Assembly (NCBI GenBank): GCA_977017645.1
Contig: OZ360219.1
Location: 120,156,001-120,220,000, forward strand
From: Torpedo marmorata
Lineage: Eukaryota
DNA length: 64,000 nt
Direction: 5' to 3'
Within the stretch, counting starts at the first letter, position 1. The number at the start of each line of letters is the position of its first letter. The notes below the pieces were generated by a model, which saw nothing but the letters and a program-made list of their open reading frames with translations, made no database searches and was not told where the DNA came from. Positions 1 through 64,000 of this stretch are shown here, piece after piece. Position numbers and translations under genes: made by a program.

Positions 1-1208
1 AAATCCAGCTCTTTTACCAAGCATTTGGCCACTTGCAGTAACATTTCTTTATGTGGGTCAGTGACAAATATTGTTTAATAATGCTCTTGTCAAGTGGCTT
101 GGGATGTTTTACTGCACTGAAGGCTCTATTGCTGAAGTTGTAAATATAACAGCAGTCATGAAAATACATGCCCATAGAGTAGACAGTCATGTGAGTTTCC
201 ATATTGGTAGTGTGTGAAGTGACATTGTTAATGAAGTCTTTCAGATTAATTTATTTCACTGACATTCAGCAGAAACTGGTGGTCATACAGCAGCAATTTC
301 TCTCAACCCCAACTGCAGTCATGTTGTGCTGGATGAACAGTCACGTTATATAGATGAAAAAAGAGAAATGTCTAACACTCAATAACAGTGCAATTTGCAA
401 CAAGTTGGATCATGCATGTTTATTCCATCATGACCTACCATGCACCCCATCATGTTTTGAAGTGAAATGATAAAAACAGTGGTTGGTCTTGATGACTCAT
501 GCCTTTGGCTCCCAGCCCAATCCATGACCCATTAGTCAATCACAGCCCGTGCAGCAAGCAAATCCATATGTTCAAACATAGTCAAAAAAAAGTTTGAATA
601 ATGAAGTCAGGCAGCTACTGCTCAGAATGAATGTGACATCCTCAACAGTGCTCAAGGAATTTGTTGTACACAGTCTTGAGCACAATTTGAGAATCCAGAG
701 ATCCATCAGCCTCCACTTGCTAATTTGATAATTTTTTGCTTGAACCAGAGACTACCAATTGATAAAAATTACTCAGTCTCCAGGGACTTCATGCTGAGCT
801 CCAGATCCCCTGGACTTGGATAGGCTGTGGCAAACCTGATTTCAGGCCTCAGTCACAGACTGCAATCATTGCATGTGCACCCAATGTTAAGGTTCAACTG
901 TGGACCACCTGATGTCTTCAGGTTGCAACCTGATTGGCCTCTGGGTGTACACTCAACAATTTCCATCAGTTACCGAGGACTCAGCAATTTAGTCAGTGGA
1001 CATATGGCAACAAAATTACATCATTATTCAATATCACCAGCGGTACTTGTTGAAAGAGAAACCCACCGGAAGGGTATTGTGCTGAGATTGGTGACATACA
1101 TAAAGGATCATCAACTTTATTTCAGGAAACAAATTAACAGAAGTTGTACAGTGTTAAGATATGAATGCACCTCCTGCTTCCCTGAACAATCATGATTTGG
1201 ATGTGTAC

Positions 1209-1274
1209 CTTCTCACAGAGTGAAAGCACAGTACGAGCTTGAATTACTGCAACCTGTTCTTCATTTCTTAAGTT
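1209..1274 (-). CDS. JAKMIP1: JAKMIP1 long-isoform exon, NLRNEEQVAVIQARTVLSLCEK
   Basis: 66 nt, phase 0, tttcag/GTACAC; further exons expected beyond the window start. Confidence 0.93.
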
Positions 1275-1409
1275 CTGAAATATAAAAATAAGCAAAATAT
1301 TGAAACAGCATTTATCAAAACACCATTTTAAAGATGCAGCCTGCTGTGACTTGCCACGGTAATAAAACAAAATGAATGCTCCTGATTGCTTTGTCTCATC
1401 AATTGCGGT

Positions 1410-1705
1410 CAAGGACTCACACCAGGCAGTGGGCTGCTGGAGAATGGCTCATGGCAACTAGGCAACTGGAGCTCGGATTGCTAATGTTTTGAATAGGAGT
1501 CCATGCAGCTGTAGAAGCGCTGGATGGACATTCAATGTATCTGAAGGGACTCACTTTTGCTTCTCTTTCTCTTATTATTGGGGGCATCGGGCAATGCTCA
1601 TGGCGACTTTTTGTTTGTCTTATGGCAGGCAAAAGTTGAAGTATAGCATATCGTGTATATTACATTTTTGCATTATTACAAAACAATAAAAAGGAACCTT
1701 TGAAA
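1410..1705 (+). repeat. GC-rich interspersed repeat, 3' partial copy
   Basis: gggactcacttttgcttctctttct...attgggggca shared with the two longer copies. Confidence 0.7.
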
Positions 1706-2489
1706 TAAACTGTACATAAACTGAGTTAAATACATATTACACATGTACACATATCACAATAGCCTCTTAAGGTTTCTAAATCCACCCCAAACAACATTAG
1801 GGTATTCTAAAATGCTTTACAGCTCATGAACTGCCACGAAAGAGCAGTCACTTTTTGACTGCAGGAAATGTCCCAAATAACTTGTGCAAGACGTGGAAAT
1901 AGCAATGAGACGACAACCAGAAAAGTTGCCACGTGATGTTGCTTAAGGGGTAAATTTCAGGTCAGGAGAGATGGGATACTACTTCATAAAGGTGCCATTT
2001 GATCCTTTATCCCAACCTGAGAGTGCTCAGCATGGTATTTGTAAATACTGTTTCCAAAGTCTTCAATCCAGTTCCTGGGGCATTGGTCCTTAACTCAGGG
2101 CTGCCTGATCGTAACGTATCATTGGGACTGAGGGATGAAGGTAACAGGAATGGAAAATTCACCCAAGATAAAAGAGGAAAATGAAAATGCTGGAAAAAAA
2201 TTAAAGGAATTCTGTCCTAATCCTGCCATGTGACATTTGATCTGAAAAACGCAATGCCATAATATTAGTGTTTCATTTCAAGTGTAGTCATTGGCTTAGC
2301 CATTTGAGAATTACCTTATTGAATTTAAAGGTGACAGAATTGCAATTTGGTTTATCATGCTTTGTCTCTGATTAAATAACGAAGAGATCACAAGCAAAAA
2401 AAGAATGAAAAGCACAAACAATATGTCAGAGACACATGGAGATGATCTGAATGCTCCAGGCTGACTTCCATTGTCTGAATAAGTCTTAC

Positions 2490-2543
2490 CCCATTATCTC
2501 CAAGGATATCAAGTTTTTTCATTAGATCAGGAATTACCACATC
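2490..2543 (-). CDS. JAKMIP1: JAKMIP1 long-isoform exon, DVVIPDLMKKLDILGDNG
   Basis: 54 nt, phase 0, tttcag/GTAAGA. Confidence 0.93.
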
Positions 2544-2971
2544 CTGAAAGAAAGGATTCACATAATTAATAAAGAATTACCGTAGATCTTTGCAATTACT
2601 GAAATATCTAAAGAACAGATCAATTAATTAAAAATAAGTAATGTAATTGACTTCAGTTTATGGTGCTGCAGAAAATTCAATGTTAATTGCTTTTCTTAGA
2701 TTTATGCGTTTTTTTCTTTCAAACTGTGGGGGACTCTATTGGTAACATGACATGGCGAGTCCTGCACAATTAAGAATTAATACTGTTTCATGTCATGCTG
2801 TCATTCTCAAGATAAATCCTGTAGGGATTGAAACATCTCATGGAAATAATTTTGCCCCTGGAGAGGTTACAGTTGGGGGGCATTTACAAGATTTTAAAGG
2901 AGCTCCAGCAAATTCTCAGTTGATGTGAAATCTTCCAGAGAATTGGAACACAAAGGCAGATTTCCCTTGAT

Positions 2972-4582
2972 ATCAAAATCAGAAATTATTGTCATGAGCA
3001 AGTCATAAAATTCAGTGTTTTGCGGAAGCATCATAGTGCAGTTAACATTCATATTTTAACCACCTTATGACATTACTATAAAAAATTATAAATAATAGTG
3101 CACGAAAAGTAAGGCAGTGTTTTTGGTTCATTGATTATTCAGGAATCTGATGGCAGCGGGGAAGAAGCTGTCCTTGTGCCGTTGAGTGCTCGTCTTTAGG
3201 CTCCTGTACCTTTTTCCTGATGGTAGCAGAATGAAGAGGGCATGGCCTGGGTGGTGGGGGTCTTTGAGGATAGAGGCTGTTTTTTTAAGACACCGCCTTA
3301 TGTAGATGTCCTCGATGGAGTGAAGTCTGGTGCCTGTGATGTCACAGGCCGAGTTAACAACCCTCTGCAGTTTATTCTTGTCCTGAGAGTTCGCGCATCC
3401 ATACCAGCCAGAATGCTCTCCACGGTACACCTGTAAAAGTTTACGAGAGTCTTCGATGACATACCCAATCTCCTCAGACACCTCACAAAGTATAGCTGCT
3501 GACGAGCCTTCTTTGTGATTGCATCAACGTGGATGCTCCAGGACAGATCCTCAGAGATGTTGACACCCAGGAATTTGAACTTCTTGACCCTCTCCACTAC
3601 TGAGCCCTCGATGAGGACTGGGCCGTGTTCCCCTGACTTCCTCCTGAAGTCCACAATCATCTCCTTGGTTTTGCTGACGTTGAGCGCAAGGTTGTTGTCG
3701 TTACACCATTCAACGAGCTGATCTATCTCCCTCCTGTACGCTTCCTCATTGCCGTTTGTGATTCTGCCGACAACTGTGGTGTCATCGGCAAACTTGTAGA
3801 TGGCATTGGAATTGTGCCTGACCACACATTCATGGGTGTATACCGAGTAGAGCAGTGGACTAAGCACGCATCCTTGGGGTGCGCCTGTGTTGATAATCAG
3901 TGAGGAGGAGACGTTGTTTCCAATTCATACTGACTGTGGTCTTCCGATGAGAAAGTCAAGGATCCAGTTGCAGAGGGGGCTACAGAGGCCTAGAGTTTGT
4001 AGCTTCTTGACCAGCTCTGAGGGAATAATGGTATTGAAGGCCGAGCTGTAGTCGATGAAGAGCAGCCATATGTATGAATCGCTGTTTTCGAGGTGATCCA
4101 GAGCTGAGTGGAGAGCCAGCGATATTGCATCTGCTGTGGAGCGATTGTGACGATAGGCGAATTGCAGTGGGTCCAGATCTTTGCTTAGGTACGTGATAAT
4201 TCTGGCCATGACCAGCCTCTCAAAGCATTTCATCACAGTAGAAGTTAGTGCTACTGGACGGTAGTCGTTGAGGCAGCCCACACTGCTCTTCTTGGGTACC
4301 GGGATGATTGATGCACTTTCTGAAGCAGGTGGGAACCTCTGACTGCCACAATGAGAGGTTGAAAATGTCCGTGAACACTCCGGCTAGTTGGTTGGCGCAG
4401 ACCTTCAGTACCCTGCCAGGTACGCCGTCAGGGCCTGACGCCATGTGAGGATTCACCCTCTTGAATGATGTTCTGATGTCACCCTCAGAGACAGATATCA
4501 CAGGGTCCTCAGCCTTTTCAGGTATTCTAGTAGGCACTGTTTGGTTCTTCTTCTCAAAGCGGGCAAAGAAGGTGTTCAGCTC
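2972..4582 (-). mobile_element. Rex1/Babar-type LINE, 5'-truncated, frameshifted RT
   Basis: [43 protein letters not shown] and [10 protein letters not shown] motifs in ORFs 3128-4537. Confidence 0.9.
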
Positions 4583-5204
4583 ATCCTGGGAATCCTCTCA
4601 GTGTTCCCCAAGGACCTGAAGGGAAGGAGTCGAGTATCATCCCTCCTCTTGGACAAAGCAGAGCTGAAAGCATTCGTGGAATCAATGATGCAACAATATT
4701 TTTTTTAAGAGGTTCTTTAACGTAGTAAAATGTGCTACGGCATTCCACAGCAGTGTTATCAACCAAAACCTGACACCAACCCACACTTGATTGCAATGGG
4801 ATCTGCTCCAAAACCCAGGTATATCTGGTATTCCACCTCTCATTACTGACCCCCGATCAGGTCTGGAAAAGGAAAAAGGACTCGTATTTACGAAGCACCT
4901 TCATGACCTTGGGTCTGCCTTAGTCAATCAGTAAAGGAAGTTTATTTGAATTATAATTACTAATGAAATAGAGGAAATGTGGCAGCCAAATCCAAATTTC
5001 TACAAAATATATCATCCAGGTAAAATCCCCATGCCTTGAATATCAAGTGAGGACTTATTGGATTAATCGAACCTTCATGGTCAAAGCTCTATGCATTATC
5101 AGCACACAAGTTCTAACTATCTCCGTTTATATTTGAGTTGAATTTCTAAGATGAACAGGATCCTACACTGTCCCAGAATACCTTGAGAGCTTGCATAATG
5201 CAAA

Positions 5205-6562
5205 AGTCTCTGTAATTGCATCCTGAACTTTCTAACGGAAAGACCACAGTCTGTCCGGGTCGGTAGCAGAATGTCGAGCACCATCAAGCTGAGCACTGGT
5301 GCACCTCAGGGCTGTGTGGTTAGCCTGCTCCTGTTCACGCTACTGACCCACGACTGCATCACCAGATCCAGCTCCAACAGTGTCATCAAGTTTGCAGATG
5401 ACACAACAGTAGTTGGCCTCATCACCAACAACGATGAGTCGCACTACAGAGAAGAGGTGGAAAATCACATGAAATGGTGTGAGAGTAACAACCCGAGTCT
5501 TAATGTGGACAAGACGAAGGAGATGATCGTGGACTTCAGGAGGATCAGGAACAACCAGCCTTCACTACTCATCAACATCTCTGTAGTACCGAGAGTGGAG
5601 AGCACCAAGTTCCTTAGAGTTCACTTAACTAGTGACCTATCGTGGACACGCAACATCTCCTCACTTGTCAGGAAGGCGCAACAGTGACTGCATTTCGGCC
5701 ACCATTATGTCAACCTTCTACAGGAGCTCTATCGAGAGCGTCCTGGCCGGCTGCATCAGAGTGTGGTACGGTTGCTGCAGAAAAATGGATCGGAGGTCAA
5801 TCCACAGGACCATGAGTGACAGAGGGGATCACTGCCAGGGTCGGCGTCACAACAAGTCTAATCAGGGGGGCATTAGGGTGACCGCAGGGGTGGGGGGCAC
5901 AAGCTGACGTTCGAAAACTCACTCAGCATGGGGGGGGGGTTGGAGTGGGTGACATACCTGCCATGAACCTCCACCGTGTGCCGCGTGCCGCCGTCACACT
6001 TCCCCCTCCCTCCGATGTAACAAGACAAACGCGTGGGCTTATATCGCGTGGAGACTAGCGACGCTAGTGGTGCGGGTGGGGGGCACAATGACTTATTTGT
6101 GGGGCAATGCCCGCAAATGCCCCCCCTTGGCACCGGCCGTGATCACTGGAGTCTCTCCCCCAACCCCATCGAAATGATCTACCCGGGATAGTTGTCTGAA
6201 GAGGGCTCGCAAAATCATTGAGTACCCCGTCCACCCTGCACACGGCATCTTTCATCAGCTACCGTCGAGGAAGAAATACAGGAGTATCAGAGCCAGCACC
6301 ACCAGGCTGAGGAACAGCTTCTTCCCAAGGGCAGTAAGAATGCTGAACAACCAAAAGAACTGCTCACACTAACCACCCGTGACGCTCATATTCATGAAAC
6401 AATATTTATTTATTTGTATTGATGAAATACTTGTCCTGCATATGTATTGTTTGTCTGTATGTGTGTTATATCTGGTTATGTGTGTGCATGTTTTCCACCG
6501 AGGACCAGAGAACACTGTTTCTTTGGGTTGTACTTGTACAATCAGATGAAAATAAACTTGAC
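5205..6562 (+). mobile_element. Rex1/Babar-type LINE fragment interrupted by a MITE
   Basis: GAPQGCVVS and [10 protein letters not shown] (ORF 5271..5687); 3' tail aataaacttgac. Confidence 0.85.
5836..6141 (+). mobile_element. GC-rich hAT-type MITE
   Basis: TSD atcactgc/atcactgg (7/8); imperfect TIRs CAGGGTCGGCGTCA / CACGGCCGGTGCCA. Confidence 0.75.
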
Positions 6563-6569
6563 GTCAACT

Positions 6570-7085
6570 TTTCACTTTCAAGTTTATTGTCACATTGTAG
6601 TCAGTGCCTCGCAAGGGAGAAGGTAGAAGGGTTTATTTGGCGAGTAGTCCAGCAAGTCAACTCCAACATGCACACAAAGCAGAAGAGCAAGAACACATTA
6701 CAGTGTGTAGTGTTATCGTGAAGGAATCAATTAATAGATCAGCATGAGATCACTACTGTAAGATTCATTCAGGAGCCTGACAGCTGCAGAGAAGGAACTC
6801 TCTTTGAACCTGTTGGTGTACGAGTTCACGCACCTGAATCTTCTCCCCAATGGGAGAAGGGAGCTGAAAGTGTGGCTGGGGTGGGATGGTTCCGTCGTTC
6901 GGTTTTCTGCCTCTCCGAGGCAGCGGGAAGTGTTGATGGAGTTGATGGAGGGGGGAGAGAGGTTTGTGTGATGTTAAGCTGCTTTCATCATCTCTTGCAG
7001 CTTCTGATCTTGGGCAGAGCAGCTCCTGTGCCATGCTGTGAATGCATTCAGCTAGGATGCTTTCATCTTGCCACAGTTGAACTGT
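6570..7085 (-). mobile_element. Degraded Rex1/Babar 3' fragment
   Basis: ESILA.CI-like and LLP.GRR.R-like remnants; tttattgtca tail. Confidence 0.6.
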
Positions 7086-7163
7086 ATCCATGCATCCACT
7101 TGTAGTCAAGATTAGCGTTTTCAAACCATGCACAATGAAGGCTCTGATAACTATCAAGCTCAC

Positions 7164-7262
7164 CTTAATGCCCTCCTGCTGACAATAAAGCTGAAGGGCA
7201 CTTCCGCTCTCAGAGAATGCCGACATGTGCAAGTTGTAAGCTGGTGACCTTCGCTCCCGCTC
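7164..7262 (-). CDS. JAKMIP1: JAKMIP1 long-isoform exon, ERERRSPAYNLHMSAFSESGSALQLYCQQEGIK
   Basis: 99 nt, phase 0, ttgcag/GTGAGC. Confidence 0.92.
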
Positions 7263-7544
7263 CTGCAAGCATGAAATACATCTCATCAGTTTAATGCTAC
7301 AGAATTGTAGACAAAAAAAATGAAACCAATGCACAAGATTTAGGAATCTTCAAAAATTATGTATTAACAATGTTTTCCAATCTCTCATATTCAGACTAAT
7401 TTTGAAATGATGTAATATTAATATTAAAAAGTTCTCTGTTTCCCTGAAAAAATTGTACAACAGACATTTTAAAGATTAGATCACAGCTTTAAATAAACAA
7501 ACACAACAGAAACATCACTCACATATTTGTAAAGGCAACAAGAC

Positions 7545-8180
7545 AACTTCCTTGTGGAGGAGTTGCCGCAGAGTCTGCGCCCAAGATGGCAGTGCCTCTG
7601 ATCGGCAGCAGCCACGAGGGGTTGCAGACTCCAGGGAAGCAGAGGACTGGCGCAGGGCACCAGAAAATAGGGAGACCATCCCCCGTCTGAGAAGGAGAAG
7701 CAGAGGAGACGACCCACAGGACGGTGACCATGGCGGCGGACCAGTGAGGGGGCTCTGAGGCTGAAGGACCAGTGCATGCGGCGGGCTGCTGGCGACTCGA
7801 GGCGAGGAACCCGCGGAGGCTGCGGACTGCTGGAGACTGGCTTGAACTGGCTGAATGGGTACCAGGTATCGGAACCGGGATGCGAGGGGGTGCCGAAGGC
7901 GCTGAAGGGTTCCTGACCGTGTCGGAGGTTTGGATCTGGAGCTTGGGTTGCCAATGGTTTGGACTGGACACTGTGTGGCTGGGGAGGCTGCGGAAGCGCT
8001 GGAGGCGAATCTATGGACACTCGGTGACTCTGGGGGGACTCTCTTTTGCTTCTCTTTCTCTGACTGCAAGAGGCGCTTCAGGCAATTTCTGCCGATGGCA
8101 AATCTGTCTGCCTTTCAGCAGACAAAAGCAATATGACACTGTTTTATTGCATGACAATAAAATGAATGTTGATCTTGAAG
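7545..8180 (+). repeat. GC-rich interspersed repeat, copy 1
   Basis: Shares gcagactccagggagcagag, ggtatc..aaccgg and gggactctcttttgcttctc blocks with 22950-23690 and 1410-1705. Confidence 0.8.
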
Positions 8181-9023
8181 ATTATCTGAATAAGCTTTTG
8201 GTGGATTTAATAATAATTGGAAACAACACCATTTCTGTTGTTTTCCATAACTCGGTGCTATCTATTACCTCGTTTATATTTTTCCATACTTACTTAGTAA
8301 CTTCCTCATGGAAGAATGATGCTACTGAAATGAACCAGATGGAAAAACAAGGATATTGGAACTAAGTAGATTTCAGTTGAATCTTGGTCAAAAGCAGAGC
8401 GGTTCCCGAAATGATTGCCAAATAATAGATCACATAAGCTTATGCAACAAAAATAAAACAAAGCTTTCAGGTTAGTGATCCTATACAGCCTTGAAATATG
8501 TGGTTCACATCAATATGAATGTTAATTTTATTTTACAAAGCAACAATAATAGTTCAAAACAAAGGCCAGACCAAGTATTTTGAAATCCGATAATGATGTC
8601 GAACAACATGATGAATATACTGCAAAGTAACTTCTCGTCCAATCATAACCCTGAAATCCAAAAATGAGTCTAAAAGAATGACGCACTTTTGTTGCAGCAC
8701 TTAATATTTTTTAAGCAAGCCAACAGCATTCTATCTCAGTATCATCATAATTTTTGAAACAGTTGCACCAAGCTATATTGCTGTTTGCCTCCAGCTTCAG
8801 CACTGGAATGTATGTGGAATGCATTTCACTTCTGTGAAGAACAATATGGCTGTGATGTGAAGTTCCTGGTTTTCTACCAGATTCTTCAGAGTAAAATAAA
8901 AAATAATAGGTATATGAAGCATGATAACAAAAGTGGACACAAAGTCATTTGTTTGAATAAGGTGAACAATACAAGGTTATGAAACATAAATGAAGAATGC
9001 GAGCAATAGCAAAAACAAAATAT

Positions 9024-9029
9024 TTTATT
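9024..9029 (-). promoter_or_regulatory. Putative intronic polyadenylation signal AATAAA for the short isoform
   Basis: tttatt on + strand ~230 nt past the read-through stop, followed on the minus strand by U/GU-rich sequence. Confidence 0.6.
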
Positions 9030-9255
9030 AAATGCAAATAATATTTCAATATAAAATAGAATCTATTTATACAAATTATAATCTATACATCTCAATGGTC
9101 GACTAAAATCTTGTCGTAACATCTTCAAATACTTCCTCTGGTATCAAAACTTCAGGCAGTGAAAGAGCTTCTCATCTCTTCCAAAGTGAAACAGCAATGG
9201 ATTAATAAACAGCAGTGTTCATTAGCATGGGATTGATAAGTAGCTGCACACTGAG

Positions 9256-9489
<234 letters not shown>

Positions 9490-12357
9490 TTACGTCAGTT
9501 TATTGATCACCAACAGTTACACTCCACAACCTCAACAGGTTCCTGCACATAATCACACCGATAAATATGGCTGGAGGATTTTGAAGATTGAATCTGCTGA
9601 CAGATTATGCAACTCACAGAAAGTTGGGAAATTTACTTCAATAATACACATAACTTCAGTGCAATCCAATATAATCAAATTTCCATGATCGTTGGTAAAA
9701 ATCATTGCATCAGAAATGAAGCATTCACCATTAAGAAAATATGTTGGGGCCTTTGAAGTGACAACCAGCATTGGTGCCACTTTGAAAAACATGGGAATAT
9801 GACTTCCCTATAACTTACAGAAACACTGATCACTCTACACCAATATAATGTGGAAAAGTTCACTATAGATACATAGAAACCATTTTCAGTTCACAAAAAT
9901 CAAGTTACTCACATGGTGTTTTGCGATGAACAATATTCTCAGGTGAATTAATGAACTTCCAACAACTTTGTACTCTTAACTATACCAAATAGGTTAAGGC
10001 AAATGAAAGTTCTAAAATATTGCTTGATTGCGCAGATTTGTGCCAGGTTTTGCAGTTACACTGCCAGCTGTGCCAAAAGCTCGGCTTAAGATATTTAAAG
10101 GTTTTGTGCTGAGAAGTATGATCTGGTAGTACCTGCTTTTTATATACTAATTGTTCAAAGCTTTACCTCGTGTTGATCACTTTAGAAATTATTTCTCGGT
10201 GAAATCGTACAAATATTTACTTGATTTTTAACAGCACAGGAGGCAGTTTGTCTTATCTTGTCCCTGTGGGCTCCCAATAAAGCAATCCCATCAGTCCCAT
10301 TTCCCTGTAACCCTGCAACATGTTCCCTCAGATACTCATCAACCAACCCCCACCCGGTTCTCTTTCCGCCTACTCACATCATTGCCAATGGTAAATTATC
10401 CTTTGGAAATTAATTCAGGGAAACCTAAGCGTACACAGGGATAAGATGCAAACTCCACACAGGCAGCACTTGAGGAAGGGATCAAACATCCTTCATTGGA
10501 GTTGTGAGGCAGCAGCATTAACTGCTGCACACTCTGCCATCCCAATTGAATGGGACTTTCTGTCTGTAATCTATTTAGCATCCTGGACAATGTTTTATTT
10601 TAAAATGAGCACACATCAAATGATGTCATTATTCATGTAACGCCTGTTTCCAGTTGCACCAAAACAAAATGCAGCTCTAAACTGAAAACTATGACAGTGT
10701 GAAAAGATCTTCATAGAACTAGGAGCACATTGTGTTGGTACTTTACTCGAAATGCAGCAAAGTAAGAAACTAACACTGAAGGACTCCGTATTTGTCGGCT
10801 CAGGCTTTCCAAGTCTGAAGTAAGCAGCATGCTGTAGGAAGACCTTCATCCATGCTCTTGTGCCTGGAATGCTCTCTCCATGAAGGTTGAGCCAGCCTGC
10901 TGAGATCTAATGGGGCAGTTTCAGATATCATTGTAGACCATGAGGGTGCTCTGCAGCCAACAGGCCTTCTCTTAGCATTTAGAGTGGAAGACCTCCCTCC
11001 TGGCATTGAACAAGCCTTATACATCCCACTGAGTGAATGTCAGAGCTCTCTTCCTCTTCCATGCAGCCTCGGTCTTCTCAATGACAGCCACAGCCCATCC
11101 AGCTACTATGGGAGATGTTTCCCTTTAAAGGTAGTTGCTCTTCTCTGATTGCTGTGCAATAAATGATGAAATCTACTGGGAATTGACTGAGAACTCATTG
11201 GCAGTCGTGCAGGTTCCACTTTAGCGCCTTCCGAGTATAAATCATCCCAACACCATTTCATATTGGCCTATGATGCAATTTTTAATTCAAGGTCTAATTT
11301 TGCTTTTGGTCTAAAAGCAGTAATATTTCAGCATATGAAAAATAGGTGAAATATAATGTCTGGGAAATTATTAGGGAGATTGAAAGCGCTTCATTTTTAA
11401 TTTCTTTATTTATGGGTTGTGGACATCACAAACAAAGCCATCCTTGATTACCTGCTGAATTGAGTGGCGTCTGAGGCCACTTCAGAGGGCATATTGGAGG
11501 GGAACTCGTGTTGGAAGTCAGATTTCCTTCTTGAAGTACACTCATGAACCAGATGGGTTTTCACGTCAACAATGTCACGGGGTCTAATTTAACAGTGAGG
11601 GAACCATAATCTCACAGCTGCTCAACAGTGATGCCCAATGGGAACATAATTTAAATGTCATCATTTTGGGAGGGAAAGTTAACTAAAGACATGTTGCATA
11701 TGTGTGTAGATTCTAACTTGTCCAAAGATGCCTAATGATTATTAAGAGGAGCACCCATCTTCAAACAAAGCCACAGCGATGAATCATCTCCTTATTGCTG
11801 TTCTACTATTCAATCATATCATGGTTGACCTACATCATAACTCCATTAACCAGCCTTGCTGCCCTGTTCTTTATTTACTAAGGTAAAGACGTGCCTGATG
11901 CCTAGAAGCATTTCTTCCTGCTGTTAAAGTGATGATCAAGAAATCTCGAGAAATCTAATGATGATCTGGAAATCTGAACAAGATTGTTTAGCCTTGGTCA
12001 ACTGAAAAGTTCTAAACCAAATCGGATACACATTTATAACATAACCATTCAATGGTAAAAATTTGCATTGTGTGACTGCTCTTTAAAATTTCTTTTTAAT
12101 GACTTATGGCTTGATTTTGGGTTGCATCCTTTCTTCACTGGGGTTCCCAGTCACTGGAATTTGCTTCCAACACACACAAATCTCTATCTTGTCATATCTC
12201 GTTACCGTCTAATTAATCTGGGATAAAAACTCTCCCAAGGATCACTTAGGGATAACATTAAAATGTAAACCGACTATAAAAACAGTGTATCACTCACCCA
12301 CTATAAATAGTTCCATGCAAATGGTGACTCAAGTAGATGATTCTAAAACTAGATATA

Positions 12358-12878
12358 CCATGTGCCTGCATAGTCGAATTTTGTGGACCAATTCTTTTGG
12401 AAAAATTTAGGGGGTCGACTATTACACGCATACTACTTTTGACTGCTAAGTACTTGCGTCGTTCGAGGCATCGGGAGCTCAGATGGGCGGGTGGGTGGGG
12501 GACCGGGTGGTAAGTCTGCGATTGGGCGTCGGGAGCTCAGATGGGCGGGCAGCTGGAGCCTCGGCGAGAGTCCGCAGTCGGGGCGTTGAGAGCTTGGATG
12601 TGTACGTGGCTGGGACTGGGTGGTAAGTCTGCGTTTGGGCGTCGGGAGCTCAGATAGGCGGGCGGCTGGGGGCCTAGGCGAGAGTCCGCAGTCGGGGCAT
12701 CGAGAAATCCGGTGGGGGGCGACCGGGGCGTTGGAAGCTCCAGTGGGTGAGCAGCCAGGGTCAAAATATAGGGGGGGGTCAACTTTTACACGCGATATAT
12801 GGAAAATACCAGATTTTGGGGCCAAAAATAGGGAGGGTTGACTATTACATGTATCGACTATTACACGCGTATATACGG
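12358..12878. mobile_element. Tc2/pogo-like non-autonomous DNA element with internal GC-rich repeats
   Basis: Right end ...tcgactattacacgcgtatatacgg|TA (CCGTA-type TIR); degenerate left end TA|cca...tagtcga; repeated tcgggagctcagat units; splits a CR1 3' fragment. Confidence 0.7.
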
Positions 12879-13160
12879 TAGGTTTAAGGTGAGGAGGGAG
12901 AAATTTAAGAGGGACTAGAAAGGACACTTTTTCACTCAGAAGATAGTTTTCATCTGGAATGAACTGCCAGAGAAGCTATAGAAATGGATACAATTACAAT
13001 GTTCAAAAGGCAATTGGACAGATATATGGATAGGAAAGGCTTAGGAGGATATGGGCCAAATACAGGCAAATGAGACAAGCCCAGAATGCTAACTGGTTCA
13101 GCATGGATTCGTGGTCTGAAGGGCCTAATCCATGCTGTATGACTCAATGACACTGAATTC
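12879..13160 (+). mobile_element. CR1-type LINE 3' end
   Basis: RFKVR..., FFTQ.., WNELP remnants. Confidence 0.7.
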
Positions 13161-14974
13161 TTAATGTATTGTGCAATTAGTAAGAATAGATCATGTTGAC
13201 AGGACAAATTCAGGCTGGTTGTGCTTTCAACTGATGAGCTAGCGGTCCTTCAATTTGTCTGCTCTCCCCTAAAATAACCTGAATGATGATTTCTATGCAA
13301 AGAGACAAAGTGTTTGAAATAATCTGAATAAATTCACAAAATTATGCTTCGGATTAGGCCACATTTTAAATTACCTCTTCAGATCGCATGTAAACGTGAC
13401 ATACCAGTGTCACACAATGGTAAACATGCTTAGATCACAACAGCTCTACTTAAATTCAAGTTCTTCTTTTCCATAAAAAAATCAGGAGATATACTGACAG
13501 TTGGCCAACACCCCTTTCCAACTCACAATAAATACTTCAACTTCCCTTAATATGAGAAGAACAAAGCCAGCATTTCATAGTCATTTTCTTTTCTGTAAAT
13601 AATGTTGCCCTTTTTAGTTGAAGAATTTTCTGCGAAAAGGTGAAAAGAATCATTTATTTCAATTATTGATGAGAGTTTCAAATTCACTTACAAAAGTAAA
13701 CAAGATTTTTTTTTGAATGAATGACACACCAGTAAGCTGAAGGGAAAAAGATAGATTTTGAAAGTTTCAGATTAAAGTAGAAACTGAGGGAAGGATGAGG
13801 AAGAAAGAAGGAATGTATCTTGAAGAGAGATTGTAAAAGAAAGGTAACCATTTCAGGTTAAAATGGACTATTGCATAACTAGCTGCCTCTGCACGATTAA
13901 TCACACTTTAACTATCAGCAAGGAAATATCCCTAATGTCACCTCGCTGAACATCCAGAAGGTCTGCAGAAAGTGAATTGGGAGACAGTCCATGTGAAACT
14001 CCTATCTAACATTTTTGGAGAAGTGCTACACCTTTATTCATTTAAATACTCACTGCTGTGAAGGAATGAATGCAGGGCCACAAAGGCTTTTCTGCATCAT
14101 GACAGACTAATTGGAAAAAAAATGACAGTTCAAAACTCCTTCTCTTCAGCACCCATACCCTCTGCCCTCTGCCCCATAACCCTCCCAAACTACACAATTG
14201 TGCTAAGTGGGAAGATCCCAATGCCAGTGGAAATTTAAACATGACTAAATCCAAAGCATATTCAGTGTGCAAAACCCTGGCTGATAGCTTTAGAGCCAAA
14301 TAGAAATGAACGTAATGTGCAGGGGTTGTTTTTAGGTGTGCTGCACAATGCAGAGTGAATGAAAGGAAGGGTAAGAAAACCAAAAACATAGTAAGAGGAG
14401 AAAGGAACACAACAAAAGAGAGATAGAAAAGAAAGCAAGAAGAATAAAATATGGGGGAAACAAATTTAATTGATATTATGTAAACCAAGGGGACATTAGA
14501 TTTGTTTGGGGGCAAATATTAGAAAAAACTACTGCTGTCTGCTCATTGGATAAGACTGCTAACATCATTGACAACTGAATGTCAAATACATCTGCTAAAG
14601 CTCTCAGCATCGCTTCTCAAGCCAAGATTTAATTTGCAAATAGTTAAGGAAGCAGGCGAACATGAGAAAGTCAGCAAAATGATTAATGTTTCAAATTATC
14701 AGGATTGATTATAACATTGCCTAAGAAAGTACAATTCACAATTACAAAGCATCATCTTCGCAAGAAAAATTCTGAGATGATTCAAGTAAGCAGCTAAAAC
14801 ACGCTGATTTTTTCCATCAGACAGGATTAGAAATAATCCCCTCTTTTTTTCCATTGATTAACTCTGGCAGTTACAATGATGCTGATTGTTTACACAAGGA
14901 ATTATGTGGAGTCAGGGGAGGGAGAGGTGGAGAATTTATGAAATGTGTGAAAATACTACTATTGCATCATTTAC

Positions 14975-15037
14975 CTTTTCAACCAGTTCCTGGTTGCTTC
15001 TAAAAAGTAACTGTTTATCTTCCACCCATTTTGAATC
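14975..15037 (-). CDS. JAKMIP1: JAKMIP1 coding exon, DSKWVEDKQLLFRSNQELVEK
   Basis: 63 nt, phase 0, ttttag/GTAAAT; translated by hand (too short for the ORF track). Confidence 0.93.
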
Positions 15038-16789
15038 CTAAAATATACAAAATAGTAAGAAACAAGAAACAAAATGCATTACAAAATTCCTGTGCGACGA
15101 AATAAAATCTTAGATGATGAGCTGTATATAATTGTGGGTGCAAAGAAAGAAACATTTGAAAAAATTATGGTCATTATGTTTTGTAAGGAAGTTCCCCAAA
15201 CTACTCATGGGTTTAAATTGAGCTGCGTGATATTAACATGCAAAATCTAAGAAATTCCTGAAGGGGAGTAATATACCTTTGACTGCTATCTGTGCATGAG
15301 AATTGTTACGTGACTGACTGCTCTTGCCCTATCTGATCCACCAGAGTTATTAGAACTTATGTGTGGAGGACAGTTTGCACAAAGTATGCCAATATGCATA
15401 CGCATGTGCTTATGACCAAAGAGGTTTTTTTACTTTTAATTTTGGACATAAGCTTCTTGTCATTTATGTTAGCAGACATAGCAATTTCTTGAAAGAACAG
15501 TGCATGTTAATATTACACAGCACAATGTCATTACAACAGGTCTTAAAGAACTTGTAGAATAACTTTTTCATCATTGTGTTCTGAACATAGTCTCTTTGTT
15601 GATTTAACTATGATAGGTATAGCAATCACAAGACATTCATTTTACCATACAACCTGAACTTGTGCAAACTCTACATTCGATGCTAAAAGCAGGCTTTAAG
15701 CAGGTTAAAAATCCATTAGTTTTACATTAGTTTGAGCTCAATACACCTGGCCAGTTGGGGTTAGAAATGACAGCTAAACACTGTAACTATAACCAGTTAA
15801 ACTGTCCTGCTCTGCAATTCCTGCAACTAAAATTGCTTTTAATTAGAGGAAGAAAATAACAAAGGGGCACTTTAATCAGTGAAGCTATTCTTACTACGCA
15901 CTGAGTGCTATTTCGGTTTCAATGAAGAGCTCTACTTACACATCAAATTAAACAGAAGGAGAATGTTAGGATTACGTGAGTAGTGAGGAAGGTGGAGGGG
16001 GAAGAAAACATGACACATAAACTGAAATAATTTAACACATTTGCAAAATAAAATTACTACAAGCTAAATCAAAATATTGCATTATTATAGAAAAAGAAAA
16101 TTAAAGCTAATTCAATAAAGTTAGGAAACTGGATTTCAATGTGCAACTTAATATAATTATTTTAAACAGTTTATAACATTAACAGAATTTCTGCTAGATA
16201 TGTACGACCCTATTGACTTAAGGTATAGATGCCAGGAAGTAAGATCTGAGCAAAAGCACTCCATTTTATATTGCAATGATACATTCCAAGCTGCCATTCA
16301 GCCAATACCAATCCATCACTACTGTGGCAAATGTCATAACTGAACATTAAGCATCTGGAACAGATTAGCCATGCTGATGAAGAGTACAGAGTATGACAGG
16401 GGTTAATAAAAATCTCCATTTTACCACCCTGGGAACTGATGCAATAAAATATCTCATTATATGAATTAAATAAATCTATAGAATTTACATACACTAAAAC
16501 GAATATTCTATTTCCTTCATCAAACATGTATGGATCAGAAATACAACTGTGAGCAGGAGCAGTGGAAGGATTTTATGCCCTGTTTTGGACATGAATTGTG
16601 AAGGTTGAGTACAACTCATTGTTATTACTATATAGCGTTCCCAACCAACAATACACTTCTTATGCGATAATCAAATCTTGTTTGCTGCTCTTATACTTTG
16701 CAATGATTTACTACATGGAAGGTGCATGTTCTTAGTTTATCAACAACAGTCACTTTTGCATTATAAAATATGGCCATTGTAAAATGCAC

Positions 16790-17510
16790 ACTTCATATTA
16801 TATTGAATCCCAAAGCAGAAACAACAATTTCTCTCTTTTAGGAGAACCAATAAGGTCAGGACATAAACAATGACTGGCTGGACCCAAAGTAGTATTGAGG
16901 AACAGAATGATCTTGGTGTACATCCAAAGATCCCTGAAGCTGGCAGCAGAGGTAGATAAGGTGATGAAGAAGGCATACAGAATACTTGAATTAATTAACT
17001 GGACCAATAATACAAGAGCAGGAAGGTAATGTTACAGCAACATAAAACATAGCTTAGGCCACAGCCAGAGTTCTGGTGTGTAGTGTGCAGTGGATTATCA
17101 CCAGGATATTGATGGGACGGACAATTCCGTTATGAAGAAAGACTGCATGGGCTGAATTTGCTTTATTTGGAATGGAGTAGGCCTAATTGAGGCACACAAA
17201 ATTATGAGGGGCAGAGAAAAGGTGAGAGTTTCTTACATTCTCAGTATCAGAGGTGGCTGTAACCAAAAGAATAGGTTAAAGGTCAGGTCTAGAGGGGATG
17301 CAAGGAATTTTCTTTTCACTCAGAGAGTGATTGGAATCTGAGTGGGCTCTCTGAGTGGATGGTGAAGGCAACAATACACAAGACGTATCTAGACAAGTAT
17401 CAAGAAGGCTCTGAGCCAAGTACTGGTATATCTGATTAGCATAAGGGATACCAGGTAGTATGCATAGATACAATGGGCTAAAGTGCCTCTCTTTTCTATG
17501 ATTCTGTGAT
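16790..17510 (+). mobile_element. Degraded CR1-type LINE 3' region
   Basis: DLGV.., KV.KKA, VRP.LE, FTQRV..IW remnants. Confidence 0.65.
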
Positions 17511-18229
17511 GAAGCATGAGTGAGACTACTCTGACAGCACCAGAACATGCATTACATTCAAGGCCCTGTTCAAACTGGACATCTCTGCTACCTTTTGCCT
17601 AAACCTTTGGTCAAATGATGGATGAATGTCATAGCTTTGCCAGTTGTGTATGCTTACATGGGGATTGGGTGTGGAAGACAGAGTGAATTGCACAATAGCA
17701 TATCCTCACACAAATTTGTGCCATGCCTGCCCCAATTCTGCCAAAACAAAATCATTGTCTTGGGTGAGTGGGGGGTGATCATGAATGTAAGAAAGAATCA
17801 GGGATCAACCTTCCTTCCTCACTGCTGGAATTCAAATTCATTAGGTTGCAATTTATTTCCTGGAGCATGATAACTGAGGAGCATCCTCTCTCCCTAATCA
17901 ACTCCTTTCTTAAACATTTACAGCTTTTGAAAGGTCAGATTTTATTTCACCCATTCACTTTTTGATTTAACTAGTCCCCACTCATTTACAAGAACAATCT
18001 TTTGATTTCAACTTGATAGAATTTTGTTTTTGATCACTTGTTCAAAATGGGCACACATGGCCAACACTTCTGTGACTCAGTTTCTTCAAAGTCAGTGCCA
18101 TGCCATTTCGCTGCATTTAGCATCAGTAACAGAATATAACTTTCTATCCCACTGTCTCTTTAAAAGGGAGATCTCAAAACAATCATGAAGTACTGGTCTG
18201 TAGCTCTCATTACAACAATGCAACATGGT

Positions 18230-18476
18230 GATACGGTTAGTTTAGCAATTAACGCAATGCTATTTCAGTGCCAGTGACACGGGTTGGGATCCGGCGCTTT
18301 CAGTAAGGAGCTTGTACGTTCTCCCCATGATCTGCGTAGTTTTTCGCTGGGTTCTCCAGATTCCTCCGACCCAACAAAACGTACGGGATTGATAGGTTAA
18401 TTTGGTGTAATTGGGCGGCACGAGTTTCATGGGTCGGAAGGGCCTTCTACCGTTCTGTACGTTAAAGTTAAAGTTA
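18230..18476 (+). mobile_element. tRNA-derived SINE
   Basis: A/B-box-like head; body gtaaggag.ttgtacgttctcc shared with copies at 34950, 35700 and 41290. Confidence 0.75.
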
Positions 18477-19655
18477 TTACCCGCTCCCCATCTTCAGTAA
18501 TATGTAAACGATGTTTTACCCTTCACATTACTTAAAAATTATGCATATCGCATCACCCATCAAAGCAGCTGTAAATATCAAAGGATCTGCAAACTTTAAT
18601 CCACAACCAATAAAAATAAAAAATAAAAATAAAAATAAAACCAATAAAAAGCCAAATAACCAAAGTTCAAGAGTTCTTCCTACCTGGGAAAATATTATTT
18701 TTTAAGTATCTTTGTTCTGAATTTCATTTGAAGAGATGTGGGGAATAACAAAGAGGAAACAAAAAAAAAATAACAGACTACAATTCCTGAACTTCCTGGG
18801 TGTAAAATTACTGGAAATTCTCAGTGTTTTTCGAGCATGGAATTTGGACCTTTAATCCACCATGTCTGTACCAAGCATCAAATCATTTATACTAATCCCA
18901 TTTTATTCTGCCCATTTGCCCAACAACTAGGGACAATTTAAAATGCCAAATTAACTTACCCATCCACACATCTTTAGAAAATCAGAGTATCCAGGGGAAA
19001 CAGACATGGTCACAAGGAAAACGTGCAAACTCCACACAGACAGCACCAGTGGTTTGGATTTAGGTGCTTAAAAGAAAGCAGCTCTACCAGCATTGGAACT
19101 GTGCCACACCATTCGGCATCAGGGTTAAAAGGAACAGCAGAAAAGTCAAAATAAAGGTGCTTCATTCCACAGCTAGCCTGACCAAAAACCATGGACCATG
19201 AGGCCCACACTGTCTCAGCATTGCGCAGTAAACCTTCAATGGCCAACCAATCCCCAGCAGCCTCATGGCCATTCAGGAGTCCAGCTATGTTATCACAAAC
19301 GAAAGGAAGACTTGAATTTAAAAACGAGGGAAGCAAAATAAGGACACGTTTAATTTAATCATAAATTAACAGGTTAGTTCATTTTCCTTTGAATAATTTG
19401 GCATAATTAGTTCTCCAAAGTATGTTTATTTGTGATATCTGCATTCCACAATCAAATCAAGTGTAAACGGCCTTTTAAATCTTTGGGAAAGTTGAAGCTG
19501 TGTTTAGTTAAAGGAAGATTGTTCAATGTAACAAGCTAGATTTCATACAGTCCACTGGCATGTTAAGAGCTGCTGTTCACGAAAAGCAAGCCAAGGATGC
19601 TGGAGCACAATAGTATTACAGCCATTTCCACATGGAATTGCTCAGAGCCTTTTAC

Positions 19656-19739
19656 CTGCCCTTTCTCAGCAAGCAATTTTTCCAGATCTTCAATTTTAGA
19701 CTGAGAGCGAAGGAGATCGGCTTGGAGCTGTTCACGAGT
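19656..19739 (-). CDS. JAKMIP1: JAKMIP1 coding exon, TREQLQADLLRSQSKIEDLEKLLAEKGQ
   Basis: 84 nt, phase 0, caacag/GTAAAA. Confidence 0.95.
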
Positions 19740-20433
19740 CTGTTGAAATGCAATTACAAGTTTTATTGAAATGTGCAGCATAAAATTAAGCTATTTGCTC
19801 AACTGTTGTTGCTCCTTATTGGAGTAATAATGACCCCATTCCACCATTGGTTTATAATGCTATTTAATCTTCCTCTTGAGAATGCAATGGTTTTACATCC
19901 TCAGAAGGTATTCAAAGCTTTAACATCTCAACGACAACAAATTTCTCCCAAACCCCCTTTGCGCCAATTCAAAAACAGCACAATTTGATGCTGACTTCTC
20001 TTTGCAGTGGGATGATTTTCTCTGCAACTCTTCTGATATTTCATAAAGATAACAATGTATGAGTAATTTGTATTAAATCAGTGGACACACAACTAGTCTT
20101 AATTCACTGAAAAATATACAATTAATTAACTTTAGAAAATGGACTTTGTTTGACATTAATATTCTTAAGAGTCTGTATACGTTGGCAATAGTAAAAACAC
20201 AGGGAAAAGATAGACCCTCTGTTTTATGTGCTCAATGTGTGATCTAGCAATGTTTGTGCACCAAACTATGCATTTAATATTCTGCATATTAATAGATTGG
20301 ATTTAAGAAGTGGAGTTCAGCACATGTCCCTTACTACATCGCAGCTTTAGCAATAGAACAGAGGATGAATTTCTATCATGTAACCTTAGAAAAAAAGCAG
20401 TGCAATTAGATATAATCATACGTTTAACAGGTA

Positions 20434-20654
20434 CAGTAAAACCCCCGGTATCCGGCACCTATGGGGATTGGTAGATGCCCGATAAGTGAAGTTTCCGGTT
20501 ACTTGAGATTGTGTGTTGCGTGATTGGCGAACTGAGCGCTAGGGGGCGCCAATTTTAAACTTTCGTATTTTTTAACTATTTATTTTCCACAATTTTTTTG
20601 CCGGTTGCTTGAGGCTGCCGGTTGCTTGAATTCCGAATAACAGAGATTTTACTG
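20434..20654. mobile_element. Tigger/pogo-like MITE
   Basis: TA TSD; TIRs CAGTAAAACCCCCGGTATCCGG / CAGTAAAATCTCTGTTATTCGG. Confidence 0.85.
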
Positions 20655-21059
20655 TATTTAGACATGCTCATGAATAGATAAGGTGCAGAATGATACATAG
20701 AAAATGGGGACAACTGGCATTAATGTAAGTGGGCAAAATGTTGGCATGGATGTGATGGGTCGCAGGGCTCATTTCTATGCACTCCACAGGCTGATTTGTT
20801 CCTGGAACAACTGATGTTGGAATTGGTTTTGGAGGAAGGCAACGTGGATTAATCACTGCATTTTATGTGGGCTCATGTTCAAAAGAGGATGCAAGTTTTA
20901 AGGATTTATTTGTGAGAGCATGATGGATGGTTTGAACAAAGCAACATAACTAATATTTTCCGATGAACACCACGTTATAGCGAGGAAGGGGGAAAATTTG
21001 GAAACTGAGGACAGATAAGCTTCTGACAAAACAACGTTGCTCCTAGATTTGTCACCTAC

Positions 21060-21188
21060 CCGGGTTTCTCGCTCCACATCCAGCGTTCCACCCACTTGCT
21101 CCTGAAGCAGTGCGTAAGCTCTCTGGAGAGCCTGATATTCTCGAGTAAGCTGTCGGAATCTCAGTTCAGACTCTTCTCTGTTTAAGGC
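21060..21188 (-). CDS. JAKMIP1: JAKMIP1 coding exon, ALNREESELRFRQLTREYQALQRAYALLQEQVGGTLDVERETR
   Basis: 129 nt, phase 0; acceptor ttttttcacaag (AAG), donor GTAGGT. Confidence 0.94.
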
Positions 21189-21554
21189 CTTGTGAAAAAA
21201 GGAGGAAATGTGTGGATTGGGTTGTCAATTTATAATGAAAATCAAACACAACTTGTGCACCTTTTGGTTCAAGTAAGCAATCCAACAACAACTCTTGAAA
21301 TTTAAAAAAAAACATCACAGATGCTGGAATTCTGAAACAAAAAAAATAGGAAAAAGAGCAGTCACTTTGCAGTTACCTAAAATGACGAGTTTCTTTCTTT
21401 CTCGGGTCTGATGAAAAGCCTTTGTCTCAAACGTTAACTGTTTCTCTTTCCACAAACGTTGTCTGATATGCCAAGTTTTTCTATTATTTTCCATTTTCTC
21501 TCTCAATTTTCCCCATCCCTCTTGTACAAAGCTGGCCACCGGCAAGTCCCACCA

Positions 21555-24340
21555 CATATCACACAGGTCGAGAAGCTTAATCTGCCTCACTAAATCCATA
21601 TACACAAAATTTATCACCCTGATTTCAATTTCCTTAATTACCTCCACAAAAACTCAATCAAATCAGTGAGACGGGATTTCCCCCTCTCGAAAGCCATGCC
21701 GATTATCTCTAATTATTCCCTACCTTTCTAAAAGAATACAAATCCTGTCCCTTACAATTTTCTCCAATGATGTCCCTACCACTAATCTAAATTATACCAG
21801 CCTATAGTTAACTGGCTTATCCACAATGCCCTTCTTAAATAAAGGAACAACATTAACTCTCCTTCAGTCTTCTGGTACATTGCATGGGACTACAAAATAC
21901 AGTAATTTCAGACAGGACCCCGACAATCTCCTCCTTTCCTTCCCAGAGCACTGTCAGATAGTTCTCATCTGGCCTGGGGGATTTATCCATCCTTATGTGT
22001 TCCAAGATATCTAATACCTCGACCTTCTTAATAACTACATGGTCCAAGCAACAACACATCACTTCCTGAACTCACTACCCTCCACATCCTTCTCCTTGGT
22101 GAATTCAGATGAAAACTATTCATTTAGGACCTCACCCACACTCCTGCCTCCATACATAGATATGCCCTTTGAACCCCAAGAGAACCCACTTTTCCTTGGC
22201 TGCCCTCTTTATTCTAATATACTTGTAGAAAGACTTGGGATTCTCCTTAATCTTACGTGCCAAGGTATTTCATGACCTCTTTTTGCCTTAATTTCTTTTT
22301 TGAGTCCTCTCCCTCCACACTTAAGACTCATCAAGGGACTTGGTTGATTGCAGTGGCAATACCTGTCGTATGCTTTCTTTATACTTCCTGATCAAACCTT
22401 CAGTAACTATTATTCAAGGTTCCATAATAACTTCCCCCCTCACTCCTTTGTTCGGACGTCTGCCGGCATTTTCTCATACTTTGATGAAGGGCTCAAGCCT
22501 GAAACGTCGGTTATGTATTTCTACCTTTGCTACATAAAAGACACTGTTTGACCTGCTGAGTTCTCCAGCTTTTGTGTTTTTTACTCTAACCACGGTGTCT
22601 ACAGATTTTCATGTTTACTTATTAGAATCTTGTTGTCTCTCAACTCTTGCTAACTCTCTTTGGAAGGACTCACTCTTGTCAGATGTTGTCATGTATGTAC
22701 TTATGTGACGTCATCTATGTACTCTGACAATAAATCTGAAATCTGAAGCATTTTCTCCCAGACAACGTTTCCCAGGTCCTCTCTTACACTATCAAAATCA
22801 GACTTACCCCAATTTAGGATCTTGACGAGGACCAACATTATCCTTTCCCAAAGTACCTTAATGTTTACAGAATCGTAGTCACTGTTTCCAAAATGCTCCC
22901 CAACCAACACTTTCACCACCAGTCAGCTTTCATTTCTGAAGATAAGGTTTAAAAAATGGCAGAGCTGCCAGAGCTGCTGTAACAGCTGTGTGGGGAGTGG
23001 AGACACAGTGTTGCTTCACTGGGTCCTACTGCCCTGTCGTGATGCTGATGGCTCCATACAGGCTTTAAACAACCTGCAACCACGGAGGTCTGTTGCCAAG
23101 ATGGTGGTTCCTGTGCTGGATAACGTAACACGAGGGTCTGCAGACTCCAGGGGAGCAGAGTACTGGCGCAGGGCACCAGAAATAGGGAGAAGACCACCCC
23201 CCACATTGAGAAGAAGCCTAGGCAATAACCCTACAGGAAGGTGACGACGGCAGCAGTCCAGCGAGGGGCTCAGTGGCTGAAGGACTCACACAGGCTGCAC
23301 GCTGCTGGCGACTTGGGGTCGAAGGACTCACACCAGGCTGCGGGCTGCTGGAGATTGATTCATGGGAACCAGGTATCAGAACCGGAATTCTAAAGGCTGC
23401 TGAGGGCGAAAAGGGCCCCCGAAAGGCCATGAGTGCTGAAGGCTTCCTGATCGTTTTGGAGGTATGGATCCGGAGCTCGGGCTGCTGATGGATTGAGGAG
23501 TCTGTGAGGCTACAGAAGCTGCGGGAGCACTGGAGGCGAATCCACGGACACTCAGTGTCTCCGAAGGGACTCTCTTTTGCTTCTCGTTCTTTTATTATTG
23601 GGGGTGCTGCGCAATGCTAATGGTGACGTATATCGTGTACAATACATTTTTTGTATTATGACTTGACAATTAAAGGAAACTTGAACCTTGAAGTACAGCC
23701 TTTCTCTGATAGGACTATCTTGGATGCACTTGAATTAAATTGTATTTAATTATTTATTGTGACATATACCAAGATTCAATGAAGAACTTTGTTTTGAGTG
23801 CTATCCAGGAAAATCAACCCACACTTAAGGATCACAGGCAGTGCAAAAGTAAAACAAAACAATAACTTCACAAATTATGTTCCATCAAAGCCCCTTACAC
23901 AAAGGCAATTGCAGTCAATTTTGGGGAAGTTAAAATCTCTACCAAAATAACCCTATTACTTTTACACCTTTCTGCAATGTGCTTACATATTTTCTCCTCT
24001 AATTCCCGCTGACTATTGAGCAGTCTATAGTATAAATCCAGCAAAGTGATCAACCCACTCTTATTCCTAAGATCTACCCATGTGGACTCACTGGACAATC
24101 ACTCCTGATATCCTCTCCATATACTGCTGTGATACTCTCTCTAATAAAGAGTGTGATGCCTCCTCTTCATTTGCATTCCTTCTCTCATACCTGAAACTTC
24201 CACACCCCATAAAATTAAGCTGCCTTTCTCAACCATGTTTCCGTGATTGTAGTAACATAATTCTGATACATGCTCTGACCTGCCTGGAACACTTCATGAC
24301 CCAACCTTGACCACATTGCATGATCTGTCCTTCCCAGGTG
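21555..24340 (-). mobile_element. Fragmented CR1-type LINE (endonuclease and RT remnants) with nested insertions
   Basis: DKSPRPDE, GEHFGNSDY and SESTWVDLRNK..YYR remnants in the ORF track. Confidence 0.75.
22950..23692 (+). repeat. GC-rich interspersed repeat, copy 2, inserted in a CR1 fragment
   Basis: Homologous to 7545-8180. Confidence 0.8.
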
Positions 24341-24479
24341 AACTATGGTCATGAAAACCAATATTGCCACTTTGCACCATCACCTTGTCCTTTCTCCGAC
24401 ACTTTCTAAATTTCCCCTCAACACAACCACTGACTCCACAATTAGATGAAAGCCTTCCATTGAGCTTTAGTTAATCCAT

Positions 24480-24860
24480 TCACTGGGATATTTTATCTGT
24501 GGTTCCATGTTCTGGACAGGAGAGAGTAGATGTGGCAAAGTTGTTTTCAATGGTGGGGGAGTCTAGGACAAGAGGACACAACTTCAAGATTGAAGGCCAC
24601 CCTTTTAAAACAGAGATGTAGAGGAATTTCTTTAGGCAGAGTGGTGAACCTCTGGAATTTGCTAGCTCGGGTGGCTGTGGAGGCCACGTCATTAGGTGTA
24701 TTTAAGGCAGAGATTGATAGGTATCTGAATAGTCAGGGTATCAAGGGTTATGGAGAGAAAGCAAAGGAATGGGGCTGAGGGGGAGAATGGATCAGCTCAT
24801 GATGGAATGACGGAGCAGACTAGCCTACTTTTATTCCTATACCTTAAGGTCTTATGGTTC
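24480..24860 (+). mobile_element. CR1-type LINE 3' end
   Basis: GESRTRGHNFKI and RVVNLWN..FKAEIDRYL. Confidence 0.8.
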
Positions 24861-24974
24861 TTAGTGAACAGAAGATACACAATTTATTTTCAGTTTCCCA
24901 AGCACCTTTGAATATTTATTATTGAATTTGTCATCACAGCTTGTGACCGTGGCTTAATTCTTATTTCCTTCATG

Positions 24975-25122
24975 TGTGGGATTGAGAGGGTGATAGAGTG
25001 TGTGAGTGTGAGAATGTGAGTATGTGTGTGAATAAGTATGCAAGTGTGAATGAGAGTGTGTGAGTGTGTGTGTGAATGAGAGTGAGTGTGAGAGTGTGGG
25101 TGCATGAGAGCGTGTGACAGTG
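24975..25122. repeat. Degenerate (TG/GA)n compound microsatellite
   Basis: gtgtgtgagtgtgagaatgtgag runs. Confidence 0.85.
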
Positions 25123-25859
25123 TGATTTTCACTTCTTCCTTCTCTAGACCCTTAACACATGTAAAAGTTGATTGGCCCAATAAGTGGCCAATCAACTTTT
25201 ACATTGGCCCAAAGGAGATTGAAATCACCAGCAATAACAATGAACAACTTCTCCTGTCTAGATCAGGATCAGGTACATTATTCACGTCAATATTTCCAAG
25301 TTGGACCCACACTTATGGTGACGTGTGTTGTCACATACTTAATTACACTCGCAACTCCCATTGTCTCCACAGCAGCACATAGCCAATCACACGTTCATGA
25401 GATGGAACAGCCTAATCACTTCAATGCTGTTCTAATTGTCAGACCTACTTCAGATTTAATCAGCTATGTCAAAAACATACAAATCCTGTTAGAACAGCAA
25501 CACCTGGCATCTCGAGTGGGGTGGTCAGCCAAGAACAAAAGGAAATGACACACAGAATAAGCAGAACATCTTCTCCATTATCACAGCAAGCTGCACAGGA
25601 GTCTCCTCATGAACATAAAGGTAGCTCGCACCATTGGGCAAGCATGACATGTAACCTTGAGGTCAACTCAGACATTAGAGCAACTGTGCTGCTTCCTAAA
25701 GAGTCAGAGAAGCCATGAGCTACCCACAAGGCCCTCAGCTGCCTCCATATAAAAGACAGCCAATCACAAACTGATGTGGTGGTGAAATGGGGCCACTCTG
25801 TAATAAGAAAGACCTCGCAATGTGGCAAGGCAGACTATGCAACAACTTTTGTCACAGTT

Positions 25860-26345
25860 GTTCAGAGTATTGATGAGGCCACATCTAGAAGTTTAGTGCA
25901 GTTTGGGTCCTCTTCCCAAAAAAAGATATCGTAGCATAGTAGTATAGACCAAAGGCGATTCATCAGTTTTTAAGGCTATATAGGTTGGATCTGTTATTCC
26001 TTGGAGTTTAGAAGAATGAGGAGTGACCTGATGTTGAGATGTTTCCACCAATGGGAGAGTCACAGAGGGGATCACAGCTATGAAAGGAGGAGCCAATCAT
26101 TTAAAACCGAGGTGTGCAGATGTAAATCTCTGGAATTCTCTGCCCCTGGGGATTGTGAAAGCCAGTTCATTAGATGCATACAAGGGGGAGATGGATAAAT
26201 ATTCACAAGATCAAGGAGTTGAGGGGAATGGGAACTGGGACAGAAGGGTAATTGGAACAAGCATTGACAGCCACAATCATATTCATTGGTGGAGCAGGAT
26301 TGAGGGCCTGAGTGCTCCCGTTTTCTTTTGTTCTCATGACCTTGC
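25860..26345 (+). mobile_element. CR1-type LINE 3' fragment
   Basis: RPHLE, SLEFRRMRSDL and NLWNSLP remnants. Confidence 0.7.
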
Positions 26346-26538
26346 TTCTGCTCAAGGAAGTCTTATGGAGTTCAGGTGCCTGCCAATGCTGAGAAGTCAA
26401 GCAATAAAGGAAGAATATATTGGAAAAGGCAGAATATTTGCCAGCACTTGAAGAAGAGGGCAGGCCTTGCTATTCATTGCTTGATGCATTTCTATATCCA
26501 TTCATTGCGTAGCTGGATTGCTCAGCAAAGTCACTCAC

Positions 26539-26658
26539 CTCATCGAGATCTTCCTCTGGAGTTACTGGTGTCCTATCAGTTGTACATGAAGCTAATGAAG
26601 AGGTTTCTGAATCTACTGATTCCTCATCAAATCCAAAAAATGTCTCTACAACATGCCT
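26539..26658 (-). CDS. JAKMIP1: JAKMIP1 coding exon, RHVVETFFGFDEESVDSETSSLASCTTDRTPVTPEEDLDE (candidate dual-coding 5' part)
   Basis: 120 nt, phase 0, tttcag/GTGAGT; VVETFFGFDEESVDSE and TDRTP.TPEEDLD motifs. Confidence 0.95.
26627..26658 (-). CDS. Candidate second coding segment of the microprotein, alternative frame of a JAKMIP1 exon, (E)ACCRDIFWI*
   Basis: G|AG GCA TGT TGT AGA GAC ATT TTT TGG ATT TGA when joined to the phase-1 donor at 37436. Confidence 0.6.
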
Positions 26659-27549
26659 CTGAAAGAGAAGGGAATAAAGCACAGAAAAAAATGTTTATTC
26701 ATTACCAAGGTACCTCTGATCTTCACCAATAACGTCACATACTCCTACAACTCTCCTTTGTGCACCAAACTCAGCATCAATTATATATTGCAGAGTAAGT
26801 AACCTCAGGTAATGTATCTCAATATTTAGTTCAGGAGCAGCAGTTAGGGGAGCTTTGTGATTTGATCGGAAAAACTTCTTCAGAAAGGAAAATTGCAGCA
26901 AGAAGACATTAAAATGGGTTTCACACCCCTCAACAATGAAGGGGTATGTTTTACGTGGTCTCTTTGAACAGTCCATTTGAGGAAGTGTTTTAAAAAGGTA
27001 GGGAACACCATAATGCAGAGGCTTTGATTAAAAATCACCCGAATTTGATTTCACTAACAGAAACCATGAAAGTGTCCAATCACTTTAGGAAAGAATTATT
27101 TTGAAAAAGATAATTTGTGTAAAGCCATTAAGTTAACCCTAAATAGAATGAATACATCAAAGTGGGTGTAAACAAGGAGTCTGCAGATGCTGGAGAATGA
27201 TAACAAAACACAAAAGTGCTGGAGGGACTCAGAGTCCATGGAAAGCAATCAGCAGTCGATCTTTCAGGCCTCAGCTCTTCATTAGGAATACCAAAAAATA
27301 GCTGAACAAGAAGGTAGGGTGGTGGTGGGTGGGGGTGGGATAGAGGAAAGGGAAAGGGAGCACAGACATAAGTGATAGGCAGGAGGTGGAAGAGGAGAAA
27401 GGAGCTGAGAGGTGATTGGGGAAAGGGGCAGAAAGCTGAGAAAGTTGCTGCACGAAATGTCAACTGCCTATTGCTTTCCATGGATGCTACGTAATACACT
27501 TTGTGTATTAGACTGAATACATAGTTTGAGGTTACACTGCACAAGGATT

Positions 27550-27812
27550 ATGTGTTTGCTACTTAATGGACTTTAAGTAAAGCATTCAACAAGGTCCCTC
27601 ATGATAGGCTAAACTAGAAGATTAAGACACACAGGATCCATGTTGACTTGGTAGATTGGATTCAAAATTGGCTTGGCCTTGTTTCTCTGACTGGAGGTCT
27701 TCAACCAGTGACCCACAGGATTCAGTGTAGGGATGTCTGTTCTTACTGTTATGTATATAAATGATTTGGATGAAAATATAGACAGGCTAATTAATAAGTT
27801 TGCAGTCTGTCC
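27550..27812 (+). mobile_element. CR1-type RT fragment
   Basis: KAFNKVPH, PQ.SV.G, YINDLD..KFA remnants. Confidence 0.65.
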
Positions 27813-29855
27813 AAATAAGTATAACACATGGTGTAAGGAAACTTGAAGGTGATAAAGTTCTCTTGACATCACTACTCCTACGCTTCTCCACGGGTGAGGT
27901 TTCAGCGTTGGTACATGCTTCAGCAATAAACCTGGAAAAGTGTTGCAGTGTTCCTTTAGTTGACACACTTTGTCGGCACAATTCACTGGAGGAATGTGAA
28001 CGTAGTTCACTGGGAGCAGTGCTGATCAAGAAGATTGATTTGTTGTGTTCAAGGGCTATGTGTTGATGTCAAGGTTAAACACAAGTCTTGACAGACAGCC
28101 ACAGCTAAAGACAAGAGAGTTAATTCATAATCTATGCCCTTTGACTTGAACCAGAGTGTAACAAGGGATGAGGTTGTTCAGTTTATCTCCAACGATTTTA
28201 ATAATTCCTTCCCCACAGAAAAAGTCGATGAAAGGACCAGTTCTTCACAAAGCTCCCAAATAATGAAATTCCATTGGCTCACAAGACCCCCGGAAGAACT
28301 CAAATGCAAGTTCAAAGCTCCAATTGACATACTGCTCCAGTCACTGTCAGATCTTTTAAAGTTTAAAACAGAGAAGCTAATTTGTCTTGAGGCAAATACA
28401 GTAACCTCTGATAACCTCAATCCACTTCAGTAAAATGAGAATTATTGGGAGCCATCATCAAACTCCAAAAGTCACCTCTGTTGACAGAGTGCGACACAAT
28501 CCGATCAGGTCGACCTGATAAGTGGACGTTTCTTTCCTTCATCCAACAGAGAAATAGTAGGATGAAAACTGATGGGAGATATTACACAAGAGTCACAGCT
28601 GGAGCAAGAAAGATCACAGCTTGATTCCATACATAAATTTTTGAATGTACTGACTAAATTGGACTCTGGAAAATGCATGGCATCAGTTTTCTTTTGCTTT
28701 ACATATTATCTGCATATATTTACATTTATTTTATTCTGTGAATGAAAAGCAAGAGGTAACTGCTGTTGGCTTGAATCCATTTTATTTCTGATGTACCATG
28801 AAAACTAATGTACAGCTTGAAGCAATAGAATTAAATAGTGTTTGTAGAAGTGAAAAGATATTTGTGACATGATGCATAAATCTCTCTTCCCAGACTACGG
28901 GGAGACCAGAGTACGGGCAATAATTACTCAATGCACCCCTTTCAGACCAAAGGCAATTTATCATTTTAGTTAATGCCAAGAAAGAAAAAAAGCACACCAA
29001 AAAAAGCAGACTTAGACTTCTATAAAATTACTAGAATGTATTTTCCCATCAAAGAATTGGAAATGATAAAATCAAAAGTAGTTTCCAGAATGGTGGTGAT
29101 TTCAGAAAATAAAAACTCTACATTAGATCAAGTTACAAACACATTTTGGATGATATTAAGCATCTATAATGCTCTCAGAGGTTCCAATAGCCATACAAAC
29201 TCCTAGGATTCTGCCACCCCACTCAGAGTGTGTTGGAGGCACATCAAGAATAATTAATGTGATCACTGGCTGCAGCTTTCTCCTACAAATCCCCTGAAAC
29301 TAACTTAGATGGTTTGTAGTACACAGTAGCCGACGAAAGTGTAAACAACGTAATTAAGATCAGTTCCGGATTTACATATGGGCTGAGCGGGCTGCAGCCC
29401 AGGGCCTCATAATCTAGGGGGGCCTCAGCCTCCCGCCAAAAAAAAATTAAAAATTTACCATTAATTTTATTTCATTTGTAACGATAAAAATCAGGGGCGT
29501 ACCTGGGCCAAAATAATGTGTAAGCACAAATCCAAAATTCAGGAACACATTGATGGGAGTGCCGAACGCACTCGCCCTTGATTTTACTATCTAGGCCCAG
29601 TTGCTTAGTAACATTAAACATGTATGTATAACAGTTACACAAGTTTTCACGCGGGATTTTCCCGCATGGCCGATTCTCAACTTGCGGGAATTCTGAATTC
29701 TTTGCAGGATTCCCGCAAGCCAATCGCGCATGCTGGCGAGAGCTTGGAGATTACTGTCTATCATTATAGCTTGCGTTTTGAGAACAAGTGAGGATTCTTT
29801 TATATCATTGTGAATCACAATAATACTTAATTTTGACTTTTTGTGAAAATAATAA

Positions 29856-32569
29856 TGAGTAAACGATATGAAAGTGGTGCTAGTAAACGAAAGCAACAAA
29901 AAGAACAGAAGGAAATACTGAAGCGTTTAAAGCCAATCACGTCATATGGCTTTGTACAGCAGACAGAAACAGCCCTAAATCCCTCAGATACAGAACATAC
30001 GTGTTTAAAAACAGAAGAAAATCAAGTAGACTACACTGAGCAGTCTGAGCAGACTGAAGAACAACCAGTTACACAACCTCCCAAGAACTTCAAGGAGAAC
30101 TGTTGTCAGTAACTACCACTACAAGTTCAAAAACTTCTGGAGAAAGTGACAATGAAGTGACAGGACCTGCAGCCAAAGAATTAACACAAGGCGCTGAAGG
30201 AACATGCCACGAGATAGTTCAAGGTCATTATCATTATCGTCTTAAAGACTTGGAAAACAAAGCAAATGAGCTCAGCGAAAACCCTAGCATTGCAGACACA
30301 AAAATACCAACTGTTCATGCTACTAGTGATTTCAGAGACAATAATGACGTAGGTTTATGGACCACATTGAATAACGAGGAAATATCATTCTGGATTGAGA
30401 AAGGTCCATCGGAATGTCAGCGCTGGGATGGACCTTTTACCAATTCGAAGCGAACATACGAAAACCAAGCCTGGTTCTGCTCAAAGAATTTATTTCATTC
30501 CACCAAAGTAAATGGAGAAAACTACCCTCGAGAATGGCTCGTGTATTCTCCCACAAAAGGAAAAGTCTACTGTTTTGTGTGCAAACTTTTCTCTAACCAA
30601 ACTACCTCAAATACAGCTTTAGTTTCTACTGGATTCGATGAATGGCATCACGCTTATCTTGTTCAAACCCACGAAAACTCTAAAAATCATATGAACTCTA
30701 TGCTAACATACTTAACAAGAAAGCGTGGTCAACCACTCACATCAAAACTCGAAGAGCAAATCAAAGCAGAGCAGGATTACTGGAGGCACGTACTTCAGCG
30801 AGTTATTGCAGTGATTTCCCTTTTGGCAGAACGTGGCTTGGCATTTAGGGGAGATGATGAAACATTTGGTTCATCAAACAATGATAACTTTCTTGGATTG
30901 CTTAAATTAATTGCCAAATTTGATCCCTTCCTGCATGCTCACATAAATCAGTATGGAAGTAAAGGCTCTGGTCAGCCATCATACTTATCCAAAACCGTAT
31001 GTGAAGAGGTTATCCAGTTGATGGCTAATAAAGTTCGAGAAGCAATACTGAGCGACATCAAACAGGCAGGTTATTTTAGTTTATCAGTCGATTCAACCCC
31101 TGATGTTTCCCACGTTGATCAACTTACTGTCATTGTTAGATATGTTTCTCCTAGTGATGGATTACCAGTTGAACGCTTTCTGAGGTTTTTGGAACTGAAA
31201 GATCACACTGGTGAAAGTCTGGCTAAGCAGATACTGAACTACTTCATTGAACTTGAAATTGATTTCAGTAAATGTAGAGGACAATCATATGACAATTCAG
31301 CCAATATGGCTGGAGAGTATAATGGCGTTCAACAAAAAATTCTGGAAAGGAACAAGTTTGAAAAGTTTATTCCATGCGCTGGACATTCCCTAAATCTAGT
31401 TGGACGAACAGCAGTTGACTCGTGCCTGGATGCAGTGAATTTTTTTGCCACAATAAATGAGCTCTCTTGAAAATATGGAGCCCATATATAAAAACTGTTG
31501 GTTTAAGGATTTGAAGATCTCTGGATATCAGATCTGACTGGCGAACCTATCTTCCACAATAAAATTAGTTTATAGTTGTTCTTTTTTAGATTGACATTCT
31601 CCTTACTCTATCTTTTTCTTTCTTTCTCTTTTTTATTTTAGTAGATTAGTAGGGGTGGGAGGATTAGGGAGAGGAGGGAGGGAGGGGGGTGAAAATGTAT
31701 CACATGTATTTTGATAATTTTGTATTTTATTTTATGTATTTTGTGATTTAAAATTTTTAAATAAAATATTTTTTTTAAATAAATTTAAAAAAAATAATAA
31801 ATGAGCTCTATTGTTTTTTCTCAGCTTCTACAAAAAGATGGGCAATGCTAAAAAATTTCTTGCCTCCAGAGTCAAAAGTTCCTAAACATTTATCAGACAC
31901 AAGATGGGAGGGTCACGCTAAAGCTACTGCAGCTATTAGCGAAAGTTATGCTAACATTGTTGAAGCCCTCAGTCATACTTACTGTGATGAAACTGAAAAA
32001 GGAGATACGAGACGACAGGCTGAAAATCTTCTGCAGAAAATGGAAGAATTTGAATTCATTTTCATGCTTCACCTTTGGACACATTTGCTCGACCAATTTC
32101 ATAAAGTTAGCAAGGGCCTCCAAAGTTCGCAAATTTCATTGAGCACATGTGCAAACATTTACAGCTCACTATTGCAGTTCGTATCAAACGCTCGGGCTAA
32201 TTTTGATGAAATTGAACAGCAAGCAAAAATTACTCTACCGGATGTTGAGTACAAAACTGTCAAAAGAAGGAAGAGAGTACGAAAAAAACAAAACAATGAT
32301 GGGACAGCACCCGAAGCCTTATGGACGAACTTTCTCCAAGAGACAGGTTTAGGGTAAATTCATTTATCCCTGTCATGGATGCTCTTGAAGCCAACCTAGA
32401 CAGAAGAGCAACAGTGTATAGGAGTGTAGCTGGCAATTTTTCATTTTAGGTGAACCTGCAGCCAACCAAGGAACAGATTCACAATGGTGTCGAGATGTTG
32501 ATGCATGAGTATCCAAAGGATGTTGACCTTAGTCTAGTCGATGATCTCTTGCACTTCCAACTGTTCTGA
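29856..32569 (+). pseudogene. Disrupted hAT transposase
   Basis: MSKRYESGASKRK start; WLVYS..CFVC zinc finger; LAFRG, SVDSTPD, GQSYDNSANM, CAGHSLNL and DTRW motifs; frameshifts near 30105 and 32320; insertion at 31466; no ERSFS-type C-terminus seen. Confidence 0.9.
31466..31795 (+). mobile_element. 5'-truncated L1/Tx1-like 3' end inserted in the transposase
   Basis: 14-bp TSD AATAAATGAGCTCT (31452-31465, 31796-31809); LKIWSPYI ORF2-like end, G-rich tract, AATAAA and A-rich tail. Confidence 0.85.
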
Positions 32570-34081
32570 CTTTGTATATAGTGTAATGTTGAAACATAGC
32601 TATGAATGTTCTGTGTGAACATCTTCATTAATTCCATACTTTTGTAAACTTATTAAAGGTTATAAATTTATAAACAATCTTTTTATCAATGCTAAAATTT
32701 CAGTAATGTTTTACTTTCAATGAGTAGATAAAGAAGAGAATGAAGTTTTGTTTCTCATGATCAGATGCTATTAAGTTTGGGCCTCCCAAGGTCTCTTAGC
32801 CCAGGGCCTCCAGTTCATTAATCTGGCTCTGATTAAGATTCAGTGCTAGACCAAAAAAATACAAAAAAAATTCCAATGCTAAATATTCCAATTTCTGTCT
32901 CATGCAAGTTTTGCAAAAAATTCATACATCAGACACAAGGCACCTTAATAAGGCCAAAACACAAGAAAAGCCAGATTCAATACTGGACCTGAAACTATAA
33001 TTGCCTGCAATTCTCCAGAACTAATAAGAAAAAAAAGGACTATCTGTTTTACAATAATTCCAACCTATTTCTTTGATTGAGCTCAGATTTAATTGGCAGG
33101 CTTTGACTTCAATGAGATTAAAAGTGAAGTGACATACAGAGGACTGCTGATTTATTTATCACTTGTTTAAACAGTGCAATAAAGTCAAAGCATGAGCTCA
33201 CAAGTCCAATCTTATCAGAAATAATCAGACAGCAATTGTTTTGATTAAAATATCTAACACATTGCCAGTTATTCTAACAACACTTTTTTGACTCTGATCA
33301 GAATTATGAAATATGTAAAACATTTGAGTAGCCTTAAATATACTCAGAGAACTTATGGGCAAATTGCAGAACATGCAGTTCGTAGAAAAATAAGGAAAAT
33401 CTTAAATCACTCATTAGATATCAGAGCTTATTTTTATATATCAGAATATAATTAAAGTTAATATTTCTTGCAATGTTCAATTTTTACCTCCAAAATGTAA
33501 AATACATATGTTCAATAATCACTTCTGTGGAGACAAAGACTGAATTTCTATAGACATATTCAAGATATGAATTATTGGAGTGTGAACAACCATCTGTAAA
33601 AATCATACATCAGTAAATATACGTCAAGGGACAAGACAGAGCAAGGAGGAAAAACTGACAATGCAAAACAAACAAAACAAGTCTCTGCTGAGTTATGTAG
33701 CTGGGATTTATCTCAGTGATGAGTTGAAGGAATTATAAGGCAGTACACAATTAGGGAGTTGCAACTAAAATCTCAACCATGTTCAGTGCCATACGCTTTA
33801 TTTTACATACAAAGGAGTTCTAAATTTTCCTTTGCAAAGAGAATACTTGATTGGAAAAAGAAAGGAGGGTGAGAACGACATTTCACAAAATAGGGCATAC
33901 CATAGTTTTATGTTAAAATGCATTTATAGGTTGTACATGACTATAGTAATATAGTTGTCTGTAAAATTAACCCAAAAATGCTGAATATATTGTCTTGACA
34001 TCTCGACATTTGCTACTGTAATAAAGTGTAAACTGATTTGCTCTCATTGAGCTGATATAACTCTACAGAATTCAGACAGAT

Positions 34082-34840
34082 TTAGATTTCAGATTTATTG
34101 TCTGAGTACATACACGACATCACATACAACCCTGAGATTCCTTTTTCCTGCGGGTGCGGCAGAATTACCACGAATTGATAGTGCAAAAAATAAACTGTAC
34201 ACAGCGAAAACATGTAAACAAATAAAAGAACTGTAAACAGATAACGAATGCAAACAAATTGACTGTGCAATACAGAGAGAACAAAAGAAAATCAATAAAG
34301 TGCACAAGTAAGAGTCCTTAAATGAGTTGGTCATTGAGGAATCTGATGGTGGAGGGGTAGCAGCTGTTTCTGAACCTGGTGGTGCGAGTCTTGTGGCACC
34401 TATACCTCTTTCCTGATGGCAGCAGCGAGAACAGAGTGTGTGCTGGGTGGTGTGGATCTTTGATGATTGCTGCTGCCCTCCGACGGCAGCGTTCCCTGTA
34501 GATGTACTCAATAGTGGGGAGGGTTTTCCCTGTGATGTCCTGGGCTGTGTCCATTATCTTTTGGAGGGCATTATGCTCAGGGGTATTGGTGTCCCCATAC
34601 CAGACTGTGATGCAGCCGGTCAGCACACTTTCCACCACACATCTGTAGAAATTTGCCAGGGTTTCTGGCGTCATACCAAACCTCCGCAACCTCCTGAGGA
34701 AGTAGAGGCGCTGACGTCCTTTCTTCACGATGCCATTGGTGTGTTGGGTCCAGGAAAGATCCTCCGAGATAGTGACTCCCAAGAATCTAAATTTGCTCAC
34801 CCTCTCCACCTCTGATCCCCCAATGATCACTGGATTGTAT
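34082..34840 (-). mobile_element. Rex1/Babar-type LINE 3' fragment
   Basis: ORF 34318..34830 FLGVTISEDLSW...RQRLYFLRRL...LLPSGKRYR; gacaataaatctgaaatct tail. Confidence 0.9.
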
Positions 34841-34949
34841 ACAAGTTAGTGAGTCATATAAAAGGATCAATAATTATAATGATAATATTGAATTTTAGTA
34901 GTTTATAACTTTTTGATTAATGATGTACTTTTTCCCAACAAGATGATCC

Positions 34950-35232
34950 GGGCGGCATAGTTGGCATAACGGTTAGCGCAACGCCTTTACAGCGCCAATG
35001 ATCGGAATCGGGATTCGAATCCCGCGCTGTCTGTAAGGAATTTGTACGTTCTCCATGTGTCCGCGTGGGTTTTCCCCGGGGGCTCCGGTTTCCTCCCACC
35101 ATCCGAAACGTTCCGGGGGTTGTAGGTTAATTGGGTGTAATTGGGTGGCACGGGCTCATGGGCCAAAAGGGCTTGTTACCGTGCTGTATGTGTAAATTTT
35201 TTAAAAATACATTTAAATTTTTTTAAAATTTA
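34950..35232 (+). mobile_element. tRNA-derived SINE
   Basis: B-box-like ggattcgaatccc; tttaaaaattt tail. Confidence 0.85.
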
Positions 35233-35699
35233 AGAATAGGTGCAACATACTGATTGTCATTAATCTAATTTTAATTGTTTGGACATCAGCATAATACACT
35301 CTGGTGTTTGGGTTGTAAGATAGATTTTGCAGGTGTTGAGTGATATCGCTACTAAAAATGGAGACATCCAATGTCAACAATAAGTGTTAATTCGTATAAG
35401 TAAATACATTTAATAAGGCTGCCTCTATTGCTTCAGTGGGCAGATAATTCCACAGATTCACTACTCTCTGGGAGCAACCCCTCTTTATCTCTATCTTGAA
35501 TCTATTCCCCCAAATCTTGGAGCTATGTCCCCAGTTCTAGTCTCACTTGCTAGTGGAAACAAGTTTCCTGCCTCTATCTTATCTATCCCTTTCATAATCT
35601 TACACATTTCTACAAGAACCCCACTAACCCCCATCATATCATTTCTCTAAGATATGTTCTCAAGTCTGAGAGTGTGATTAAAAATACGATGGGGTAAAC

Positions 35700-35987
35700 T
35701 TAAATTTATTTTTAAAAATTTTTTTAAATTTTAAATGTAGACATACAGCACGGTAACAGGCCCTTTTGGCCCACGAGCCCGTGCCACCCAATTACACCCA
35801 ATTGACCTACAACCCCCAGTACGCTTTGAACGGTGGGAGGAAACCGGAGCACCCGGAGGAACCCCACGCAGACACGGGGAGAACGAACAAACTCCTCCCT
35901 ACAGACAGTGCGGGATTCGAACCCCGGTCCCAATCGTTCGTGCTGTAACAGCGTTGTGCTAACCACTATGCTAACCGTGACGTCCCC
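35700..35987 (-). mobile_element. tRNA-derived SINE, inverted relative to the 34950 copy
   Basis: Minus-strand ggttcgaatccc B-box, same body and tail. Confidence 0.85.
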
Positions 35988-37435
35988 AAAGTATGAACCT
36001 CAGTAACAGAACTCTCATTTCTCATATCAGCAATGAGTTAGATAGCCTGTTTAGATTTTAGAAATCCAACTCACTAAAATACAGATTGTAAAGGCACAAA
36101 TGGAAGTTACGCAACTTTGATTTATAATGCTCTTAAACCAGAAGTGGAATCTCTTACGGTAGACAAAAATTAAAGAATTTCATGTATGTTACATTCTAAA
36201 TGTATTATTACGTGACAATAATGGAACCTTTACCTTTACCAAATATGTGCAGGGCAAATATACCTCTGGCTAACCTAATTTGCACGGCATTGGATTTCAG
36301 CAGGCAGCAGATGAAAGGAATCACATCCCATTGATCTAAAACCAGGTTAGGTCTACATGTCAGAAGCAAAAAGCTGAGGTTTTTTTTCTGAGAATTTCAA
36401 AGGCTTTGAGCTCAGGCTGACAGTATCAGCATTCATAGAATTACCGGTAATTTAGGACTTGGACTCGATCAACATAGCAATTCACAAAATGCTTTAATAA
36501 TTAAAGGTCATGCCGTTTGCCAAAAAGCATAAATACAGGACTTTGTACCCACAATTGAACAGACAGGAATATTTGGTTACTTATGCATAGTTCACATCAG
36601 TACCCAGAGGAGAAAAGCTATTAAATAATACAGGGTCCCAGCTGTTCTGATGGAGTTTGGCAGTGACAGGACTTTTAGATGTTAACTTGAGCATTACTTG
36701 AAAGTCTACCTGACCTAAGAGGTCATGTCCCCACACAAGCACAACTACCAATAGGAATAATGATTTTTCTAGTTGAAGTTTAAATCCATCCATAAAAAGA
36801 ACCTGACAGAGGGCATATTTGAGTGTAATGAAATTACCTAGTCCACGAGCAATGCCATTCATTAAATCATTTTCCTTCAACTGTACATCAATCACTCAGC
36901 ATTCTTATTCTACTAGTTAATTTCAGACAAGATTAGCACTTCTAAGCAGAAGTTCAATGAGATGCATGTTTTTTTTAAATTGTCTATATTGCCTGTATTA
37001 AATTCAAATACTGCTCTGTGGATATCGCAGGAGATTTTCATTCATGTCAAATCAGATGAAAAAGCTTATTTCCGTTTGTCATTTTCAAGGTGTTACTTCC
37101 TCTATGATTATATTGGTTCTTTTACTTTTAATTCCTTTTTACCTCATGTATTTCAGCAAACAAAGCATAACTGTGCTGCTGGTACTGCACTTAACACAAA
37201 AAAAACAAATAAAAGATACTTTAAACACATTCTGATTCAGAATAGTATTCTTACTATCCTCCAAATGAGATATTTATATTTAAAATAAAGAATGCAACAG
37301 AAAATACTATCTCACAGAAGTTAGTAACAATTGCACAGAAAAGCTCTGTTGGGTTTGTACAATCAATTCAAAAACGATGTCCCATGTTACTCAATGAAAA
37401 GAACATGTTCTCATTTCCTTGAAGGGCTATCTTAC

Positions 37436-37541
37436 CTTCATGCTTGTAAGTCATTTCTTGGCAACCAGAGAGATAAAGGCAAACCAAAGCACACAAACAG
37501 ATGAAACAGAAAAAACACAAAACTATCAGCAAATATTCCAT
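37436..37541 (-). CDS. Candidate first coding exon of a nested Cys-rich membrane microprotein, MEYLLIVLCFFCFICLCALVCLYLSGCQEMTYKHE
   Basis: ATG in aaaATGG context; ~21-residue hydrophobic stretch; consensus donor AAG|GTAAGA at 37435; 106 nt (phase 1). Confidence 0.7.
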
Positions 37542-37779
37542 TTTAAAGTTTGATATACTTTGCAAGGTCTCTATTATAGAGACAATATTCCCCCGACATT
37601 AATAAGAGGAAGATTGAAAAACAACAATTATTATCTGATGTACAATAAAGAGGGTGGGGCAAAATGACTGGTTCTCTCTCGCTGTTAATATCAATGTAAA
37701 AATCTTCAGCTGTCTTCTTCGTCCCTGCTTTGGGGCTGCTTGCTTCAGACTGAGAACCCAGGAAGTAGAAGCATGCATT

Positions 37780-37945
37780 TACAATGCCAATACTACTCAA
37801 GGCTTTCATGAAACGCCCTATTGGCTCTTGGGTCTGCTGGCTCCTCCTCCCGTTTCACAGCATCATCGGCACTGCTGATTTTGTGCAATGAGATTCTCAT
37901 CGTAAGCCAATTTCCCACACACCACTCCAGTGAATTGGAGCAGCC
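37780..37945 (-). promoter_or_regulatory. Putative internal promoter
   Basis: Four CCAAT/ATTGG boxes (37787, 37820, 37907, 37934) and a GGAGGAGGAG tract in non-repetitive, GC-enriched DNA 250-400 nt upstream of the microprotein ATG. Confidence 0.45.
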
Positions 37946-38479
37946 AGCTCTATGATGTGAATGGTAATGTGGAGATTATAACATAAATTTATCTTTCAAG
38001 ACAGAAAGGAGGCATCAAATTTTCATATGGTTTTAACCACTTTTAGTAACTTAAAAGGAAAAATAATCCGAGGCACAAAAATCTACAGAAAAAATGTTAA
38101 AGAAATAAAGTGAAAATGAACTAGAAATTTCAACAGCCATTATAAAAAAGAAATGGTGTAGTGGTGTACAGAACCAGGAAACGTACACGGCCATAAAGAA
38201 TTGACTAAAATAAGCTTCAAGATAATGATTGTGAAATGACAGCAATGTAAAGCAATCACTTTGCTTGAATGCCCATCAGGGGGACTGTGGCATTAGAAGA
38301 ATAGATTAGAAAACTATAACACTGGACTTCTGTCCAAATTGACCATTTCTTAAGCCCAGAGTTCCCAACTGCGAACTTTTGCAAGTCAGCCAGCTCCCAG
38401 CAGCATGTGGCCTGAGTGCAGTGCAAGGCCTTTACGGCAGTAAAAAACTGAATTGCTGCAACATCTGGTCAAAAGTGGA

Positions 38480-38832
38480 GTTAAACAAGAAAGTTTGTAG
38501 ATGCTGGGGTCGAGTGCAATACACAAATGTGCCGGAGAAACACAGCAGGTCATGCAGCATCAAGAGAAAGTAAAAGATAACCAACATTTCAGGCCTGGAC
38601 CCTTTGTCAGGTTCCACCCATGCCCTCTTGCCTGTTAGTCTGTGCTCCTCCCCGTGCCCCTTCCTCCCTCCTCCCTCTTTCTCCTCCTCCCCCCACCTTT
38701 TCATTCAGGCGCCAGCCTGTTTTGTCTTATTCCTGACGAAGGGCCCAGGCCCGAAACGCTGGTTATGCTTTACTTCCTATGGATGCTGCGTGATCTGCTG
38801 AGTTTCTCCAGCACTTTTGTGTATTGCACCCC
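38480..38832. mobile_element. Penelope-derived element with inverted arms
   Basis: ~38512-38611 is the approximate reverse complement of ~38732-38829; CTGACGA...GAAAC motif. Confidence 0.7.
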
Positions 38833-40592
38833 AAGGAAGTGCCAGCTGTCAAAGCTACCAAAGAGATTGAATATTGGTAAACGTCTCTGACATTCTCAAA
38901 CATTCAAAAACTTAATGTTAAATATACCAATAAAATATTTCAAAATTATTTTCGAATATTTGAAAAATAATCAAAAGAAAAAACACAATTAGGTTTCAAC
39001 CAACATTATTAAATCAAAATAAATAAACATAAATTATATTTACTCTTTTCCCTTTGTTCTCTGTTGAAACAAATGAGCTTGCAAGACTCGCACTCTCAGT
39101 GGACTGAATTTCCCGAGTAACAACTGGAAACCTGGACTCCACAAGAAACACCACATCACAGCACAATTCAGAGGTTAACAGTGTGCAAACACAGAACATG
39201 TTTTCTCGAGAATCCCAAGCCCCCACACAGTTACAGAGATTACCACTGGACAGAACTGTATGTATTTTTGTAAAGGAGCTAATTGTGATTGAAACAGAAG
39301 AAACAATTGATAAAGCAGTCAAAATTAGACACAGATGCCTTTTAACCAACTCTATGAATGCAATTGTAAAGAATCATAAGATGTTTGAGATCACCTAAGA
39401 GAAAATAGTACATGTGAATGCCAGTCTTGGCAGTGTCATCAGCATTCACTCCTGTCTGCCATCAACCCACTGTTTATAGTGCATCCCAACAATTCCATGA
39501 TTCATGGGCAACACCTAGCAAAGCCTTGAACTCTACCATTTAAAACAAGAGAAGAAATGCTTGGATACTCAAACGCTTGTAAGGCAGCCTCCAGTACATG
39601 TACCATCCTGACCAGGAAAAATATAAGCATTCCTCTTTTTACATTAATACACAAAACATCACCTAAGAATTTCCTCAGCACCTCAACATCCTCATTGTTA
39701 ATCATTGGTAATCATTACATACTCAGTTCCTCCTAACATCTGTCTCCCAGAAGTGACTGTGAATATATTGAGACGGAAGTGTGTTAGCATGTCGTGGGGT
39801 TGATTGTTTTAACAGTGTGTAAGCTGTGACATATGGTTGTGAATATGAATGCTGGAATAGTAGTGGTGAAGCACACGTGTGTTAGCTAGACATCCTAACA
39901 TGTGGTTGGATGAATGATGGGTGCCAAAGCGAAAAGCAGCAGCTGTATGTAGTGGGACATTGGATTCGGTTCGTGTACTCAATGGTCAGTTGTGTGAAGC
40001 TTTTCAGCCAATCTTTCCCATTCCCAGGTGCACACTGGCATGGATTTCTTTGGTCACCATGTGCTAGTTAATTCTCAATCAATCTGGATAGCTTAAAAAC
40101 ATAAAAACAGGAGGAGCCACATGGCTCTTCAAATCTGCTCCATCACTCATCAAGATCTTGTATGATCTACCAGCTCAATGCAATTTTCTGGCACCCTTTC
40201 CATACTCCATGATTATATTAATACCCAAAAATATATTGTTGTCTGTTGAGAAGGAATAAAATGAGTTAGCTTCCACAGCCATTCAAAGATTCACCTTCTT
40301 CTGTGTGAGGCAAGTTCTTTTCATCTCAGTACAAAATAGCCAACCTCTTAAACTCATACAATGGTTCCTCGCCCTGCATTCCTCAGACAGGGGAAAAACC
40401 TCCCTGTGTCCAGCCTGTCAAGCCCAAAAATAAACTCTCAACCTTCTAAACTACAGAATGGAGGCCCACTCTCTTCAATCTCTCATAGCAAACCTGCCTG
40501 GAATTAGTCTAGTGAATCTTCACTGCACTCTCTCTAATGCAAATACATCCTTTCCTAGTTAACAAGAGAAAAAAAGTACAGTACAGAAATGA

Positions 40593-41490
40593 GGGGGCAC
40601 GGTTAGCGTTGCGGATAGAGCAACACAGTTACAGTGCCAGCGTCTGTTGTGTGTGGAGGAAACGTGGCCTCCCTACCTGTCTGGAATGTGTGTATTGCGG
40701 GTGGTCACGTGTCCTCCCCGTCTGGAACTTATTTGGAAGATCAAGGTTGGACTCCGGCCACCCATTAGTGCACACCTTGCCGTTGGCTAATTTAAGTCAC
40801 CTAGGGTCATTATTGGCTAGAAGCACAAATTAGCACTGTATATAACACCAACGCACAGCACATTCTTTCTCTCTGCCTCGTGGTCCAAGCCCCGGACATC
40901 GCTCCATGCCAGGTTGCTACTGTGGACATCGCTGGAAGTGTCGCGGGTAAGGTGTGCACTACACTGAAGCTGAGCCATTAGTACTGCGATAGGTTGGTAC
41001 TCGCAGAGAGCCGCAACCCCGTTGGGACAGGGAACCGAGTGTGTGTGTAAGAGTCCCTGTTTGTAGTGTGTGAGCGGGTCGAGTATAGGTTTACCATTGT
41101 CGGAGTCCAACTGAAGTCGAGGTGAATGTCTATATCGTCGCTTAAGTGAAATAGTGATCGAGTTACGTTTAACATTCTCCCCTGTTTGTTTCCCGTGTGT
41201 TAATAAAAGTTACGTGTGATTGTAACACTTGTGTCCAGACTCATCTCTCTGTGAACCCACGGAACTTGATACTCTTCCCAACACGACAGCGTCCGGGGTT
41301 CGAATCTGGTGCTGTCTGTAAGGAGTTTGTACACTCTCCCTGTGTCTGCATGGGTTTCCTCCGGGTGCTCCGGTTTCCTCCCACGTTCCAAAAAAACATA
41401 CTGGGGTTGTAGGTCAATTGGGTGTAATTGGGCGGCATGGGCTCGTGGGCCGAAAGGCCTGCTATCGTGCTGTATGTCTAAAAAAAAGTG
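40593..41490 (+). mobile_element. tRNA-derived SINE split by a solo LTR
   Basis: Head at 40593-40644; B-box ggttcgaatc and body resume after 41293. Confidence 0.8.
40645..41288 (+). mobile_element. Solo LTR (644 bp)
   Basis: TGTTGTGT...ACACGACA termini; 5-bp TSD GCGTC (40640-40644, 41289-41293); TATATAA at 40839; AATAAA at 41202. Confidence 0.88.
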
Positions 41491-42410
41491 ACTGAAGTGT
41501 CAGTGGGCGAGCACTTTGGAATCGGTGACCTTGAAAAATTAATTTTAAAATAGTTATGGAAAAGATAGGATTGGTCCACATGTTAAAGTCTGAAATTAGG
41601 GCAAGGCCAATTTTGGAGCCATTGGGTGGGAACTTGCAGAGGTTGATTGAGAGAGGATGGTTGCATGAAAAGTGACATCTGGCAAGGGGGGAGGCTTTTA
41701 AAAGTGAGATAGTAAGAGTTCAGGGATAGCACGATCTTGTTAGAGTGAAGGACAAAGCTGGCAGACTTACCAAAACCAGATTTATGAGGGATAGTGAGAC
41801 TTTGGTCAGGAAAAGGAAGGAGTTGTATGTCAGATATAAGCAGCTGGGAATGAGTGAATCCGGAGGAGTATCAGAGATATAGAACTAAACATGATGGAAA
41901 CCAAGAGGGCAAAATAAGGAAATGAGTTAGCTCTGGCAGATAAGGTAAAGGAGAATCCTGAGTCACTATACAAGTATATTAAGATCAAAAGGAGAACAAG
42001 GGAGAGAATAGGTCCACAAGGATCAATGTGTGGAGCCACAGGTGATGGACAAGGCCTTAAATGAACACCTTATCTGTAGTTACCATGGAGAAAGTTATGG
42101 AAGATAAGAGTTTAAGGGAAATGAATCATGATGACTTGCAAAATATCTACATTACAAAAGAGATGCTGACAGTCTTAAAGCATTTTAAGGTGTATTTAAT
42201 CTCTAGAGCCTGATCAGTACAGGGGTCCTGGTAGAGATATATGCATCTTCTTTGCCCAAGGGTGACATACTGAAAGGCTGGAGGATGACTAATGTTGTGT
42301 CTTAATTTAAGAAAGGCTGCAAGGACAAGCCAGGGAACTGTAGGTCAGTGAGTCCAACATCAGTGATGTGAGAGCTATGGAGGGGATTCTGAGGGGCAAT
42401 GTCTACACAC
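41490..42410 (+). mobile_element. Degraded CR1-type LINE ORF2 fragment
   Basis: GEHFG..D, KENP..YKYI, ANVV..FKKG.KDKPGN.RSVS remnants. Confidence 0.7.
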
Positions 42411-42704
42411 GAACATTGGTGGTGTTGAGCTCATCCGGAAGAGATGTTTTGCTGCTTTTAATGACACTACTTTATTTTGCCTTTAAGGAAGTGATGGCAT
42501 GCAAGCCCTGTCACAGTTGCCGAGCGTCTGTCTGAGATCCCAGCTTAGTCCAGAAATGTTTTTTTGCATTGGTAATGGCTTTCCAGGGGTTGCATCTGGA
42601 CTTCCTGACTGTCTAGGAATTGCCTGATCTGAATGCCACATATTTGGTCTTCAACAGGTCACAGATCTTTTGGTTCATCCATGGCTTCTGGTTAGAGTAC
42701 AGAG

Positions 42705-43495
42705 TGAAACACGAAAGTATGCAGACGCTGTAATTGTAGTAAAAACACACCGAAATGCTGGAGGAACTCAGCCGGTCTTTTCAGCGTCTATAGGAGACAA
42801 AGATATATTGATGACGTTACGGGCCTGAGCCTTTCTTCAAGGAATAAGCAGAATAAGCCAGAAGCAGGAAATCTCAGAAAGTCTCAGAATTCAAACAGGG
42901 GTCAACCACTGTATCTGGTGCTCCCATTGTGGTCTCCTTTACATCGGAGAGACTGGACGCAGACTGGGAGATCGCTTTGTTGAGCACCTCGGCTCTGTCT
43001 GCCGCAATAGCGTGGATCTCCCAGTGGCCACCCATTTCAATTCTCCATCCCATTCCCTTGCTGACATGTCTGTCCATGGTCTCATGCACTGCCAGACTGA
43101 GACCACCCGTAAATTGGAGGAACAACACCTCATCTTCCGACTGGGCACCCTCCAACCAGATGGCATTAATATCGACTTCTCTGGCTTTTGTTAAACCCCC
43201 CACCCCCTTCTTCCCCCATCGCCTTTCCCTATTTCTGTCTCTCCATTCCGTCTCCTTTCGCACAAACATGATAAATTCTTACCTCGTCCTTTATCATATC
43301 CAATTAACACCTTTTGTTGGTCTGGATTTGTCCCCCATTGTTTGAATTCTGAGACTTTCTGAGATTTCCTGCTTCTGGCTTATTCTTATTCCTTGAAGAA
43401 GGGCTCAGGCCTAAAACGTCGGCAATATATCTTTGTCTCCTATGGACGCTGAAAAGACCGACTGAGTTCCTCCAGCATTTCGGTGTGTTTTTTCT
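42705..43495 (+). mobile_element. Penelope-like element, GIY-YIG C-terminus flanked by inverted pLTR arms
   Basis: YIGETGRRLGDRF.EHL and PVATHFNS...RKLEEQHLIFRLGTLQPDGINIDF; ~42741-42897 inverted against ~43339-43492. Confidence 0.85.
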
Positions 43496-44077
43496 GGTTA
43501 GAGCACATTCGATTGTCTCAGTCAGGACATAATCATCCATGCATTTCTGATAAAGTTGAGAACAACTTCATTCAGGTTAGCTGCAGAGTCTTTGAACTTG
43601 TCCCACACTATCAACTCCAGAAAGCCATGAAACTGCTCTTTTGCCTCTACAGACCAACTCAATACAGTGTTCGCTATCAGTGAATTCTGACTTTGCCTCT
43701 CAGTTCTAAACATCCTACCCCTACCCCTTAGTCTCAAAAGCTGTCCCCTGGTCCTTGACTCCACAGCCAGCAGGAAAACCCTCTGAATATCTAGCCAATC
43801 AACTCTTTCAAAATGTTTAACTTTTGATGACATTTCCTTTCATTCTTCTAAACTCTAGAAAATACAGTGCAAGTTAATTCAATTAACAGTCAAATTGCAA
43901 ATACACCACGTCCTGGAACCAGTCTAATTAATTAATTAATTTTCACTCCACTCCCGCCATGCAGCCAATTTCCCTTAATGCAAGGAAACAAATATGATTA
44001 GGTTTGAAAATACTGCTCAACCATACTTGCAAATGTAGGTGCATGTATACATGTACGTATATACTGTACATATAAAA

Positions 44078-44098
44078 TGTGTGTGTGTGTGTGTGTGT
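44078..44098. repeat. (TG)n microsatellite
   Basis: About 10 TG units. Confidence 0.9.
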
Positions 44099-44876
44099 AA
44101 GGTGATTTTCTTTGTATCCCAAAGCAAAACCACAAAAAATCCCTTGATTTGCCCATAGTACTCTCACCTCCTCTTGGTTCCCAGAAAGAGGGAAATATCT
44201 AAAAAAACAGATACTGTACAATTATATTACAAACTGCTTTGGTATGTCTTCAAATAATTGGCATCCAGCGGAGTGAACAGACAATAAAAGGTATCTCCTA
44301 ATACAAGGATAGCTATTTATTACAATAAAATATGAACTATTCATTGTTTCTTCATCAGAATCAAATATGCATTTGACTACAACAGCAAACCCTTTCCACC
44401 TTCTGGTTTTGTTGAATGCGAACAGGGATACATTAGAATTGTGATCATTGCTGGATTAGTATTCAGAGACTTGGATTATTATCTGAAACTGTGAAATTGA
44501 AAGCAAGTCATGGTAATCACCAGCTGTTATAAAATCCCACCTTGTTTATAAATATTCTTCAGAGATGGAATATTGCTATCCTTACGCAGTCTGCCTTATA
44601 TATGACTCCAGACCCACCAATGTGATCAACTCTTAACTGCCCTCTGAAATGCTAAGGGGCATTTAGGAATAGACAACAAACTCTGGCTTTGAAAAAACAA
44701 TGTCTACATCTCCTCAACAAATAAATACAAAATTATAGTTGAATGTATTATTTTTACAATATGAACGGAAAGTTTTAATGGATTTTAAAGAGAATTGTTC
44801 CTGTCCATTCACTTTGAGCTTTCATTTATCATTTCAATTTACCAAAAATTGTACTTCTGGGACTTTGTTATTTTAC

Positions 44877-44936
44877 CTTGTGGGGCTTTGTGTTTCTCCT
44901 TTTGTATTTCTTAGAGCGTAAATATCTCTCCCTCTC
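44877..44936 (-). CDS. JAKMIP1: JAKMIP1 coding exon, ERERYLRSKKYKRRNTKPHK
   Basis: 60 nt, phase 0, ctgtag acceptor and GTAAAA donor; basic exon resembling ERERLLRSKRHRGKSLKPPK. Confidence 0.9.
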
Positions 44937-45349
44937 CTACAGAACAAAAAGAAAATTGTAATAAAAATACGCAGCTCCAAAATTAATAATCAATTCAATT
45001 AACTGAAATGTCAAGGGCAACCATCGGGGATCAATACTGATCAATCATTTAAAATCAATCTCATTTAAATCAATCACAACACATTCCACTAATATGTTAT
45101 TAATAATAATAGATAATGATTTGTAAGATTTTTTCATCTATAAATATATTTTAAATATGCTTTATTCATAATATATAGGAGTAAAATCAATTGAGACATC
45201 CTTCTCACAGTAGCATTAATTCAATGTTACAATGATCAACCTCACTCATGTTTTCTCCTTAAACAATGCAACTGTGAAGCATTTGAAGCACTGGTTCACT
45301 GGACCCAGAATTTCAATGTCCATTGACAGTAGGACTCTATAGACAGTGA

Positions 45350-45845
45350 TCCTTCTCTACAGAGTCTTTCCTGCACTTTGTAATGGGCCAGTCTGCTGCA
45401 TTCACTTCCACACATCTCCTTACACTGGAAGACCATCCAGTTTCAGGCAGACCAAAGTGTGCCTTTTCACCAAGCTGATAATCTTCCAGCAGCACTCGGT
45501 GTTTGTCTCGGTATGCATCTCTTTGTCACAGCCTGTGATACACAGCTGCTTGGGGTGTACCTCAAGAAGTACCACTGAATCCCTTTCCTGACCTTCTTGA
45601 CAAGCACACAGTCTGCAAGGAGGTGGACTATCATCTCATTTTTATCTGTACCCTGCACTATGATTTTGTACTTTTCTCTAAACTCTGCACTATTTGACTT
45701 ATTGTAACACTATCCTACACTGTTGCCTTATTTATTTATTTGTTATCATTGCACTCTCTGCTGTATGAGTTGACTTCCCTGGATAGCAAGCAAACCAAAG
45801 GTTTTTACTGTATCTCAATACACGTGACGATAAACAATTTAATCT
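45350..45845 (+). mobile_element. Degraded Rex1/Babar-like 3' fragment
   Basis: ttttactgtatctcaatacacgtgacgataaac tail similar to other copies; LTSTQSARR-like remnant. Confidence 0.5.
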
Positions 45846-46779
45846 GCTACGCAGCCATTTTGAGGGCAGCGTGCGGTGGGACTGATTGGTCAGGAACAGT
45901 CCTTCTCACTTCCATTCAAGCAAGGTCTTGGTACTTGCCTGTGAATTCTGGCAATGAGATATTCTGCCAAATAACTTTGACAATCTACTCAGGAAACCAA
46001 GATCACAGGATTCATCGTCTCTTCCGGCCTTTGCTCTTTAACATCTTAGGACAGGGTGAAAAATCGCTTTGTTCTAGAATGCAGTCTGGCAACTTCATAT
46101 GCTGCATCTTTTTCAATGGTGGCCTGCATTCCTTTAAGTGTTGAAATCTCACACTATTTCCACCTGCAAGCTCAATCTGTATTGGGCCTAAAAGCAGCTA
46201 ATTGAACTATTCTTGGAAACGGTTACTGAATTGAAATGCTAATTCTGTATTTCTCCTTCCATTGACCCTGTCCAGCCTGTTGATTATGTTCAGCATCTTC
46301 TGTTCATTTCATTATCTATTTTTGTTCAGAGTTACATTAAATTATCCACTCACAGCTCCCATGGCGTTCCAGGCTCCAAGCTAAATTGGTTATCAGCAAA
46401 ACTGCATGCATGAAAATCATCACGTAAGCAAGATGTGAATGTACAGTGGCCTCCAAACAGAATTTAATGTCATTTACCAGTTTTCCATTTTATTGCCTGA
46501 TCTTATTCTTCTCTGTCTTAAACAGACATGATTTCACTTTCTACTCATCAATTGTGACATCTGGATACAGATATTTTTGACTAAAATATGGCAATGAATT
46601 TACCTTTCAAACTGAAGTCAAATTGCACCCAATTTAAAATCAAACTGATGAACTGAAGAAAGAATTTTTGAGAAATTTTGTACACTGTATAAAAAGCAGT
46701 TCAAAATGAGTCACTAATCTTCACCATCAGCAACTGAAATTCATTCTGCAAAGATGTGAGGAATTACAAAATATCTCAC

Positions 46780-46920
46780 CATTGTTAAATCGTCAATGAT
46801 ATGCTGTTGCTCTACAACCTGGAGTCTCAAGAACTCTATTTCTTGTTCATCTTGCCCTTGGCTCAGATCATTCAATGAAGTATGTCGTCTGAGTAGTCCT
46901 TGAGAAGATAACTTTTCTTT
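46780..46920 (-). CDS. JAKMIP1: JAKMIP1 coding exon, KEKLSSQGLLRRHTSLNDLSQGQDEQEIEFLRLQVVEQQHIIDDLTM
   Basis: 141 nt, phase 0, cag/GTGAGA; RHTSLNDLS and EIEFLRLQV.EQQ motifs. Confidence 0.95.
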
Positions 46921-47054
46921 CTGACAGACAAACAATACATTATTGTACCAAACAACAGTATCTGAATTTTCACACACTTCCAACAAATCATTAGTGGCAA
47001 CGATTACCATGGCAACTTCTTAACTTGCAATGGATTTCATTGTGAACTTCATGA

Positions 47055-47248
47055 TTTTTTTTAAAATATTTTATTTAAAATTTTTAAATCACACAATACA
47101 CAGTTTAAAACGCAAATTTCTCAAATTACATGTGATACATTTTCACCCCCCCCCTCCCTCCCTCCCCTCCCTAATCCTCCCGAAAAGAAAGAAAGAAGAA
47201 GAAAAGGATAGAGTAAGGAGAATGTCAATCTAAAAAGAACAACTATGA
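47055..47248 (-). mobile_element. L1/Tx1-like 3' UTR fragment, same family as 31466-31795
   Basis: Reverse complement shares tgaaaatgtatcacatgta, the GGGA tract and ttagattgacattctcc with the 31.6-kb copy. Confidence 0.75.
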
Positions 47249-47418
47249 TTTGATGCTATTTTTACCCTATTACCCTAGTGACTGTACAGCAATTTCATGG
47301 TTATAAGGCACATGTTATCTGAAGCTGCTGCAACACTGATCCTTAATTAACAGAAAAGGCCAAGAGCCTCGCCATTTTCAGTCAGTCACATTCAGAAATA
47401 AAACAGTGGCCTTAATTA

Positions 47419-47682
<264 letters not shown>

Positions 47683-48289
47683 TTACTATGTGCAATTAAT
47701 TTTATATTTATGTACCATGAAACAAGAAGCCATAGAGCCCATCACTTCTCAGCTGCCTGCTCACAATTCAATCCCATCAGTCCCATGACACCCCTCTCCT
47801 TATTTTCTTATTATGCAAATTCCTTTGATTCTTTTGCCAGTTACCTACACCAATCGATATTTTACAGAAGGATATGGATAAAATGTAGCCAAATGGGTCC
47901 AGCCCAGAATGCCAACTTGGTTAGCATGGACAAGTTGAGCCAAAGGGTCTGTTCCATGCTATATCATTCTATGACTTTACGAATAGCCAATTAACTGATG
48001 AGCATGTATTGAAGATGTGGAAGGAAACCAGAGCACCCCATGGAAACCTATGACGTTATGGGGAGAATGTGTAAGCAGCTGAGAACAGGCAGGACCCAAG
48101 GTCAAACTGGAACATCTGGAGCCATTAGGCAGCAGTACTAAACACTGGATAATTCAACGTAATATAAATTATCTACTTAGTAAATTAATTTATTTCAAAT
48201 CCTTAATTTTCCTTCAATTTGATTGCTTTAATTTTTTTGCTCTAGTATAGAAAATGCTTGATACACTTTGCAGGTATCTTCAGGGTCTA

Positions 48290-48451
<162 letters not shown>

Positions 48452-50274
48452 CTAATTCAGCATTTAGAGGAAGAAAGCAAATTAAGTTGCTGTTACCAAA
48501 GCAAATACATCAATATCTGGTGGTTGTAAATACACGGAAGCTAATCAATGATTCTGGTAAATACACCAGATCATAAAAAAGCCAATCGCAATCCACAGTT
48601 ATTATTACCGGTAGTTATTCCCTTCTTTTAAGCTACTTCCATTGAACTCATTTGGAACAATGCATGCCATGTGCGTTCTGCCAAGATTAATAATTTGTCA
48701 AAATGTTAAAATGGTAACAATAAATTGGTTTGTATTTTAATATTGTTAAATAATACTTGTGTTCCAAAAAAAAGGAAGGGAAAGTCCCATGGTTTATATA
48801 GCACAGATCTTTCAGCTGAGCTTAGAAACTGATCAAAGTTACGGGGCAAGACCCTTTTTGTCTACAAGCTCTGCATGGACAGGGAGAGTGAAGATGGAGA
48901 AATTAGTCCAAGTTGTATCCATATTCCTGCTGGACAATGGGGACAACTTGTACATTTTTGCATTGCAATATCTGCATCCCTCAGCAACTGGAAAGTCATC
49001 CTGTACTGTACAAAGCAAATCTTCCAGTCATCCCAGCAGCCACCTCAGGTGATAGAAACATCAAACTGAGATAATAAATGCCTGCTTAAAGACCATTTCC
49101 AAAAACCGAACTGCCCTGCACAGGTTGAACACCGAGTTTGCCACCAGAAGCTCTACAAGGAGCAGATGATGCCGACTATGAATGACCTTTCACAAGGTTA
49201 CAGCAGGGTGACGTGGGAACACCGTGGTCATAGCAGCATATGGTTATTTTACTGAAATATTAACCTGCAAACCAGGACCAATGATCCAAAGTTGTGAGTT
49301 CAAATCCTACCAGTAAGAGCAAGTGAAATTAAATCATTCATTTAGTGAATCAGAAATCAAATGTTAACGATGACCATGGAACAATTGGACCTTAATGTAC
49401 CTTTATGGAAGGATATTTGCTGTCTTTTTCCAGTCTGTTCTGCAAGCAATTCCAGCACTGAGCAAATGGTTCACTCTCGAATGACCAAACAAGGCACTCA
49501 GCTGAATGTGAGAGCTGGTCCATCACCACTTTCTATAGGCCAGCTAAAAAATGTGGAGCTTCACAGAAATTCTCTCATGATTAAACCTCATAAAATAGAG
49601 TGAGTGCTCCTTCTGACATGTGAAAGAAAATAAGTTGCGGGGTTACAGGAAAATACGAGGAGGGGGGAGATAATGAACTGATGGCATTCCTCTGATAGAA
49701 GCTGACATCGTTGTGATGGGCCAAGTGGCCTTCTTTTGAGTCATAATAAGTCAGCAGTAGCTTCACAACAAATGTCAGCATATTCAATCCTTCCATTTGC
49801 CTTCCTATTCTAAAATCATTTTAGGACTTCTCCTGGGAAGGGGTTCTGCATAAACCCCTTTTTGCAAATATGGGCAATCTGTCTCCATTTTGATGACACA
49901 CGAAACAAAGACCCACTTTCAATCAAGTCTTCAACCCAATCTCCTCAGACAGAAGGGTTCTTGGAGGCCATTAGAAAATAATATAAAATGAAAGCTAGTC
50001 ATCCAGTCCTCAATAAATCTAGCCCAACAAATAACCTTACCCAGACCAGCAAACACAGCGGTTGGTATAAATAACTGAAGATCATGGAGCTACTGTAGGA
50101 AGTATCTTTCTGAGAATGGGATGGGAAAATCCAGTTAATTCTTCCAACTTCTTTGATCTCAATTATAACTGAACTCTCTTGAGAATCCTAACATTGACAG
50201 AGTGCAGGTTTGAAAAGTGTTCTGATACCAAAATATCTTGGCATAGATGGTGTTTCCGGTCTGAGACTATCTAC

Positions 50275-51320
50275 AAACTAATCCCCAAGCTATGTGGTCA
50301 GCACCCCTCCCTGCAATTAAATCCATGACTCTCTATCCCGCAGGCCACAATCAGTGAGGAGTGGTGGCAGCACCTCCTCACGATCATCCTCAACACTGGG
50401 GCACCTCAAGGATGTGTAATCAGTCCTCTACTATACTGCCTGTACACCAAAACTGTGTGGTCAAACATAGCTCCAACTCCATCTATAAATACACAGATCA
50501 CACCGCTGTCATAGGCAATATTTCTAACAACGATCATGGAGAACATAAGAGAGCTTTGGGGCTTTGTGGCTTGCTGCCTGGACAACAGTCTCTCTCTTAA
50601 TGTCAGAAAGAGCAAGGAGCTGGTCATAGACTTCCAAAAGGTGGGACAGAGCCCACTCCTGATCCACATCAATGGTGCAGAGGTGGAGAGAGCAGACATC
50701 TTTATATTCCTTGGGGTAAATATCTGCTGTGACTTGTCCTGGTCCACCTACATTGATGCAATGGTCAAGAAAGTGCACCTGCACCTCGACTTCCTCAGAA
50801 GCCTGAGCAAATTTGGCATGTCACCAACATTCCTTAACAACTTCCACAGGTGCATTATTGAAAGCATCCTATCAGGGTGCAATACTGCATTGCACAGGAA
50901 CTGCTCCACCCAAGACATCAAGAAACTGCAAAAGGTTGTGAATGTAGCTCAGGCCATCACACATTCCCCCTCCACACCATTGAATCCATCTATAACTCCC
51001 ATTGCCAACACATTCAAAGATTCATACCCCGGCCACACTCTCTTCCTGTCAGGAAGAAGATTCACAAGTGTGAGACCATGCACCACCAGATTTGAGGCCA
51101 ATTTCTTTCCTGCTGTTATCAGACTCCTGAATGAACCCCCAAAATACAAAAATTATTTTGCCTTTGCTCCATACCAACTGATCTCTCTCTGTAACTCTGC
51201 ACTTCTGCCCTGTGCTTTACGTGTACAAAGTATGAGATGTTCACTGGCCTGCTCGCAAAACAACCTCCATCACTGCATTTTTGATACACGTGACAATAAG
51301 TGTGAGCTTGAACTTGAGTT
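50275..51320 (+). mobile_element. Degraded Rex1/Babar-type LINE
   Basis: [26 protein letters not shown] and FLGVNI..DLSW (ORF 50536..51387). Confidence 0.85.
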
Positions 51321-53436
51321 TTGGGGGCTATGGACACCACTCATGCTGGAACTATGGTTTTGTTTTGCCTATATGTTAAGATGCTAGAAACCCAGTTTTA
51401 ACATAGTCATGATTAAGCTTTTTACCTGTTGTTTGCAGGTAAATTAGCAATGGTGCAAGAGCATTTTTGCAGGCCGCCTGGATAGCATACAAACTAAGCT
51501 TTTTACTGCACCTCTGTACACTTGACAATAGACTAAACTCAAAATGATTCCATTTTGAAACCAAAATGTGTTGCTTAAGCATGTCAACAAAACATAAAAC
51601 GTGTTCCAGCATCATGGAATGAAAGAACGTGAATGGAGTAAGGCTACAGATCTAATGAAAAGGCAGAAAAGGTTACAAGGGCTTAAGAGCCTACCTGTCT
51701 TTTTAAAAGACACGGTAAAATATTTCAGAATATTTATGTCTCTTGTGCCTTAACAAGTGCAATTTGTGGTCACTGCATGAGAAGGGTACAAGCATTTTGG
51801 TTATCTCCCGTTGCTCCACAATTAAGTGGCATCTGAGGCAGTGGGGAAGGCTCAGCAATCAGGATGGGTGAGATGAAGAGACATCAGCAACAGATATCTG
51901 GCCTGGGTTCAGTCATCAGGTGAGATGGACAATGGTAAGTGGAGATCAATGGTTATATGGAATCAACACATTTATTTTATATTTTATTCCTTCTTGGGAT
52001 GTGGCCATTGCTGGCAATTCCACCATTTATTGTGCAAACCTAATTGCTGCGAATGCAGTGACTGTTAAACGTCCATCACATGGTTTGGTCTGGAGTCACA
52101 TAGACGGACCAGGTAGAGAGTCAGCTTTCCTTCCTTAAAGGACTCTGGCAAACCAGAAGGATCTTTCTGACAATCCAACAGACCAGTGTGCTGAGACAAT
52201 TTTTTCAACATATTCTACATTTAATATTTGACTTAACGTTATCCAGTTGACGTGACTTGATCTAATGGTTCAGACTCTGGCTGCTAATAGTTTAACCACT
52301 AACTACCATTCCTCACTGCTACCCTTGGGAATATTGGAGGCTTTTGGGGAATCTAGAGAGACCGGGGTGTTGGTGGGTGAATTGGGAAGATTGGGTAATG
52401 GTTAAAGTTATTGGTTAACACAGAGGAAGGGGTAGTCAATATGAGGGTAGATTGGGGTGGAGAGGATATGAGGCTTGAGATGCAAAGAAGAACTGTACAT
52501 GGAATAAATGATACAATAGGCACTCATTTGGAAGTTGCTTTAGCAATGTCAATGAAACAAATTGGAATTAATGTAGAATTATCTTATTTCGTGCTTAATA
52601 GTTAGTGCATTGCTGATAATCCATGCTGTGTAACTCTATGATTTGAGTTAAGAAATACAAATATAATCAAACAAGGAAGTGTTGGTTGAATTTCTGAAGT
52701 GAAGCAATGGTAAAATGTTAATTGACAATAAATAATCCAATTTTTAGACTATTAATCTCAAGGTTAAGCAACCCAAACAGGAAGTAGCTCATAGAATACC
52801 TACTTCATTACCTTTGGTTGAAAGAACATTAATTCAAAATGTTTGAAGTACAGCATGTGTACAATTCGTAAATGAACAATTAGAAATGTGGGTATTATCA
52901 CCTCTTACAAGGTGAGAAATTGTTGAACTGAAATGCAACCTGGAAGCTCACCAGCCATGGATGTAACTCTGTCACTTGCCAGCAATATATTAATACAACC
53001 CTATAAGGTAAAGCATTAAAATCTATTATTATAAATTGGGTTTAAATAAACAAAAATAAAACATAACCACTTGGATGTTATGTCCCAATGCAGTATGTTA
53101 CAAAGGGCAGTGGGGTCCAAGAGGGAAGAGAAAGAAGATAAGGCTGTGATTGAATGAACTTCAGGCAAGTCTTTGGGAAGATACATTAAAGCATGGAAAA
53201 TAAAACTCAAAAGGTAGTAGAAAGGGTAATACTAAGACGAAGGATGTGAAGACTGCAAGCTTTGCCGACGGTAGGTGGAGGTGAACAGCCAGTGAGCCAG
53301 AGGAGGGAACCAGGGGGCACACTGGGAAAGAGAGAGATAGACACATGCACAGCCATGAATTACCCTTTGGCCAATGGGGAGTTAATGGGGGCTGGTAAGG
53401 GCTGCAGGCTTTGTACAACAACTCAGAAATCTGTAT

Positions 53437-53661
53437 CAGCCATTCTCAACGGGGACGATAAGGCCCCCCAGGGGCCATAGAACATTTAAGGGATCCATGG
53501 ACTGAAATCAGAAAATATTTTTTTATGCGTTTTATGTAGCCGATAGGAGAGAAGTACAGAACAAACCAACTAAGCTTGACTGCTTCACAGGGAAGGGGGC
53601 CCATAAACTTTGAGCACAGTCCTAAGTGGGGCATAGCCATAAAAAAGGTTGAGAATGGCTG
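53437..53661. mobile_element. hAT-Charlie-like MITE (225 bp)
   Basis: Perfect 14-bp TIRs CAGCCATTCTCAAC; TSD atctgtat/atctatat (7/8). Confidence 0.9.
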
Positions 53662-54515
53662 ATCTATATACACACACTCAATATCCTCAAAGTTGGAGTA
53701 CTGTGTGTTACAGTGGTCAGAAAGCAGAAAGATTCAAATCATAGAACCGAGCAGCATGGAAACAGGCCATGGAGCCCATTAGGTTCATGCTGACCACCAG
53801 GCATCGATCTATTCCAATCCCATTTTATGCTCCCCCACATTCTCATCAATTTTCCCAGACTCTACCATTCACCTGCAGATGAGGAGGAATTTACAGCAGC
53901 CAATTAACCCACCAATGCACAAGTCTTTGGGATGTGGGAGGAAGCCAGAGCACTCAGTCTAAGCATACACAACTACACAGATAACATGCAAACTCCACTC
54001 ACACCAGAGCTGAGAGATAGCATCATGGGTGATGAGTAATGAGAGTTTATTGTCATATACACAAGTATAATGAATAAATGTATCAAAATTCTTACTTGCT
54101 GAAGCCACAAAGGTACGCAAGATACAGCAACTACAATAGTATACATTAAATTACCACAATATGCCAAGACAGGAAAAGAGATAATAAAAGGATAGATAGC
54201 TCAGTATTCACATCTTACTAGCTGTGCCATTCTGACTCGCTCACCTTTCCTAAAAAAATTAAAAACTGCATTATTTAAAGATTATTTTTACAATTCATAT
54301 TTCACTTTGAAAATATATTTCACTGGTGAATAATTAATGTAATCTTCAAATTATTTGAAATAATAGGAATGTAGTGACTTCATTACAGAACAATAAAACT
54401 ACCTCTAGACTTGGCAATTGGGGCAAGGCTACCATAGGGTAGAAGCAATGTAACATTGCTTGAAATTACATACATATTTTAATTGGTTATTTTATGTTTT
54501 CTATGTAAATCATAA

Positions 54516-57375
54516 GATCACAAGATATAGGAGCAGAAGTAGGCCCGCTGGCCCATTGAGTCTGCTCCGCCATTCAGATCATGAGCTGATCCATCCACCC
54601 ACTCAGCCCCACTCCCCAGCCTTTTCCCCATACCCTTGATGCCCTGACAAATCAAATACCTGTCAATCTCTGCCTTAAATACACCCAACAAGTTCCACAG
54701 ATCCACGACCCTCTGGCTAAAGAAATTTTTTCTGCATCTGTTTTAAATTGATGTCCTTTTATCCTGAAATTATGCCCTCTTGTCCTAGAATCCTCTACGA
54801 TGGGAAACATCCTTGCCACATCTACTCTGTGCAGGCCTTTCAGCATTCGAAATGCCTCTATGAGGTCCCCCCTCATCTTTCTGTACTCCAACGAGTACAG
54901 TCCAAGAGCCGACAATCGTTCCCATATACTAACCCTTTCATTCCTGGTATCATTGTAGTAAATCTCTGAACCCTCTCCAATGCCAGCATGTCTTTTCTCA
55001 AATACGGCACCCAAAACTGTACACAGTACTCCAAGTGAGGTCTCACCAGGACTTTATAGAGTCTCAACATTACATCCCTGTTCTTGTATGCTAGAAATGA
55101 ATGCCAACATTGCATTCGCCTTCTTCATCGACTCAACCTGGAGGTCAAGCTTTAAGGTATCCTGCACGAGGACTCCCAAGCCACTTTGCACCTCGGAATT
55201 TTGAATTTTCTCCCCATCTAAATAATAGTCTGCCCATCTAGTTATTCTACCAAAGTGCATGACCGTACACTTTCCAACATTGTATTTCATCTACCACATC
55301 TTTGCCCATTCTCCTAACCTATCCAAGTCTCTCTGCAGCCTTTTGATATCCTCAGCACCACCTCCCCTACCACCTATTTTGGTATCATCTGCAAACTTAG
55401 ACACAAAGCCATCTATTCCATAATCCAAATCATTTATATACAACGTAAAGAGAAGCGGCCCCAACATCGACCCCTGCAGAACACCACTGGTAACTGGTAG
55501 CCAACCAGAATAGGATCCCTTTATTCCAACTCTCTGTTTTCTGCTGACCAACCTGTGCTCTAGCCATGCAAGTATCCTTCCTTCAATTCGATGGGCTCTT
55601 TCTTGTTTAGCAGCCTTATATGTGGCACCTTGTCAAAGGCCTTTAGAAAGTCCAAATACACAACACTCACTGCATCTCCCCTGTCTATCCTGTTTGTGAT
55701 CTTTTCAAAAAATTGAAATAGGTTTGTCAGGGATGATTTTCTTTGAAGAAACCATGCTGACTTGGGCCTATCTTTTCATGCACCTCCAGGTATTCCATAA
55801 TCTCATCTTGATAATCAACTCTAACAGCTTCCCAACCTCCGATGTTAGGCTAATAGGTCGATAATTTCCTTTCTACTGCCTCCTTCCCTTCTTCTTTTTC
55901 AATCTTTTTATTGGTTTTTGAGAAAAAAAATTAAAATAAGTAAGGTAAAAGTAAAATAAAATTACAGATAGTAAACAATGGTAAACACATATGATCCATG
56001 TTATTGATAAAAAAAAAGGGAAAGAGAAAACAAAAAAAATCTACAACTAATCTAATTTCTAACCCCAACCTATTATATGAGCGATTCCTATTTAAGCCAG
56101 GCGTCAACTACTAATTTCAATATTTCCTTGTATGTCCTCTCCTTTGCTTTTACTTTGGCTTTAACTTCCCTCGTCAGCCACAATTGTCTCATTTTTCAAT
56201 TCACAATTTTCTTTCTTTTTGGTATGTGCCTGTCCGGCACTTTCCTCATTTCATACATAAACTCCAGCCATTGCTGATCTGCTGTTTTTCCCATTAGTGT
56301 GTTTTTCCATTCGACTTTGGCCAGTTCCTCTCTCGTGCGACTGTCATTTCCTTTTCTCCACTGAAATGCTAACACATCGGACTTTAGCCTCTCCTTTTCA
56401 AATTTCAAAGTGAACTCAATCATATTGTGATCACTGCCTCCTTACGGTTCCTTTACCTTAAGATCGCTAATCACCTCTGGTTCATTACACAGCACCCAAT
56501 CCAGAACAGCTGATCCCCTGGTGGGCTCATCAACAAGCTACTCCAAAAAGCCATCCCAAAGGCATTCCACAAACTCTCTCTCCTGAGGTCCCGTACCGAC
56601 CTGACTTTCCCAATCTATTTTCATGTTAAAATTCCCCATAATTATCGTAATGCTGTCCTTCTGACATGCCTTATCTATTTCCAGTTATATTTTGTAATCC
56701 ACAGTCCAGCTGCTGTTTGGGGGCCTGTATATAGCTGCCATTAGTGTCCTTTTACCTTTACCATTCCTTAACTCAACCCATAAGGACTCTACATCTTCTG
56801 ATTCTATGTCCCTTCTTTCCAATGATTTAATATTGTTGCTAACCAGCAGAGCCAAGCCGCCCCCTCTAACTCCCTGCCTATCCTTCTGATACTCCATGTA
56901 TCCTTGGACGTTCAGCTCCCAATGACATCCATCCTTTAGCCACGACTCAGCATCGTACCCTCAAACCAGTAACTGTACATCAAGATCATCCACTTTGTTT
57001 CTAATGCTGCGTGCATTTAAGTATAATACCTTTAGACCAGTTTTTCAATGTACTGTGTCTCTGTCATCCCTCCGGCTATTATTTTGTCTCGTCACCTGCC
57101 TGTCATCCTTGCTGCACACTATCTTCACTTTACTGCTGTTTCCCCCTTCTTCAGCCCTAGCACTCTGGTTCCCATCTCCCTGCCAAATTAGTTTAAACCC
57201 TCATGAAATGCAATATTAAACCTGCCCACTAGGATATTGGTCTCCATTGGGTTCAGGTGTAACCCATCCTATTTGTATAGGTTGTGCCTTCCCCAAAAGA
57301 GATCCCAATGATCCAAGAATCTGAAGCCCTGCCCCCTGCCCCAGTTTCTCAGCCACGGATTTATCTGCCTGATCT
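54516..57375 (-). mobile_element. CR1-type LINE, broken ORF2 (endonuclease + RT) with a poly(T)-ended insert at ~55893-56078
   Basis: ESLWVELRNGKG..AIYRPPN, TSGVLQGSMLGPLLFTLYINDLD, KFADDTK and VRPHLEYCVQFW. Confidence 0.9.
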
Positions 57376-57574
57376 CGCTAAATGAATCTCCAAAATAAGG
57401 ATTGAAGATGACCTTCTCTTATAACTTGTACTTTTCAATTTATGCTTTTGAAGGTGCAGGAGGCCTAAAGGTTCAGATTCCTTCATTGTAAAGAGCCTGG
57501 TCTATTCCTGACACTTATGTCATGGAGAATGCAAATTCTCCATGACATAAGTTGTTAACTCTCCATGACATAAG

Positions 57575-57977
57575 TTGTTAACTCGGCCTGTGACATCACA
57601 GGCACCAGACTTCACTCCATCGAGACGGTGTCTTAAAAAAGCAGCCTCTTTCCTCAAAGACCCCCACCACCCAGGCCATGCCCTTTTCACTCTGCTGCCA
57701 TCGGGATAAAGGTACAGGAGCCTAAAGTCGAGCACTCAACGGCACAAGGACAGCTTCTTCCCCGCTGCCATCAGATCCCTGAATAATCAATTAACCAAAG
57801 AAAGAGGGAAGAATAGGGAAGTGTCGTCTATACTGCCTTACTTTCGTGCACTATTATTATTTATATTTTTTATAGTAATGTCGTAAGATGGTAATAATAT
57901 GAATGTTTGCACTATGATGCTGCTGCAAAACACCGAATTTCATGACTTGTTCATGACAATAAATTCTGATTCTGATT
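57575..57977 (+). mobile_element. Rex1/Babar 3' fragment, same young subfamily as the 2972-4582 copy
   Basis: Near-identical reverse complement of ~2975-3360; gacaataaattctgattctgatt tail. Confidence 0.88.
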
Positions 57978-58963
57978 ATGCAGGCAAACAACAAGCACAA
58001 ACTCAAGCTCTAGACATAAGAACGGATTGCCATCGCAGGTCTTTATCTATGAATTAGAGAAAAACAAACTGCATTGGTGCAGGCATAACTGAGTTATATT
58101 CAGATGTATAGACATGTCCTGTCAGTAAAGACCCCATAGAGAGGGAGTACACATTATTTCTTGCACTTAAGCCTACATTAAAGGATCAATGTAGATATAA
58201 GTACATGTCATTCAAATACTTTCCTCAGATGCTGAAGGACTAATGTAAAGGTAAGTACACATTCTTTATTGTACTTACCCTGACACTACAGTTCCCCTTT
58301 AAGAAATATTTCTCCTTTAATGGTTTAATCTGCAAATAATACAAGATATTTGAAAAAAGTCTACAAAATCTTTGCTGATTATTAATTGTAGAAAAATACA
58401 AATTTTATTGTTCTAAAAATTGAATCAACACCACTCACCAATCCTTCTGTAATAATATATAACAAAATAATTTTTAAATGATATTTACCAGTGGATATAC
58501 TAATGCATTTACTACGAACATTTTTGAAAGCAAATTAATAATACCTGGTGCCAAATATTTGCTGCAGCAACATTTTTGTTTCCAGTTTTATTCTTAGTAA
58601 CTTGAAGGCTGAAACCTGACTACACAAGAACCCATTTTGGATGTAGTCTGGAATATCATAATTTTGGTTTTCAAGAGTATAACAAGTGAGCATGTTGGTT
58701 TTTTTTTACTTTCTCACAACTGATAGCAGCATACTAGCTCTACATCCAGAGCTATTTTTACTTGCAAAAGATGGGGCAAATGGTGTGGAGGGAAAAGTCC
58801 AGGAACAAAAGATGCTGGAGCAAAGATTGGTGAGATGGAAACTAAAATGAACCTGGACGTTAACTCACATGCTTAACATTTACCTTCCCCAGCATAGGTA
58901 GACTAAGGAATGTTCTAAGATCATATTCATCAGATTAATCTCAATACCCAGAGTACATTTTTA

Positions 58964-59266
<303 letters not shown>

Positions 59267-59370
59267 TTAGTGTTAAACTTTCAAGACTGGCAAGGCAAAG
59301 AAAAACGTAAGATACACACTACCCATTAGAATTTTAAAATCAAGAAGAATTTTAATTGATTTGCAATCAG

Positions 59371-60740
59371 TTTTTTTCTCTTTTTCTTTTTAAATCTCTT
59401 TATTAATTCCATAAAATCATGGATATAACAGTTCATTCACTATATACGTTTACAGAAAAAAAGCAAAGAAAAGCATTATCACATGTTCCATTAATCCATC
59501 CATAACAGAGTATACATTACAGATATATATCAATTTTTTTTCTTTACAATTTAGTATTATACCAATAGGTATAAAAAGAACCAAGCCACAAAAAAAATAT
59601 ATAGTAATTTTATCATAATACATTTTTTTATAAAAGCTAAAGCAATCTAAACTAACCTACCACCTACCCCCACCCCAGAATTGCACTGACCTGTAGAAAT
59701 AATATAACTTCAAATCATGAGGAATCATAAACTCTGATAATAGTCGATAAAGGAACCCCAAATATTAGTAAATTTTAGATTTAATTTAATATTTGAACAT
59801 CTAATCTTTTCTAATGTTAAATAGGACATTAAACTTGATAGTTAATCTTCATATATAGGAGGATTACCATCCTTCCATTTTAGCAAGATCTGTCGCCTTG
59901 CAACCAGAGAAGAAAAAAGCAATCACATGTTTTTGATTATTAGTAAGATCATGATTACTAGGATCATTTATACCAAATATTGCTATAAATGGATTTGGAT
60001 CTAATTGAGTAGCTAAAACCAAAGGTATGGATACGGTCCAAAGTATTGGACCACACTGAAGGTGAAAAAACTTATAAAAAATCTCTTTCCCAAGCCTCGT
60101 TTATTTTATCCACATACTGTATCACATTTTCTTTTAAAAGGTTATAAAATACTGACAATGGTTTTGGTATATCAGGAGTGATAGTAGAAACCTTTTCTAT
60201 GATTACTAACTTTAAATCTAAAGGAAACTCCAATCTCAAGGAATTTATAAAATTCCTAACTTGAAAGTATCTAAAATAATTGTTTCTAGATAAGTTATAC
60301 TTATTAACCAACTGTTCAAAAGTAATAAGATTAGAATCTATAAACAAGTTTTTAAATGAACATATACCGTGATCTTGCCAAATCTGGTACCCTCTATCCC
60401 CACTAGCTGGGGTAAAAAAAGGTATTGACATTTATTGTACTATCAAGCAAGAAATTAAGGAAATTATTTGCTTTTCTAAATTGGAACCATATTTTTATTT
60501 TGTTTTTTATTTGGAATGGTAAAAGACCAAGAGTAACAAAGGAAGTACTACAAAATGACAAACCTCAGGGTGGTTTGGCTTTACCTAATTTCAGGAATTA
60601 TTATTGGGCTGCTAACATTAGATTTATTAATATTTGGATACATTTTAAGAATTATCAAGAAAGATTTAAATGGATGAAATCAGAAATGAAGGTTATAGGT
60701 AAACATTCGTTAGTATCCATATTCCAAAATATATTTTTCA
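59371..60740 (-). mobile_element. L1/Tx1-type LINE 3' portion with inverted 5' segment
   Basis: Poly(T) at 59371; minus-strand FRYFQVRNF and KIWGSFI remnants; plus-strand FIWNGKRPR...GGLALPNFRNYYWAA at ~60495-60740. Confidence 0.85.
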
Positions 60741-61599
60741 GTTCTACTGAAGGATCCTGAATTAAAAAGGTTAACGATTTATCTTTCCAGCCTGATCTGC
60801 TCTTTCCAGCATTTTCTGATTTTTATTTTAGATTACCAGCATCTGCCGTTTATTGATTCGCAAGAATCTTAATTTGACTGTATTCAGCAATTCCGTCAAT
60901 TTACCACAATGTGGCATTTTATTTCCTTTTTAGTTAACTTAATTTCCCCATCCATTCTCCCCTGCGTTCTCACTGCATTACATGTTCCTTACTCAAGATG
61001 ACAAGTTGTGGATGAGCTCCCTCCCAACACTCATCCCTCCCACTATCAATATTCCAACTCAATCATGCATGCAGAGTGTTTGAACTCTCTGCCCTCCCTC
61101 ATGGAACACGATCAGGTTTCTGCTTATCACCAAATCTTTATAGCAGAGTCTAGAGTGAAAACTCACTTCAGCATCACACCAAACAACTGAATGAGGCAGA
61201 TTTTCCAATTCATTGCACTTAGAAAACCCCTTAAACACAGGAAGTAGAAAGGAAGAATTCTAGGCTAGGATATTTGATGATGCCGTGTTTTTTAGACCAT
61301 TGAGTCACCCATGAGGTAACCATGAAGTGAAGGCTCACAATGAGCCTTTAGACATTTGTCCTTCACTAAAGTGAATGCACGAAATAGCTGACAGGTCTTT
61401 TGCTTTCACTTGGTTTGTCATGCTGTGTTGGTTTCAATTTTTTTTTTATTCAGGATCTGAGCATTGATGGCAAGACCAGAATAAATGTCCATCCATTTGC
61501 CACTTTTGTGTGCACTTAACCAGTCCAATGACTTCCTGAAACCTCAAGCTTCTTCATTATGATCAGACACATAAGGCACCATTTGTAAACCATTTAATT

Positions 61600-63020
61600 G
61601 TGCCCCTTGACATTTAAGTTCAAATTCTTTCTCCCGCTCATTGTTTAAAATTCAACGTGTCTACAAGTACAATCTGGTCAGTTTCATTCCAAGCTCTTCT
61701 CCCAGTGATGCATATTTTTTCTCTTTCAAGCATCTATTCAACAAAGCAGAGACTGAATCTGTTCCCATTGTGTCTTTGGCAATGAATTCCAGATCGTGAT
61801 AGCTTGTGAAAATTTTTCCTCATTTCACCCTGACTTTTTAAATCCACGTCCTTTGGTCAATCCTTCTGCCGATGGGAACAATTATTTTTTCCTGTCCTTT
61901 AGGATTCTGAATATATCTATTAAATGACTTCCCTTCAAGAGTACAGCCTCAGCTTCTCAAGGCTAGAGGTTAACCGGAATTGATTCAATCACCCAGCGGC
62001 AGATGGAAGTTCAACACAATTTCCTTACCTTTGAACACCTGGATATTGTGGGCTTTGTTAATAATTTTCTCAGCTTAATCTGGCATTTTCAAATAATTTT
62101 GTACATAAATGCCCAGGTCTCTCTGCTCCTCCACTGCTTTTAGAATTGCACCATTTATATTACATGCACTCTGTCCTTTTGTTAAATGTCATTTGCTACA
62201 CATTTGCCTATTCCATTACCCTATCAATATTTGCTTTATCTATTATTATTTTCCATAATTCCAAGTTTGTGCTGTCTGCACATTCCAAAAGGTGCCTTGT
62301 GCACACTAGTCCAAGTCATGAATATGTATCAGGAACATCAGTGGTCTTAGTTCTGCCCTTGGGAAACACAGTTTGCCTTACTCTAGCCTGAAAAGCAACC
62401 ATTCATCACAATTCATAGCTGACATTATGCCAATTCCACAACCACGCTGCCTCAGCTCCTTTTTACTCCATGAGCTTCAATTCTGATGATCAGCTTATTA
62501 TGTAGCACTTTATCAAATACATTTTGAAGGTCCATAAACATGTACACAACATTAACTGCATTAAATCCATTGTTAACTCATCAAAAACATTGTGTAGTTA
62601 GTTATGCACAATTTGTATTCGACAAACCAATCCAAATTTTGCTCCTGATTAGTGTTTTCAGCAGCTTCCCTAATACTATAGATATATTGACAGACCTGCA
62701 GATGCTGGATTCATTTTTACATCCCTTTTTTGAACAAGGGTATATAATTTCCACTCAAGGTGGCCGGCACCAACCTTTACCACAGTCAGGTCAGTACCTC
62801 TACACCTTCCATCCTCACTTTCTTTCAGCAACGAAGGATACATTCCATTGATATCTGGCGATTTATCTACCTTAAGTACAGCCAGCTATTCTCAGACAAC
62901 TTCTTCATGATTTTTTAAACCAATCCAATATCTCAATCTGCTCCTCTAACTTTGCCAATATCAACTTCCTTGGTATAACACAAATGCCAAGAACTCAGTT
63001 AATATCTCTGCCATACCTGT
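61600..63020 (-). mobile_element. Highly degraded CR1-type LINE
   Basis: Minus-strand MDLQNVFDKV, KFADSTNLG-like and WNSLP remnants. Confidence 0.6.
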
Positions 63021-63399
63021 ATTAGTTGTGTCTGCATGAAAATATGTTGTCAGCCATGTCCACATAGGCAAATTATTCAAAGATTAAAAAGTAATCAGAA
63101 ATGTGAAAGGATTATGGTTCAAAACAATTAGAAATTTATGCTTCAATCATAAAAAAATTGATCAAAATACATCTGAATTTGGTTAGCTTTCCCATTCACA
63201 TCACTGGTCAATGTATTCCATTAGCCAACACCATAAATAAATGCAGTCAGTTAGTATGAATTTTCCAAGTGTGCTTTAGAGGTTTGTTTTTCAAAATTCT
63301 AAATCTAAATACAATACCCTCATATATGCCTTATACTAAAAGCAGTTTTTTCCTTAGTGTTTAACCTTTGAAAAGGTTAAACACTAATGTTTAAAGGTT

Positions 63400-64000
63400 T
63401 TACAAAGTTTCCATGTAGCTTGTACTACAATCTCTTCCCTCCCCACCTACCATTCCAGATCTTTAGGCACTTCTTGCTGTAACTGCAGAAAGTGCAAAAT
63501 TTGACCCCACACCTCCTCAGTCACCTCCATTCAGGGCCACACAAAGTCTTTCCAGGTGAAGCAGATCCTTTACATACACATTGTCCAACATGATCTTCTG
63601 CATTCGGTGTACTCAGTGTGGCCTCCTCGACATTAGTGAGACCAAACACAGATTGGGTGACTACTTCGCTAAACACCTTCAATCTATTTGTGGGTAAAAA
63701 CGAGTTTCCGGTTGCACACCATTTTAACTCCCCAACCATTCCTATGATCCATTGTCAGAGTGAGGCCAAAAATAAACTTGAGGAACAACACATCATATTC
63801 TTCCTGGACAGCCTTAAAACTCACAGCATGAACATTGATTTGTCTAATATTAGGTAACCCCCACCCTCATCTGGTTCCTACTCCTGTAATTATTTCTTTC
63901 CCTCTCCATAACTTTTCTTTCCCATCTCCTCCAATGATTTCTTCCTGTACCTCTCTCTCCACCACTCACACCTTCTGTCCTATCATCTCTGGGCCGCTCC
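63400..64000 (+). mobile_element. Degraded Penelope-like element (GIY-YIG)
   Basis: SETKHRLGDYFAKHL and FPVAHHFNS...KLEEQHIIF. Confidence 0.75.

Follow-up and report, generated by a model that had tools for sequence, protein, structure and literature searches.

Does a large JAKMIP1 intron of Torpedo marmorata harbor the first exon of a second gene, whose protein is completed by reading a JAKMIP1 exon in another frame? A first-pass annotation of the window (the whole 64,000-nt stretch of contig OZ360219.1 analyzed here) had proposed a 45-residue, cysteine-rich membrane microprotein of this kind on the minus strand.

Gene structure and earlier annotation

The proposed start, donor, acceptor, and 45-aa product were all recovered by reading and translating the sequence (Table 1). 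From the ATG at 37541 (context AAA-ATG-G), 106 coding nt lead to the phase-1 donor AAG|GTAAGA after 37436, and joining this donor to the acceptor tttcag|AGG at 26658 gives 45 aa with a TGA stop ending at 26627. Phase 0 had been ascribed to the JAKMIP1 exons; all seven exons checked have lengths divisible by 3 (the exon at 46920 extends one codon more, to 46780). The first coding exon of the microprotein lies in the JAKMIP1 intron preceding the first CC3-domain exon (44876–26659; 18,218 nt), and the shared exon encodes JAKMIP_CC3 (Pfam PF16034, E 2.9e-11). We regard the gene structure described here as nearly certain.

Table 1. Features of the microprotein gene and its JAKMIP1 host in the window.
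Feature	Position	Strand	Remarks
Alternative first exon, coding part	37436..37541	-	35 codons + 1 nt, residues 1–35
Predicted transmembrane helix, residues 4–24	37470..37532	-	Hydropathy, conservation, AlphaFold2 of lamprey orthologue
Phase-1 splice donor GTAAGA	37430..37435	-	Sequence; G|GTAAGG at the equivalent site in fish loci L022 and L023
Microprotein intron, 10,777 nt	26659..37435	-	Fish loci: 385 and 371 nt
Dual-coded stretch, residues 36–45 + stop, overlapping JAKMIP1 codons 1–11 of the shared exon	26627..26658	-	
Shared JAKMIP1 exon, 120 nt, phase 0-0	26539..26658	-	Pfam JAKMIP_CC3; tblastn with squirrel JAKMIP1 model
JAKMIP1 exon bordering the 18.2-kb host intron on its 5' side	44877..44936	-	
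Two CCAAT-box-like words, candidate promoter	37820..37911	.	At 285 and 370 nt 5' of the ATG

The placement of the exon in unique DNA was also correct, as positions 37300–38300 match the 6.2-Gb genome once. A genome search with the microprotein gave two matches, one of them real, which leaves a single best copy; the other (L002) was rejected as a chance match (E 1.09, internal stop). Among the 16 ATG-to-donor candidates, three reach a hydropathy of 1.6, two of which use the ATG at 37541, and the third (~34334) falls where a LINE-like piece ends. The ORF is beyond chance, being the sole strong hydrophobic phase-1 exon in unique DNA and conserved vertebrate-wide. The microprotein intron also contains a LINE-like piece and a transposon remnant with DUF4371, presumably of the hAT type.

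The gene model is not new. It was published by GENCODE in 2019 as AC092442.1/ENSG00000284684/ENST00000636216 (Mudge et al., PMC6886504, Supplemental Data S2 row 21). The entry, curated in human, mouse (ENSMUSG00000113373), and zebrafish, describes an alternative first exon in a JAKMIP1 intron with an out-of-frame overlap and lists the gene as cotranscribed with JAKMIP1; "out of frame" appears in this row alone, against nine occurrences of "cotranscribed" in the 2019 table (PMC6886504). This curation and a lamprey RefSeq model support the proposal that a first exon inside the gene is spliced to a JAKMIP1 exon, which is then read out of frame. The T. marmorata gene is the orthologue of human AC092442.1, with which it shares the host gene, the length of 45 aa, two coding exons, the out-of-frame overlap of exon 2, and 37 of 45 residues (counted by eye), and from which it differs in a longer intron, two extra cysteines in the N-terminal half of the helix, and R for G at residue 40. 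RefSeq, too, holds an existing annotation, "uncharacterized LOC128125818 homolog"; because the first 35 residues of the ape models are identical, LOC128125818 probably denotes the Ensembl gene ENSG00000284684. C4orf50 was rejected as the identity, its exons being listed separately in the 2019 tables, 3' of the microprotein gene. The gene is already annotated in human and apparently unstudied: no paper in the literature library searched gives its name in the main text.

Conservation and selection in two frames

Both the ORF and the donor, whose conservation had been left to be checked, are conserved. Relatives of the 35-codon exon range from shark to mammals, with 74–89% identity in 22 of 22 matches, and the conservation ends at the donor. 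The lamprey RefSeq model XP_075922499.1 is the spliced 45-mer, identical at 29 of 45 residues overall and 7 of 10 in the spliced tail, and carries just one of the two tail cysteines. In two fish loci (L022 and L023), the exon, donor, a short intron, and the JAKMIP1 exon are all present, and the join yields the tail EACCGDIFWI, as in the human GENCODE entry; the ATG is one codon earlier in the fish and otherwise kept at position 1. Mammalian ab initio models put the exon in the same JAKMIP1 intron. Three long members of the cluster list (P0035, P0058, and P0101) are not relatives, two being unrelated on inspection and the third named RidA. The 45-mer of T. marmorata is 64% identical to that of lamprey and 82% identical to that of human, and likely does something important. 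Exon 1 differs from the two fish loci by 17 synonymous and 8 non-synonymous codons, with third positions holding 23 of the 35 base differences, and the two fish differ from each other by seven synonymous codons and no non-synonymous one. Purifying selection acts on the microprotein peptide.

These patterns bear on the proposal that the ORF is mainly regulatory, either triggering nonsense-mediated decay (NMD) or allowing re-initiation on a C-terminal JAKMIP1 fragment, with the peptide a by-product. With 88 nt between it and the next junction, the stop is past the 50-nt rule (PMC12776119), and the gene is cotranscribed with JAKMIP1 according to GENCODE, its RNA being scarce (PMC6886504). However, amino-acid-level selection from lamprey to human with free synonymous change in exon 1 would be unexpected, and the first in-frame JAKMIP1 Met is four exons downstream (exon 9429–9331), so that a regulatory role of this kind appears very unlikely. 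As a coding transcript, the microprotein mRNA would likely escape NMD even so, because the ORF is only 138 nt and start-proximal stops within about 200 nt evade this pathway (PMC12776119).

Most RefSeq "LOC128125818 homolog" models depict instead a stand-alone gene of one exon, with the reading frame running on through the donor. The majority of database models are such unspliced read-throughs, including the ape models, which happen to be 45 aa, and among 101 relatives the spliced tail is carried only by the lamprey model, while 94 continue with Gly directly after the conserved core, as read-throughs of G|GT do. Yet the read-through tails are unrelated, with lengths from 1 to over 100 residues, and 91 of the 101 relatives continue G-K/E/R/T/M/N, as expected from G|GT followed by a purine. 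A single-exon gene would, moreover, leave the downstream JAKMIP1 codons unconstrained, and we hold it to be highly improbable. Most database models have a wrong C-terminus, and proteomics searches and clones built on them would miss the real tail.

Even less credible is that the exon is joined in frame to JAKMIP1, at the N-terminus or internally, and anchors that protein in the membrane. Ab initio models of squirrel, desman, pangolin, and camel do fuse the exon into JAKMIP1, and an in-frame AG lies 13 nt into the shared exon in T. marmorata, but the four fusions have four different linkers, the internal AG needs a GTA codon, in place of which both fish have GTG, and the fish introns offer only weak, unshared in-frame AGs.

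The shared exon bears the mark of the out-of-frame reading. In the comparison with the fish, synonymous differences affect 1 of 10 codons in the overlap, as opposed to 13 of 22 (p=0.011) and 13 of 20 (p=0.006) in the rest of the exon, although the sample is small, comprising two related fish, and splice-site proximity could likewise depress synonymous change in the overlap. JAKMIP1 and JAKMIP2, compared as a control, show synonymous differences at 6 of 10 codons in the overlap and 11 of 22 elsewhere, with no suppression. Of the two differences from the fish within the overlap, TTT/TAT alters JAKMIP1 and is silent for the microprotein, and GTA/GTG alters the microprotein (R vs G). On this small sample, the shared exon is selected in both frames; the synonymous constraint that the first-pass annotation had suggested looking for on the 11 shared codons is an addition beyond the published gene model. 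The persistence of the TTT-GAT stop, put forward as a further test, proves nothing by itself: TGA stands at the equivalent place in the JAKMIP2 and JAKMIP3 exons, and the conserved TGA was therefore rejected as proof of dual coding. A profile of 100 exon-1 peptides, run against 80 kb around each of JAKMIP2 and JAKMIP3, matched only the exon of the window (next best E 0.17), and relaxed ATG-to-donor scans at these two loci found no similar peptide.

A likeness to CDKN2A/ARF had been drawn earlier. At CDKN2A p16/ARF, a first exon of its own, carrying a start codon, joins a shared exon in another frame and encodes an unrelated protein; the microprotein locus would likewise pair a putative private first exon with a shared exon read out of frame. 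Because the overlap is only 11 codons, the likeness is one of layout; unlike at CDKN2A/ARF, the protein lies almost wholly in the private exon, the first exon is within the host coding region, and the product is predicted.

Peptide features and proposed function

The microprotein is very probably a translated membrane protein. The hydrophobic segment noticed at first is predicted as one helix of membrane length, with a Kyte-Doolittle maximum of 3.31 in a 19-residue window, and AlphaFold2 of the lamprey orthologue (a single-sequence model) gives a helix over residues 3–30, with a pLDDT of 87–88 over residues 1–20. Beyond residue 24, two K/R stand against four D/E, and the flanking charges leave the topology unfixed. 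The description as Cys-rich fits T. marmorata, with eight cysteines (C9, C12, C15, C17, C21, C27, C38, and C39), but this count is limited to T. marmorata: among 47 distinct exon-1 peptides, C9 and C12 are each present in two, while C17, C21, and C27 are invariant. In these 47 peptides, 15 of positions 13–34 are invariant and are spread over all helix angles; residues 28–45 are highly conserved.

We tentatively favor a reading, to which we give somewhat less than even weight, in which the microprotein is a putative palmitoylated, single-pass protein that serves a larger membrane protein as accessory subunit in olfactory sensory neurons. An internal promoter would fire in olfactory neurons, the helix would insert N-out/C-in, and C21/C27 and C38/C39 may be palmitoylated. 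One half of the helix, invariant on every face, would pack against the partner, and the hydrophobic C-terminus F-W-I/V may act as a PDZ-type or ER-export signal. KCNE, FXYD, phospholamban/sarcolipin-type regulins, MRAP, and RTP are single-pass accessory proteins similar in size and anatomy to the 45-mer, with a short N-terminus, one conserved helix, juxtamembrane cysteines, and a short tail; there is no sequence relationship, so this is analogy and not membership. The window peptide fell below every curated Pfam cut-off, those of KCNE, FXYD, regulin, MRAP, and CYSTM included (best match ISK_Channel with E 0.12 and 12.6 bits, the cut-off being 22.1), and none of seven orthologues matched any family. 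Sequence and Foldseek searches of the PDB gave no match and two ESM Atlas searches no usable one, and none of the family, structure, and Atlas matches indicates a partner.

The microprotein might instead act by itself, with no fixed large partner, either self-assembled in the membrane as a pore or phospholamban-like reservoir or as a palmitoylated organizer of membrane domains. The invariance on all faces of the second helix half would suit self-packing equally, and several membrane cysteines could cross-link copies. Residues 4–24 lack, however, a strongly polar or charged residue to line a pore, and no curated family was matched at cut-off. Either form is unlikely in our judgment. A homodimer prediction with lamprey residues 1–35, made without the alignment, scored 0.06 against a mark of 0.32, too low to weigh for or against them. 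Residues 1–27 might also be a signal peptide cleaved after S-G-C to free a secreted, disulfide-bearing peptide of 18 residues. A hydrophobic run from residue 4 onward precedes small residues at -3 and -1 (S25 and C27), the signal-peptidase pattern, and the released residues would be the highly conserved ones. Against cleavage, a basic n-region is absent, the h-region spans 21 residues, 2 of the 47 peptides have K in place of Q28, and F13 to C27 are nearly invariant, which is atypical of vertebrate signal peptides. We consider a secreted product quite unlikely.

Expression, promoter, and implications

The brain or testis setting first suggested does not agree with the published RNA support, which the GENCODE row gives as olfactory tissue only, in mouse and zebrafish (PMC6886504). 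The peptide-support cell of that row is empty and its sorfs.org entry is "no"; the human entry has no CAGE and minimal junction support, and the mouse entry weak CAGE and one cDNA (PMC6886504). In an olfactory-neuron lineage table, "Jakmip1" ranks sixth from the bottom of 58 genes in log1p deviation from Rtp1 (counted by eye) and is mid-ranked in its agreement with Rtp1 by the normalized metric (PMC12677133, Table 2). This signal may stem from the normal neuronal JAKMIP1 transcript. It is a rather unlikely extension of the accessory-subunit reading that the 45-mer is a vertebrate-wide, olfactory-neuron-specific putative subunit for odorant-receptor trafficking or transduction, predating the lamprey–jawed vertebrate split and overlooked because its reads are counted as "Jakmip1". 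If so, the Rtp1-tracking Jakmip1 signal would belong to the 45-mer, and the 45-mer would have escaped a screen based on cloning of the annotated JAKMIP1 ORF. An olfactory accessory subunit would bear on the surface-expression problem of odorant receptors, most of which fail to reach the surface of non-olfactory cells (PMC12677133). In the host gene, JAKMIP1-synonymous changes in the first 11 codons of the shared exon can cause missense or stop-loss changes in the microprotein, and JAKMIP1 knock-outs and read counts via downstream exons combine two genes.

Upstream of the ATG, no O/E (EBF) site, exact or with one mismatch, was found within 1.5 kb, nor upstream in the fish loci, with which no upstream block is common beyond simple repeats. 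The two words that we take to be CCAAT-box motifs were found without a shuffle control and were not seen upstream in L022 or L023. Given upstream AGs at -93, -208, and -408, the microprotein exon could be internal, as against the first-exon label of GENCODE. Downstream, AATAAA words occur at 24920, 24888, and 24835.

Gene structure and existing annotation

The microprotein gene in the window has a human orthologue, added by GENCODE and published in 2019, so the feature is already known as an annotation. Supplemental Data S2 of Mudge et al. (2019; PMC6886504) lists AC092442.1 (ENSG00000284684), a 45-aa product of two coding exons kept across vertebrates, with orthologues in mouse (ENSMUSG00000113373) and zebrafish (OTTDARG00000044229). 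The status of its first exon and its olfactory RNA are also published there, and JAKMIP1 is not named in the main text. In that source, the human gene has no CAGE signal, minimal junction support and a blank peptide-support cell; the mouse orthologue has weak CAGE in olfactory brain and a single olfactory-sensory-neuron cDNA, and the zebrafish orthologue has ESTs from an olfactory source (PMC6886504). The structure proposed by the first-pass annotation, an alternative first exon spliced into a JAKMIP1 exon and read in a second frame, matches this entry (PMC6886504), and existing records of the kind it suggested looking for are ENSG00000284684 and, probably, the LOC128125818 homologs. Searches of main texts by LOC, Ensembl and clone identifiers and by peptide words found no paper on the gene; subscription journals and ribosome-profiling or proteomics supplements may hold some. 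Within the scope of these searches, three points are new: the lamprey and cartilaginous-fish cases as explicit examples, the test of the overlap for double constraint, and the observation that most database models end in a wrong tail.

The signals described at first reading are all present: the ATG (context AAA-ATG-G), the phase-1 donor AAG|GTAAGA after 35 codons and one base, and a join to the JAKMIP1 acceptor that yields 45 aa with the tail EACCRDIFWI and TGA. The shared exon was assigned to JAKMIP1 by Pfam (JAKMIP_CC3, E 2.9e-11) and a tblastn exon map. The seven host exons checked have lengths divisible by three, in agreement with the claimed phase 0, and the region around the microprotein exon, claimed as unique DNA, matches the genome once only. 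The position of the preceding host exon gives a host intron of 18,218 nt. The microprotein intron is 10.8 kb long, which is partly explained by a broken transposase-like region (DUF4371, E 2e-22) inside it. Three AATAAA words lie 1.6–1.7 kb past the shared exon and are possibly an early poly(A) site of the microprotein RNA, or chance.

Coordinates of features in the window and in the compared loci
Feature	Position	Strand
Preceding JAKMIP1 host exon	44936-44877	-
Coding part of microprotein exon 1 (ATG at 37541)	37541-37436	-
Residues Y9C, S11F, F24L	37470-37515	-
DUF4371 transposase-like region	29837-32354	+
Shared JAKMIP1 exon (acceptor 26658)	26658-26539	-
AATAAA words	24835-24920	-
T-rich run and AG, fish loci	L022:870-893; L023:712-735	
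Upstream stretch, fish loci	L022:182-280; L023:1-100	
JAKMIP3-like exon (G000:C52)	L005:1500-1532	

Conservation of the peptide and dual coding of the shared exon

Relatives of the 35-aa peptide, for which the first-pass annotation suggested a search in other vertebrates, extend from shark and mammals to lamprey. The top protein match is a basking shark model (89%), which makes a cartilaginous fish the probable source of the window. A 40-residue query returned relatives in 22 of 22 candidates (shark, reptiles, birds, marsupials and placentals by name), and a search of representatives gave 38 proteins at E <= 0.001, including frog, pipefish and lamprey models. The likeness runs to residue 35, followed by Gly in 94 and then K, E, R, T, M or N in 91 of 101 relatives (a redundant set that includes the window's own read-through), and by tails without relation. 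Reading through a donor of G|GT and a following purine would give such residues, so most database models are unspliced. These models carry the RefSeq name "uncharacterized LOC128125818 homolog", and nearly all of the models P0002–P0061 cross the donor with unrelated tails; ape models reach 45 aa by coincidence, with a tail that differs from the human GENCODE tail. The spliced exception is Petromyzon marinus XP_075922499.1 (45 aa, C-terminal EAGCGDIFWV), which is identical to the window product at 29 of 45 residues, including 7 of 10 in the tail. Four mammalian ab initio JAKMIP1 models place the microprotein exon directly before the same JAKMIP1 exon. A gene confined to the single exon, as the unspliced models have it, is very improbable. 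The long, bacterial-looking, unrelated proteins P0035, P0058 and P0101 inside the microprotein's 90% clusters were rejected as a database artefact. The window itself departs from near-invariant residues (Y at position 9 in 45, S at 11 in 45 and F at 24 in 46 of 47 peptides), possibly through lineage-specific relaxation.

A metagenome scan of 90 candidate stretches recovered two loci, L022 and L023, which appear fish-like by comparison with the pipefish model. In both, the microprotein exon is followed by the donor G|GTAAGG and lies one intron away from the JAKMIP1 exon, at 385 nt in one locus and 371 nt in the other; splicing the two exons yields EACCGDIFWI before a stop. Of the 25 exon-1 codons that differ between the window and fish, 17 are synonymous, and third positions account for 23 of the 35 base differences; all seven codons differing between the two fish are synonymous. 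These patterns show selection on the peptide. A mainly regulatory ORF is accordingly improbable. In the two fish loci, a T-rich run with an AG 7 nt 5' of the ATG could be an acceptor for an upstream non-coding exon; candidate AGs in the window lie at -93, -208 and -408. About 700 nt 5' of the ATG, a stretch looks well kept by eye between the fish, and no counterpart was found in the window.

The proposed synonymous constraint on the first 11 shared codons is borne out. With three extra fish codons left out of the alignment, one of 10 same-residue overlap codons differs between the window and fish, against 13/22 in the rest of the exon for L022 (one-sided Fisher p=0.011) and 13/20 for L023 (p=0.006), the two fish being related. 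JAKMIP2 from the same genome, the sole control for splice-site proximity, differs from JAKMIP1 at 6/10 overlap codons and 11/22 in the rest, so codons at the exon start are not generally held constant. The overlap has two differences in all: an F/Y change in JAKMIP1 that leaves the microprotein unaltered, and an R/G change in the microprotein that is silent for JAKMIP1. The TGA stop alone is uninformative, as the JAKMIP2 and JAKMIP3 exons both have it.

Predicted function and the olfactory lead

The product has one hydrophobic run (residues 4–24). For the lamprey protein, AlphaFold2 run on the single sequence predicts a helix at 3–30 with a low-confidence tail. No known family or fold was found in Pfam (at cut-off), PDB, Foldseek or Atlas. 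Hydrophobic residues replace one another in the helix's N-terminal half; among 47 distinct peptides, 15 of positions 13–34 are invariant, at every helix angle, which is read as a helix that would be buried against a protein. The best mechanism, put tentatively at a little under even chances, would have the microprotein serve a larger membrane protein of olfactory neurons as its accessory subunit. Burial of the helix in a self-oligomer is unlikely, a precursor of a secreted peptide rather more so, and use of the exon as a membrane anchor for JAKMIP1 is the least probable of all. For the accessory subunit, the cysteines of the tail and those near the edge of the membrane are predicted as likely palmitoylation sites, and the C-terminal F-W-I/V may be a PDZ-type or ER-export signal.

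An internal promoter would produce an RNA with the 45-mer as first ORF. The stop lies 88 nt upstream of the next junction, which would call for decay under the 50-nt rule; the 138-nt ORF may evade it, as stops lying less than ~200 nt into an ORF often do (PMC12776119), or candidate early polyadenylation may operate instead. Neither an O/E site upstream of the ATG nor upstream conservation with the fish loci was found, which counts against an olfactory promoter. A set of 58 genes cloned for their coexpression with Rtp1 in the olfactory lineage includes Jakmip1, sixth closest to Rtp1 by the log1p metric and mid-ranked once normalised (PMC12677133). It is mentioned once, with the cloned isoform unspecified, and the active genes named are Gfy, Clgn, Syt1 and Syt5 (PMC12677133). 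Part of what is counted as Jakmip1 at gene level could be the microprotein RNA, but the usual neuronal JAKMIP1 transcript accounts for the counts just as well.

Origin relative to the JAKMIP duplications

No sister exon was found within 80 kb around JAKMIP2 or 80 kb around JAKMIP3. The second frame of a JAKMIP3-like exon (locus L005) reads EASCGDFFWV with the stop in the same place, matching the lamprey tail at 8/10 (rough post hoc chance 0.012 under local codon usage); the JAKMIP2 exon gives 3/10. At its second residue, the lamprey tail also appears to reflect a host codon pattern that resembles JAKMIP3 more closely than JAKMIP1. Together, these likenesses are suggestive that the microprotein may predate the JAKMIP duplications.
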